Shown: positions 1 through 64,000 of the stretch, one piece after another | Layout: the number at the start of each line of letters is the position of its first letter | Position numbering within the stretch: position 1 is the stretch's first letter | Assembly (NCBI GenBank): GCA_964016885.1 | Contig: OZ024763.1 | Location: 20,026,001 to 20,090,000 of the forward strand | DNA length: 64,000 nt | Direction: 5' to 3' | DNA from: Eledone cirrhosa | Lineage: Eukaryota | Made by a program: the position numbers and the translations under genes | Notes under the pieces: model-generated | The model's database searches: none | Told to the model about the DNA's origin: nothing | Seen by the model: the letters and a program-made list of their open reading frames with translations, nothing else

Positions 1-186
1 AAAAGCACCCAGCACTCACTGTAAATGAGGTTGGTGTTAGGAAGGGCATCCAGCTGTAGAAATCAAGCCAAAACCAGTTCCCATATGAGCAAGACAAGGT
101 CAGCCGACCTAACATTGCCCACAACAGGACAACCTGTCTAACCCATGCTAGCGTGGAAGAATGGACGTAAAACAGTGATGATGATG
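1..186 (+). mobile_element. 3' part of a SINE/RTE-tail repeat ending in (GAT)n
   Basis: The core AAAAGCACCCAGCACTCACTGTAAATGAGGTTGGTGTTAGGAAGGGCATCCAGCTGTAGAAA recurs at ~36225 (+), ~55540 (-) and ~52020 (+). Confidence 0.7.
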
Positions 187-299
187 ATATATTGTATATA
201 TTGTATAAATATTGTGCATATATTGTATATATATGTTATGTCGATATGTTATATAGTGTATATATATTGTATATATATAATGTATATATAGTAGGATAG

Positions 300-950
300 C
301 AGGAAAACTACGTATGCAGTAGATGTTCAGGGAAATTTGACAGTAGAAGTCGCAATGATAGACACATTTTTCAAATGCAGGTAGGATCTATAGAGGTGGT
401 TGATAGCTTCCGATACCTGGGTGATCAGATTAGCAAGGGAGGAGGGTCCTCCGAGGCCATAATATCTAGGATAAGGATGGGTTGGAAGAAGTTTAGGGAG
501 CTGCTTCCTCTGTTGACAAAGAAGGGTTTCTCCCTACGAATGAAAGCCTGGTTATATGATGCCTATGTGAGATGTGCGATGCTGCATGGTAATGAGACAT
601 GGGCAGCAACTGTGGAGAATATGTGACAGATGGAGAGAAATGAAGCAAGCATGCTCCATTGGATGTGCAATGTCAATGTTCGTGAACGACCAAGCATATA
701 CGAGTTGAGAGAGAAACTGTGTATAAGAGAGATAAGCTGTAGTGTGCAGGAGGGAAGACTGTGATGGTATGGACATGTGATGTGCATGGAGGATAACCGC
801 TGAGTAAAGAAGTGCCAAGAAATGACCTAAGATCGCTGAAGCTCACGGAGGAGATGATGAAGGACCGTGACAAATGGAGAGATGCTGTGCTGAATAGGAC
901 CAGTCCCACCCTTGCAAGCAGGGAAAAGCGGACGTAAAATGATGATGATG
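300..950 (+). mobile_element. RTE-clade LINE fragment (RT C-terminus to 3' tail), decayed
   Basis: Translation IEVVDSFRYLGD...SRIRMGWKKFRELLPLL...MLHGNETW, then stops; ends in a (GAT)n tail. Confidence 0.85.
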
Positions 951-1554
951 TATGTTATATATTGTGTATATATTGTATATATATATATGTTATCATCATA
1001 TCATCATATGTATGTTATATATTGTATATATATTGTGTATATATGTTATATATTGTATATATTGTGTAAATATTTTATATATATTGTGCATATATTGTAT
1101 CTAGATGTTAAATATTGTATATATATATATATTGTGTATATATTGTATATATATATATTTTATCATCATATCATCATATGTATGTTATATATTGTATATA
1201 TTGTGTAAATATTTTATATATATTGTGCATATATTGTATATAGATGTTAAATATTGTATATATATATATATATATATATATTGTGTATATATGTTATTTA
1301 TATGTTAAATATTGTATATATATTCTACATATAACTTTAATAGGTTTTAGCCAGTATTGGCCCAGCCATGTCTAACTTAGTAGCTTCACTTAACGAAGCC
1401 TTTTAAATCAGGATTTGGGCACCATGGTCCACACAAATAGAGAGCTATTGGTTACAGAGACGTATCCGAGTGGAAGAGATTTGTCCGGGATTTCTTACAG
1501 AAATTTGTCCAAAAATTTTTTTTATTTAATGGGATCTGTTTCTGTTTTTTATGT

Positions 1555-1860
1555 GATTTGGTGTAATGGCCCAGTGGTAAGGGTTTGGTCTTACAATCAT
1601 AATGTCATGGGTTTGATTCCTGGACTGGGTTGTGTGTTGTGTTCTTGAGCAAAACACTTCATTTCATTTTGCTCCAGTATACTCAGCTGTAAATGAGTAT
1701 CAGTAATAGCTGGTGGTTTAACTCTGTGATGGACTGATGTCCTGTCCAAGGAGGTAGGGGGGGGGGGGCAGTTTTGTACTCTCAGTTGCCTCACACCATG
1801 AAACCAGTATAAGCACCGGCCAAATGAGCCTTCTGGCATGAGAAAGACTTTAAATACAGG
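1555..1860 (+). mobile_element. tRNA-derived SINE (family B head), diverged
   Basis: A-box/B-box-like TGGCCCAGTGG...GGTTTGATTCC followed by TTGAGCAA..CACTT..TTTCA..TTGCTCCAGT, shared with 36015-36355. Confidence 0.65.
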
Positions 1861-1884
1861 TATATGTCCACCCATATCCCATCC

Positions 1885-2200
1885 ATATCCGGTTGTTCCG
1901 GACTCTGAGGTAGGCAACACCAGGCAATGTCTGACAGCCGCTCTCCATGAATTTCTGTCCATAGTATCGACATTGGCCAAGTTCCATTTATACAAGTCAC
2001 TCTTCACGCACTCCAACCGCGTCTTCCTTGGTCTGCCGCGATCTCTAGTGCCAGGGATTGCCAAGTGAGTGATGGAGTTGATGCATGACGTGGCTGGCTC
2101 ACTGTACATGTCCTTACCAACGGAGATGATGTGGGCAAAGGACAGCAGTGATCTCATCCACACCCAGCTTCTGGTGGAACACAGTCGAAGGGGTCTCATC
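1885..2200 (-). mobile_element. RTE-type LINE 3' fragment
   Basis: Minus-strand GTRDRGRPRKTRLECVKSDL...DRNSWR motif, typical of the RTE ORF C-terminus. Confidence 0.75.
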
Positions 2201-2259
2201 TTTCAGTATGTCTAAATCTTTATTTCTCTAAGAATATATGTTCTCTATATTACAGAGAT

Positions 2260-2447
2260 AATTGTTTCTACTTTTGGCACAAGGCCAGCAATTACCCAGT
2301 ACATTACTGGTACTTTATTCTATCGACCCCGTAAGGATGAAAGGCAAAGTTAACCTCGGCGAAATTTGAACTCAGATCATAAAGGGACGCAACTCTATGC
2401 TTCAAAGCACGGCGTCCGACCCTCTACCAATACTGCCAATCCACCGC
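2260..2447 (-). mobile_element. tRNA-derived SINE (family A) inserted in the first 79-bp unit, with target-site duplication
   Basis: Matches copies at 26520, 35110, 38910 and 62070; flanked by (C)AGAGATAAT at 2253-2262 and 2447-2456. Confidence 0.85.
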
Positions 2448-5400
2448 AGAGATAATATTTTAGAGTTGGCTGTGTTTTATATGTCTAAATCTTGGGTTCT
2501 ATAATAATATATATTGTCTATATTACAGAGATAATATTTTAGAGTTGGCTGTGTTTTATATGTCTAAATCTTGGGTTCTATAATAATATATATTGTCTAT
2601 ATTACAGAGATAATATTTTAGAGTTGACTGTGTTTTATATGTCTAAATCTTGGGTTCTATAATAATATATATTGTCTATATTACAGAGATAATATTTTAG
2701 AGTTGGCTGTGTTTTATATGTCTAAATCTTGGGTTCTATAATAATATATATTGTCTATATTACAGAGATAATATTTTAGAGTTGGCTGTGTTTTATATGT
2801 CTAAATCTTGGGTTCTATAATAATATATATTGTCTATATTACAGAGATAATATTTTAGAGTTGACTGTGTTTTATATGTCTAAATCTTGGGTTCTATAAT
2901 AATATATATTGTCTATATTACAGAGATAATATTTTAGAGTTGGCTGTGTTTTATATGTCTAAATCTTGGGTTCTATAATAATATATATTGTCTATATTAC
3001 AGAGATAATATTTTAGAGTTGACTGTGTTTTATATGTCTAAATCTTGGGTTCTATAATAATATATATTGTCTATATTACAGAGATAATATTTTAGAGTTG
3101 GCTGTGTTTTATATGTCTAAATCTTGGGTTCTATAATAATATATATTGTCTATATTACAGAGATAATATTTTAGAGTTGGCTGTGTTTTATATGTCTAAA
3201 TCTTGGGTTCTATAATAATATATATTGTCTATATTACAGAGATAATATTTTAGAGTTGACTGTGTTTTATATGTCTAAATCTTGGTTTCTATAATAATAT
3301 ATATTGTCTATATTACAGAGATAATATTTTAGAGTTGGCTGTGTTTTATATGTCTAAATCTTAGTTTCTATAATAATATATATTGTCTATATTACAGAGA
3401 TAATATTTTAGAGTTGGCTGTGTTTTATATGTCTAAATCTTGGGTTCTATAATAATATATATTGTCTATATTACAGAGATAATATTTTAGAGTTGGCTGT
3501 GTTTTATATGTCTAAATCTTAGTTTCTATAATAATATATATTGTCTATATTACAGAGATAATATTTTAGAGTTGGCTGTGTTTTATATGTCTAAATCTTA
3601 GTTTCTATAATAATATATATTGTCTATATTACAGAGATAATATTTTAGAGTTGACTGTGTTTTATATGTCTAAATCTTGGGTTCTATAATAATATATATT
3701 GTCTATATTACAGAGATAATATTTTAGAGTTGGCTGTGTTTTATATGTCTAAATCTTGGTTTCTATAATAATATATATTGTCTATATTACAGAGATAATA
3801 TTTTAGAGTTGGCTGTGTTTTATATGTCTAAATCTTGGTTTCTATAATAATATATATTGTCTATATTACAGAGATAATATTTTAGAGTTGGCTGTGTTTT
3901 ATATGTCTAAATCTTGGTTTCTATAATAATATATATTGTCTATATTACAGAGATAATATTTTAGAGTTGGCTGTGTTTTATATGTCTAAATCTTGGTTTC
4001 TATAATAATATATATTGTCTATATTACAGAGATAATATTTTAGAGTTGGCTGTGTTTTATATGTCTAAATCTTGGTTTCTATAATAATATATATTGTCTA
4101 TATTACAGAGATAATATTTTAGAGTTGGCTGTGTTTTATATGTCTAAATCTTGGTTTCTATAATAATATATATTGTCTATATTACAGAGATAATATTTTA
4201 GAGTTGGCTGTGTTTTATATGTCTAAATCTTGGTTTCTATAATAATATATATTGTCTATATTACAGAGATAATATTTTAGAGTTGGCTGTGTTTTATATG
4301 TCTAAATCTTAGTTTCTATAATAATATATATTGTCTATATTACAGAGATAATATTTTAGAGTTGGCTGTGTTTTATATGTCTAAATCTTGGTTTCTATAA
4401 TAATATATATTGTCTATATTACAGAGATAATATTTTAGAGTTGGCTGTGTTTTATATGTCTAAATCTTAGTTTCTATAATAATATATATTGTCTATATTA
4501 CAGAGATAATATTTTAGAGTTGGCTGTGTTTTATATGTCTAAATCTTAGTTTCTATAATAATATATATTGTCTACATTACAGAGATAATATTTTAGAGTT
4601 GGCTGTGCTTTATATGTCTAAATCTTAGTTTCTATAATAATATATATTGTCTACATTACAGAGATAATATTTTAGAGTTGGCTGTGTTTTATATGTCTAA
4701 ATCTTGGTTTCTATAATAATATATATTGTCTATATTACAGAGATAATATTTTAGAGTTGGCTGTGTTTTATATGTCTAAATCTTGGTTTCTATAATTATA
4801 TTACAGAGATAATATTTTAGAGTTGGCTGTGTTTTATATGTCTAAATCTTAGTTTCTATAATAATATATATTGTCTATATTACAGAGATAATATTTTAGA
4901 GTTGACTGTGTTTTATATGTCTAAATCTTGGTTTCTATAATAATATATATTGTCTATATTACAGAGATAATATTTTAGAGTTGGCTGTGTCTTATATGTC
5001 TAAATCTTAGTTTCTATAATAATATATATTGTCTACATTACAGAGATAATATTTTAGAGTTGGCTGTGTTTTATATGTCTAAATCTTGGTTTCTATAATA
5101 ATATATATTGTCTATATTACAGAGATAATATTTTAGAGTTGACTGTGTTTTATATGTCTTAATCTTGGTTTCTATAATAATATATATTGTCTATATTACA
5201 GAGATAATATTTTAGAGTTGGCTGTGTTTTATATGTCTAAATCTTAGTTTCTATAATAATATATATTGTCTATATTACAGAGATAATATTTTAGAGTTGG
5301 CTATGATTTATATGTCTAAATCTTAGTTTCTATAATAATATATATTGTCTATATTACAGAGATAATATTTCAGAGTTGGCTGTGTTTTATATGTCTAAAT

Positions 5401-8400
5401 CTTGGTTTCTATAATAATATATATTGTCTATATTACAGAGATAATATTTTAGAGTTGGCTATGATTTATATGTCTAAATCTTAGTTTCTATAATAATATA
5501 TATTGTCTATATTACAGAGATAATATTTTAGAGTTGGCTGTGTTTTATATGTCTAAATCTTGGTTTCTATAATAATATATATTGTCTATATTACAGAGAT
5601 AATATTTTAGAGTTGGCTGTGTTTTATATGTCTAAATCTTAGTTTCTATAATAATATATATTGTCTATATTACAGAGATAATATTTTAGAGTTGGCTGTG
5701 TTTTATATGTCTAAATCTTAGTTTCTATAATAATATATATTGTCTATATTACAGAGATAACATTTTAGAGTTGGCTGTTTTATATGTCTAAATCTTAGTT
5801 TCTATAATAATATATATTGTCTATATTACAGAGATAATATTTTAGAGCTGGCTGTGTTTTATATGTCTAAATCTTAGTTTCTATAATAATATATATTGTC
5901 TATATTACAGAGATAATATTTTAGAGTTGGCTGTGTTTCATATGTCTAAATCTTGGTTTCTATAATAATATATATTGTCTATATTACAGAGATAATATTT
6001 TAGAGTTGGCTGTGTTTTATATGTCTAAATCTTAGTTTCTATAATAATATATATTGTCTATATTACAGAGATAATATTTTAGAGTTGGCTGTGTTTTATA
6101 TGTCTAAATCTTAGTTTCTATAATAATATATATTGTCTATATTACAGAGATAATATTTTAGAGTTGGCTGTGTTTTATATGTCTAAATCTTAGTTTCTAT
6201 AATAATATATATTATCTATATTACAGAGATAATATTTTAGAGTTGGCTGTGTTTTATATGTCTAAATCTTAGTTTCTATAATAATATATATTGTCTATAT
6301 TACAGAGATAATATTTTAGAGTTGGCTCTGTTTTATATGTCTAAATCTTGGTTTCTATAATAATATATATTGTCTATATTACAGAGATAATATTTTAGAG
6401 TTGGCTGTGTTTTATATGTCTAAATCTTAGTTTCTATAATAATATATATTGTCTATATTACAGAGATAATATTTTAGAGTTGGCTGTGTTTTATATGTCT
6501 AAATCTTGGTTTCTATAATAATATATATTGTCTATATTACAGAGATAATATTTCAGAGTTGGCTGTGTTTTATATGTCTAAATCTTGGTTTCTATAATAA
6601 TATATATTGTCTATATTACAGAGATAATATTTTAGAGTTGGCTATGATTTATATGTCTAAATCTTAGTTTCTATAATAATATATATTGTCTATATTACAG
6701 AGATAATATTTTAGAGTTGGCTGTGTTTTATATGTCTAAATCTTGGTTTCTATAATAATATATATTGTCTATATTACAGAGATAATATTTTAAAGTTGGC
6801 TGTGTTTTATATGTCTAAATCTTGGGTTCTATAATAATATATATTGTCTATATTACAGAGATAATATTTTAGAGTTGGCTGTGTTTTATATGTCTAAATC
6901 TTGGGTTCTATAATAATATATATTGTCTATATTACAGAGATAATATTTTAGAGTTGGCTGTGTTTTATATGTCTAAATCTTGGGTTCTATAATAATATAT
7001 ATTGTCTATATTACAGAGATAATATTTTAGAGTTGGCTGTGTTTTATATGTCTAAATCTTAGTTTCTATAATAATATATATATTGTCTATATTACAGAGA
7101 TAATATTTTAGAGTTGACTGTGTTTTATATGTCTAAATCTTGGGTTCTATAATAATATATATTGTCTATATTACAGAGATAATATTTTAGAGTTGGCTGT
7201 GTTTTATATATCTAAATCTTAGTTTCTATAATAATATATATTGTCTATATTACAGAGATAATATTTTAGAGTTGGCTGTGTTTTATATGTCTAAATCTTA
7301 GTTTCTATAATAATATATATTGTCTATATTACAGAGATAATATTTTAGAGTTGGCTGTGTTTTATATGTCTAAATCTTAGTTTCTATAATAATATATATT
7401 GTCTATATTACAGAGATAATATTTTAGAGTTGACTGTGTTTTATATGTCTAAATCTTGGGTTCTATAATAATATATATTGTCTATATTACAGAGATAATA
7501 TTTTAGAGTTGGCTGTGTTTTATATGTCTAAATCTTGGGTTCTATAATAATATATATTGTCTATATTACAGAGATAATATTTTAGAGTTGGCTGTGTTTT
7601 ATATGTCTAAATCTTAGTTTCTATAATAATATATATTGTCTATATTACAGAGATAATATTTTAGAGTTGGCTGTGTCTTATATGTCTAAATCTTAGTTTC
7701 TATAATAATATATATTGTCTATATTACAGAGATAATATTTTAGAGTTGGCTGTGTTTTATATGTCTAAATCTTAGTTTCTATAATAATATATATTGTCTA
7801 TATTACAGAGATAATATTTTAGAGTTGGCTGTGTTTTATATGTCTAAATCTTGGTTTCTATAATTATATTACAGAGATAATATTTTAGAGTTGGCTGTGT
7901 TTTATATGTCTAAATCTTAGTTTCTATAATAATATATATTGTCTATATTACAGAGATAATATTTTAGAGTTGGCTGTGTTTTATATGTCTAAATCTTGGT
8001 TTCTATAATAATATATATTGTCTATATTACAGAGATAATATTTTAGAGTTGGCTGTGTTTTATATGTCTAAATCTTAGTTTCTATAATAATATATATTGT
8101 CTATATTACAGAGATAATATTTTAGAGTTGGCTGTGTTTTATATGTCTAAATCTTGGTTTCTATAATAATATATATTGTCTATATTACAGAGATAATATT
8201 TTAGAGTTGGCTGTGTTTTATATGTCTAAATCTTGGGTTCTATAATAATATATATTGTCTATATTACAGAGATAATATTTTAGAGTTGACTGTGTTTTAT
8301 ATGTCTAAATCTTGGGTTCTATAATAATATATATTGTCTATATTACAGAGATAATATTTTAGAGTTGGCTGTGTTTTATATGTCTAAATCTTAGTTTCTA

Positions 8401-11400
8401 TAATAATATATATTGTCTATATTACAGAGATAATATTTTAGAGTTGGCTGTGTTTTATATGTCTAAATCTTGGTTTCTATAATAATATATATTGTCTATA
8501 TTACAGAGATAATATTTTAGAGTTGGCTGTGTTTTATATGTCTAAATCTTGGTTTCTATAATAATATATATTGTCTATATTACAGAGATAATATTTTAGA
8601 GTTGGCTGTGTTTTATATGTCTAAATCTTAGTTTCTATAATAATATATATTGTCTATATTACAGAGATAATATTTTAGAGTTGGCTGTGTTTTATATGTC
8701 TAAATCTTAGTTTCCATAATAATATATATTGTCTATATTACAGAGATAATATTTTAGAGTTGGCTGTTTTATATGTCTAAATCTTAGTTTCTATAATAAT
8801 ATATATTGTCTATATTACAGAGATAATATTTTAGAGCTGGCTGTGTTTTATATGTCTAAATCTTAGTTTCTATAATAATATATATTGTCTATATTACAGA
8901 GATAATATTTTAGAGTTGGCTGTGTTTTATATGTCTAAATCTTAGTTTCTATAATAATATATATTGTCTATATTACAGAGATAATATTTTAGAGTTGGCC
9001 GTGTTTTATATGTCTAAATCTTGGGTTCTATAATAATATATATTGTCTATATTACAGAGATAATATTTTAGAGTTGGCTGTGTTTTATATGTCTAAATCT
9101 TGGGTTCTATAATAATATATATTGTCTATATTACAGAGATAATATTTTAGAGTTGGCTGTGTTTTATATGTCTAAATCTTGGTTTCTATAATAATATATA
9201 TTGTCTATATTACAGAGATAATATTTTAGAGTTGGCTGTGTTTTATATGTCTAAATCTTGGTTTCTATAATAATATATATTGTCTATATTACAGAGATAA
9301 TATTTTAGAGTTGGCTGTGTTTTATATGTCTAAATCTTGGGTTCTATAATAATATATATTGTCTATATTACAGAGATAATATTTTAGAGTTGGCTGTGTT
9401 TTATATGTCTAAATCTTGGGTTCTATAATAATATATATTGTCTATATTACAGAGATAATATTTTAGAGTTGGCTGTGTTTTATATGTCTAAATCTTGGGT
9501 TCTATAATAATATATATTGTCTATATTACAGAGATAATATTTTAGAGTTGGCTGTGTTTTATATGTCTAAATCTTGGTTTCTATAATAATATATATTGTC
9601 TATATTACAGAGATAATATTTTAGAGTTGGCTGTGTTTTATATGTCTAAATCTTAGTTTCTATAATAATATATATTGTCTATATTACAGAGATAATATTT
9701 TAGAGTTGGCTGTGTTTTATATGTCTAAATCTTAGTTTCTATAATAATATATATTGTCTATATTACAGAGATAATATTTTAGAGTTGGCTGTGTTTTATA
9801 TGTCTAAATCTTAGTTTCTATAATAATATATATTGTCTATATTACAGAGATAATATTTTAGAGTTGGCTGTGTTTTATATGTCTAAATCTTGGTTTCTAT
9901 AATAATATATATTGTCTATATTACAGAGATAATATTTTAGAGTTGGCTGTGTTTTATATGTCTAAATCTTAGTTTCTATAATAATATATATTGTCTATAT
10001 TACAGAGATAATATTTTAGAGTTGGCTGTGTTTTATATGTCTAAATCTTAGTTTCTATAATAATATATATTGTCTATATTACAGAGATAATATTTTAGAG
10101 TTGGCTGTGTTTTATATGTCTAAATCTTGGGTTCTATAATAATATATATTGTCTATATTACAGAGATAATATTTTAGAGTTGGCTGTGTTTTATATGTCT
10201 AAATCTTGGGTTCTATAATAATATATATTGTCTATATTACAGAGATAATATTTTAGAGTTGGCTGTGCTTTATATGTCTAAATCTTGGGTTCTATAATAA
10301 TATATATTGTCTATATTACAGAGATAATATTTTAGAGTTGGCTGTGTTTTATATGTCTAAATCTTGGTTTCTATAATAATATATATTGTCTATATTACAG
10401 AGATAATATTTTAGAGTTGGCTGTGTTTTATATGTCTAAATCTTAGTTTCTATAATAATATATATTGTCTATATTACAGAGATAATATTTTAGAGTTGGC
10501 TGTGTTTTATATGTCTAAATCTTAGTTTCTATAATAATATATATTGTCTATATTACAGAGATAATATTTTAGAGTTGGCTGTGTTTTATATGTCTAAATC
10601 TTAGTTTCTATAATAATATATATTGTCTATATTACAGAGATAATATTTTAGATTTGGCTGTGTTTTATATGTCTAAATCTTAGTTTCTATAATAATATAT
10701 ATTGTCTATATTACAGAGATAATATTTTAGAGTTGACTGTGTTTTATATGTCTAAATCTTGGTTTCTATAATAATATATATTGTCTATATTACAGAGATA
10801 ATATTTTAGAGTTGGCTGTGTTTTATGTCTAAATCTTAGTTTCTATAATAATATATATTGTCTATATTACAGAGATAATATTTTAGAGTTGGCTGTGTTT
10901 TATATGTCTAAATCTTAGTTTCTATAATAATATATATTGTCTATATTACAGAGATAATATTTTAGAGTTGGCTGTGATTTATATGTCTAAATCTTAGTTT
11001 CTATAATAATATATATTGTCTATATTACAGAGATAATATTTTAGTGTTGGCTGTGTTTTATATGTCTAAATCTTAGTTTCTATAATAATATATATTGTCT
11101 ATATTACAGAGATAATATTTTAGATTTGGCTGTGTTTTATATGTCTAAATCTTAGTTTCTATAATAATATATATTGTCTATATTACAGAGATAATATTTT
11201 AGAGTTGACTGTGTTTTATATGTCTAAATCTTGGTTTCTATAATAATATATATTGTCTATATTACAGAGATAATATTTTAGAGTTGGCTGTGTTTTATGT
11301 CTAAATCTTAGTTTCTATAATAATATATATTGTCTATATTACAGAGATAATATTTTAGAGTTGGCTGTGTTTTATATGTCTAAATCTTAGTTTCTATAAT

Positions 11401-12637
11401 AATATATATTGTCTATATTACAGAGATAATATTTTAGAGTTGGCTGTGATTTATATGTCTAAATCTTAGTTTCTATAATAATATATATTGTCTATATTAC
11501 AGAGATAATATTTTAGAGTTGGCTGTGTTTTATATGTCTAAATCTTAGTTTCTATAATAATATATATTGTCTATATTACAGAGATAATATTTTAGATTTG
11601 GCTGTGTTTTATATGTCTAAATCTTAGTTTCTATAATAATATATATTGTCTATATTACAGAGATAATATTTTAGAGTTGACTGTGTTTTATATGTCTAAA
11701 TCTTGGTTTCTATAATAATATATATTGTCTATATTACAGAGATAATATTTTAGAGTTGGCTGTGTTTTATGTCTAAATCTTAGTTTCTATAATAATATAT
11801 ATTGTCTATATTACAGAGATAATATTTTAGAGTTGGCTGTGTTTTATATGTCTAAATCTTAGTTTCTATAATAATATATATTGTCTATATTACAGAGATA
11901 ATATTTTAGAGTTGGCTGTGTTTTATATGTCTAAATCTTAGTTTCTATAATAATATATATTGTCTATATTACAGAGATAATATTTTAGAGTTGGCTGTGA
12001 TTTATATGTCTAAATCTTAGTTTCTATAATAATATATATTGTCTATATTACAGAGATAATATTTTAGATTTGGCTGTGTTTTATATGTCTAAATCTTAGT
12101 TTCTATAATAATATATATTGTCTATATTACAGAGATAATATTTTAGAGTTGGCTGTGTTTTATATGTCTAAATCTTAGTTTCTATAATAATATATATTGT
12201 CTATATTACAGAGATAATATTTTAGAGTTGGCTGTGTTTTATATGTCTAAATCTTAGTTTCTATAATAATATATATTGTCTATATTACAGAGATAATATT
12301 TTAGAGTTGGCTGTGTTTTATATGTCTAAATCTTAGTTTCTATAATAATATATATTGTCTATATTACAGAGATAATATTTTAGAGTTGGCTGTGTTTTAT
12401 ATGTCTAAATCTTAGTTTCTATAATAATATATATTGTCTATATTACAGAGATAATATTTTAGAGTTGGCTGTGTTTTATATGTCTAAATCTTAGTTTCTA
12501 TAATAATATATATTGTCTATATTACAGAGATAATATTTTAGAGTTGGCTGTGATTTATATGTCTAAATCTTAGTTTCTATAATAATATATATTGTCTATA
12601 TTACAGAGATAATATTTTAGAGTTGGCTGTGTTTTAT
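2448..12637 (+). repeat. 79-bp tandem array (~129 copies) of the DEG/ENaC intron-end/acceptor/exon-start junction
   Basis: Period 79 (TAGAGTTGGC at 2461 and 2540). Unit ATGTCTAAATCTTRGKTTCTATAATAATATATATTGTCTATATTACAG|AGATAATATTTTAGAGTTGGCTGTGTTTTAT. A diverged partial unit lies at 2207-2262. Confidence 0.97.
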
Positions 12638-12698
12638 CGAGAACTCAGTTACGAAGAAATTAAACACCAAATAGGCTATTACTTTTTTTCCCTCCTCT
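12607..12698 (+). CDS. DEG/ENaC (ASIC-like) sodium channel, penultimate coding exon
   Basis: ttacag|A GAT AAT...CTC CTC T|gtaagt; encodes DNILELAVFYRELSYEEIKHQIGYYFFSLL, resembling the ASIC pre-TM2 segment (NILVLDIFFE.LNYETIEQKKAYE..GLL); phase is compatible with the next exon. Confidence 0.9.
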
Positions 12699-12744
12699 GT
12701 AAGTTGTTGTTATTTTTGTTATTCATTCTTTTTCTAAAACAAAT

Positions 12745-12783
<39 letters not shown>

Positions 12784-13019
12784 TTCAGTTTCTCTCTCTA
12801 TATATATATATCTCTCTGCCTCTCTCTCTGTCTTTCTCTTTCTCTCTCTGTTTTTCGCTCTCTCCTCTCCACTCTTCTGCAAAAGCCTCTCTTCTCTCCT
12901 TATTCTATCTTCCAATGAAGGACTAACATCCGAAATGTCAACACTCTTTTTTTAATATATACATGGAGGGAGTTTGTAATGCAGAAGACCCGTCTAACTG
13001 AAGTGAGCATGGAAAAGCA

Positions 13020-13755
13020 GATGTATGATGATGATGATAATGATGACGATGACAACAGGGAAGATGAAATGATAACAATAATGACGATGATGACGATAAT
13101 GATGATGATGATAACGATGACAATGGTGACTATAGTAGTGGTAGTGGTGGTGGGGGCAGTGATAACAATGAGATGACAATAATGGTGGTGGTGGTGGTGG
13201 TGGTGGCAACGGGGGCGATGATGATGGTGGTGGTGGTGGTGGTGGTGGTGCCAATGATGATGGAAGTGGTGGTGGTGGTAGTGGCAATGATGGTGGTGGT
13301 AGTGGTGGTGGTGGTGGTGGTGGTGGTGATGGTGGTAGCAGTGGCAATGACGGTAATGATGATGATGATGATAGTGGTGGTAGTGGTGGTGTTGGTGGTG
13401 GTAGTAGTAGCAATGACGGTAATAATGATGATGATGATGGTGGTAGTGGTGGTGGTGTTGGTGGTGGTGGTAGTAGTAGCAATGACGGTAATAATGATGA
13501 TGATGATGATGGTGGTGGTAGTGGTGGTGGTGGTAGTAGTGGTAGTAGTAGCAATGACGGTAATGATGATGATGATGATGGTGGTGGTAGTGGTGGTGGT
13601 GGTGGTAGTAGTGGTAGTAGTGGCAATGATGATAGTGGTGGTAGTGGTGGTGGTGGTAGTAGTAGCAATTACGGTAATGATGATGATGATGGTAATGATG
13701 ATGATGATGGTGGTGGTGGTGTGTTTTGCTCTGTATGATCATCATCATCATCATC
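13020..13755. repeat. Compound (ATG)n/(GTG)n/(GTA)n trinucleotide low-complexity tract (intronic)
   Basis: Direct inspection; recurring GCAATGACGGTAAT sub-unit. Confidence 0.9.
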
Positions 13756-14265
13756 AGGTTTAGCGTCCGTGTTCCACGCTTGCATGGGTTTGGACGGGGG
13801 TTTTCCCACTTGAGGCAAGAGTGGTTGTCTTGCTCGCATAGGACTGTCTGGCGGGTTTTCTACAGTTGGATGCCCTTCCTAACACCAACCACATTTACAG
13901 TGTGGGGCTGGGAGGTTTTTACCGTGTTGCCTACACGGCCACATTACAGCGTGGACTGTCTGGCGGGTTTTCTACAGCTGGATGCCCTTCCTAACACCAA
14001 CCACATTTACAGTGTGGGGCTGGGAGGTTTTTACCGTGTTGCCTACACGGCCACATTTACAGCGTGGACTGTGTGTTTTTTGTCGTGACACCTACACGAT
14101 CTCATTTGTTTCGGCCTGGATGTTGTGGCACCAACATAACTTTACATTGAAAGGGGCGGTGTGGAGGGACGGGGGTGTGTTTTGATAGAGGTGCCTACTG
14201 ACTGTAGTAGGTTTTTACTTTGTATTTAGGTAAGGCGGGTCTTCTCTATTACTGAGTACCGCCAA
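13740..14265 (-). mobile_element. Dispersed SINE/LINE-tail element with internal ~118-bp tandem duplication
   Basis: Near-identical copy in opposite orientation at ~51810-52178 and a partial copy at ~53350-53457; (GAT)n tail. Confidence 0.75.
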
Positions 14266-14401
14266 AGGTGTATATGTGAATATTTATGTACATTATTATG
14301 TACAAATTGTTGGACCCTTTTTTTTCTTTTAATTAACCAATTAAGTTATTAACCAATTAAGCTATTAACCAATTAACCTTGTTCTATTTGTCCAATTCCA
14401 G

Positions 14402-14526
14402 GTGATATCGGCGGATCAATGGGTCTGTTCCTTGGTGCCAGTGTTTTGACCATTTTTGAAATTGCAGAGTTTTTCTTTGGTCAGTCTTTGAGAGCAGTTT
14501 TCCAAGTTGGTAATAGGGTAAAATGA
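14402..14526 (+). CDS. DEG/ENaC (ASIC-like) channel, terminal coding exon with TM2
   Basis: ttccag|GT GAT ATC GGC GGA...; spliced translation [41 protein letters not shown], containing the DIGG.MGLF.GAS pore signature. Confidence 0.93.
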
Positions 14527-14529
14527 ATG

Positions 14530-15615
<1,086 letters not shown>

Positions 15616-16071
15616 CAGGGGCGAAGGGTCCATGCATGCAATGCATGCAGTGCATGCATTATAGAATCTTGAGTTGATCAATTGCATCGGTTGAAGCAAG
15701 CAGAATTTTGGCTGCTTACTAAAATGAATAGACACAAAAAAAGATAACACACACACCCACACACACACACACACATGCACACACACACACATGCACACAC
15801 ACACACACACACACACATGCACACAAACACATACACACAGACACTTGACAGCTTTGGGGCAAGCAGAATTTCGACTGCTTACTAAATCGTATAGACACAT
15901 AAAAAGATAACACACACACACACTAGATAACACTACATGCGGCTTTGACCGGGAGGGTCATTTAGAGGGAATTTGGAGAGGTGGGGGGTGGGGGGTAAGG
16001 TTGCACAGCCCCACTTTCCGCCATGGCAATTGGACTGCATGCACTGCTGTCCCGGTTACCCTTCGCCACTG
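15616..16071. mobile_element. hAT-like MITE
   Basis: Terminal inverted repeats CAGGGGCGAAGGG / CCCTTCGCCACTG (1 mismatch), inserted in (TA)n. Confidence 0.7.
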
Positions 16072-16158
16072 GTATATATATATATAAATATAAATATATA
16101 TATATGTAAGTATGTATGTATACGTACATACATATATGTATACAGACGTACAGTAGCA

Positions 16159-16196
<38 letters not shown>

Positions 16197-16275
16197 TATA
16201 CATATATATACATACAGCTACGCATACATAAATACGTACTAAGAGTGAGAAATGAAATTTCGTTTTCATTTTATT

Positions 16276-16432
<157 letters not shown>

Positions 16433-16822
16433 GGCTATCCAAAAATAAATGTGGAATTTATAGGTCTTTTCAGGTGGTAGGAGAGGGTGGGGAGTGGGAT
16501 GGGTAGAGGTCATTGGTTGATAGAAAAGGGAATTCATTAAAAGCTAATTCTTTAAAGCTATAATTTATATTTAGAGTGACAAAGGCAGAAAGAACTAACA
16601 ATGCCTTAAGAGAAACTTAAAAATAAGGAGTGGCACCCCATTCTGAACTTGTTTATAGAATTCTTTCTGCCTTTATCACTCTAAATATAAATTATAGCTT
16701 TAAAGAATTAGCTTTTAATGAATTCCCTTTTCTATCAACCAATGACCTCTACCCATCCCACTCCCCACCCTCTCCAACCACCTGAAAAGACCTATAAATT
16801 CCACATTTAATTTTGGATAGCC

Positions 16823-16873
16823 AGATTCCTGATGATTTCTAAAGAATGAAACAGTTCTAGTCCTGTAGAATCT
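16823..16873 (+). ncRNA. Type I hammerhead ribozyme motif, family 1
   Basis: AGATTC-CTGATGA-T-TTC(TAAA)GAA-T-GAA-ACAG(TTCTAGTC)CTGT-A-GAATCT: stem I, conserved core, stems II and III, GUA triplet. Confidence 0.8.
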
Positions 16874-16953
16874 CATCTATATTAAAACTTTTATACTCTG
16901 CTATGTATTGAGTACCTTACTTACTGTGGTTACCTCTGATTCAACCCGGAATA

Positions 16954-17016
<63 letters not shown>

Positions 17017-17231
17017 TTTATGCACATATATATACACAATATATACTCATATATGTGTAAATATTTGTGCATATATGTGTGTATATATATAGTTATATAT
17101 ATGTGTGTATGTATATATATATGTGTGTGTATATGTATACACACACACATATATATATATATATACATATGTATATGTATACATATGTACATATACATAT
17201 GTATATTTATATATGTACATATATATATGTA

Positions 17232-18114
17232 CTAGCATTAAAGCCCGGTGTTGCTCGGGGTCATTAAGTTACCAAAGTTAGGTTGCACCACCCATTTTAT
17301 GGCAGCACTTTTTTGTCTGCCAGGCGCTGGGTGAATGAATTGCAGACCTGGAAGCAGGAGCTGCGCCAGCAGTTACAATTGTAGTTTCGCCTATGGATAT
17401 TATCTCTGTGCAAAAAAGTGTTGAAATTTATTGTTTCACAGTACTTGCGCAACACACGTGTAGACGATGCCAGCCGAACAACAGAGCTGCGATAGAGTTG
17501 TTCTGCATGGTTGTCTGTGTGTTTTCTAAATTTCAGACAGTAGGGAGGGTTGTGATATGAGGGAGAGTTAGCTGTTGTTTCTAGCAGGTTTAGTGACCTC
17601 CTAGAGGATATGTGTTTTCTAAATTTAAGACAGTAGGGAGTGGTGTGATATGGGGGAGAGTTAGCTGCTGTTTCTAGCAGGTTTAGTGACCTCATAGAAG
17701 ATATGTTTTCTAAATTTAAGACAGTAGAGAGGGGTGTGATATGGGGGAGAGTTAGCTGCTGTTTCTAGCAGGTTTAGTAACCTCATAGAGGATATGTGTT
17801 TTCTAAATTTAAGACAGTAGGGAGTGGTGTGAACGGACAGTATCACCATCAAGCTTGGAAAGAGAAAGTAGCAGAAAGTATGAAGTTGTATAGATTTTGA
17901 ATGGTAGTAGAAAGAGTTCAGCAGTTTAAATGAGAGAGAAAAATATTGAGTTTTATCTATTTTTTGCGTAATTGTGGGTGAAATTGAAAAAATTATCTGC
18001 GTCAAGACGCAATTGAAACTATTTCGAATACTGAATTGTAAATTTCAATTGAGGAAATTCTATATCGTAGATTTCTATAACGAAGGAGCATGACCACACA
18101 CTGAGCTTTATAGA
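17232..18114 (-). mobile_element. Non-autonomous Helitron-like element containing a ~90-bp x3.5 tandem repeat (17515-17830)
   Basis: Minus strand begins A|TCTATAAAG and ends with hairpin CCCGAGCAACACCGGG, then CTAG|T. Confidence 0.65.
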
Positions 18115-18275
18115 TTATGATATATATATATATACTTTATAAATAACATATTACCCACATTTCTTTTATATATGTGTATACATTTATATATATATATTAA
18201 TACAATTATATATTCATATATATATGTATATATAAATATTTATATGTATATATATATATATTTATATATATATGT

Positions 18276-18332
<57 letters not shown>

Positions 18333-18759
18333 TATATAAATATAAATATATATATGTATACATACATATATATATATATGTACATACACATACTATCCTA
18401 GTGTCTCTTTCTTTCTTTCGAAAGACTAATGGTGGTGGTGGTGTGATATGAGAAGTTTCGTTGCTATTTCTAGCATCCCTTGTGACACATAGTGGACACC
18501 TCGTTAATACTGTTGTTGTTGTTGTTTGTTAATTTTGTTTTCATTCCAAAAACAAAGAATAAATAAATCCAAATAAAGGAATAAAACCATTTACAAAGAC
18601 ATTTCCGGCTTTTTGTGTACTTAATTTTCTCTCTGTTTTAACCCTTTAGCATTTAAACCAGCCGTATCTGGCCACAATTCTTTCACCTCTTCAAGGCAGT
18701 GCCCCAGAATGGCCACAGTCTAATGACTGAAATCAGTAAAACGATTAAAGAATATATTA

Positions 18760-20232
18760 TTATCATTCTTAGTGCCTTTCATCCTTACGGGGTCGATAAA
18801 ATAAAGTACCAGTCATGCACTGGGGTCGATTTATTCGACTTTCCCCTCCCCCAAAATTGCTGGCCTTGTGCCTAAATAAGAAACCATTCTTAGAACACAA
18901 AGGGCCATAACTCTATGCTGCAAAGCATGGTGTCTGACACTCTACCGTTACTGCCAAACCACCGCCTTAACAATTGTTTCTATTTGAGGCACAAGGCCAG
19001 CAATTAGTAGGGGAGAGGGGAAAGTCGATTATATCGATCCCAGTACATTACTGGTACTTTATTTTATCGACCCCCGTAAGGATGAAAGGCAAAGTTAACC
19101 TCGGCGGGATTTGACTTTGCCTTTCATCCTTACGGGGGCAATAAAATAAAATACCAGTAACATACTGGGGTCGATTTAATCGACTTTCACCTCCCCTCAA
19201 ATTACTGGCCTTGTGCCTATACTAGAAATCATTATTATTATTATTATTATTACAGTTGCATTTATCTTGCTTTATGTTCATACGAGTTATCACCAAGTCA
19301 CAACCAGTGACCTCAAGAGACAACAAGGTCCGCCATGTTCAAAAAAGAACATACATATTCACACATGCATCTTTAGTGTTTAGACTTGTGATGTACTTAT
19401 ATTGACAGAATCTTCCTTAGTATATGGGCAGTTCCCATTAGTACTATCTTTTGTATTTCTCCTATACGCGGGTTTCCTGGGATTTGCGATAAGTAATCAT
19501 TAGACCCACCAGATACCATGCTTTTCAGCATAGTGTTACGGCCCTTTATGTTCTGAGTTCAAATCCCGCCGAGGTTAATTTTGCCTCTCATCCTTACAGG
19601 GTCGATAAAATAAAGTACCAGTAATACACTGGGGGTAATTGCTGGCCTTGTGCCAAAAGGGGTGGGGGAAATCAGTAAAATTTATAGATAAATATAGAAA
19701 CATTGTATAACAATAGTTTAAATTGAGGGATATTTGACTGCTATTTCTAGTATTTTGAGAAGTCACGTAGAAGGAATTCTTCTTCTTCTTCTTTGCCTTC
19801 TTCTTCACCTTCTTCTTTGCCTTCTTCGCCTTCTTTTTCTTTTTCTTTTTCTTTTTCCCCTTCTCCTTCTTCTTGAGAGGGTCATGAGGGCAAAGTGCTC
19901 AAGGAAATAAAAAATAAAAAGTGAAGTTTCGAAAAAGCTTGTCTCACTGATTTAGAATGCTCAGCCACCTCAAACCTGGGTACTGTCACCTGTAACGCAG
20001 AAAAGAAGATAAGTGAAATGATATTATTTTAGATAATTAGGGTGGTATTATGGCAGTATCGGTAGAGGGTCGGACGCCATGCTTTGTAGCATAGAGTTAC
20101 GGCCCTTTATGATCTGAATTCAAATCCCGCAGTGGTTAACTTTGCCCTTCATCCTTATGGGGTCGATAAAATAAAGTACCAGTAATACACTGGGATAATT
20201 GCAGGCCTTGTGACAAAAGTAGAAACAATTAT
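18760..20232. mobile_element. Cluster of family A SINE copies/fragments in both orientations
   Basis: Repeated CCTTTCATCCTTACGGGGTCGATAAAATAAAGTACCAGT core and its reverse complement. Confidence 0.85.
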
Positions 20233-20319
20233 TTTAGATAATTATGTGAGATAAAGCCTTTATCGCAAAAATACAAAGGGTTAAATATAAAAATTACTTC
20301 ACTTCAGTTAATAAAAGAA

Positions 20320-20945
20320 CACGCATCAGCGTTTCCCTGAGGCTCGGCCTCCGGATCTGCCAGCCACACCAATGTCGCTGCAGTTCCACCGTGGACTCTT
20401 TCGGCCCCCACCCGCTTTCCTGTTGCCACAGTGCCGGCCGCATTCCACGCCATGCTGCCATCAACGAGGTCATTAAGCATGGCTTGGACGCTGCAGGCTT
20501 CCCTTCCCAGCTTGAGCCGATGGGGCTGGATCGAAGGGATGGTAAAAGGCCAGATGGCTTGACCATCTTCCCGTTCTGCGGTGGAAAACCCTTCGTCTGG
20601 GATGCCACTTGCACCGACACTTTCTGCAGCTGCAACCTGGTGCAGTGTGTGACTGACCCAGGTTCTGCTGCACGTCGGGATGAGGGGGCCAAACTCCTCA
20701 AATACCGGTCACTCTCCAACAGGTTTGCGGTCGTTCCCTTGGCAGTGGAGACTTCTGGTGTCCTCGGCCCCAGGGCCACCTCCTTACTCACTACCATAGG
20801 CGCTGAACTGGCCAGCCGCAGGTGTGAGCCCCGCGAGTTGGAGTGGCTTTTCCAGTGCGTCTCCCTTGCCGTCCTCCGAGGAAACGCCTTCTCCGTTCTG
20901 TCCGCCGGGGCTGTGGGTGGACCCCATCGCGTACCATTGTAGTTG
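20320..20945 (+). mobile_element. CRE-like non-LTR retrotransposon 3' end: zinc knuckle plus restriction-like endonuclease
   Basis: LRLG..CQPHQCRC...HPLSC...RH..IN...LEPMGLDRRDGKRPDG...WDATCTDT...KY..L....PLAVETSG motifs, frame intact for >183 aa. Confidence 0.85.
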
Positions 20946-21579
20946 TTGTAGAAGAAACAGGAACACAATAACTGGTAAGTTTGATTTCCTACTTTATCAT
21001 TTACTTCTGCACTGAAATATATATACAAGTACCAGTAATATTATATACTGAAGGTTAATTTTAATGGAATGCTACCCTTGCTCTGTAAAGTTTGCTTTTA
21101 TGACTTATTAAGAATAAGTTATTACTAGTCATAAAAGTTGATGTTTTTGCTGTTATTTCGTTATGTTGAGAGTGGCAAGAGATCGTTTGTTAGTCGTAGC
21201 AGCAAGTTAGTAGTCCTCGCCCAGTTACAAGAGAAGATGAGAGTATATAGGACCAGGAGCGAGAGTAAAGGTCTGTAGACCCAGAGAGAGAGAGTTATAG
21301 TCTGTAGACCAAGAGAGAGAGAGAGTAAGAGTTATAGTCTGTAGACCCGGAGAGAGAGTAAGAGAATCTGTAGACCCTAAGGAGTCTGTAGAAAGCAAAT
21401 GTTTCACATCGTTACTCTACCAGGAACTGCTCCGAACTGCCTTTAGCTTGGTCTAAGACGAGCTATTTATATCTGTCGCTTCCTCTGTCCCCTGCCTTGG
21501 GGACCACCGGGGTGACCTCGAGGGATCGCCCACGCATAAACTTGTTTACGCCAAAAAGGAGGTAACCCAGAATTTGACC

Positions 21580-22310
21580 GTTAAGTGTTACCCAGGGGTC
21601 AAGGTGTGGACAGATTTCGCTACACCTTTCCGTGCCAGTTTCTGCCGAGACCTCTGGTGTTCTTGGTGACCTCTGAATGTCTCAGGAAAGAATTACTGGA
21701 GTTGCTCCAGGTAGAGCCACTACTTCTTCGAATTGAGACATCACAGCTCTGATACTATGGGCATGTGGTTAGAATGTCTCAAAAAATATACGCAGGATAG
21801 ATTTTACGGGCAAAACCAACTGGCAAGAGACCCAGAGATAGACCCCGAGCAATGGTTGGATAACATCCATAAGCTTGGCTGGTCCAGCTTGGGGATCCAG
21901 CCAGATCAGTTGGAGACTGTTGCTTCTGACAAGACCCGCTGGAAGGAATGTTTGAGGACTCTGCCCCCGCGACCCTCGCAGGCATAAGTGGACGAAAAAG
22001 AAGACGAATCAAACTATTCTTCTCTCCAAGACACAATTTTCAAAGAAGATAAGTCAAATGGCGGGACTGGGTGGAGGGCTTCCTTTGAAGCGTTAAGTGT
22101 CACTCAGGAGTCAAGGTGTGGACAGATTTCGCTACACCTCCCTGTGCCAGATTCTGCCAAGACCTCTGGTGTTCTTGGTGACTTCTGAATCTCTCAGGAA
22201 AGAATCATTGGGCTTGCCCCAGGTAGAGCCGCTACTTCTCTGAATTGAAAGATTACAGCTCCGATACTATGGACAGGTATTCTTCTCTCCAAGACACAAT
22301 TTTCAAGTTG
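21580..22310 (+). repeat. Local ~170-bp direct duplication (21598-21770 and 22110-22272) flanking an RTE LINE 3' fragment
   Basis: GTCAAGGTGTGGACAGATTTCGCTACACC... occurs twice; the intervening DNA reads GHVVRM..KPTGKRPRDRPR and ASDKTRWK. Confidence 0.65.
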
Positions 22311-24199
22311 GACCAGAGAAGTCAAAATATGATATTAATAAAAATGTTTTTATATGTAGATTGGGCAAGACTGCAACTCGATCCCTTGAATCCGATTTAA
22401 CAAAAAATATTTCTTCAGTTTAGCATTAAAAAAAAACCCAACTAATTCTGTAACAAACTATCAAATAGATCTTCCATTCATACCTCTCCGAACTCGGTAA
22501 CAAAGTTGACTCTCCTTGTGTGCGGACGGACGAGTCTATTGACATTGCCTGCAAAAAATAAAAACGTCTGCGTGTGTATGTATGTTAGTTTGCTGTTGGA
22601 TATTACCACAAAGAACAACACAAAAATAGTGTTGCACCTAAATCGGGTTAATTTCTGTAAGAGGGAACAAAAAAAAAAAAGAAACTTCTGGAAAAGTTTT
22701 ACAAAATTGTCGTAAAATGTAAAAATTGTTCTTGAGATGTGTTGAATTAATACTGAGTTACAATTTAGGTAAGAAGACGGCATATTTAATTGAAGTATTT
22801 GACAAGTAACGATATTTTGCCGACCCTGAAAGGATGAAAGGCAAAGTTGACCTTGGTGGGACTTCAACTCAGAACAACTATTTCAACAGTATTTTAGCCG
22901 ACGCTCAACCAATTCTGTCTATCCACCATCCTAATCAAACCAAAATATTTATTTCTAATTTGGGGCGGGGGAAAAGTTGATTAAATCAACCCCCAGTGTA
23001 TTACTGGTACATTTTACCGACTCTGAAAGGATGAAAGGCAAGTCTTTCTCAGAAGATAGAATGTGAAATAAAAGACGAAATAGAAAGATAGAGTGAGAAG
23101 AGGAAGGACCGTGAAAAAAGTTTTCTTTGGGAAAAAAACCCGTGTGTATTCTGCCATCCATTTTAAAGAAATATATATTGTTTAAGATTTTTATTTAAGC
23201 AAATTAATCTTTTGTTAGTTTTAATATATAAATTAATCAAAGATGGGCGAGGAACCATTAAAAATTATTTAGTTATTCATGTTTCGGCGAGAATTATATT
23301 TGCAAAAAGAGTTCTCAGCCACCGAGATTCATTAAAACTCCATTTCCAAAATAACTTCTATTCCAAGGAATTAAATTACATGCTAGGTACTTAGATGTAA
23401 ATAATAGAAGTTATTTAATATTTCTAAAACCTTTACTAAGTGCGATTTGAAACACATTATTTTGCTATTACCGCTACATCCTCTGCTCGCAAAATGGCGG
23501 ATTAATGCAGTGTGTGAGATCAACTGTCAATTTTCGACATTGTCTTTGCTTTGCAAGACTTTTCTATCTTCAATAAAGGAATCTTAAAAACGGATTTTAC
23601 TTTTAATTTTAAAGGTAAGACCCCCTATGTTATCTATAATACTAACTTCGGTAAATTACAACCGACATAGCTATATATTTATTTATTTAATCAATTTAAT
23701 CCGTATAGAGCTAGTTCACCATGGCAGACTAGGGGAAGTATCTAGTACTTTTTACAGTAAGAAACAAAAAACAAGATATACAGAGATAGGTGAATATGAA
23801 AATAAAATTGAATTTAAACATCTGTATAGAGCTGGTAAACCATGGCAGACTAGGGGAGTATCTAGTACTCCTCACAGTTGAGAAACAAAAACAAGTTATA
23901 TGAAAATAAAAAATAAAAAAAATATAAAATGAAATAAAAAAAAAAATCCTTAACCGTTTTCTTGTGGGGTGGGGTTGAAAAAATTGTATTTTTAAATTTT
24001 CGCAAAATCTTAATCATCGTTCATTTAGAATATAGAAACTCGAAAATATTGTCTAAAAAATCAAAGGAAACAATTTATGATAGTAAAATGGGTGGGGGAA
24101 TTTATTTATGAATATTTTTCTATGTGGTAAATTAGTAGAGTCAATATGGCATCTGTGTTTTATTTCTGGCTCACTATATTCTAGGTTCAAATCCCGCCT

Positions 24200-24840
24200 G
24201 CTTTCTTCTGCCATGATTTGAGATCGGCAGATTGAATGAGTACTGGAAAGACCAATGGAAACATAGTTTCTTTGGTTCGAGCTGATGATCAGCTCCTTTC
24301 TTCTGCCAGGATTTTTGACTGACAGATAATACTAGCAATAGAAAGACTAATGGAAACATTGTTTCTTTGGTCTGATCTGATAACCAGATCCTTTCTTCTG
24401 CCAGGAGTTGTTACTGACAGATAGTATCAGCAATGGAAAGACCAATGGAAACATTGTTTCTTTGGTCTGATCTGATAACCAGATCCTTTCTTCTGCCAGG
24501 AGTTGTTACTGACAGATAGTATCAGCAATGGAAAGACCAATGGAAACATTGTTTCTTTGGTCTGATCTGATAACCAGATCCTTTCTTCTGCCAGGAGTTG
24601 TTACTGACAGATAGTATCAGCAATGGAAAGACCAATGGAAACATTGTTTCTTTGGTCTGATCTGATAACCAGATCCTTTCTTCTGCCAGGAGTTGTTACT
24701 GACAGATAGTATCAGCAATGGAAAGACCAATGGAAACATTGTTTCTTTGGTTCAATCTGATAATTAGCACCTTTCTTCGACCAGGAGCTGTGACTGAAAG
24801 AAAGTATCAATAGAAATTGTTTCTTTGGTCTGATCTGAAG
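24200..24840. repeat. 95-bp tandem repeat, ~6 copies
   Basis: GGAAAGACCAATGG at 24435, 24530, 24625 and 24720. Confidence 0.92.
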
Positions 24841-24959
24841 ATCCCCCCCCCCTCTTTCTTTCCCCTCTTTAAAAAAAAATTGCTAACAAAATTTTGTCTA
24901 TTTTTTTAACGCAATACTTAAGTATTTTATTGTATAATTTTGCACTACTTTTTCAAAAG

Positions 24960-25840
24960 TTTTAATGTCAAATGTATTGATAATTTTGTCAAATGTATCG
25001 ATAATTGTATTGGCATTTGTATTGATTTTGTCAAATGTATTATAATTTTGTCAGTTATATTGATAATTTGAATGTCAATTGTATTGATAATTTTATTGTC
25101 AAATGTATCGATAATTTGAATGGCAGTTGTATTTATTTTTTAATGTCAAATGTATCGATAATTTTATTGGTAATTTTGTCAAATGTATTGATCATGGTAT
25201 TGTCAATTGTATCGATAATTTGAATGTCAAATGTATTGTCAATTGTATCGATAATTTGAATGTCAAATGTATTGACCATTGTATTGATAATTTGAATGTC
25301 AAATGTATTGATAATTGTATCGATAATTTTGTCAAATGTATTGATCATTGTATCGATAATTTTGTATCGATATTTGTATTGATAATTTTGTCAATTATAT
25401 CAATGAGTTTAATGTCAATTGTATTGATAATTTTAATACCAAATATATCGATATTTTAGTGTCACGTATATCAATTATAATACCAAGTATATTGGTAATT
25501 TTTTCAGATATATCGATTTTAATACCAACTATATTGATCATATTAGTGTCAGGTTTATCGATTTTAATACTAAGTATATTGATATTAGTGTCAGATATAT
25601 TGTCAGATATATCGATTTTAATGCCAAGTGTATTGGTATGTGTCAGATATATTGATTTTAGTACCAAATATATTGATATTAGTGTCAGATATATCGATTT
25701 TAGTACCAAGTATATTGATATGCGTCAGATATATCAATTTTCGTACCAAATATATTGATATTAGTGTCAGATATATCGATTTTAGTACCAAGTATATTGA
25801 TATTAGTGTCGGGTTTATCGATTTTAATACCAACTATATT
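24960..25840. repeat. Two adjacent degenerate AT-rich minisatellites (TGTCAAATGTATYGATAAT type; ~42-bp ATTAGTGTCAGATATATCGATTTTAGTACCAAG type)
   Basis: Direct inspection. Confidence 0.8.
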
Positions 25841-26519
25841 GTGAGAGAGAATAAATGTAGTGTCTGAGCATTCCACAGACACGTGTCCCCTTAATGCAAT
25901 TCTCGGAGATTCAGCATGACAGTATATGACAAGACAGGTACCTTTAAATTACAGCTATATACCATCTTGTATCATAGTGCAAGTGCCTGAGCATTCTTAA
26001 CGTTATTCCCAGGGAGATTCAGCATAACACTGTGTAACAAGGCTGGTACCTTTGAATTACAGGTACAGTCCTCCTTTTACTATTACTGCTGGTGCCACGA
26101 AATGCACCTAGTACACTCTGTAAAGTTGTTGGAGATAGTAAGGGTACCCAATCATAGAAAACTTACCAATCAAAGTATTGAGAACTATGTTAAGGGTTCA
26201 CATGTCATGGAATACCCAGCCACATATTTCACTAACAGACTGATCTGTTAATCAAACAACTGGAACGCTCATCGTTACAGTCAGGATCAGCTAAAAATTT
26301 CTAACAGATATATTAAGGTTATTAGTCCCCATCACCCTCACCACGCCTCCATCATCCCCACCGCCGCCATCATCCCCATTACCCCCACCGCCGCCATCAC
26401 CCCATTACCCCCACCGCCTCCTCCATCACCCCACCACCTCCTCCATCACCCCACCACCTCCTCCATCACCCCCTCCACCACTATCACCCCCCTCCACTAT
26501 CATTCCAATTTATTATAAA

Positions 26520-26698
26520 TGGTAGTATCGGTAGAGGGTCGGACGCCATGCTTTCCAGCATAGTTACGTCCCTTTACGATCTGAGTTCAAATCCCGCCGA
26601 GGTTGACTTTGCCTTTCATCCTTACGGGGTCGATAAAATAAAGTACCAGTAAGGCACTGGGTAGTTGCTGGCCTTGTGCCTAAAGTAGAAACAATTAT
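26520..26698 (+). mobile_element. Family A SINE, near full length
   Basis: TGGTAGTATCGGTAGAGGGTCGGACGCC...GAGTTCAAATCCCGCCG...AGAAACAATT. Confidence 0.85.
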
Positions 26699-26724
26699 AA
26701 ATTTAAAATTATTTTATAAATTTC

Positions 26725-27029
26725 ATGGCATAGAACAGAACAAAGGAGAGGCACAAAACAAAGAAAAGAATCCCCAGTCACTGAAGAGGTCACAGAATGT
26801 GTGACAAAAGAACTTTGACAATATATGAACAACCGTCCGGTTGTGGAACCAACCAACCGGAAATTTATGAATTTTTTTTAAATTTATAATTTAATTTATA
26901 ATAAATTGAAGTGAAAGCAACTGGTGCGTGTGTTTCTTATTGGCAACACGACCCTCCCAAAGTATAACAATATCGGTTTCAACACACGTTTTCAGATAAA
27001 GAATCTTGCTAAACAAATTCAGAAACGAT

Positions 27030-27030
<1 letters not shown>
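26725..27030 (+). mobile_element. Penelope-like terminus, family 2, with degenerate hammerhead (26776-26820)
   Basis: Homologous to 48830-49063 and 57340-57620; the GAAA core is mutated to AAAA. Confidence 0.7.
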
Positions 27031-27078
<48 letters not shown>

Positions 27079-27395
27079 GATTCGCGTTAAATATTTATAT
27101 AAACTTTGATATTCTGTATACATGTATGTAGAAATATATGTATGTATGTATATATATATATATATATATATAGTACACACACACATATATATATATTATA
27201 TACATCGTAAACATACATGAATATATATATGTAGAAGTTATTTTTAATTTGTTGGGATAGAACAAGCAAATATTTTTACAAGCAAATATTTTTACAAGCA
27301 AATATTTTTATAACTGATATAAAGCACTCAACAAATTTTTGGAGTAAAAATACAATACATTAACAAATGGAAACTATATTTATAAAACCATATTT

Positions 27396-27458
27396 ATTTC
27401 ATTATACATATTTCAAGGACACCAAAGCAAATTATGGTGCACTTTCATCAGATAAAAT
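27396..27458 (-). ncRNA. Minimal type I hammerhead motif, family 4
   Basis: ATTTTAT-CTGATGA-AAGTGCACC..GGTGTCCTT-GAAA-TATGTATA-ATGAAAT; homologous to 56638-56701. Confidence 0.7.
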
Positions 27459-28036
27459 ATAATATAGATCAGTTTTATAAACAAATATTGGCATACCCTT
27501 AAAAGAATGCGACCATGTCTGTTGGAAGCTCCTGGATAGAGGAGTTATTAATTTTATTATTGGTCTATTATGCAAATTAGTGTCGGAGAAGTTTAAATCC
27601 CATACATTTAAATTAAGCCGTTGGATATATATATATATTTTTTTGTATATATATGCACATGAATTTCCCTGAGTTCTTGGTAATGGTACCCGTGTCTGAA
27701 GAAGGCAGACGACAGTTCCATTGATGGAACCACGATACAGAGGGCAGACGGAGATCGATCTATGTATGTATATATATATATATGTGTGTGTGTGTCCGTA
27801 TGTGTGTATATGTATATGTGTGTGTATATATATATATGTGTGTGTGTCCGTATGTGTGTATGTATATGTATGTGTATATATATGTATGTGTGGGTATATA
27901 TATGTGTGTGTGCATATATATATATGTGTGTGTGTGTGTGTGCGTATATGTGTGTGTATATGTATATATGTGTGTATGTGCGTATATGTATATATGTGTG
28001 TATGTATGTATATATATATATATGTGTATGTATATA

Positions 28037-28860
28037 CTCCTGAGCTTCTTCTGCCTCGGAACCATCCAGAAGTCACATGGAGCTAAGTCTGGACTGTAGG
28101 CAGGATGAGGGACAGTCATGATCCCCATATCGGTCAAGTAGTTGGTCACAAGGATGGATTTGTGGCAGGGAGTGTTGTCCTGGTACAGGGGCCACCGACC
28201 AAACTTGAAGAGTTCTGTTCTCTTGTGACAAAATCTCTTTCTGAACTGCTTCAAAACCCTCTACAGAGTGCTTTGTGTTGACTGTCTGGCCGTGGGGGAC
28301 CCAGTCGAAGTAGATGATGCTGTTGCTGTCAAAGAATGGGATTATCATGAGCTTTTCAGTGGACCTGCTTTGCCTGGCCTTCTTGGGTCTTGGGGAGTCA
28401 GAATTTTTCTACTGTCCACTCTGTCTTTTGGTCTCTGGATCATAACAGTAGACCCAGCTCTTGCCACAGGTTACCAGAGACTCGAGGACTCTTGGATTTG
28501 AAGCAATTCCCTCAACCATCCCTGCTGTCATCAATGTCCCTCTTCCTTTGATCTTCATTGAACACCCTGAGAACAAACTTTGCACATGTTCAGATCATCA
28601 TGACTGTGCACAGTTCCCTCAACCACATCAAATTGTTTAGCAATTATCAGAAGAGATGCAAGATGGTCCTCTTCCAGAAATTTGCGAATTTTGGCATCCA
28701 GATGTCCCTCTCCCTGCCACACTTCTTGTTGTCCCTCACCTGTTCCCTACCATCTTGGAACCTCTTGTGCCAGAGCCTGGCTGATAAGAGTTAGTCTGTA
28801 AGCAGCTTTGAGCATTTTATAGATTTCTGTAAGTTTTTTGCTGAGCTTGACACAAAACTT
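28037..28860 (-). mobile_element. Mariner transposase pseudogene
   Basis: MIIPFFDS..I....VP.GQTVN, QDNTPCH and PHPAYSPDLAPCDFW motifs, frameshifted. Confidence 0.88.
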
Positions 28861-29074
28861 TTATTACTTATCAAGTCTCTAAGTTGTCCTTTTTTATTTT
28901 TTTCAGTTTAAATTTAAACGGAAAGGTTTTTTTTTTCTTTTTTTTTTTGAGGCGCAGATTATTTTATTTTTCCAAATATAATTCATTAGTAGAGAAAAGC
29001 AATGAAGACTGACATGATGCTGAATGAAAACAAAAGCAATATATGCAAACACACACCGACCACAACTAAATATG

Positions 29075-29420
29075 GAATGATACGCAATGGGGCTCCGCCA
29101 CAGCCCGGGCGGTCAGAATGGAGAAGGCGTTTTCCCCAGAGGACAGCAAGGGAGACACGCTGGAAAAGCTACTCCAACTCGCAGGGCTCACAGTAGTGGT
29201 GAGTAGGGAGGTAGCCCTAGGCCAAGGACACCAGAAGTCTCCACTGCCAGGGGTACAACCGCAAACCTGTCAGAGAGCGACCGGTATTTGAGGAGTTTAG
29301 CCTCCTCAGCCCGATGTGCAGCAGAACCCGGGTTAATTGCAGACTGCACCAGGTTGCGGCTGCAGCAAGTGTTGGTGCAGGTGGCATCCCAGACGATAGG
29401 TTTACCACTGCAGAACGGGA
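29075..29420 (-). mobile_element. Second, decayed copy of the CRE-like endonuclease region
   Basis: Reverse complement aligns with 20575-20940 (e.g. GAGTTGGAGT.GCTTTTCCAG.GYGTCTCCCTTGC). Confidence 0.8.
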
Positions 29421-30734
29421 TTGCGTCCTGACTGCATTGTGGAGCCAGTCAGCTGTGACAAGACGTGTATGATGGATCATGTTTAAAGTGCTGGAGTGGC
29501 CTGAAATTTCAACCTGGAAAAAAAAGATTTGGCATGTTTGTTTATTATAACGATATGAAGGGTGTATTAGTGACAGTTGCATAGGTCAATTAAAAATACC
29601 TGAAAAGAAAGTCTCAAAACTTCTTGATAGTACCTCGTATATATATTTTTGGAAGATTTTAATTTAACATTTTTGTGACCACATCTTTAACCCTTTATCA
29701 TTTACATTAATCTATAATTACTATTATATTTTCATGGTAAAGTCTTTACCTCACATAATATCGAGTCTATGAGATTTTGATATTATCTATTTTGAAAACA
29801 ATACATTAACATTAGTATGAGTGGCTAGTTACAGTCAGTTTGAACAGAAAGAGGTGAGAGAAATCTGGCTGGATATGGCCCGTTTAATGAAATACACTTT
29901 CAATTAATTAATGAAAAATTTTGAGTGATTTATTAAAATAATTTAATTACTAAGATAGTAATTTAACCCTTTAGCATTCACATTACTCTATATATACTAT
30001 TGTATTTTCATGGTAAAGGCTTTACCTCGTATAATTATCTTACATAATATTGAATCTATGAGATTTTGAAAGTATTTATTTTGAGAACAATACCTTAACA
30101 CCAGTTTGAGTGACTAGTTACAGCCAGTTTCAACAGAAAGAGGTAGAGAATTCTGGCCGGTTTTGGCTGGTTTGAACATTAAAGGGCTAACATATGGTTC
30201 ACATAAAATTGTTGGAAGATTTTAATATAAATAGGAACATTTAAAAATGGATAGTTTTGTTTCATAGAACCAGAACTGGTTCTGGCCAGATTGGTATCAA
30301 CATGATTAATGAAGAATTTTGAGGAATTTGCTGCGTGTGAGTGAATGTATGTGTGTTTGTGTAAATATGTGTGTTTGTATGAATGTATGTGTGTGATTGT
30401 GTGTGTTTATTTGTGTGAATGTATGTGCGTGTATTTGTGCGAATGTATGTGTGTGTATTTGTGCGAATGTATGCCTATGAGTGTGTATTTTTGTGTGTCT
30501 GTGTTTGCGCGTTTATATTTATATACTTATACATATAAAAGTATGTATATGCACACACAAATACGCAGACACATACTCATACATGTCAGCATGTTGAAAA
30601 AAATTGTAGTTTATAAATTTTATGGCATAACTATCACATTTGAATATTGCCCGAGAATACTTCATCAGATATTTGTAAATAAAATGGGTGGTTTTGTTTC
30701 ATAGAGTGAGAACTGGTTTTATAATGATAATGAA

Positions 30735-31320
30735 ATTATTGTGTATAGTGCGCAGGTGCACTACAGCTCATCAAAGGTACATGTTTAATACATAGAATAA
30801 TGTACAAATGTCAGCAAAGTGAACAGTGTATGAGTCATGATATACATGTGTGCATATGTATGGAGGGGGGATATCATGTGTAGTGTTGGCGAATTTCAGG
30901 AAGCATGGAGGTTTTAAAGGATGCAGTGTCTTGACAGCTAACAACTGATGCAGGTAGTTTGTTCCATGCTTCAGCAACTCTAAGCATGAAAAAATATTTC
31001 CGAAAGTCATGGGAGCTGTGCTGTTCTCTGACTTTGTAGGCATGCCCACGTGTGTTAGACACATGTAAATCAAAAAGGTGTTCATGGTTGTTGTTGGCAA
31101 GATGGTTAATACTTTTGTGGGTGTTTACCAAGTCATTTGCCAGACGTCAGAGCTTCAATGTATCCATGCCCAGGGAAGCAAGGCGTTCAGAGTATTTGCT
31201 TGGCTGCACGTCCCTGCACAGTTTGCAGGGGGTCAATGTTCTGAGCAAGATAGGGGTTCCAGACTGGTGATGCAAATTCTAAGTGTGGCCACACCATAGC
31301 TATATACAGCTTTTGGCCTG
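30735..31320 (-). mobile_element. CR1-clade LINE 3' fragment
   Basis: TRGHAYKV...RKYFF..RV...WNKLPASVV motif; second copy at 53985-54462. Confidence 0.85.
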
Positions 31321-31859
31321 GTTAATATCAAAAACTGTTTATATGTCCAGGAAAATGAACAGATATATAAAAATAACCGAAGAATTATATTTAGAATTTT
31401 TTTTATATTTTATTAAACAAAAACAACAAAAAAAAAACAAATAACAATCCTACAGCATTATGGCTGTGAGGTTAAAGGCTTGCATCAAGGACCAGAAAAG
31501 TTTAGGTTCAAATCATCGATACAGCAGCTAACTGGACTATGTCCACATCAGTACAGCAAGAAGGATTTCTAATTTAGCCACAAGGCCAGGCCAGTCCACC
31601 ACTGTCCAGTAAAGCAACTAATAGTATGGAAGTTATCAAATTGTATAAAGAAATTTTTTTTTTCAGTTATGTAAAGTATAAATATATTTTTTAAAATTGA
31701 TCCTTTCATTGAAAATGAACAAAGTGTGTGTTTATGTGACTGTGTGGGTGTGTAAATATGCATTTTAAGTAAGCTGTGACTATCTCTGTAAGGGCTAAAT
31801 AATGTGAATATATATACATATATATATATACATATATATATATACATATATATATATAC

Positions 31860-31890
<31 letters not shown>

Positions 31891-32101
31891 CATATACATA
31901 CCATATATATATGAATAGAAGCCGACCCCTCCTATTTTGTCTGTGAAATGGGCAAAAATCCAACCCCCTCCTTTTAAGCCGAGCCAGCTAATCAACACAT
32001 TGTTTAGATGATATATATAAGCTGCTCCTTACACCCTGTCCCACATTTTACCATCAGTTTTTGTGTCACATTCTTCAGCTTATATCACAATACATATGGT
32101 A

Positions 32102-32134
<33 letters not shown>

Positions 32135-32399
32135 ATGTATATATATATATTGTAAATATACACACTGTAAAGATGAGTTTAATAGTCTGTAAGTTTATTT
32201 TTAGTGACAGACACTTCTGAGTTTTAATTATCCATTGTTAAAAATATCAGAGTTGATTCAGTTGAATATGGGCCCCTAAACCTGCATAAATATTCTATAT
32301 TTCTGTGTTGCTTAGCCACAAGTCAACCATAATCAGGGGCCTTTCTTGTCCTGACCATACATACATTTTTTTTTAAGGGGTTGTAGTAAGCGCGGTCAA

Positions 32400-33464
32400 T
32401 GGGGAAGGTCGACTTTGGATTTTCACCGGCCGAAGTACTGTACGGTGCCCCTCTGACGTTACCCGGGCAAATGCTTGCCCCTATCGATCTTGATGCCCAA
32501 GATCACGCTTCCTATGTGTCCCGTTTGTGCTCCTATTTCCAGGATTTGCCGCCAATGGACAATAGGAAACTGTCAAGACTGCTGTCCCGAGGGATGTTGC
32601 CTCGTGGACGCATGTCTTTGTAAGGAAAGATTCTGTGAAGCCCCCGCTCACACAGCCTTACACTGGACCTTACCGTGTCTTAGCGCGCTCGGCTAAGCAT
32701 TTCACTCTAGATAATAAAGGGTCCAGGGAGACAGTTACAATAGACAGGCTTAAGCAGGCGCACCTTGACACGGACGCTGTGGTTCCTTATCCACGAACCC
32801 CTTCGTATTTGCCTATTGAGCGAACGTCTGTTCCTGAACCACCAGCATCGCCTGTCCCTACACCACCACCATCGCCACGTTACAAGACCACGACCCGTTC
32901 AAGTCGTAGGGTCTACTGGCCCAAACAAATTTGCAGCACCGTCTATATTTAGACTGTGCTAGCTGCACCTTTTTTTTTTGCTTCTGTGTTTCTGCTTTTT
33001 TTTTTTTTTGCCTTTTTTTTTATGCATGCATGTTTTTTAACATTTTTCAAATCCTTATTCTGGATTTAACGATTGGTAGAGGCTCCCCCTTGTTGCATTG
33101 TTCGCCATCTTACTCCACGTGTGAGTAATAACATCGATTTTCGATGATTTGAAAATCTGGCAGGGGATACGGTAGTAAGACGCCTTACGCCCCCCTGTCG
33201 GATAATGGACCAGGCCTAGTTGTCTCCCCCTGGTTGAGAACACTATTTAAGTAAGCAGCAGTATTACTTTCTGAGACAAGCCACGGAGACAGCAAACAGC
33301 AGACAGCCTTTGGACCACGATATCACACAGATGTCAATACACTGAACTCCTATGCCGAAGCCACAAGGATAGAGTTGGCTGAGCACTGGCTCATAACTGA
33401 TTTCACTTTACTGGTCCCGTCACTTTGGTGACTCAAACGTGGGCGTTACATTGGTGCCCCACAA
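32400..33464 (+). mobile_element. Gypsy LTR retrotransposon remnant: integrase C-terminus plus probable 3' LTR (33091-33464)
   Basis: FSPAEVLYGAPLTLPG and PPLTQPYTGPYRVL...VTIDRLKQAHL (GPY/F module); candidate LTR bounded by TGTTG...CAACA. Confidence 0.8.
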
Positions 33465-34191
33465 CAATTGTAATACGTTGCCTTCATTTCAATTGATCAC
33501 GTCTATATTGGTATGTTGTTTCATTTGTAATATAACAAACACATAATAGACAAAATAAACATCATCCTTATTTACATTGTTGAATAGAACTCTCGTTGTG
33601 GTTATTATCTTGTCTACACACACACACACACACTCACTTGTTATAATTCTATGGAGTACCTATCCTCTCACTTACGAAAATGGTAAATAGACGAGGGACT
33701 TTCCCTCACGTCTATATTGATAAACTATCCAACAAGGATTCTTCATTACCACAGGGTGTTGGTGGTGGACTCTGAGGCTGTGTTATCTAATACAACCAGT
33801 TCTTGATTTAGGACATATGAGAACCAGTGCTAATTAAGTTATGAGGCCCTTACTTATAAAAAATTCATCACAAACAATTTTTTTGGCAGGAAGAAAGGCC
33901 TCTTCCTGGCCAACTGAGCCCTGTGCTTAAGCACACCTAAGCTCATTGGTAAATCTGGTAATGAATACAACCCTTTCTTAATTCAAGACATCATGGTGTA
34001 GATTGAGGGAGATTTAGCTACCAGAGGCAGGCTTTCTCATTGGTCAGCCAGCCTCTTTCTGGTAAATTAAGTGGGTTTGTTGGATGTACAAACAGCATGC
34101 AGGTTGCTTAGTACTGTTGGTACACTAAAAACACAAGTACTACCAGTAAATTACCCATACAGCTTTGTCCAGACAGTGTACTGGATCAACA

Positions 34192-34232
<41 letters not shown>

Positions 34233-34499
34233 AAATAATACAAGGACGATTTGTTATGCTCTCATTAAATGGAATGAAGGCATAACAAATGGTCCTTGTA
34301 TTATCATATTTACACTCTGTTTAGCTCTACACCTCACTACAGACGTGAATTTAAACATTTAGTGCTCACCTGGATGAACCTACAGTAACTTCATGTTACA
34401 CTTCCTGGATATATATATATATATATATATATATCATCATCACCGTTTTACGTCCGTTCTTCCACGCTAGCACAAGTTAGACGGTTATATATATATATA

Positions 34500-34547
<48 letters not shown>

Positions 34548-34975
34548 CAATATCGGAGAAAGCTTTTTAGCGATACTCCGGCCAAATTCCAACTCACTCA
34601 ACAAACATTCGGAAATAAGTGATTATATTCCTAATTATGCGTTCGGGGTGCTAACTAAAAGTATTGCGTGGAAAATTGGCTGTATTATTTCATATGAGAC
34701 ATATCTAATATATCTCTTCCCAGACGGACGTCTCGTTTCATTATATGATTCCTACAATTTGGGTGAAATTATACCAATTTATGTAGGAGCTTGTATACCA
34801 TCAATAGATATATATTCAAGTGGGCTCCTATAATTCATCAGTGGGTGCTCCAATATATATATATATATAGCGAAGGAAGTGTGATAAGTAATCAGGTGGA
34901 CCGTAACGCACCAAAGTACTCGATACTGGGTTGTAGAGTGGGTAATAGCTCAGCCGTCGGGGTCCTGACTCTTTT

Positions 34976-35012
<37 letters not shown>

Positions 35013-35109
35013 GGTGGTTCAGTAGATTTGTGGTTTACTGAGGTGGGTGCCAAAGTCAATACTATGCTAAGGTGGTGTTTTCAATATATATATATATATA
35101 TATATATAT

Positions 35110-35258
35110 AATTGTTTCTACTTTAGGCACAAGGCCAGCAATTACCCAGTGCATTACTGGTACTTTATTTTATCGACCCCGTAAGGATGAAAGGCAAAGT
35201 CAACCTCGGCGGGATTTGAAATCAGATCGTAAAGGGACGTAACTATGCTGGAAAGCAT
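35110..35258 (-). mobile_element. Family A SINE, 5'-truncated
   Basis: Near identical to 62070-62220. Confidence 0.85.
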
Positions 35259-35287
35259 ATATATATATAATAATATATAATAATATA

Positions 35288-35318
<31 letters not shown>

Positions 35319-35577
35319 ATTTGAAGACTTTAATCTGTTATTTTAATATATATATATGTATGTATATATACAAGTGGAATCTTAGTAAAATAGAAGCTTT
35401 GGCTGTGGCCAAGCAAAGTCGACCTACAATAAGGAATGAGTAGCAAAGCACTCAATAAGGGTAGGTAGGTCCTTAGAGTAATAACATTGTTTAAATAGCT
35501 TGACAAATTGAAAATTGTGGTAGGCAAAACCCAACCATACAATACCAAAACAACGAAAGAACTAATCTGGTTAAAAC

Positions 35578-35609
<32 letters not shown>

Positions 35610-36014
35610 TATATATATATAAAGGCCTGTCCCTCCTCATGACGGAGCCATCCAGCCCCACACTGTAAATGTCATTGGTGTTAGGAAGGGCATCCATCTG
35701 TAAAATACCTAGCCAAATTTATAGTCCTCGCCGGATCAAGGTGCGACATGGCCAACCATGGCCAGATTTGCCCCCCCCCCCCCTCTAACCCCTGTAAGCA
35801 TAGAAAAATTGATGCTAAACAGAAATGATGAAAGGAGCCGAGAGGTAAAATATAAAATATGAATATCGCAAAGCTTTCTCCTCACCAAGTGAGTTGCAAG
35901 GGGAGTTATATAGACATAGAGTGTGTCTATCCCGGTGAAGTTAATTTCTTCTCCAAGTCTAGAGAAGGAACAACGGTGATCGAGAGGAAGTGAGAAAGAG
36001 ATATAGATGAAGAA

Positions 36015-36356
36015 TGGAGGCACATGGCTTAGTGGTTAGAGCATTGGCCTTGCAATCGAAAGTTTGTGAGTTCAATTCTCAGACCGGGTGATGTGTTGTT
36101 TCCTTGAGCAAGTCACTTTATTTCACATTGCTCCAGTTTACTCAGCTGTAGAAATGAGATGGGACTGGGGTCTGGGGTCCCTATCATTCCACTACAAAGT
36201 GGTCGTGGAGGTGCCACGGCAAAAAAGCACCCAGCACTCACTGTAAATGAGGTTGGTGTTAGGAAGGGCATCCAGCTGTAGAAATCAAGCCAAAATCAGT
36301 TCCTGTCCCACCCTTGCAAGCAGGGAAAAAGCGGACGTAAAATGAAATGAAATGAA
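36015..36356 (+). mobile_element. Family B tRNA-derived SINE, full length
   Basis: TGGCTTAGTGG A box, GAGTTCAATTC B box, (TGAAA)n tail; inverse copy at 55470-55798. Confidence 0.8.
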
Positions 36357-37089
36357 ATTGACATCAGTATTTAACTGGTACTTTTTTTTTTATCAATAGA
36401 AAATAAATTGTATGAGAGAGAACATTTAGATAATTTCTTAAAGTTGAAGGTGGCAATGTGGCTTAAAACATGTAGAAAGGCATAATTTTTTTTTTGTCAT
36501 CTAGTTATGTATAATAATTGTTTCTACTTTAGGCACAAGGCCAGCAATTACTCAGTGCATTACTGGTACGTTATGTATAATAATGTACATGTTTATATAC
36601 ATACCTTCATGCATATATATATAGACATACATTTAAATATTTAAATAAACAGTCACATATATATGATTCATACATACATGTATGTGTGTGTGGATATATA
36701 TATATCTACTAAACACTGTCCAATGGCAAGATGTTTCAAATGCATAAAAGAAAGGTAAGAATTTTCATCATTAGTATAATATATATATATATATATACCT
36801 ATGTATATATATATACAATTTTTATAGGTGGGCTCCCTGTGCATATCGGGAGGTAACCACAGTTAAAAGAAAGGTTCTCAATACATTAGAAGAGTATAGG
36901 CATCTTTGTTTTATTATAGAAATGACTTCTACAGGACTAAAACTGTTTATACGATTTCTTACGACTGAAACAGTTCTAGTCCTGTAGAAGTAATTTCTAT
37001 AATAAAATAAAGATACATATGTAGCTGTCTTTATCTATGATTGTGGAACATTGTGTGTGTGTTTGTGTATATATATATATAATAAGGAT

Positions 37090-37123
<34 letters not shown>

Positions 37124-37364
37124 ATATATACATACACACACACACAATCGTGTACATGGTATAAACATTGTGCGTGTGTAAGTATATATATATGTGTGTA
37201 TATATATACATATATATAAATAACTATATATATATATATATACACATATTCACACACATATACATGGTATAAATGGTTAATTTGTTAGTATTTATAGCCA
37301 TAAATATTTAAGCCTTGTAAAATGGCAGTAGTTTCAATTAGTTACTAAAGAAAAATACAAAATA

Positions 37365-38010
37365 CAATACTATATATAAAAATATATATAGTACTGCAAT
37401 ACTATATATATATATAAATATATATAGTACTGCAATACTATATACATAAATATATATAGAATTGCAGTACTATATATATAAATACATATAATATTGCAGT
37501 ACTATATATATATATAAATATATATAGTATTGCTGTACTATATATATAAATATATATAGTATTGCAATACTATATACATAAATATATATAGAATTGCAAT
37601 ACTATATATATAAATACATATAATATTGCAGTACTATATATATATATATAAATATATATAGTATTGCTGTACTATATATATAAATATATATAGTATTGCT
37701 GTACTATATATATAAATATATATAGTATTGCAATACTATATACATAAATATATATAGAATTGCAATACTATATATATAAATACATATAATATTGCAGTAC
37801 TATATATATATATAAATATATATAGTATTGCTGTACTATATATATAAATATATATAGTATTGCAATACTATATACATAAATATATATAGAATTGCAATAC
37901 TATATATATAAATACATATAATATTGCAGTACTATATATATATATAAATATATATAGTATTGCAGTACTATATATATATAAATATATATAGTATTGCAGT
38001 ACTATATATA
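37365..38010. repeat. AT-rich palindromic minisatellite (~30-bp unit TATAGTATTGCAATACTATA...)
   Basis: Each unit is self-complementary; variants recur in higher-order blocks. Confidence 0.9.
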
Positions 38011-38909
38011 AAAAATGCATTAGTTGGTACAAAAATCACAAATAATTAACATTTGAAACTCTAGCAGGTTCATTAAAAAAACTCTTGTTAATTACTAAAA
38101 TATAAAATGTTCATTAATTTGTGAAACAATAAGATAAAAATAAAAATAAAAAAATGTTTTGAATGTTTTGAATGTTTCAAGGAAAGGTATGGAGTCCATC
38201 GCAGATCAGAGTAAACATATATTCCTTTTTATTTTTAATCTGTAACTCCTGAGGGAGTCATAGGGGTGCTATAGTGACATATTGTGTTTCTAGGGTTCTT
38301 TTACATCTGCCAGAGCCCATTTCCTCTCCAGGTCTGAACACGGCAGATTTCTTCCAGAGCAGAATAAAGAGGATGGAAGTGAGAAAGAGATATAGAGGAA
38401 GAATCAACCCCAGTACTTGACTGGTATTATATTTATAGGTATGCATGGTCATCCGTATTAGCATAAGGCTTTCTAGGGCATTTTTAAAACCTAGCATAGA
38501 GCCCATATCGTCTCCAGTTCTGAATACAATGGATTTTGACCAGAGAAGGACAGAGAGTGTGTGAGAATAGAAGTAAGAAAGAGATATAGAGGAAGAATCG
38601 ACCCTAGTATTAGACTGGTACTTTATTTTTTTTATAGACCTTGAAAGTATGAAAGGCAAAGTTTACTTTGGCAGGATTTGAACTGAGAGTGCAGAGAGCC
38701 GAAATAAATACTGCAAAGCATTCTATTTGACATCCCTAACAACTCAATTCACTGCCTTATACATCAATCAATCAATCAATATTGATTATGTCAAATGAAA
38801 TAATAAAACACAGAGAAATATGTACACATACATTCAAGGGCAGTGCCCCAGCATCGCCTCAGCCGGATGGCTGGAACAGGTAAAAGAGTATACATAAACC
38901 ATATTAAAA

Positions 38910-39090
38910 TAATTGTTTCTACTTTTGGCACAAGGCCAGCAATTATCCCAGTGTATTACTGGTACTTTATTTTATCGACCACGTAAGGATGAAAGGCAAA
39001 GTTAACCTCGGCGGGATTTGGACTCTGATCACAAAGGGCCATAACTCTATGTTGCGAAGCATGGCGTCCAACCCTCTACCAATACTGCCA
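38910..39090 (-). mobile_element. Family A SINE
   Basis: Matches the other family A copies. Confidence 0.85.
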
Positions 39091-39099
39091 AGAGGGAAA

Positions 39100-42000
39100 T
39101 AAAATAAAAGCTGCCCAAGTGTTTCTATCATTGGATTTTTGCTGAATTGCGGTGACTTTTGCATTCAGTTCTTTTGTGACCATTCTTTGGAATGTGGTCT
39201 TCGGTCTTTGTCTGTTGATGTAGCAGAAGACACTCATGTCTCTTGTGGTGACCTCCTGGCAGTTGATGTAACAGAAGACACTCATGTCTCTTGTGGTGAC
39301 CTCCTGGCAGTTGATGTAGCAGAAGACACCCCTGTCTCTTGTGGTGATCTCCTGGCAGTTGATGTAGCAGAAGACACTCATGTCTCTTGTGGTGACCTCC
39401 TGGTAGTTGATGTAGCAGAAGACACTCATGTCTCTTGTGGTGACCTCCTGGCAGTTGATGTAGCAGAAGACACTCATGTCTCTTGTGGTGACCTCCTGGT
39501 AGTTGATGTAGCAGAAGACACTCATGTCTCTTGTGGTGACCTCCTGGCAGTTGATGTAGCAGAAGACACTCATGTCTCTTGTGGTGACCTCCTGGCAGTT
39601 GATGTAGCAGAAGACACTCATGTCTCTTGTGGTGACCTCCTGGTAGTTGATGTAGCAGAAGACACTCATGTCTCTTGTGGTGACCTCCTGGTAGTTGATG
39701 TAGCAGAAGACACTCATGTCTCTTGTGGTGATCTCCTGGTAGTTGATGTAGCAGAAGACACTCATGTCTCTTGTGGTGACCTCCTGGTAGTTGATGTAGC
39801 AGAAGACACTCATGTCTCTTGTGGTGACCTCCTGGCAGTTGATGTAGCAGAAGACACTCATGTCTCTTGTGGTGACCTCCTGGCAGTTGATGTAACAGAA
39901 GACACTCATGTCTCTTGTGGTGATCTCCTGGCAGTTGATGTAGCAGAAGACACTCATGTCTCTTGTGGTGACCTCCTGGCAGTTGATGTAGCAGAAGACA
40001 CTCATGTCTCTTGCGGCAGACTCCTGGCAGTTGATGTAACAGAAGACACTCATGTCTCTTGTGGTGACCTCCTGGCAGTTGATGTAGCAGAAGACACTCA
40101 TGTCTCTTGTGGTGACCTCCTGGTAGTTGATGTAGCAGAAGACACTCATGTCTCTTGTGGTGACCTCCTGGTAGTTGATGTAGCAGAAGACACTCATGTC
40201 TCTTGTGGTGATCTCCTGGTAGTTGATGTAGCAGAAGACACTCATGTCTCTTGTGGTGACCTCCTGGTAGTTGATGTAGCAGAAGACACTCATGTCTCTT
40301 GTGGTGACCTCCTGGCAGTTGATGTAGCAGAAGACACTCGTGTCTCTTGTGGTGACCTCCTGGCAGTTGATGTAACAGAAGACACTCATGTCTCTTGTGG
40401 TGATCTCCTGGCAGTTGATGTAGCAGAAGACACTCATGTCTCTTGTGGTGACCTCCTGGCAGTTGATGTAACAGAAGACACTCATGTCTCTTGTGGTGAC
40501 CTCCTGGCAGTTGATGTAGCAGAAGACACTCATGTCTCTTGCGGCAGACTCCTGGCAGTTGATGTAACAGAAGACACTCATGTCTCTTGTGGTGACCTCC
40601 TGGCAGTTGATGTAACAGAAGACACTCATGTCTCTTGTGGTGACCTCCTGGCAGTTGATGTAACAGAAGACACTCATGTCTCTTGTGGTGATCTCCTGGC
40701 AGTTGATGTAGCAGAAGACACTCATGTCTCTTGTGGTGACCTCCTGGTAGTTGATGTAGCAGAAGACACTCATGTCTCTTGTGGTGATCTCCTGGCAGTT
40801 GATGTAGCAGAAGACACTCATGTCTCTTGTGGTGACCTCCTGGCAGTTGATGTAACAGAAGACACTCATGTCTCTTGTGGTGACCTCCTGGCAGTTGATG
40901 TAGCAGAAGACACTCATGTCTCTTGTGGTGACCTCCTGGTAGTTGATGTAGCAGAAGACACTCATGTCTCTTGTGGTGACCTCCTGGTAGTTGATGTAGC
41001 AGAAGACACTCATGTCTCTTGTGGTGACCTCCTGGCAGTTGATGTAACAGAAGACACTCATGTCTCTTGTGGTGACCTCCTGGTAGTTGATGTAGCAGAA
41101 GACACTCATGTCTCTTGTGGTGACCTCCTGGTAGTTGATGTAGCAGAAGACACTCATGTCTCTTGTGGTGATCTCCTGGCAGTTGATGTAACAGAAGACA
41201 CTCATGTCTCTTGTGGTGACCTCCTGGTAGTTGATGTAGCAGAAGACACTCATGTCTCTTGTGGTGACCTCCTGGCAGTTGATGTAGCAGAAGACACTCA
41301 TGTCTCTTGTGGTGACCTCCTGGTAGTTGATGTAGCAGAAGACACTCATGTCTCTTGTGGTGACCTCCTGGTAGTTGATGTAGCAGAAGACACTCGTGTC
41401 TCTTGTGGTGATCTCCTGGCAGTTGATGTAGCAGAAGACGCTCATGTCTCTTGTGGTGATCTCCTGGCAGTTGATGTAACAGAAGACACTCGTGTCTCTT
41501 GTGGTGATCTCCTGGTAGTTGATGTAGCAGAAGACGCTCATGTCTCTTGTGGTGACCTCCTGGCAGTTGATGTAGCAGAAGACGCTCATGTCTCTTGTGG
41601 TGACCTCCTGGTAGTTGATGTAGCAGAAGACACTCATGTCTCTTGTGGTGACCTCCTGGCAGTTGATGTAGCAGAAGACGCTCATGTCTCTTGTGGTGAC
41701 CTCCTGGCAGTTGATGTAGCAGAAGACGCTCATGTCTCTTGTGGTGACCTCCTGGCAGTTGATGTAGCAGAAGACGCTCATGTCTCTTGTGGTGACCTCC
41801 TGGCAGTTGATGTAGCAGAAGACACTCATGTCTCTTGTGGTGACCTCCTGGCAGTTGATGTAGCAGAAGACACTCCTGTCTCTTGTGGTGACCTCCTGGT
41901 AGTTGATGTAGCAGAAGACACTCATGTCTCTTGTGGTGACCTCCTGGTAGTTGATGTAGCAGAAGACACTCATGTCTCTTGTGGTGATCTCCTGGCAGTT

Positions 42001-45000
42001 GATGTAGCAGAAGACACCCATGTCTCTTGTGGTGACCTCCTGGCAGTTGATGTAGCAGAAGACACTCCTGTCTCTTGTGGTGACCTCCTGGTAGTTGATG
42101 TAGCAGAAGACACTCATGTCTCTTGTGGTGACCTCCTGGTAGTTGATGTAGCAGAAGACGCTCATGTCACTTGTGGTGACCTCCTGGTAGTTGATGTAGC
42201 AGAAGACACTCATGTCTCTTGCGGCAGACTCCTGGTAGTTGATGTAACAGAAGACACTCATGTCTCTTGCAGTGACCTCCTGGCAGTTGATGTAGCAGAA
42301 GACACTCATGTCTCTTGTGGTGACCTCCTGGTAGTTGATGTAGCAGAAGACACTCATGTCTCTTGTGGTGACCTCCTGGCAGTTGATGTAGCAGAAGACA
42401 CTCATGTCTCTTGTGGTGACCTCCTGGTAGTTGATGTAGCAGAAGACACTCATGTCTCTTGCGGCAGACTCCTGGTAGTTGATGTAACAGAAGACACTCA
42501 TGTCTCTTGCAGTGACCTCCTGGCAGTTGATGTAGCAGAAGACACTCATGTCTCTTGTGGTGACCTCCTGGTAGTTGATGTAGCAGAAGACACTCATGTC
42601 TCTTGTGGTGACCTCCTGGCAGTTGATGTAGCAGAAGACACTCATGTCTCTTGTGGTGACCTCCTGGCAGTTGATGTAGCAGAAGACACTCATGTCTCTT
42701 GTGGTGATCTCCTGGTAGTTGATGTAGCAGAAGACACTCATGTCTCTTGCGGCAGACTCCTGGCAGTTGATGTAACAGAAGACACTCATGTCTCTTGCGG
42801 CAGACTCCTGGTAGTTGATGTAGCAGAAGACACTCATGTCTCTTGTGGTGACCTCCTGGTAGTTGATATAGCAGAAGACACTCATGTCTCTTGTGGTGAC
42901 CTCCTGGTAGTTGATGTAGCAGAAGACACTCATGTCTCTTGTGGTGACCTCCTGGCAGTTGATGTAGCAGAAGACACTCATGTCTCTTGTGGTGACCTCC
43001 TGGCAGTTGATGTAGCAGAAGACACTCATGTCTCTTGTGGTGATCTCCTGGTAGTTGATGTAGCAGAAGACACTCATGTCTCTTGCGGCAGACTCCTGGC
43101 AGTTGATGTAACAGAAGACACTCATGTCTCTTGCGGCAGACTCCTGGTAGTTGATGTAGCAGAAGACACTCATGTCTCTTGTGGTGACCTCCTGGTAGTT
43201 GATGTAACAGAAGACACTCATGTCTCTTGTGGTGACCTCCTGGCAGTTGATGTAACAGAAGACGCTCATGTCTCTTGTGGTGACCTCCTGGTAGTTGATG
43301 TAGCAGAAGACACTCATGTCTCTTGTGGTGACCTCCTGGTAGTTGATGTAACAGAAGACACTCATGTCTCTTGCGGCAGACTCCTGGTAGTTGATGTAAC
43401 AGAAGACACTCATGTCTCTTGTGGTGACCACCTGGTAGTTGATGTAACAGAAGACACTCATGTCTCTTGTGGTGATCTCCTGGCAGTTGATGTAGCAGAA
43501 GACACTCATGTCTCTTGTGGTGACCTCCTGGTAGTTGATATAGCAGAAGACACTCATGTCTCTTGTGGTGACCTCCTGGCAGTTGATGTAGCAGAAGACA
43601 CTCATGTCTCTTGTGGTGACCTCCTGGTAGTTGATGTAACAGAAGACACTCATGTCTCTTGTGGTGACCTCCTGGTAGTTGATGTAACAGAAGACACTCA
43701 TGTCTCTTGTGGTGACCTCCTGGTAGTTGATGTAACAGAAGACACTCATGTCTCTTGTGGTGACCTCCTGGCAGTTGATGTAACAGAAGACACTCATGTC
43801 TCTTGTGGTGACCTCCTGGTAGTTGATGTAGCAGAAGACACTCATGTCTCTTGTGGTGACCTCCTGGTAGTTGATGTAACAGAAGACACTCATGTCTCTT
43901 GTGGTGACCTCCTGGTAGTTGATGTAACAGAAGACGCTCATGTCTCTTGTGGTGACCTCCTGGTAGTTGATGTAACAGAAGACACTCATGTCTCTTGTGG
44001 TGACCTCCTGGCAGTTGATGTAACAGAAGACACTCATGTCTCTTGTGGTGACCTCCTGGCAGTTGATGTAGCAGAAGACACTCATGTCTCTTGTGGTGAT
44101 CTCCTGGTAGTTGATGTAGCAGAAGACACTCATGTCTTTTGTGGTGACCTCCTGGTAGTTGATGTAGCAGAAGACACTCATGTCTCTTGTGGTGACCTCC
44201 TGGTAGTTGATGTAGCAGAAGACACTCATGTCTCTTGTGGTGACCTCCTGGCAGTTGATGTAGCAGAAGACACTCATGTCTCTTGTGGTGACCTCCTGGT
44301 AGTTGATGTAGCAGAAGACACTCATGTCTCTTGTGGTGACCTCCTGGCAGTTGATGTAGCAGAAGACACTCATGTCTCTTGTGGTGACCTCCTGGTAGTT
44401 GATGTAACAGAAGACACTCATGTCTCTTGTGGTGACCTCCTGGTAGTTGATGTAACAGAAGACACTCATGTCTCTTGTGGTGACCTCCTGGCAGTTGATG
44501 TAACAGAAGACACTCATGTCTCTTGTGGTGATCTCCTGGCAGTTGATGTAGCAGAAGACACTCATGTCTCTTGTGGTGATCTCCTGGCAGTTGATGTAAC
44601 AGAAGACACTCATGTCTCTTGCGGCAGACTCCTGGTAGTTGATGTAACAGAAGACACTCATGTCTCTTGTGGTGACCTCCTGGCAGTTGATGTAACAGAA
44701 GACACTCATGTCTCTTGTGGTGACCTCCTGGTAGTTGATGTAGCAGAAGACACTCATGTCTCTTGTGGTGATCTCCTGGCAGTTGATGTAACAGAAGACA
44801 CTCATGTCTCTTGTGGTGACCTCCTGGTAGTTGATGTAGCAGAAGACACTCATGTCTCTTGTGGTGACCTCCTGGCAGTTGATGTAACAGAAGACACTCA
44901 TGTCTCTTGTGGTGACCTCCTGGCAGTTGATGTAACAGAAGACACTCATGTCTCTTGCGGCAGACTCCTGGCAGTTGATGTAACAGAAGACACTCATGTC

Positions 45001-46612
45001 TCTTGTGGTGACCTCCTGGCAGTTGATGTAACAGAAGACACTCATGTCTCTTGTGGTGATCTCCTGGCAGTTGATGTAGCAGAAGACACTCATGTCTCTT
45101 GTGGTGACCTCCTGGTAGTTGATGTAACAGAAGACACTCATGTCTCTTGTGGTGATCTCCTGGCAGTTGATGTAGCAGAAGACACTCATGTCTCTTGTGG
45201 TGATCTCCTGGTAGTTGATGTAGCAGAAGACACTCATGTCTCTTGTGGTGACCTCCTGGTAGTTGATGTAACAGAAGACACTCATGTCTCTTGTGGTGAC
45301 CTCCTGGCAGTTGATGTAGCAGAAGACACTCATGTCCCTTGTGGTGACCTCCTGGTAGTTGATGTAGCAGAAGACACTCATGTCTCTTGTGGTGACCTCC
45401 TGGTAGTTGATGTAGCAGAAGACACTCATGTCTCTTGTGGTGACCTCCTGGTAGTTGATGTAACAGAAGACACTCATGTCTCTTGTGGTGACCTCCTGGC
45501 AGTTGATGTAACAGAAGACACTCATGTCTCTTGTGGTGATCTCCTGGTAGTTGATGTAGCAGAAGACACTCATGTCTCTTGTGGTGACCTCCTGGTAGTT
45601 GATGTAGCAGAAGACACTCATGTCTCTTGTGGTGATCTCCTGGCAGTTGATGTAGCAGAAGACACTCATGTCTCTTGTGGTGACCTCCTGGTAGTTGATG
45701 TAGCAGAAGACACTCATGTCTCTTGTGGTGACCTCCTGGCAGTTGATGTAGCAGAAGACACTCATGTCTCTTGTGGTGACCTCCTGGCAGTTGATGTAAC
45801 AGAAGACACTCATGTCTCTTGTGGTGACCTCCTGGCAGTTGATGTAACAGAAGACACTCATGTCTCTTGCGGTGACCTCCTGGTAGTTGATGTAACAGAA
45901 GACACTCATGTCTCTTGTGGTGACCTCCTGGCAGTTGATGTAACAGAAGACACTCATGTCTCTTGTGGTGACCTCCTGGCAGTTGATGTAACAGAAGACA
46001 CTCATGTCTCTTGCGGTGACCTCCTGGTAGTTGATGTAACAGAAGACACTCATGTCTCTTGTGGTGACCTCCTGGCAGTTGATGTAACAGAAGACACTCA
46101 TGTCTCTTGTGGTGACCTCCTGGCAGTTGATGTAACAGAAGACACTCATGTCTCTTGTGGTGACCTCCTGGCAGTTGATGTAACAGAAGACACTCATGTC
46201 TCTTGCGGTGACCTCCTGGTAGTTGATGTAACAGAAGACACTCATGTCTCTTGTGGTGACCTCCTGGCAGTTGATGTAGCAGAAGACACTCATGTCTCTT
46301 GTGGTGATCTCCTGGCAGTTGCTGTAGCAGAAGACACTCAGTATGGAAGTTACTAAATGTATGCCAGATTTGATGACCAATTCATGTCAATCGTTAGTTT
46401 CAAACCTGAGCATAGAGATGTGTCTGCTCTGTGTGTGTGAAAATTTCTGCATTTCTTATGCAATCTTGGTATGTTACACCACAGATGATGTGCAGGCAGT
46501 TTGTGTGAAATATGTTCACTGCTTGTTTGTTTTTGTGTATGCACGATCCATGTCTCACATCCTTAAAGAAACACTGGCAGACATAGTGTATTATACATCC
46601 CTAACTTCAGAC
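39100..46612 (-). mobile_element. RTE-type LINE C-terminal remnant interrupted by the 48-bp array
   Basis: Upstream flank LKLGMYNTLCLPVFL*GCETW...RLT*IGH; downstream flank RQRPKTTFQRMVTKEL...DRNTW. Confidence 0.75.
39214..46340. repeat. 48-bp tandem array (~148 copies), LINE-derived
   Basis: Unit GTTGATGTARCAGAAGACACTCATGTCTCTTGTGGTGAYCTCCTGGYA; 16-aa periodicity in both giant ORFs. Confidence 0.97.
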
Positions 46613-46870
46613 TGTCAGTCATTGCCAAATCCTGGATTTGCAAACCAAAATCCCTGGAGATGACATCGAGATAGGAAAGCTTGCACTCCCTATTATTAGT
46701 GACTGCTTGTGGTTTCCAAAGCACTAATGGGGACACAGCCTCATAGGTGGCACGATGGCAGTGACCAGCAAATATTACTCTCCTTTTACATACAACGACA
46801 GATATGCGTGGGAGGCTGGCATATATTTCTTTGAAAGAATGTTCTGACGTTTACTCTGAGCACCAACGTC
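46612..46870 (-). mobile_element. Second RTE-type LINE 3' fragment
   Basis: Minus translation KEIYASLPRISVVVCKRRVIFAGHCHRA..EAVSPLVLWKP. Confidence 0.65.
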
Positions 46871-47304
46871 TGGTGATGGGCCAGATAAAGGCTCCGTGAA
46901 GACTAAATGCTCATTGTCTTTTATTGAGGCACCTGTTACCTGCACCTAGGCATTGATTGAGCTGTAGCCAGCCCACTCCCCCTTTCACAGTACTTTAATG
47001 GACTCCTAATTTTTTTTTGCTACCATAGATAATACACAAGGGCTCCAACGGAAATTTTCAGCCAGGGTGCTCCATACAAGCTTTGTCTGTTCCCTGTGTT
47101 TGAGTGTGCGTGTTTGTAAATATAAATGGCAGTTTTGAGATTCACAAAGTGTAAAATCCATATTCCCAACACTCACAAAATATATACACACAATCATACA
47201 CACATATATACATATATATACTCATACACACATATATATATGTCCCAAGGCTCTGATACCATCAACACTTTAAACACAGAGCTGGTATATCTAAGAACTG
47301 ACTA

Positions 47305-47360
47305 ACTGCCTGATGAGGTCATAGCCATTCAATGGCTATCATCAAAATATATATAGCAGT
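47305..47360 (+). ncRNA. Minimal hammerhead motif, family 3 (G12 mutated)
   Basis: ACTGC-CTGATGA-GGTCATAGCCATT(C)AATGGCTATCATC-AAAA-TATATATA-GCAGT, followed by AATAAA. Confidence 0.6.
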
Positions 47361-47634
47361 AAATAAAGGATTATGAGTTCATGCAATTGACTTATGTTTC
47401 GTCACTATATATATATATTATGTAATTTTATTATATCTAGCTAACTTAGTCGTTTACAATGCAAACACGGATATGTTGGTATTTGTGTTTATCAAATATA
47501 TTAATTTATATTAACTTGTATTACACGGCTCAGAAATACTTCTTTCTTTGAGCTATTTCATTGTAAAGGAGTGCCTGAGTTTTGAACTCATTATTAATAG
47601 TATATATATATATATAAACTATAATTTTTAAAAT

Positions 47635-47685
47635 GGCTTCTACAGGATTAGAACTGTTTCATTCGTATGAAATCATCAGGATTTC
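47635..47685 (-). ncRNA. Hammerhead motif, family 1, weak stem I
   Basis: CTGATGA-T-TTC(ATAC)GAA-T-GAAACAG(TTCTAATC)CTGTA-GAAGCC. Confidence 0.55.
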
Positions 47686-48167
47686 ATTTGGGATCTATAT
47701 ATATATATATATATATATATGAGTGTGTGTATATATGTGTGTGAGAAATAAATATATCTAAAAAATAATGTTAAATAAAATCAGCTATTTTTTAAAAACA
47801 AAGCATGTCTCTCACTTTCTCCTCCCTCTCTCTCTTCGCTCATATAATCTGCTCTCACTCTCTCTCTCTCTCTCATTCTCTCTCTCTCTCTCATTCTCTC
47901 TCCCTCTCTCACTCTCTCTCCCTCACTCTCACTCTCTCTCTCACTCTCTCTCTCTCCCCCACCTCTCTCTCTCCCACCCATATCTCCCCCCACCTCTCAC
48001 CCCCACCCATATCTCTCTCTCCCACCCACCTCTCTTTCTCCCACCACCCCTCTTTATCCCACCTATCTCTCTTTCTCCCACCCATCTCTCTCTCTCTCTC
48101 CCACCCATCTCTCTCTCTCTCTCCCACCCTTACTCTGCACTCTCACACACTTTCTCTACCCTCATCT

Positions 48168-48491
48168 CTAGTCAGTTCTGTCATGGTGAAACACCCCCTT
48201 AGGTTCAGGTTTTGCCACATACATCTTCCTCAGGCTGTTATTCATTATAAAGTCCACAGAATGGTCAATAGGTTTCACAATGAAAGGAATACAACCGAGA
48301 CCAATAATTGTCGTAGTCCACCGACGAACGTTGACAGGTAACGAAGTGCTCTTCTTCAGTATGTAATTAGTACCGGCACACACTCGGTTAATGGTAAATC
48401 CAGGAATCACTACTGATGCCAACCCTTGCCAAACGATTGTATCTGCTATCGCTATTAGTCGGTTCTTTGTAACATTCGATTTGTCAGATTT
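48168..48491 (-). CDS. MTFP1: Mitochondrial fission process protein 1, coding exon 3
   Basis: ttttcag|AAA TCT GAC; DTIVWQGLASVVIPGFTINRVC...GLGCIPFIVKPIDHSVD is the MTP18 signature; ends in TAG. Confidence 0.95.
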   Translation of the reverse strand, partial: KSDKSNVTKNRLIAIADTIVWQGLASVVIPGFTINRVCAGTNYILKKSTSLPVNVRRWTTTIIGLGCIPFIVKPIDHSVDFIMNNSLRKMYVAKPEPKGVFHHDRTD

Positions 48492-48544
48492 CTGAAAATA
48501 AACGAACACTTTCATTAATATATTCTTAATGTAATAGTCTATAT

Positions 48545-49057
48545 TAGAGAACATAAAAATGAAAATAGAATCTACACACAGAAAAGACACAATGTTTAGA
48601 CAAATCAGAGGCAATAAACATAAATGAACTCCAACCAAAATTAAATAGAAAACATGAATGGAATAGCAACATCACAACTTACAATTAAGGACAAAATGAA
48701 AACACACACATAGAACAAACAACCAACCAGTAACATGTAAATAAACAAATAAATAAACAAATAAAAACACACACAGACACCCGGATGTAACACATGCGCA
48801 AACTAAGCACACAACACACACAAAAACAAGATGGCATAGGACAGAACAAAGGAGAGGCACAAAACAAAGAAAAGAATCCCCAGTCATTGAAGAGGTTACA
48901 GAATGTGTGACGAAAGAACTTTGACAATATATGAACAACCGTCCGGTTATGGAACCAACCAACCAACCGGAAATTTATAAATTTAATTTATAATAAATTG
49001 GAGTGAAAGCAACTGGTGCGTGTGTTTCTTATTGGCAACATGACCCTCCCAAAGTAT

Positions 49058-49063
<6 letters not shown>
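48545..49063 (+). mobile_element. Penelope-like element 3' end, family 2 (GIY-YIG tail plus degenerate hammerhead 48882-48925)
   Basis: EAINI.ELQPKLNRK resembles the GIY-YIG C-terminal E..I...P.LN motif; homologous to 57087-57560. Confidence 0.7.
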
Positions 49064-49103
<40 letters not shown>

Positions 49104-49829
49104 ATTAATTAAGATTTTTCATTATTGTCAAAGAAGATACACTTGGGACCCAAATGATAAGAGGGCGGCGTTGGAATAAGGTGGAGGGTTGAAAAATCAG
49201 TAATTTTTCTAGGTTTACTCTGTTGATTTTTTAAAAAACCAGAATTAGTCGTTTAGTTTACATATTGAAATCCCAAACCATCCTATTTATTTTATAACGT
49301 ATGGAATTTCTAGTAATGTACTTTCCTTGTCATGTATAATGTTTATTAATGTCTAAAGAAATTTAATTGTTGCAGGAATGCTACCACTTAAAATAAAATT
49401 TCGCAGGAGATAGATTAACAAAATTTAATTTTGATGGTTGGGGGTCGGGTGAAATAAGAGCAGGGTGAGTGGGGTGGGAAAAATTGATAGGTAGGGTCGA
49501 TGATTATTCAAGATCCGAGAGTATGTAGCCGATCTCTCCCTTTGACTCACAGTAAATTGCAAACATTAAATCAATTTTAACGTGTGTGTGCGACAACGCA
49601 CACACAAAATAAAAATAAATTGGTCAGAAAATTGTGTAAATAAGGGAAATAACTCAACTAAAATTAAGTTTTCAAGGGAGGTAATCTTGTGGCTAATTTT
49701 TCAGATTTGTTTAGAAATGTAGAAAATCTCAAAAACAGGAAAATAGCCATCATTTGGTTTCTATGGTTGTATGCCCTTCTTAACATCAAACCAGGTTTAC
49801 AGCGTGGACTGGGTGCTTTTTATCGTTAC

Positions 49830-50480
49830 ACTAATACAACCACTTTGCAGTGAGGACTGGGTGTTTTTTGTCGTGACACTAACACAACCACTTTACAGTG
49901 TGGACTGAGTGCTTTTTGTTGTGACACCTTCAGGACCACTTTACAGTGTGGACTGAGTGCTTTTTGTTGTGACACATACAGGACCACTTTACAGTGTGGA
50001 CTGAGTGCTTTTTGTTGTGACACCTTCAGGACCACTTTACAGTGTGGACTGAGTGCTTTTTGTTGTGACACATACAGGACCACTTTACAGTGTGGACTGA
50101 GTGCTTTTTGTTGTGACACATACAGGACCACTTTACAGTGTGGACTGAGTGCTTTTTGTTGACACCTTCAGGACCACTTTACAGTGTGGACTGAGTGCTT
50201 TTTGTTGTGACACCTTCAGGACCACTTTACAGTGTGGACTGAGTGCTTTTTGTTGTGACACATACAGGACCACTTTACAGTGTGGACTGAGTGCTTTTTG
50301 TTGTGACACCTTCAGGACCACTTTACAGTGTGGACAGTGCTTTTTGTTGTGACACATACAGGACCACTTTACAGTGTGGACTGAGTGCTTTTTGTTGTGA
50401 CACATACAGGACCACTTTACAGTGTGGACTGAGTGCTTTTTGTTGTGACACTTACATGACCACTTTGAGCTGGGTGCTTT
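49830..50480. repeat. 48-bp minisatellite (~13 copies) derived from a SINE body, in MTFP1 intron 2
   Basis: Unit GGACCACTTTACAGTGTGGACTGAGTGCTTTTTGTTGTGACACCTTCA/ATACA; contiguous with SINE-like ATGCCCTTC.TAACA.CAA..TTTACAG at 49770. Confidence 0.88.
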
Positions 50481-50554
50481 TTATCATAGTACGACCACTT
50501 CATTAGAAACAATATATAAATAATTAATACGATATAAGAAGAAAGAGTTTTTAC

Positions 50555-50682
50555 CTTGGCTGCAACCTGTCCTTTGTGGTTAGCATCAGCTATGACATAC
50601 GCACAGGACACGAAATAGCTGAATCGAACAACATTCACATGGACTAAAGCTCGGAAGGCCTCACCGACCTCGTTTGCGTACC
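50555..50682 (-). CDS. MTFP1: MTFP1 coding exon 2
   Basis: ttctag|GG TAC GCA...GCC AAG|gtaaaa; (G)YANEVGEAFRALVHVNVVRFSYFVSCAYVIADANHKGQVAAK. Confidence 0.95.
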
Positions 50683-51145
50683 CTAGAATAATTAACGAGA
50701 ATTTTATAGGCTCAATTAGTTTCATCAAAGTTTAATCATCATCTTCATTATCACCATCATTATGACTACCATCTCCATTAACCTCATCGTCACCACCACC
50801 ATCATCATCATTTTTATCATCAATACCATCATTACTGTCAGCCTTTTCATCACCATCACCACCACCACCACCGCTTTCATCATATCCACCACCACCACCA
50901 CCACCACATTATGCGCACACACCTTGTGATATTGAAAGTTGAAACTACAGCTCGCATCTGTGCAACTTTACCTGGTGTCATACAATATTGCATCTCATAG
51001 GTTTCTCAAGTGTTTTAATGACAGGAACCCCAGTCTTACGTTATTGTTACAGATCACACCTTTGGAGGTTTCTCAGGTGGGTTAATGACAGGAACCCCAG
51101 TCCTATTATAGTTTATTGATATATATAAATATATATAAATATATA

Positions 51146-51265
51146 TAGGAAAAAGTCAGGACCCCGACAGCTGAGCTCCAGCCGTTTCGACAGCTAGATA
51201 CAAAAGTTCGGAACTAGCTGTCGAAACAGCCAGAGCTCAGCTGTCGGGGTCTTGACTTTTTCCTA
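51146..51265. repeat. ~120-bp hairpin from an inverted repeat terminus (family 5)
   Basis: TAGGAAAAAGTCAGGACCCCGACAGCTGAGCTC... pairs with ...GAGCTCAGCTGTCGGGGTCTTGACTTTTTCCTA; related pieces at ~34945, ~52430 and ~59770. Confidence 0.8.
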
Positions 51266-51382
51266 TTACCCACTCTGCTACCCTAAGTATCAAGCACTCT
51301 GGTGCATTATGGTCCACCTGGTTTCTTACCATACTTTCTTTGTTATATATATATATATACAGTATAGTTATATATATATATA

Positions 51383-51800
51383 CTGCATACGAACATCAAT
51401 GTTACATGGCAGTGAGACCTGGGCATTGTGTGCAGAGGATATGCGCAGACTAGAGAGGAACGAAGCTTGCATGCTCCGCTGGATGTGTAATAGTAATATA
51501 CGTGAATGGCAAAGCATAAACGAACTAAGGAAAAAATTAGAAATAAGAGGGATCAGATGTTGTTTACTCGAGAGAAGACTACGTTGGTATGGTCACGTGA
51601 TGCACATGAAAGACGACAGCTGTATAACAAAGTGCAGGGCAATATAGATAGACGGTAGCCACGGAGTAGGTAGACCCAGAAAAACCTGGGACGACCTGAT
51701 AAATTCCGACCTCACACACTTACACCTCTCCAAGACAATGTCACTGGACCGAGATCTTTGGTGGTACTCAGTAATAGAGAAGACCCGCCTTACCTAAATA
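51383..51800 (+). mobile_element. RTE LINE 3' fragment
   Basis: MLHGSETW...RRLERNE..MLRWMC...RRLRWYGHV...GRPRKTW. Confidence 0.88.
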
Positions 51801-52510
51801 CAAAGTAAAACCTACTACAGTCAGAGACATCTCTAACAAAATACACCCCCGTCCCACCACCCCTATCCCAACCACACCGCCCCTTTCAATGTAAAGTTAT
51901 GTTGGTGCCACAACATCCAGGCCGAAACAAATGAGATCGTGTAGGTGTCACAACAAAAAAACACACAGTCCACGCTGTAATGTGACCGTGTAGGCAACAC
52001 GGTAAAAACCTCCCAGTCCCACACTGTAAATGTGGTTGGTGTTAGGAAGGGCATCCAGCTGTAGAAAACCCGCCAGACAGTCCTATGCGAGCAAGACAAC
52101 CAATCTTGCTTCAAGTGGGAAAACTCCCGTCCAAACCCATGCAAGTGTGGAACATGGACGTTAAATGATGATGATGATATATATGTAGACATACACACAT
52201 ACAAAAACACCCACATTTTGTTACAGCTCACTGCTGTAATTTTGGCTGGCTTCCTACCAGGCTGTTTTTGTATTTTAAAATGACTTACTTTATGTGTGTA
52301 TATATATATATATATATAAGAGAGAGAGAGGGGGATCAGGATTTTACCAGTTTTTAACTAGTAAGACTATTCAGCAGAGTACTCGACACTTGGGAAGTAG
52401 AGTATAAATATAGTAAAGTCAAAGCCCAAAGGTTGAGCTCCTGCCGTTTCAACAGCAAATTCCAAAATCTGGAAACAGCAAGACCCCAGCCATTGGGCCC
52501 TGACCCTCTG

Positions 52511-52630
<120 letters not shown>

Positions 52631-53302
52631 GAGAGAGATGCACACACATACATACATTCACCTATGAGGTTACATCTTATAGGTTTCTCAGGTTTTTTAA
52701 TGGTAGGGTCCCCACTTCAGATAATGGTGATGGTGTTAATAGTGATGATGATATGGAGTGTCATGCCCATTCCAAGAATCGAACCCAGGACCTTGTGATC
52801 AGGAGTACAAACAACAACAACATAAAAATTCGACCTTGGTGGGTTTTTGAAGTCACAAGGCCAAGAAAAAACATAACTAAATACTTGCAAAGGTATGTTG
52901 CCTGTTGCTTTACTGATTCTGTCAACCCACCACCCCAGCTGGGGCAAATGTATTATGATTTTTTTTTAGATACATTCCCTGCCAGCATTTTCCTCTTCCT
53001 TCCACTGAACCACTTACTATTACATATTTCTTCATTTGCCCTTCTCCTGACACCCTCTCTCTCAGATTTTTGTCCTCAAGCCACCCCCTTCTCTTTCCCC
53101 TCTCTTCCTCCTGCCACACACGCACACACAATCTCTCTCTTTCTCTATCTCTCTCTGTAACCTTTATAAAACATGCCATGATGAGTGAGACAGAGAGAGA
53201 GAGAATGAAGGGTGGTTGAGATGGGTGTGAGAGTTAAGGTGAAAGAGATAATCAGGGCATGAAACCAAAAGGTAACAGGTAAAAAACTGAGGTGTGTGTA
53301 TA

Positions 53303-53355
<53 letters not shown>

Positions 53356-53613
53356 TCATCATCATCATCGTTTAACATCCATCTTCCACGCTTGCATGGG
53401 TTTGGGCGGGAATTTTCCCACTTGAGGCAAGATTGGTTGTCTTGCTCGTATAGGACTATATATATGTATATATACATATATATACACACACACCTCAGTT
53501 TTTTACCTGTTACCTTTGTGTGTGTGTGTATATATATATATAGACACACAATCACACACATACATATACTATGTTAGCATGGAAACAGACATTAAACGGT
53601 GATGATGATACAC

Positions 53614-53647
<34 letters not shown>

Positions 53648-53915
53648 ATATATATACAGACAGAACTAGTGTCTTTCCTTTTCTACATTAAATGTCACAA
53701 GCCATACACTCACACACATATATGTACACGCATACACACATACAAAGCTGAATTAGAATCAAACGTGATGGTATGTGAACACAGACAGAAAGACAGGGAG
53801 GTCTTTATTAAGATTTATAAATAGAAAGGACATACATCTCATAGATATTTGTAATGACCCTTATATATAGAGAGAGAGAGAAAGGGAGAGACAGAGAGGG
53901 ACAGAGACAAACTCT

Positions 53916-53974
<59 letters not shown>

Positions 53975-53984
53975 ATAATAATGA

Positions 53985-54462
53985 AATTATTGTGTAAAGT
54001 GCTCAGGTGCACTACAACTCGTCAATATAGTACATAGAATAATACACAAATGTCAGGGAAGTACATGTTTGTATGTGTTAGCTGTAGTGTTGGCGGATCT
54101 CGGGAAGCATGGAGGCCTTAAAGGATGCAGTGTCTCGACAGCTAACAACTGATGCAGGTAGTTTGTTCCATGCTTCAGCAACTCTGAGCGTGAAAAAATG
54201 TTTCCGAAAGTCATGGGAACTGTGCTGTTTTCTTACTTTGTGGGCATGTCCACGTGTGTTAGACATATGGAAATCGAAAAGGCACTCAGGGTTGTTGTTG
54301 GCAAGATGGTTAACAATTTTGTGGGTATTTACCAAGTCAGTTGCCAGGCGTCGGAGCTTCAATGAATCCATGCCCAGGGAAGCAAGGCGCTCAGAGTACG
54401 GTAGATGCCTGATGGAGGGTATTCGCTTGGTTGCACGTCTCTGAACAGTTTCCAGGCGGTCA
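53985..54462 (-). mobile_element. CR1-clade LINE 3' fragment
   Basis: LETVQRRATKRIP..LKLRRL..DL...TRGH..K..RKHFFTLRV..WNKLP. Confidence 0.88.
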
Positions 54463-54469
54463 TATATAT

Positions 54470-54883
54470 AGATTGATCCTTTTGTATAGATAATAAAGGT
54501 TGTGACTCTTCTATATGTATATTAAAGGTTGTGAAGGCTCTTGTATATAGATTGGGATCCTTCTATATATTAATCCCTTAGCATTTACATTGCTCTATAT
54601 TTACTATTGTATTTTCATGGTAAAAGCTACCTCACATAATAAGGAATCTATGAGATTTTGATATTATTTATGTTGAGAACAATACCTTAACATAAGTATG
54701 AACAGCCAGTTACAGCCAATTTGAACAGAAGAGTTGAGAGAATTCTGGCCTGGTACGGCGAGGGCCCTTATATATAGATGTCACTTTTCTATATAGATAT
54801 TAAAGGCTGCAATGACCCTTATATGTACAGATAAAGGTTGTAACCCTTCTATGTGAATATTAAAGGCTGTGAAGGCCCTTGTA

Positions 54884-54931
<48 letters not shown>

Positions 54932-55470
54932 TTGTGATCCTTGTGTATAGATGATAAATGTAGTGTGGGTTATTATAGATATAATGGTTGTGATCTTTCT
55001 ATAAAAGTTGAGAGGGACCTTTAACATAGATATAGAGGTTGTGACATTTCTCTATGGATATTAAAGGTTGTTAGGGCCCTTATATATAAATATCAAGGTT
55101 GTGGTGGCCCTCATATTGAAATATCGAGATTGCCCCCACCCCCTCTATAGGATATTAAAGGTTGTGATGCCTCTTATATACAAATATAAAGGTTGTGACC
55201 CTTCTCTACAGCTATAAAAGGTTGTGACCTTTCTGTATGTATATTAAATGTTGCAAGGACCCTTATATACAGATATATAGGGTGTGATCCTTCTGTATAG
55301 ATATTAACTGTGAAGATCCTTATATATAGGTATAGACGTGACTTTTCTCTATGGATATTAAAGGTTGTGAGGGAAATTATATACAAATATAAAAGTTGTG
55401 AAGGCCCTTATATTCAGATATAGAGGTTGTAACCCTTCTATGGATATTAAAGGTTTTGATGACCCTTATC
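54470..55470. repeat. Old degenerate minisatellite (ATATTAAAGGTTGTGA...CCCTTATAT)
   Basis: Recurring AAAGGTTGTGA motif, with a dispersed-repeat insert at ~54575-54760. Confidence 0.65.
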
Positions 55471-55796
55471 ATCATCATCATTTTACGTCTGCTTTTCCCT
55501 GCTTGCAAGGGTGGGATGGGAACTGATTCTGGCTTGATTTCTACAGCTGGATGCCCTTCCTAACACCAACCTCATTTACAGTGAGTGCTGGGTGCTTTTT
55601 TTTTGCTGTGACACCTCCACGACCACTTTGCAGTGGAATGATATGGGGCCCAGTCCCTATCATCTCATTTCTACAGCTGAGTAAACTGGAGCAATGTGAA
55701 ATAAAGTGTCTTGCTCAAGGAAACAACACATCACCCGGTCTGAGAATTGAACTCACAACCTTTCGATTGCAAGGCCAATGCTCTAACCACTAAGCC

Positions 55797-55798
<2 letters not shown>
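55470..55798 (-). mobile_element. Family B SINE
   Basis: Reverse complement of 36020-36345. Confidence 0.82.
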
Positions 55799-55827
<29 letters not shown>

Positions 55828-55980
55828 TCCCAGGTTCAATTAGGGGTAACTACGGTAAGTAAGGTACTCAATACATAGCAGAGTATAAATATTTATACTG
55901 TTTCATTCGAAGGAAATCATCAGGAAAGCCCCTGATGATTTCCTTCGAATGAAAGTTCTAGTCCTGTAGAAGCCATTTAT
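55828..55980. mobile_element. Penelope-like family 1 terminus with back-to-back broken hammerheads
   Basis: CTGATGA-T-TTC(CTTC)GAA-T-GAAA on both strands around 55897-55975. Confidence 0.65.
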
Positions 55981-56057
55981 ATATATATATATATAAAACT
56001 TTGATAGGTTTTAACCAGTGTTGGCCTAGGTCATATCTAACGTAATAGCACCAACTC

Positions 56058-56104
<47 letters not shown>

Positions 56105-56473
56105 TAATCGAGAATCGGAATCTCGGCTCACAAAATCACGAAACACAATCTGCGAAGTGTGTGGCAGAGGGCTCAATAGTTTGGGTGAACCAGAGCTATA
56201 ACTATCGTTAAAATACCAACACATAGAGACAATGCTTAAAATCATTCGCACAGCCGAAAAAAACGACCAGGAAAATTCGGGTCACACAAATAATAAATTA
56301 ATAAATTAAATGAATATAAAATCTTACCCGGACCTGCTAGAAAGATGTTAAAATCTAGCTTTATGGGTTTCTGCAGTTCCTTAATCAATTACCGTTGGCC
56401 CACATAAAATTTATATCTGACATATATATATAATATATTAATAAATGGAAACTATATTTATAAAACCATAATT

Positions 56474-56537
56474 ATTTTATTATATGTATTTCAAGGGCAA
56501 CCAAGGCACATTATGGTGCGCTTTCATCAGATAAAAT
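56474..56537 (-). ncRNA. Minimal hammerhead motif, family 4 (sense to MTFP1 pre-mRNA)
   Basis: ATTTTAT-CTGATGA-AAG...CTT-GAAA-TACATATA-ATAAAAT. Confidence 0.68.
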
Positions 56538-56637
56538 ACAGATTTGTTTTATAAATAAATATTGACATACCCGGAAAAAACGGAAAAAAGACAACCTTAA
56601 CGCTTGAAGCTTCCTGGATTTTATAAAACAAATCTGT

Positions 56638-56701
56638 ATTTTATCTGATGAAAGTGCACCATAATTTGCCTTGGTTGCCCTTGAAATATATATAATAAAA
56701 T
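56638..56701 (+). ncRNA. Minimal hammerhead motif, family 4
   Basis: ATTTTAT-CTGATGA-AAGTGCACC...GGTTGCCCTT-GAAA-TATATATA-ATAAAAT; lies in the right arm of inverted repeat 56432-56743. Confidence 0.72.
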
Positions 56702-57006
56702 AATTATGGTTTTATAAATATAGTTTCCATTTATTAATATATTGAATATTTACTGCAGTAATCTGTTGAGTGCTTTATATCAGTTATAAAAATGTTTAAG
56801 CTTGTTGAATCCCAACAAATTGAATATAACCTCTGCATATATATATATATATATATTGTTATACTTTGGGAGGGTCATGTTGCCAATAAGAAACACACGC
56901 ACCAGTTGCTTTCACTTCAATTTATTATATATTTATAAATTTATAAATTTATAAATTTCTGGTTGGTTGGTTGGTTGGTTCCGCAACCAGATAGTTGTTT
57001 ATATAT

Positions 57007-57051
57007 AGTCATAGTTCTTTCGTCACACACTCTGTGACCTCTTCAGTGACT
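57007..57051 (-). ncRNA. Minimal hammerhead motif, family 2 (sense to MTFP1 pre-mRNA)
   Basis: Reverse complement of 57375-57419. Confidence 0.65.
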
Positions 57052-57374
57052 GGGGATTCCTTTCTTTGTTTCTGTGCCTCTCCTTTACAAATTACAGAGG
57101 CAATAAACATAAAAGAATTACAACCAAAATTAAATAGAAAATATGAGTGGAACAGCAACATCACAACTTACAATTAAGGACAAAATGAAAACACACACAC
57201 ACATAGAACAAACAACCAACCAGTAACATGTAAATAAACAAATAAATAAATGAACATAAACACACACAGACACCCGGATGTGGCGCATGCGCAGACTGAG
57301 CACACAACACACACACACAAACAAAATGGCGTAGGACAGAAAGGAGAGGCACAGAAACAAAGAAAGGAATCCCC

Positions 57375-57419
57375 AGTCACTGAAGAGGTCACAGAGTGTG
57401 TGACGAAAGAACTATGACT
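57375..57419 (+). ncRNA. Minimal hammerhead motif, family 2
   Basis: AGTCA-CTGAAGA-G-GTCACA(GAGTG)TGTGAC-GAAA-GAAC-TA-TGACT. Confidence 0.65.
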
Positions 57420-57621
57420 ATATATAAACAACTATCTGGTTGTGGAACCAACCAACCAACCAGAAATTTATAAATTTATAAATTTATAATAAATTGAAGT
57501 GAAAGCAACTGGTGCGTGTGTTTCTTATTGACAACATGACCCTCCCAAAGTATAACAATATCAGTTTCAACACACGATTTCAGATAAAGAATCTTGCTAA
57601 ACAAATTCAGAAACGAAATAT

Positions 57622-57671
<50 letters not shown>

Positions 57672-57868
57672 TTTCTTTTCAATGGCTGACAATACCTTAC
57701 CGGCGCCACTCGAATAAGGTAGTTATTTAACCCATAAATGGAGCCCTAACAGGTACTACCACCCCGGGCCAGGGCAGACCTGGGAGTCATGACAACTAAG
57801 GGGTAACTCCACATTCCCCACATCTCCTGAACCCCCGAACTGGAGCCTTGCCACTGGATGTAGTTTAA

Positions 57869-58030
57869 GGGACACACTAGAAGAGGAAGACCAAGGTTAA
57901 CATATGTTGATGCCCTAAGGACAGACACTGGTCTGTTGGAGATGCAGGATATGGCAGCGATAATGAGGGACAGAGACCGATAGAGAGAACTCGTCCATGG
58001 ATCTCGGGAATTTTACCCGCCTTAGATAGA
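57869..58030 (+). mobile_element. Young RTE-type LINE 3' end; inverted near-identical copy at 60183-60347
   Basis: GHTRRGRPRLTYVDALRTDTGL...MRDR; (TAGA)n tail. Confidence 0.8.
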
Positions 58031-58043
58031 TAGATAGATAGAT

Positions 58044-58115
<72 letters not shown>

Positions 58116-58535
58116 AGAAGTCAGATTTGCAGCTTGTTATGAAACTTTATTGCATATTACAACTGTTTTGATATCGATCAGCTCGAGTTTGATCTGGTGA
58201 TCAGATCCTGACTCTTAATTGACACCGCTTCCCATATGATGCAATGTCTACACCCTTGAAAAGGATTGCGAGAACACAAGCCAAAACTGCTTGGTGCCAC
58301 GGTCAGCATTTTACATGTCTCTATACCTACTCTGTATCTCCCCCCCCCCCATGTATTGAGTACTCCCATGATAAATGGTCTCCTCTCCCCAGTCTCAGCA
58401 CCGCAGACACTCTCTATACATAGATACATACATATATATATATATATTCGTTCATTTATTATGGCCATAATAAATAAATAAATAAAACTCTTCTTCAGTA
58501 TTGAGTATTCATTCTCACTCCCGTCAATAACACAC

Positions 58536-58587
<52 letters not shown>

Positions 58588-58800
58588 CGTTTCTGAATTT
58601 GTTTAGCAAGATTCTTTATCTGAAATCAACTGGTGCGTGTGTTTCTTATTGGCAACATGACCCTCCCAAAGTATAACAATATATATATATATATATATAT
58701 ATAGTAATAATAATAATAAAATTGAAGACTAAAATCCAAAGAGGGTTCGATAAGGATAAATATATATCAAATATATAAGAACCGTAGAGCAAATATTTAT

Positions 58801-59424
58801 TAAAATAACAGATTAAAGTTTAAGCAAAGAATCGCTGCTTCCACCCTTAACGAGATCTTCTGAAACTAACAAACTCAATCTGTGAACGCAGAAGTGAATA
58901 TTTCAAAAAACGTTGCAACCGGAGGAAGACAGGAAGACGATACTTTGGTTCGTGGAAACGTTCCCTGGCAAAGAACGGGGAAAAACGAATATAATACGTC
59001 ATTGTTTGGAGCGACGGTGAAAAACAATTACACACAAAGACAAAACCACGTTTATGGTATAAAAGAAGTCGTAGACTAATATTCTCTTAGGTGGTTCATA
59101 GAGACGTTCTCTGGCAATGAACGGAAAAAAACGAAGATAATACGTCATATGGGGAGCGTAGAGAACAATTGCACGCAAAGACAAAACCACGTAAATGGTA
59201 TAGCAGAAGTCGTAGACTAAAATTCTAACTAGGAAACCGAATGATTCTCGGCTTCAGAGTTAAGAATAAAGTAAATAAAATACAGAGGTAATTGAAATTC
59301 CTCCGGTTGCAACGTTTTTTGAAATATCCACTTCTGCGTTCACAGATTGACTTTGTTAGTTTCAGAATATCCCGTTAAGGGTGAAAGCAGCGATTCTTTG
59401 CTTAAATTTTAATCTGTTATTTTA
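58801..59424. repeat. Inverted repeat (~125-bp arms) enclosing a ~140-bp diverged direct duplication
   Basis: 58801-58927 is the reverse complement of 59298-59424; CAAAGACAAAACCACGT...GAAGTCGTAGACTAA occurs twice inside. Confidence 0.85.
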
Positions 59425-59425
59425 A

Positions 59426-59491
<66 letters not shown>

Positions 59492-59629
59492 AAAGTTTTA
59501 TTTAACAAGTAAATATTTTATAACTGATATAAAAGCACTCAACGATTTCTGGAGTAATATGATATCCCAGAAATATATATAACGAAATAAATATGGTTTT
59601 ATAAATATAGTTTCCATTTGTTTAATATC

Positions 59630-59665
<36 letters not shown>

Positions 59666-60651
59666 TGTGTGTGTGCACTTTTATGTGTGCATATATATAT
59701 ATATATATCAGAGAGGGTGTGGTAAGACCAAAACCCACCAGAATACTCGATACTTGGGGAAGTAGTTCGGATCTAGCTGTCGAAACGGCCAGAGCTCAGC
59801 TGTCGGGGTCCTGAATCTTTTCATATATATATATGATGATGATATATATATATATTAGTTGTGAAACTTCTATATGGATATTAAAAGCTATGAAGATCCT
59901 TGTTTACAAATATAGAGCTTATGACCCCCCTTCTATATGGATATTAAAGTTGTGATGACACCCATATATAAATATATACATTTTTTTCTTTTTTTTGCCC
60001 TTTCTATGGCTGATAATACCTTACCAGTGTCACTCAAGTAAGGTAATCCTTTACCCCATAAATGGGGCCCTACCAAGTACTACTGCTCCGAGGCAGTGAT
60101 AACCACTAAGGGGTAACTCCACATTCCCCACAGCTCCTGGTCTCCCGAACTGGAGCCTTTCCACTATATATATATATATATATCTATCTATCTAAGGCGG
60201 GTAAAATTCCCGAGATCCATGGACGAGTTCTCTCCAGCGGTCTCTGTCCCTCATTATCGCTGCCATGTCCTGCATCTCCAACAGACCAGTGTCTGTCCTT
60301 AGGGCATCAACATATGTTAACCTTGGTCTTCCTCTTCTAGTGTGTCCATGTAGGGGCTCCCAAAAGTCAGCTCAAAAGTGACACAGAGAAGACTGAGGTT
60401 GGCTGGACATGCTCACCGACATCCAGAGTTGATATATATATATATATATATAATCATCATCGTCATCATCATACGTTCGCTGCTTTTCCTTGTGCGTTTG
60501 TGTATATATAGTGTGTGAGTTTGAGTATATGTGTGTGTGTGTATATATATATATGTGTGTGTGTGTGTATGTCTTTCTATATATATGTCTCTGTATATAT
60601 GTGTGTGTGTATAGTGTAGTCGATACCGACAACAAATGCTACTAAACTTAC

Positions 60652-60706
60652 CGAGATATCGAACCAACGTGTCTCTGTATAAATCCGGAGGTTCGTTTCT
60701 TGGCAT
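60652..60706 (-). CDS. MTFP1: MTFP1 coding exon 1
   Basis: ATG CCA AGA...TAT CTC G|gtaagt; MPRNEPPDLYRDTLVRYL(G) matches the MTP18 DLYRDT.VRYLGYANEVGE motif when spliced to exon 2. Confidence 0.95.
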
Positions 60707-61598
60707 TGTTGCATCGACTTCTAGTCACCGTCGTCTGCTATTGCTGCTGTTATTGTTGTTATTGCTGCTACTACAGCTGCTGCTACTTCTACTGTTGCTG
60801 CTGCTATTGTTATTCTTGTTGTTGTCCTTCAGAAATAAACAAAACAGGTTGATTTGTGCCAGGACGAATCTATTTCAGTTTATTTATTATTAACCTTTCT
60901 GTCTGTCTGCGTTCTCTTCGTTGTTGTTGTTGTTGATTGCTTGTTTTTTTTTAAAATGTTTTTGAGGGGGTAGGTATATGGGGTGGAGCAACGGGTGTCA
61001 GCCGTACTTAAGACAAGCAAGCACACTTCTGTCGATCTATCCGGTTATCTATCTACCTTTATCTATCTATCTGTCTCTATATCTATCTACCTCTATATCT
61101 ATCTATCTACCTCTATCTCTATCTATCTATCTATATATCTACCTTTATCTATCTATCTACCTCTATATCTATCATGTATCTATCTACCTCTATATCTATC
61201 ATGTATCTATCTACCTATCTATCTCTATATCTGCCTATCTATCCGTCTATCAACCTCTACCTCTATCTCTCTCTCTCTATAAATATCTATAATGCTTTTT
61301 TTTTTTTCACTTTGATTATATATAGTTGATTTTATATATGTATTTCTATATGATATAAATGCATCAAAATCTATATACAAACACAATCTATCGATCTATT
61401 TATCTGTTTACTTATGTATCAGTCTGTCTGTCTATTTATCTGTCTGTCTATCTATAAAGAAATATATCTATATATCTACATCTATCTCTATATATGTATG
61501 TCTGTGTCTGTCTGTCTGTCTGTCTTCGTTGTTATTGCTCGACTGCTTTGCGGCGATGTTTGGGGGTCAGCTGTACTTTACAATATAAGCTAACATAC

Positions 61599-61990
61599 CT
61601 CTTTTGGAGCTAGCTAGCTATCGATCGATCGATCTATCACCCTGTCATTGAGGCACTTCTAACAACGAGTTAACCACCCTATCCATCATGTAGTTAGTCA
61701 GTCTATCTATCTATCTGTTAGTTAACTAACTAGGTAGATAATGTCTTAGTTAGACAGACCCGGGTCATAGGTTAACTAACTAACAGTTTGTTGAGCTAGC
61801 CATGTGCCAAACAAGCGACGAAGATGGTTACAAGCATTTTGAAAAACGGTCAGCTGACTGGTTAGCGAGGGTCACGTGATGCTCCAGAGCGAGCAGAGCA
61901 GTCGTTACCTTCTACTCCCTCTACTACCCATGCTCCTCCCTTATTCGTCTCTTCTTTTTTCTGCTGCTTCTTTCTCCGGTTCTACTGAGA
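61599..61990 (-). promoter_or_regulatory. Probable MTFP1 non-coding first exon/promoter region
   Basis: Minus-strand donor GAG|GTATGT at 61598; candidate acceptor at 60827; CpG-richer unique DNA; E-box GTCACGTGA at 61871-61879. Confidence 0.4.
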
Positions 61991-62069
61991 AAGAAAGAAG
62001 CCTGTAATGCTTGCTAAAAATAGCAGCTAAGTTTACCTCATATTGCCTCGGTAGTAGTAGCGATAGTAA

Positions 62070-62252
62070 TAATTGTTTCTACTTTAGGCACAAGGCCATC
62101 AATTACCCAGTGCATTACTGGTACTTTATTTTATCGACCCCGTAAGGATGAAAGGCAAAGTCAACCTCGGCGGGATTTGAACTCGGATCGTAAAGGGACG
62201 TAACTATGCTGGAAAGCATGGCGTCCGACCCTCTACCGATACTGCCAATCCA
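62070..62252 (-). mobile_element. Family A SINE (further fragments at ~62660-62785 and ~62850-62965)
   Basis: Near identical to 26520-26698 in reverse complement. Confidence 0.85.
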
Positions 62253-64000
62253 AATAATAGTAGTATAGTAGTAACAGTAGTAGAAGTCGTAACAGCGGTA
62301 GTAGTAGTAATAACAGCGGTAGTAGTAACAGTGGTAGTAGTAGTAGTAACTGTAATAATAATATTAGTAGTTGTTGTGGTAGTAACAGTAGTAGTAGTAG
62401 TGACAGTAGTAGTAGTACATTTGAGAGAGGGTAAATAGTTGTATGCGAATGTTGAAGATGTTTAGCCTTGACTAAGCAAACCTATATTTCTTAAAGCATT
62501 CCAGCCGTAACCATCTCGTATTTTATACAGAAACAGTGTAACCCGGACTACATAACCCCATACAGTTTATCCGAATGGCTAAATGCCAGCTGAAGGATAC
62601 CCAGGAGTCGTGACCTGGATGCGACCCGGCCTCTTAAGAGAGCAAGAAATTAATAATAATAATTGTTTTCCTCTTTTGGCACAAGACCAGCAATTATCTC
62701 AGTACATTACTGGTACTTTATTTTATCGACTCCGTAAGGATGAAAGGCAAAGTTAACCTCGGCGGGATTTGAACTCAGTACGTAAAATTATTGTGTACAA
62801 TGCTCAGGTGCACTACAACTCATCAAAGGTACATGTATTGTACATAGAATAATTGTTTCTACTTTTGGCACAAGGCCAGTAATTACCGCAGTGTATTACT
62901 GGTATTTTATTTTATCGCCCCTGTAAGGATGAAAGGCAAAGTTAACCTCGGTGGGATTTGAACTCATTGTATAATAACTCGTGTGTGTGTATATATATAT
63001 ATATAAATAAATGTGTGTGTGTGTATAGTGAACATTATTGTGTACTACAACTTATCAAAGGTGCATGTATAGTACATAGAATAATGTACAAATATATAAT
63101 GTTAAGGGCCAAAACACTTACTTGAGTGGGGTTTCACCTCTGAAGACCTTCAGCTGTTCAGCTCTCTTGAGAGGTTCTTAATATCACTCTAATGCCTTCA
63201 TTTTCTTTTTGTTTGTTTATAAGATATTAAGGTCGGGCGTTTCGGTTGCGCAAGTATTAGGAAACACAAGGCGCTACTCTATATGTTCTCGCAGCTTCCA
63301 TCAAACTCGGAAATGTTTAGGTTTCATCCATTGGTCCAACTTGATGCATTGTTTGCATGACGCCGGGGCGTCCCACTGGATGGCCGAGTATCAGATAGGA
63401 TAGAATAGGATGTTATGAGTAAGATTTGATTGTTATTTTTAGCATGTCTTGTGGCAACATCCTGTGATGCTCTGGTGATGTTGCACGAACGAACGAATGA
63501 ATGAACGGATAAATAGATGTTCGTTTCACTGACTCAATGAACGGGTGATGTATGAATGAATTGGGTGTATGTGATGTTCATTTCACTGAATGAATGAATA
63601 TATGAATGAATGGATGCATGGGTTGATTGGTGAACGGGGTGGTGTTAATTTCACTGAACTAAAGAATGAATGAAAGATTAAATATAGAGATGGTATGGTA
63701 TATTATGGTCCCGTAATTCCTGATGGAGACGTAGGGACGCTGTAGTGACATACGGCGTTTCTTGGGCATATTTAAAGCCTGGCGGAGTCCATCTCCTCTC
63801 CGGGTCTGAATACAACAGATTTCTTATAGAGAAGGATTGAGAGAGGAAATGAAAAAGTGTTATAGAGGAAGAATCGACCCCAATACTAGACTGGTACTTT
63901 ATTTTTATTTTTCATTAACCTCGAAAGGATAGAGACCCAGATCCAACACCACAAAGCACCCTATCTGACGGTTTAATGACTCTGCCAATTCACCGCCATA

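Follow-up and report, generated by a model that had tools for sequence, protein, structure and literature searches.

A 79-bp minisatellite with about 129 tandem splice acceptors in a DEG/ENaC channel gene of the octopod Eledone cirrhosa

The splice acceptor of an ion-channel exon in the octopod Eledone cirrhosa is repeated, together with the head of that exon, in a tandem array of about 129 units. The array lies in a 64,000-nt stretch of the genome (hereafter the window: assembly GCA_964016885.1, contig OZ024763.1, positions 20,026,001 to 20,090,000 of the forward strand), from whose first base positions are counted below unless given otherwise. It is a minisatellite of the 'mirage' type known from amphioxus, and what is new about it is its size and the taxon. 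We hold it to be probable, with good confidence, that the array is neutral, that its last copy is chosen by exon definition and that the decoy copies are skipped for want of a donor behind them.

Judged from Pfam matches of its exons and from alignment of the orthologue and of the last exon to solved ASICs, the host gene is a DEG/ENaC channel, the identity proposed in an earlier note on this DNA. Its exons match PF00858, and the ASC-family match is accompanied by TM1, a cysteine-rich extracellular region and TM2 with a GAS motif. Ten open exons, located by tblastn with the Octopus vulgaris protein P0034 as query, follow one another in order from G000:C24:19912432 to window base 14526, and by its sequence the gene is intact. 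Three of these exons matter for what follows.

G000:C24:20023978-20025499 (before the window): upstream exon of 1,522 nt, with its donor 501 bp ahead of window base 1.
12607..12698, + strand: functional 92-nt exon (DNILELAVFYRELSYEEIKHQIGYYFFSLL), coding for the last extracellular segment and the start of TM2, with donor GTAAGT at 12699 (alignment to solved ASICs; spliced contig).
14402..14526, + strand: last coding exon, with TM2 and its GAS motif and the stop at 14524-14526 (alignment to solved ASICs).

The introns on the two sides of the 92-nt exon measure 13.1 kb and 1.7 kb. The best homologues of the host exons are octopod proteins. Two isoforms of O. vulgaris 'acid-sensing ion channel 1', X1 and X2 (QHX41506.1 and QHX41507.1; P0034 and P0033), share the exon order and a long extracellular insertion, with 72% identity in the long exon, 89% in the last exon but one and 97% in the last. 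The name 'ASIC' of these O. vulgaris proteins is a depositor's label, and the labels of relatives vary among ASIC-like, del-10-like and uncharacterised. Two O. vulgaris genome models, P0002 and P0030, stop precisely where the upstream exon does, from which an array or a gap in that species might be guessed. They are no evidence of an array, because a protein of the cuttlefish cluster (P0044) ends at the same border and because reading through the donor gives an immediate stop here.

Within the window, Tandem Repeats Finder detects the 79-bp minisatellite between 2447 and 12637 and gives it 129.4 copies at 95% matches. Each unit joins 48 nt of intron end to 31 nt of exon head, so that it spans the exon-intron boundary of its host gene and duplicates the acceptor. 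When the array is split at the motif CAG/AGATAA[T/C], 131 acceptor-like positions result: 2256, 2450, 128 internal ones and 12607. The continuation into the exon body, up to the GTAAGT donor at 12699, is found only in the copy at 12607. In these respects the earlier note described the locus correctly, namely in its count of about 129 tandem acceptors before a channel exon, in the composition of the unit and in the last copy being the only one to reach a donor. It had put the start of the array at 2207, and here it has to be corrected: the tandem array begins at 2447, and 2208-2262 is a separate, diverged copy cut by an insert.

2447..12637, + strand: 79-bp minisatellite, with 129 decoy acceptors (2450 to 12528) and the real one (Tandem Repeats Finder and motif split).
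10638..12053, + strand: higher-order block of 6 units (472 bp) in about 3 rounds, marked by rare variants.

The array is about 10.2 kb long and makes up 78% of its 13,107-bp intron. Among 129 full units, 121 are 79 nt long, five 77, two 66 and one 81, with a mean of 1.1 nt per unit departing from the column majority. In the whole 3.0-Gb assembly a 22-mer across the unit junction finds 109 exact matches, a number already reached within the window; since all genome-wide matches thus fall inside the window, the unit is specific to this locus, of which there is one assembled copy. Homogeneity is not complete, and what variation there is has an order. Rare types of unit reappear at indices 104/110/116, 105/111/117 and 106/112/118, and the TAG allele becomes more frequent along the array (15, 22 and 30 per 43 units in successive thirds). 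Such nested blocks of six units, together with the allele gradient, point to turnover of the array, as unequal exchange would give. The polyadenylation-type hexamers AATAAA and ATTAAA are absent within the array, which lends no support to termination inside it. A second minisatellite, 7 kb long, lies 27 kb downstream of the array.

The amplification concerns a single exon border, one of the 17 in the host gene tested for nearby copies. Two other arrays were considered as possible splice-site duplications, a 21-bp array behind an upstream donor and a 44-bp array in the paralogue on C4, and both were rejected, no splice sites being duplicated in either.

It might be objected that the assembly has inflated an array of only a few copies, an outcome that the earlier note had named as fatal to its reading and that we regard as highly improbable. 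Four public sequencing runs, X1-X4, come from one study and are of unrecorded kind; their contigs were compared with 12480-12745. In the contigs of X1, X2 and X4 the array is collapsed to a 109-nt loop, with depths of 326, 260 and 345. This amounts to 3-4 per assembled copy, a figure uncalibrated against single-copy sequence and from runs that may themselves be the source of the assembly; calibration is prevented because the unique stretch 12638-12745 is uncovered in all three. Nevertheless, a loop depth of 260-345 in three read-derived contig sets speaks for a long array, since with a few copies each run would have to be about 100-fold deep, and so much depth is unlikely when the short contigs sum to 1.4 Gb for a genome of 3.0 Gb. 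Moreover, the window does not contain a single N, and the variants along the units form an ordered, non-periodic pattern with nested blocks.

The splicing evidence comes from run X3. One unbranched contig of 2,851 nt (depth 16) lies on 12605-12700, with no other letters there. Its loose ends match the final bases of the upstream exon on the 5' side and the first codons of the last exon on the 3' side. Upstream of 12607 it has 2,642 nt, in keeping with seven mapped exons (2,373 nt) and the first coding exon in addition. This length and the exact exon joins identify the contig as a spliced, nearly full-length coding sequence, and the same joins indicate that X3 is RNA. On the strength of this contig, the gene is expressed and a productive path through 12607 exists. 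A pseudogene, which the earlier note had allowed for if unexpressed, is rejected accordingly: the exons are open and a spliced product is present.

Only the productive form was assembled among the contigs of X1-X4. This has to be read as the testimony of one contig from one run, made from a different sample than X1, X2 and X4, and by a procedure that drops rare variants. Decoy and real paths share 33 nt, and assembly with 31-mers cannot phase single molecules; nonsense-mediated decay (NMD) would hide decoy products from the X3 contig set. The unit's intron part at 12480-12604 has no X3 contig, a lack of cover that carries no evidential weight.

We consider now what use of the decoys would produce. 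All 129 translated upstream acceptors run into a stop within 11-25 codons; 46 of them read exactly DNILELAVFYMSKS followed by the stop, the rest being for the most part WFL/WVL or single-residue variants. The 130th (5755, an AAC variant outside this tally) has, by inspection, a stop within its own unit. Since these stops precede the last exon, which aligns to TM2 of solved ASICs, use of any upstream acceptor would remove the pore helix, as the earlier note had reasoned. The decoy tail occurs in 0 of 56 proteins, all of other species and so silent on this allele.

Comparison of the acceptors with one another shows where the choice cannot be made. Over -48..+31 the working acceptor at 12607 equals the array majority, and 35 of the 130 upstream acceptors are identical to it over this whole span (97 of 130 over -30..+20). 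With identical decoys at hand, the local acceptor sequence cannot make the choice, and the feature that singles out the last copy has to lie downstream of +31. Coding constraint on the decoy heads is not apparent either: in the exon heads of the 79-nt units 11 of 13 distinct substitutions are non-synonymous, a share near the 81% expected at random. No AG substitution occurs at the 130 upstream CAG sites, and zero is what chance would give (P=0.46); the sparing of -14..+1 is not significant (2 observed against 3.6 expected, P=0.27). Selection preserving the decoy AGs was thus looked for at these sites and not detected, and the decoy copies are likely neutral by-products.

Substitutions lean to the exon-head part of the unit (14 of 21 against 9.9 expected, base-matched, P=0.052; 13 of 20 when bases are not matched, P=0.02). 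A purely neutral model does not predict this lean.

The 5' border of the array preserves what looks like the early history of the locus.

2208..2255, + strand: copy of the unit's 48-nt intron part at the 5' border, diverged from the array majority at 6/48 positions; acceptor AG at 2254-2255.
2253..2262, + strand: left 10-bp direct repeat (AG and the 7 nt with which the exon head opens), identical to 2447-2456.
2263..2446, no strand assigned: 184-bp interspersed repeat inside the first exon-head copy (blastn matches).
2256..2330, + strand: candidate 75-nt in-frame, stop-free cassette, predicted from sequence, from the first acceptor to a donor-like CCC/GTAAGG at 2331 in the insert.

The copy at 2208-2255 is likely the oldest. 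Its exon head is broken after 7 nt by the 184-bp repeat, so that the acceptor at 2450 is preceded by this insert and not by the unit's intron part. The insert has 55 blastn matches in 344 kb of sequence, the best near-full-length ones being 86-93% identical, and from tRNA-type boxes on its minus strand we take it to be SINE-like. The 10-bp direct repeats on its two sides are likely a target-site duplication. In the unit, intron sequence that lies to the left of the insert is fused to exon sequence that lies to its right, and it is therefore most simply assumed that the first duplication preceded the insertion.

The array could then have arisen in three steps. One tandem duplication across the acceptor would have created a second acceptor; a SINE-like element would have entered the exon head of the upstream copy and cut this copy off from homogenisation; and slippage with unequal exchange would have expanded and homogenised the remaining copies, the working acceptor included.

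It is established that short exons lying between long introns are recognised by exon definition. The 92-nt exon, with its flanking introns of 13.1 and 1.7 kb, would be recognised across its length, and the last acceptor alone would pair with a nearby 5' splice site, 92 nt downstream. The earlier note had pointed out that exon definition favours an acceptor with a nearby donor; it is the natural reason for use of the last copy, and the array sequence agrees with it: no GT in the array has more than 4 of 9 matches to the donor consensus, against 5-9 for the 8 real donors of the gene that were scored. The unique 61-nt exon body, which is GAA-rich (3 GAA triplets against 0 in the exon head), may help in the choice of the last acceptor. 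A rare slip to an upstream acceptor would give a long exon with its stop well ahead of the last junction, and the transcript would likely be a substrate of NMD. Such leakage to decoys would be waste and not regulation. In two donor-side minisatellites of human genes (6-16 and CBS intron 13) splicing also takes place at the pseudo-sites closest by, so some use of the nearest decoy, at 12528, is plausible.

Could the decoys, on the contrary, do something for the gene? The earlier note proposed that copy number tunes productive against decoy splicing. Under such a rheostat the decoys would compete with the real acceptor, part of the transcripts would go to NMD or to a protein devoid of TM2, and array length would set the level of the channel. 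It would agree with the AG kept in every upstream acceptor, each leading to a stop, but chance alone would leave the AGs intact. Among the 9 acceptors of the gene that were scored, the real one is the poorest in pyrimidines (0.56 against 0.63-0.93), and many human loci are reported to show an association between the length of tandem repeats and splicing (PMC10078293). Against these points stand the sole spliced contig, productive and unbranched, the paralogues on C3 and C4, in which the equivalent exon has a single acceptor, and the published mirages, which the accessible text of PMC3087553 and PMC3902484 reports without splicing disturbance. With 12607 used in the sole spliced contig and no sign of selection on the decoys, the proposal is left without support, and we consider the rheostat quite unlikely. 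An extended form of the idea, in which the allele length sets the NMD share and the SINE-borne donor at 2331 in addition adds an in-frame cassette of 25 residues, would make the locus a working splice-choice device. This is unlikely; the candidate cassette at 2256-2330 is missing from the single spliced contig, which joins the upstream exon directly to 12607.

Another mechanism for choosing the last copy would be RNA structure, with decoy AGs paired with the intron part of the next unit and the last AG left exposed. In five of seven folding windows the terminal AG is indeed predicted at an openness of 0.84-0.89, above the internal mean of 0.40-0.74, but the remaining two put it equal or least open (0.55 and 0.02), and the 8 other real acceptors of the gene span 0.02-0.87, so that openness does not mark real acceptors. 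Masking of decoys by structure is window-dependent and not robust, and as the agent of choice we judge it very unlikely. A neutral array whose last copy is picked by exon definition is the explanation that we prefer.

Arrays of related kind have been described elsewhere, and the comparisons below go as far as the accessible text of the cited sources. 'Mirages', as defined in amphioxus for Adh3 and for globins that include BflGb6 and BflGb9 (PMC3087553), are tandem repeats that extend across an exon-intron boundary; troponin C and PGBD5 were added to them (PMC3902484). Their traits are splice signals in many units, regular splicing, instability in length, concerted evolution and boundary units left out of it (PMC3087553). 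The octopod array has a boundary-spanning unit, AG signals in 130 upstream CAG sites and a unit of 79 bp, within the reported range of 10-160 bp (PMC3087553). Its concerted evolution is seen in the 1.1 differences per unit, the nested blocks of six units and the 5' copy diverged at 6/48 positions, although its 3' copy is not excluded. The octopod array and the amphioxus mirages are thus alike in splice signals within units, concerted homogenisation and a boundary copy left out. BflGb6, of 6 and 3 units (PMC3087553), even shares the polarity, intron 3' end plus exon 5' part. The differences are in scale and taxon, about 129 units and 10.2 kb in a mollusc against 3-6 units in BflGb6 of a cephalochordate, and in the borders: the functional 3' copy of the octopod is homogenised with the array, unlike the boundary copies of mirages, and its 5' copy is interrupted by the SINE-like insert.

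Human genes offer partial parallels, described here within the same limits of the sources. The CBS allele 844ins68 likewise duplicates an intron/exon junction at the 5' end of an exon; the distal of its two sites is strongly favoured and the mRNA is normal (PMC2630376). It is an allele-level insertion with two sites, whereas the octopod locus is a homogenised minisatellite with 131. Minisatellites on the donor side are known from F7 IVS7 (5-9 x 37 bp), 6-16 (25 pseudo-sites), CBS IVS13 (15-20), LAMIN B2 (10-15) and PDGF (16-18), and in 6-16 and CBS IVS13 the two nearest pseudo-sites are also used (PMC1557585). They resemble the octopod array in having an identical splice site many times over and in mainly using the exon-adjacent one; they differ in lying on the donor side, not the acceptor side, and in having five- to twenty-fold fewer copies. 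Our literature search, largely among papers open without subscription, found no cephalopod mirage and none with more than 100 acceptors. Set against about 129 units in the octopod, the published cases compared here reach about 25 at most, and larger published counts may exist.

As a neutral mirage, the array is ordinary in kind and extreme in size. It offers a natural, ready-made test of exon definition, and it is a warning for annotation, since such arrays mimic hundreds of exon starts. If the cassette predicted at the 5' border were real, it would sit just before the last extracellular strand and give a lineage-specific variant of the channel. A splice-choice device at this locus, if there were one, would act on a channel of neuronal type, and the length of its allele might be somatically unstable. 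Should allele length be found to alter expression of the channel, a splice-site minisatellite would amount to a heritable or somatic dial.

Besides the 79-bp array at its acceptor, the DEG/ENaC host gene carries a shorter array at a donor (L004 in the list below). An upstream exon's donor is the point where this 21-bp repeat begins, one base in, and the GT of the donor is not part of the repeat; the gene therefore has two arrays touching exon borders. In the paralogue on C4, an intronic array (L026) starts where a SINE-like element ends and lies away from exon borders. Several acceptors in the gene family have copies of the SINE-like element found at window 2263-2446 ending at most about 40 bp upstream, at sites that are AT-rich in every case.

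G000:C24:20000191-20000883 (L004): 21-bp x 33 array adjoining the donor of an upstream host-gene exon
G000:C4:177198569-177199315 (L026): 44-bp x 17 array in an intron of the C4 paralogue
near G000:C24:20009200-20009318 (L003): SINE-like copy upstream of an acceptor
near 20012940 (L002): SINE-like copy upstream of an acceptor
near 72087250: SINE-like copy upstream of an acceptor, C3 paralogue

Other minisatellites were also detected. A 112-bp unit is tandemly repeated both at window 13841-14072 and at G000:C24:19952865-19953494, and a related 48-bp unit at 49796-50466 and 19908886. These look like repeat-derived minisatellites that have spread with a mobile element. The second large minisatellite of the window (39214-46340, 48 bp x 148.5) is open over about 2,400 codons in one forward and one reverse frame; these open frames may be due to chance, because the single unit itself is free of stops in three frames.

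In another part of the genome, a full-length PF00858 match at G000:C23:268868-270499 is intronless, with an open frame of 639 aa. In the host gene, a 1,522-nt exon (G000:C24:20023978-20025499, L002), common to mollusc homologues (850-960 aa) and the C3 and C4 paralogues, makes the extracellular domain about 470 residues longer than in solved ASICs. Reading through its donor leads to an immediate stop. Three homologous proteins, the Octopus vulgaris gene models P0002 and P0030 and the cuttlefish-cluster protein P0044, end exactly at this donor. Such ends could be annotation artefacts, or else could represent a recurrent intron-retention form of the channel devoid of the pore helix TM2.
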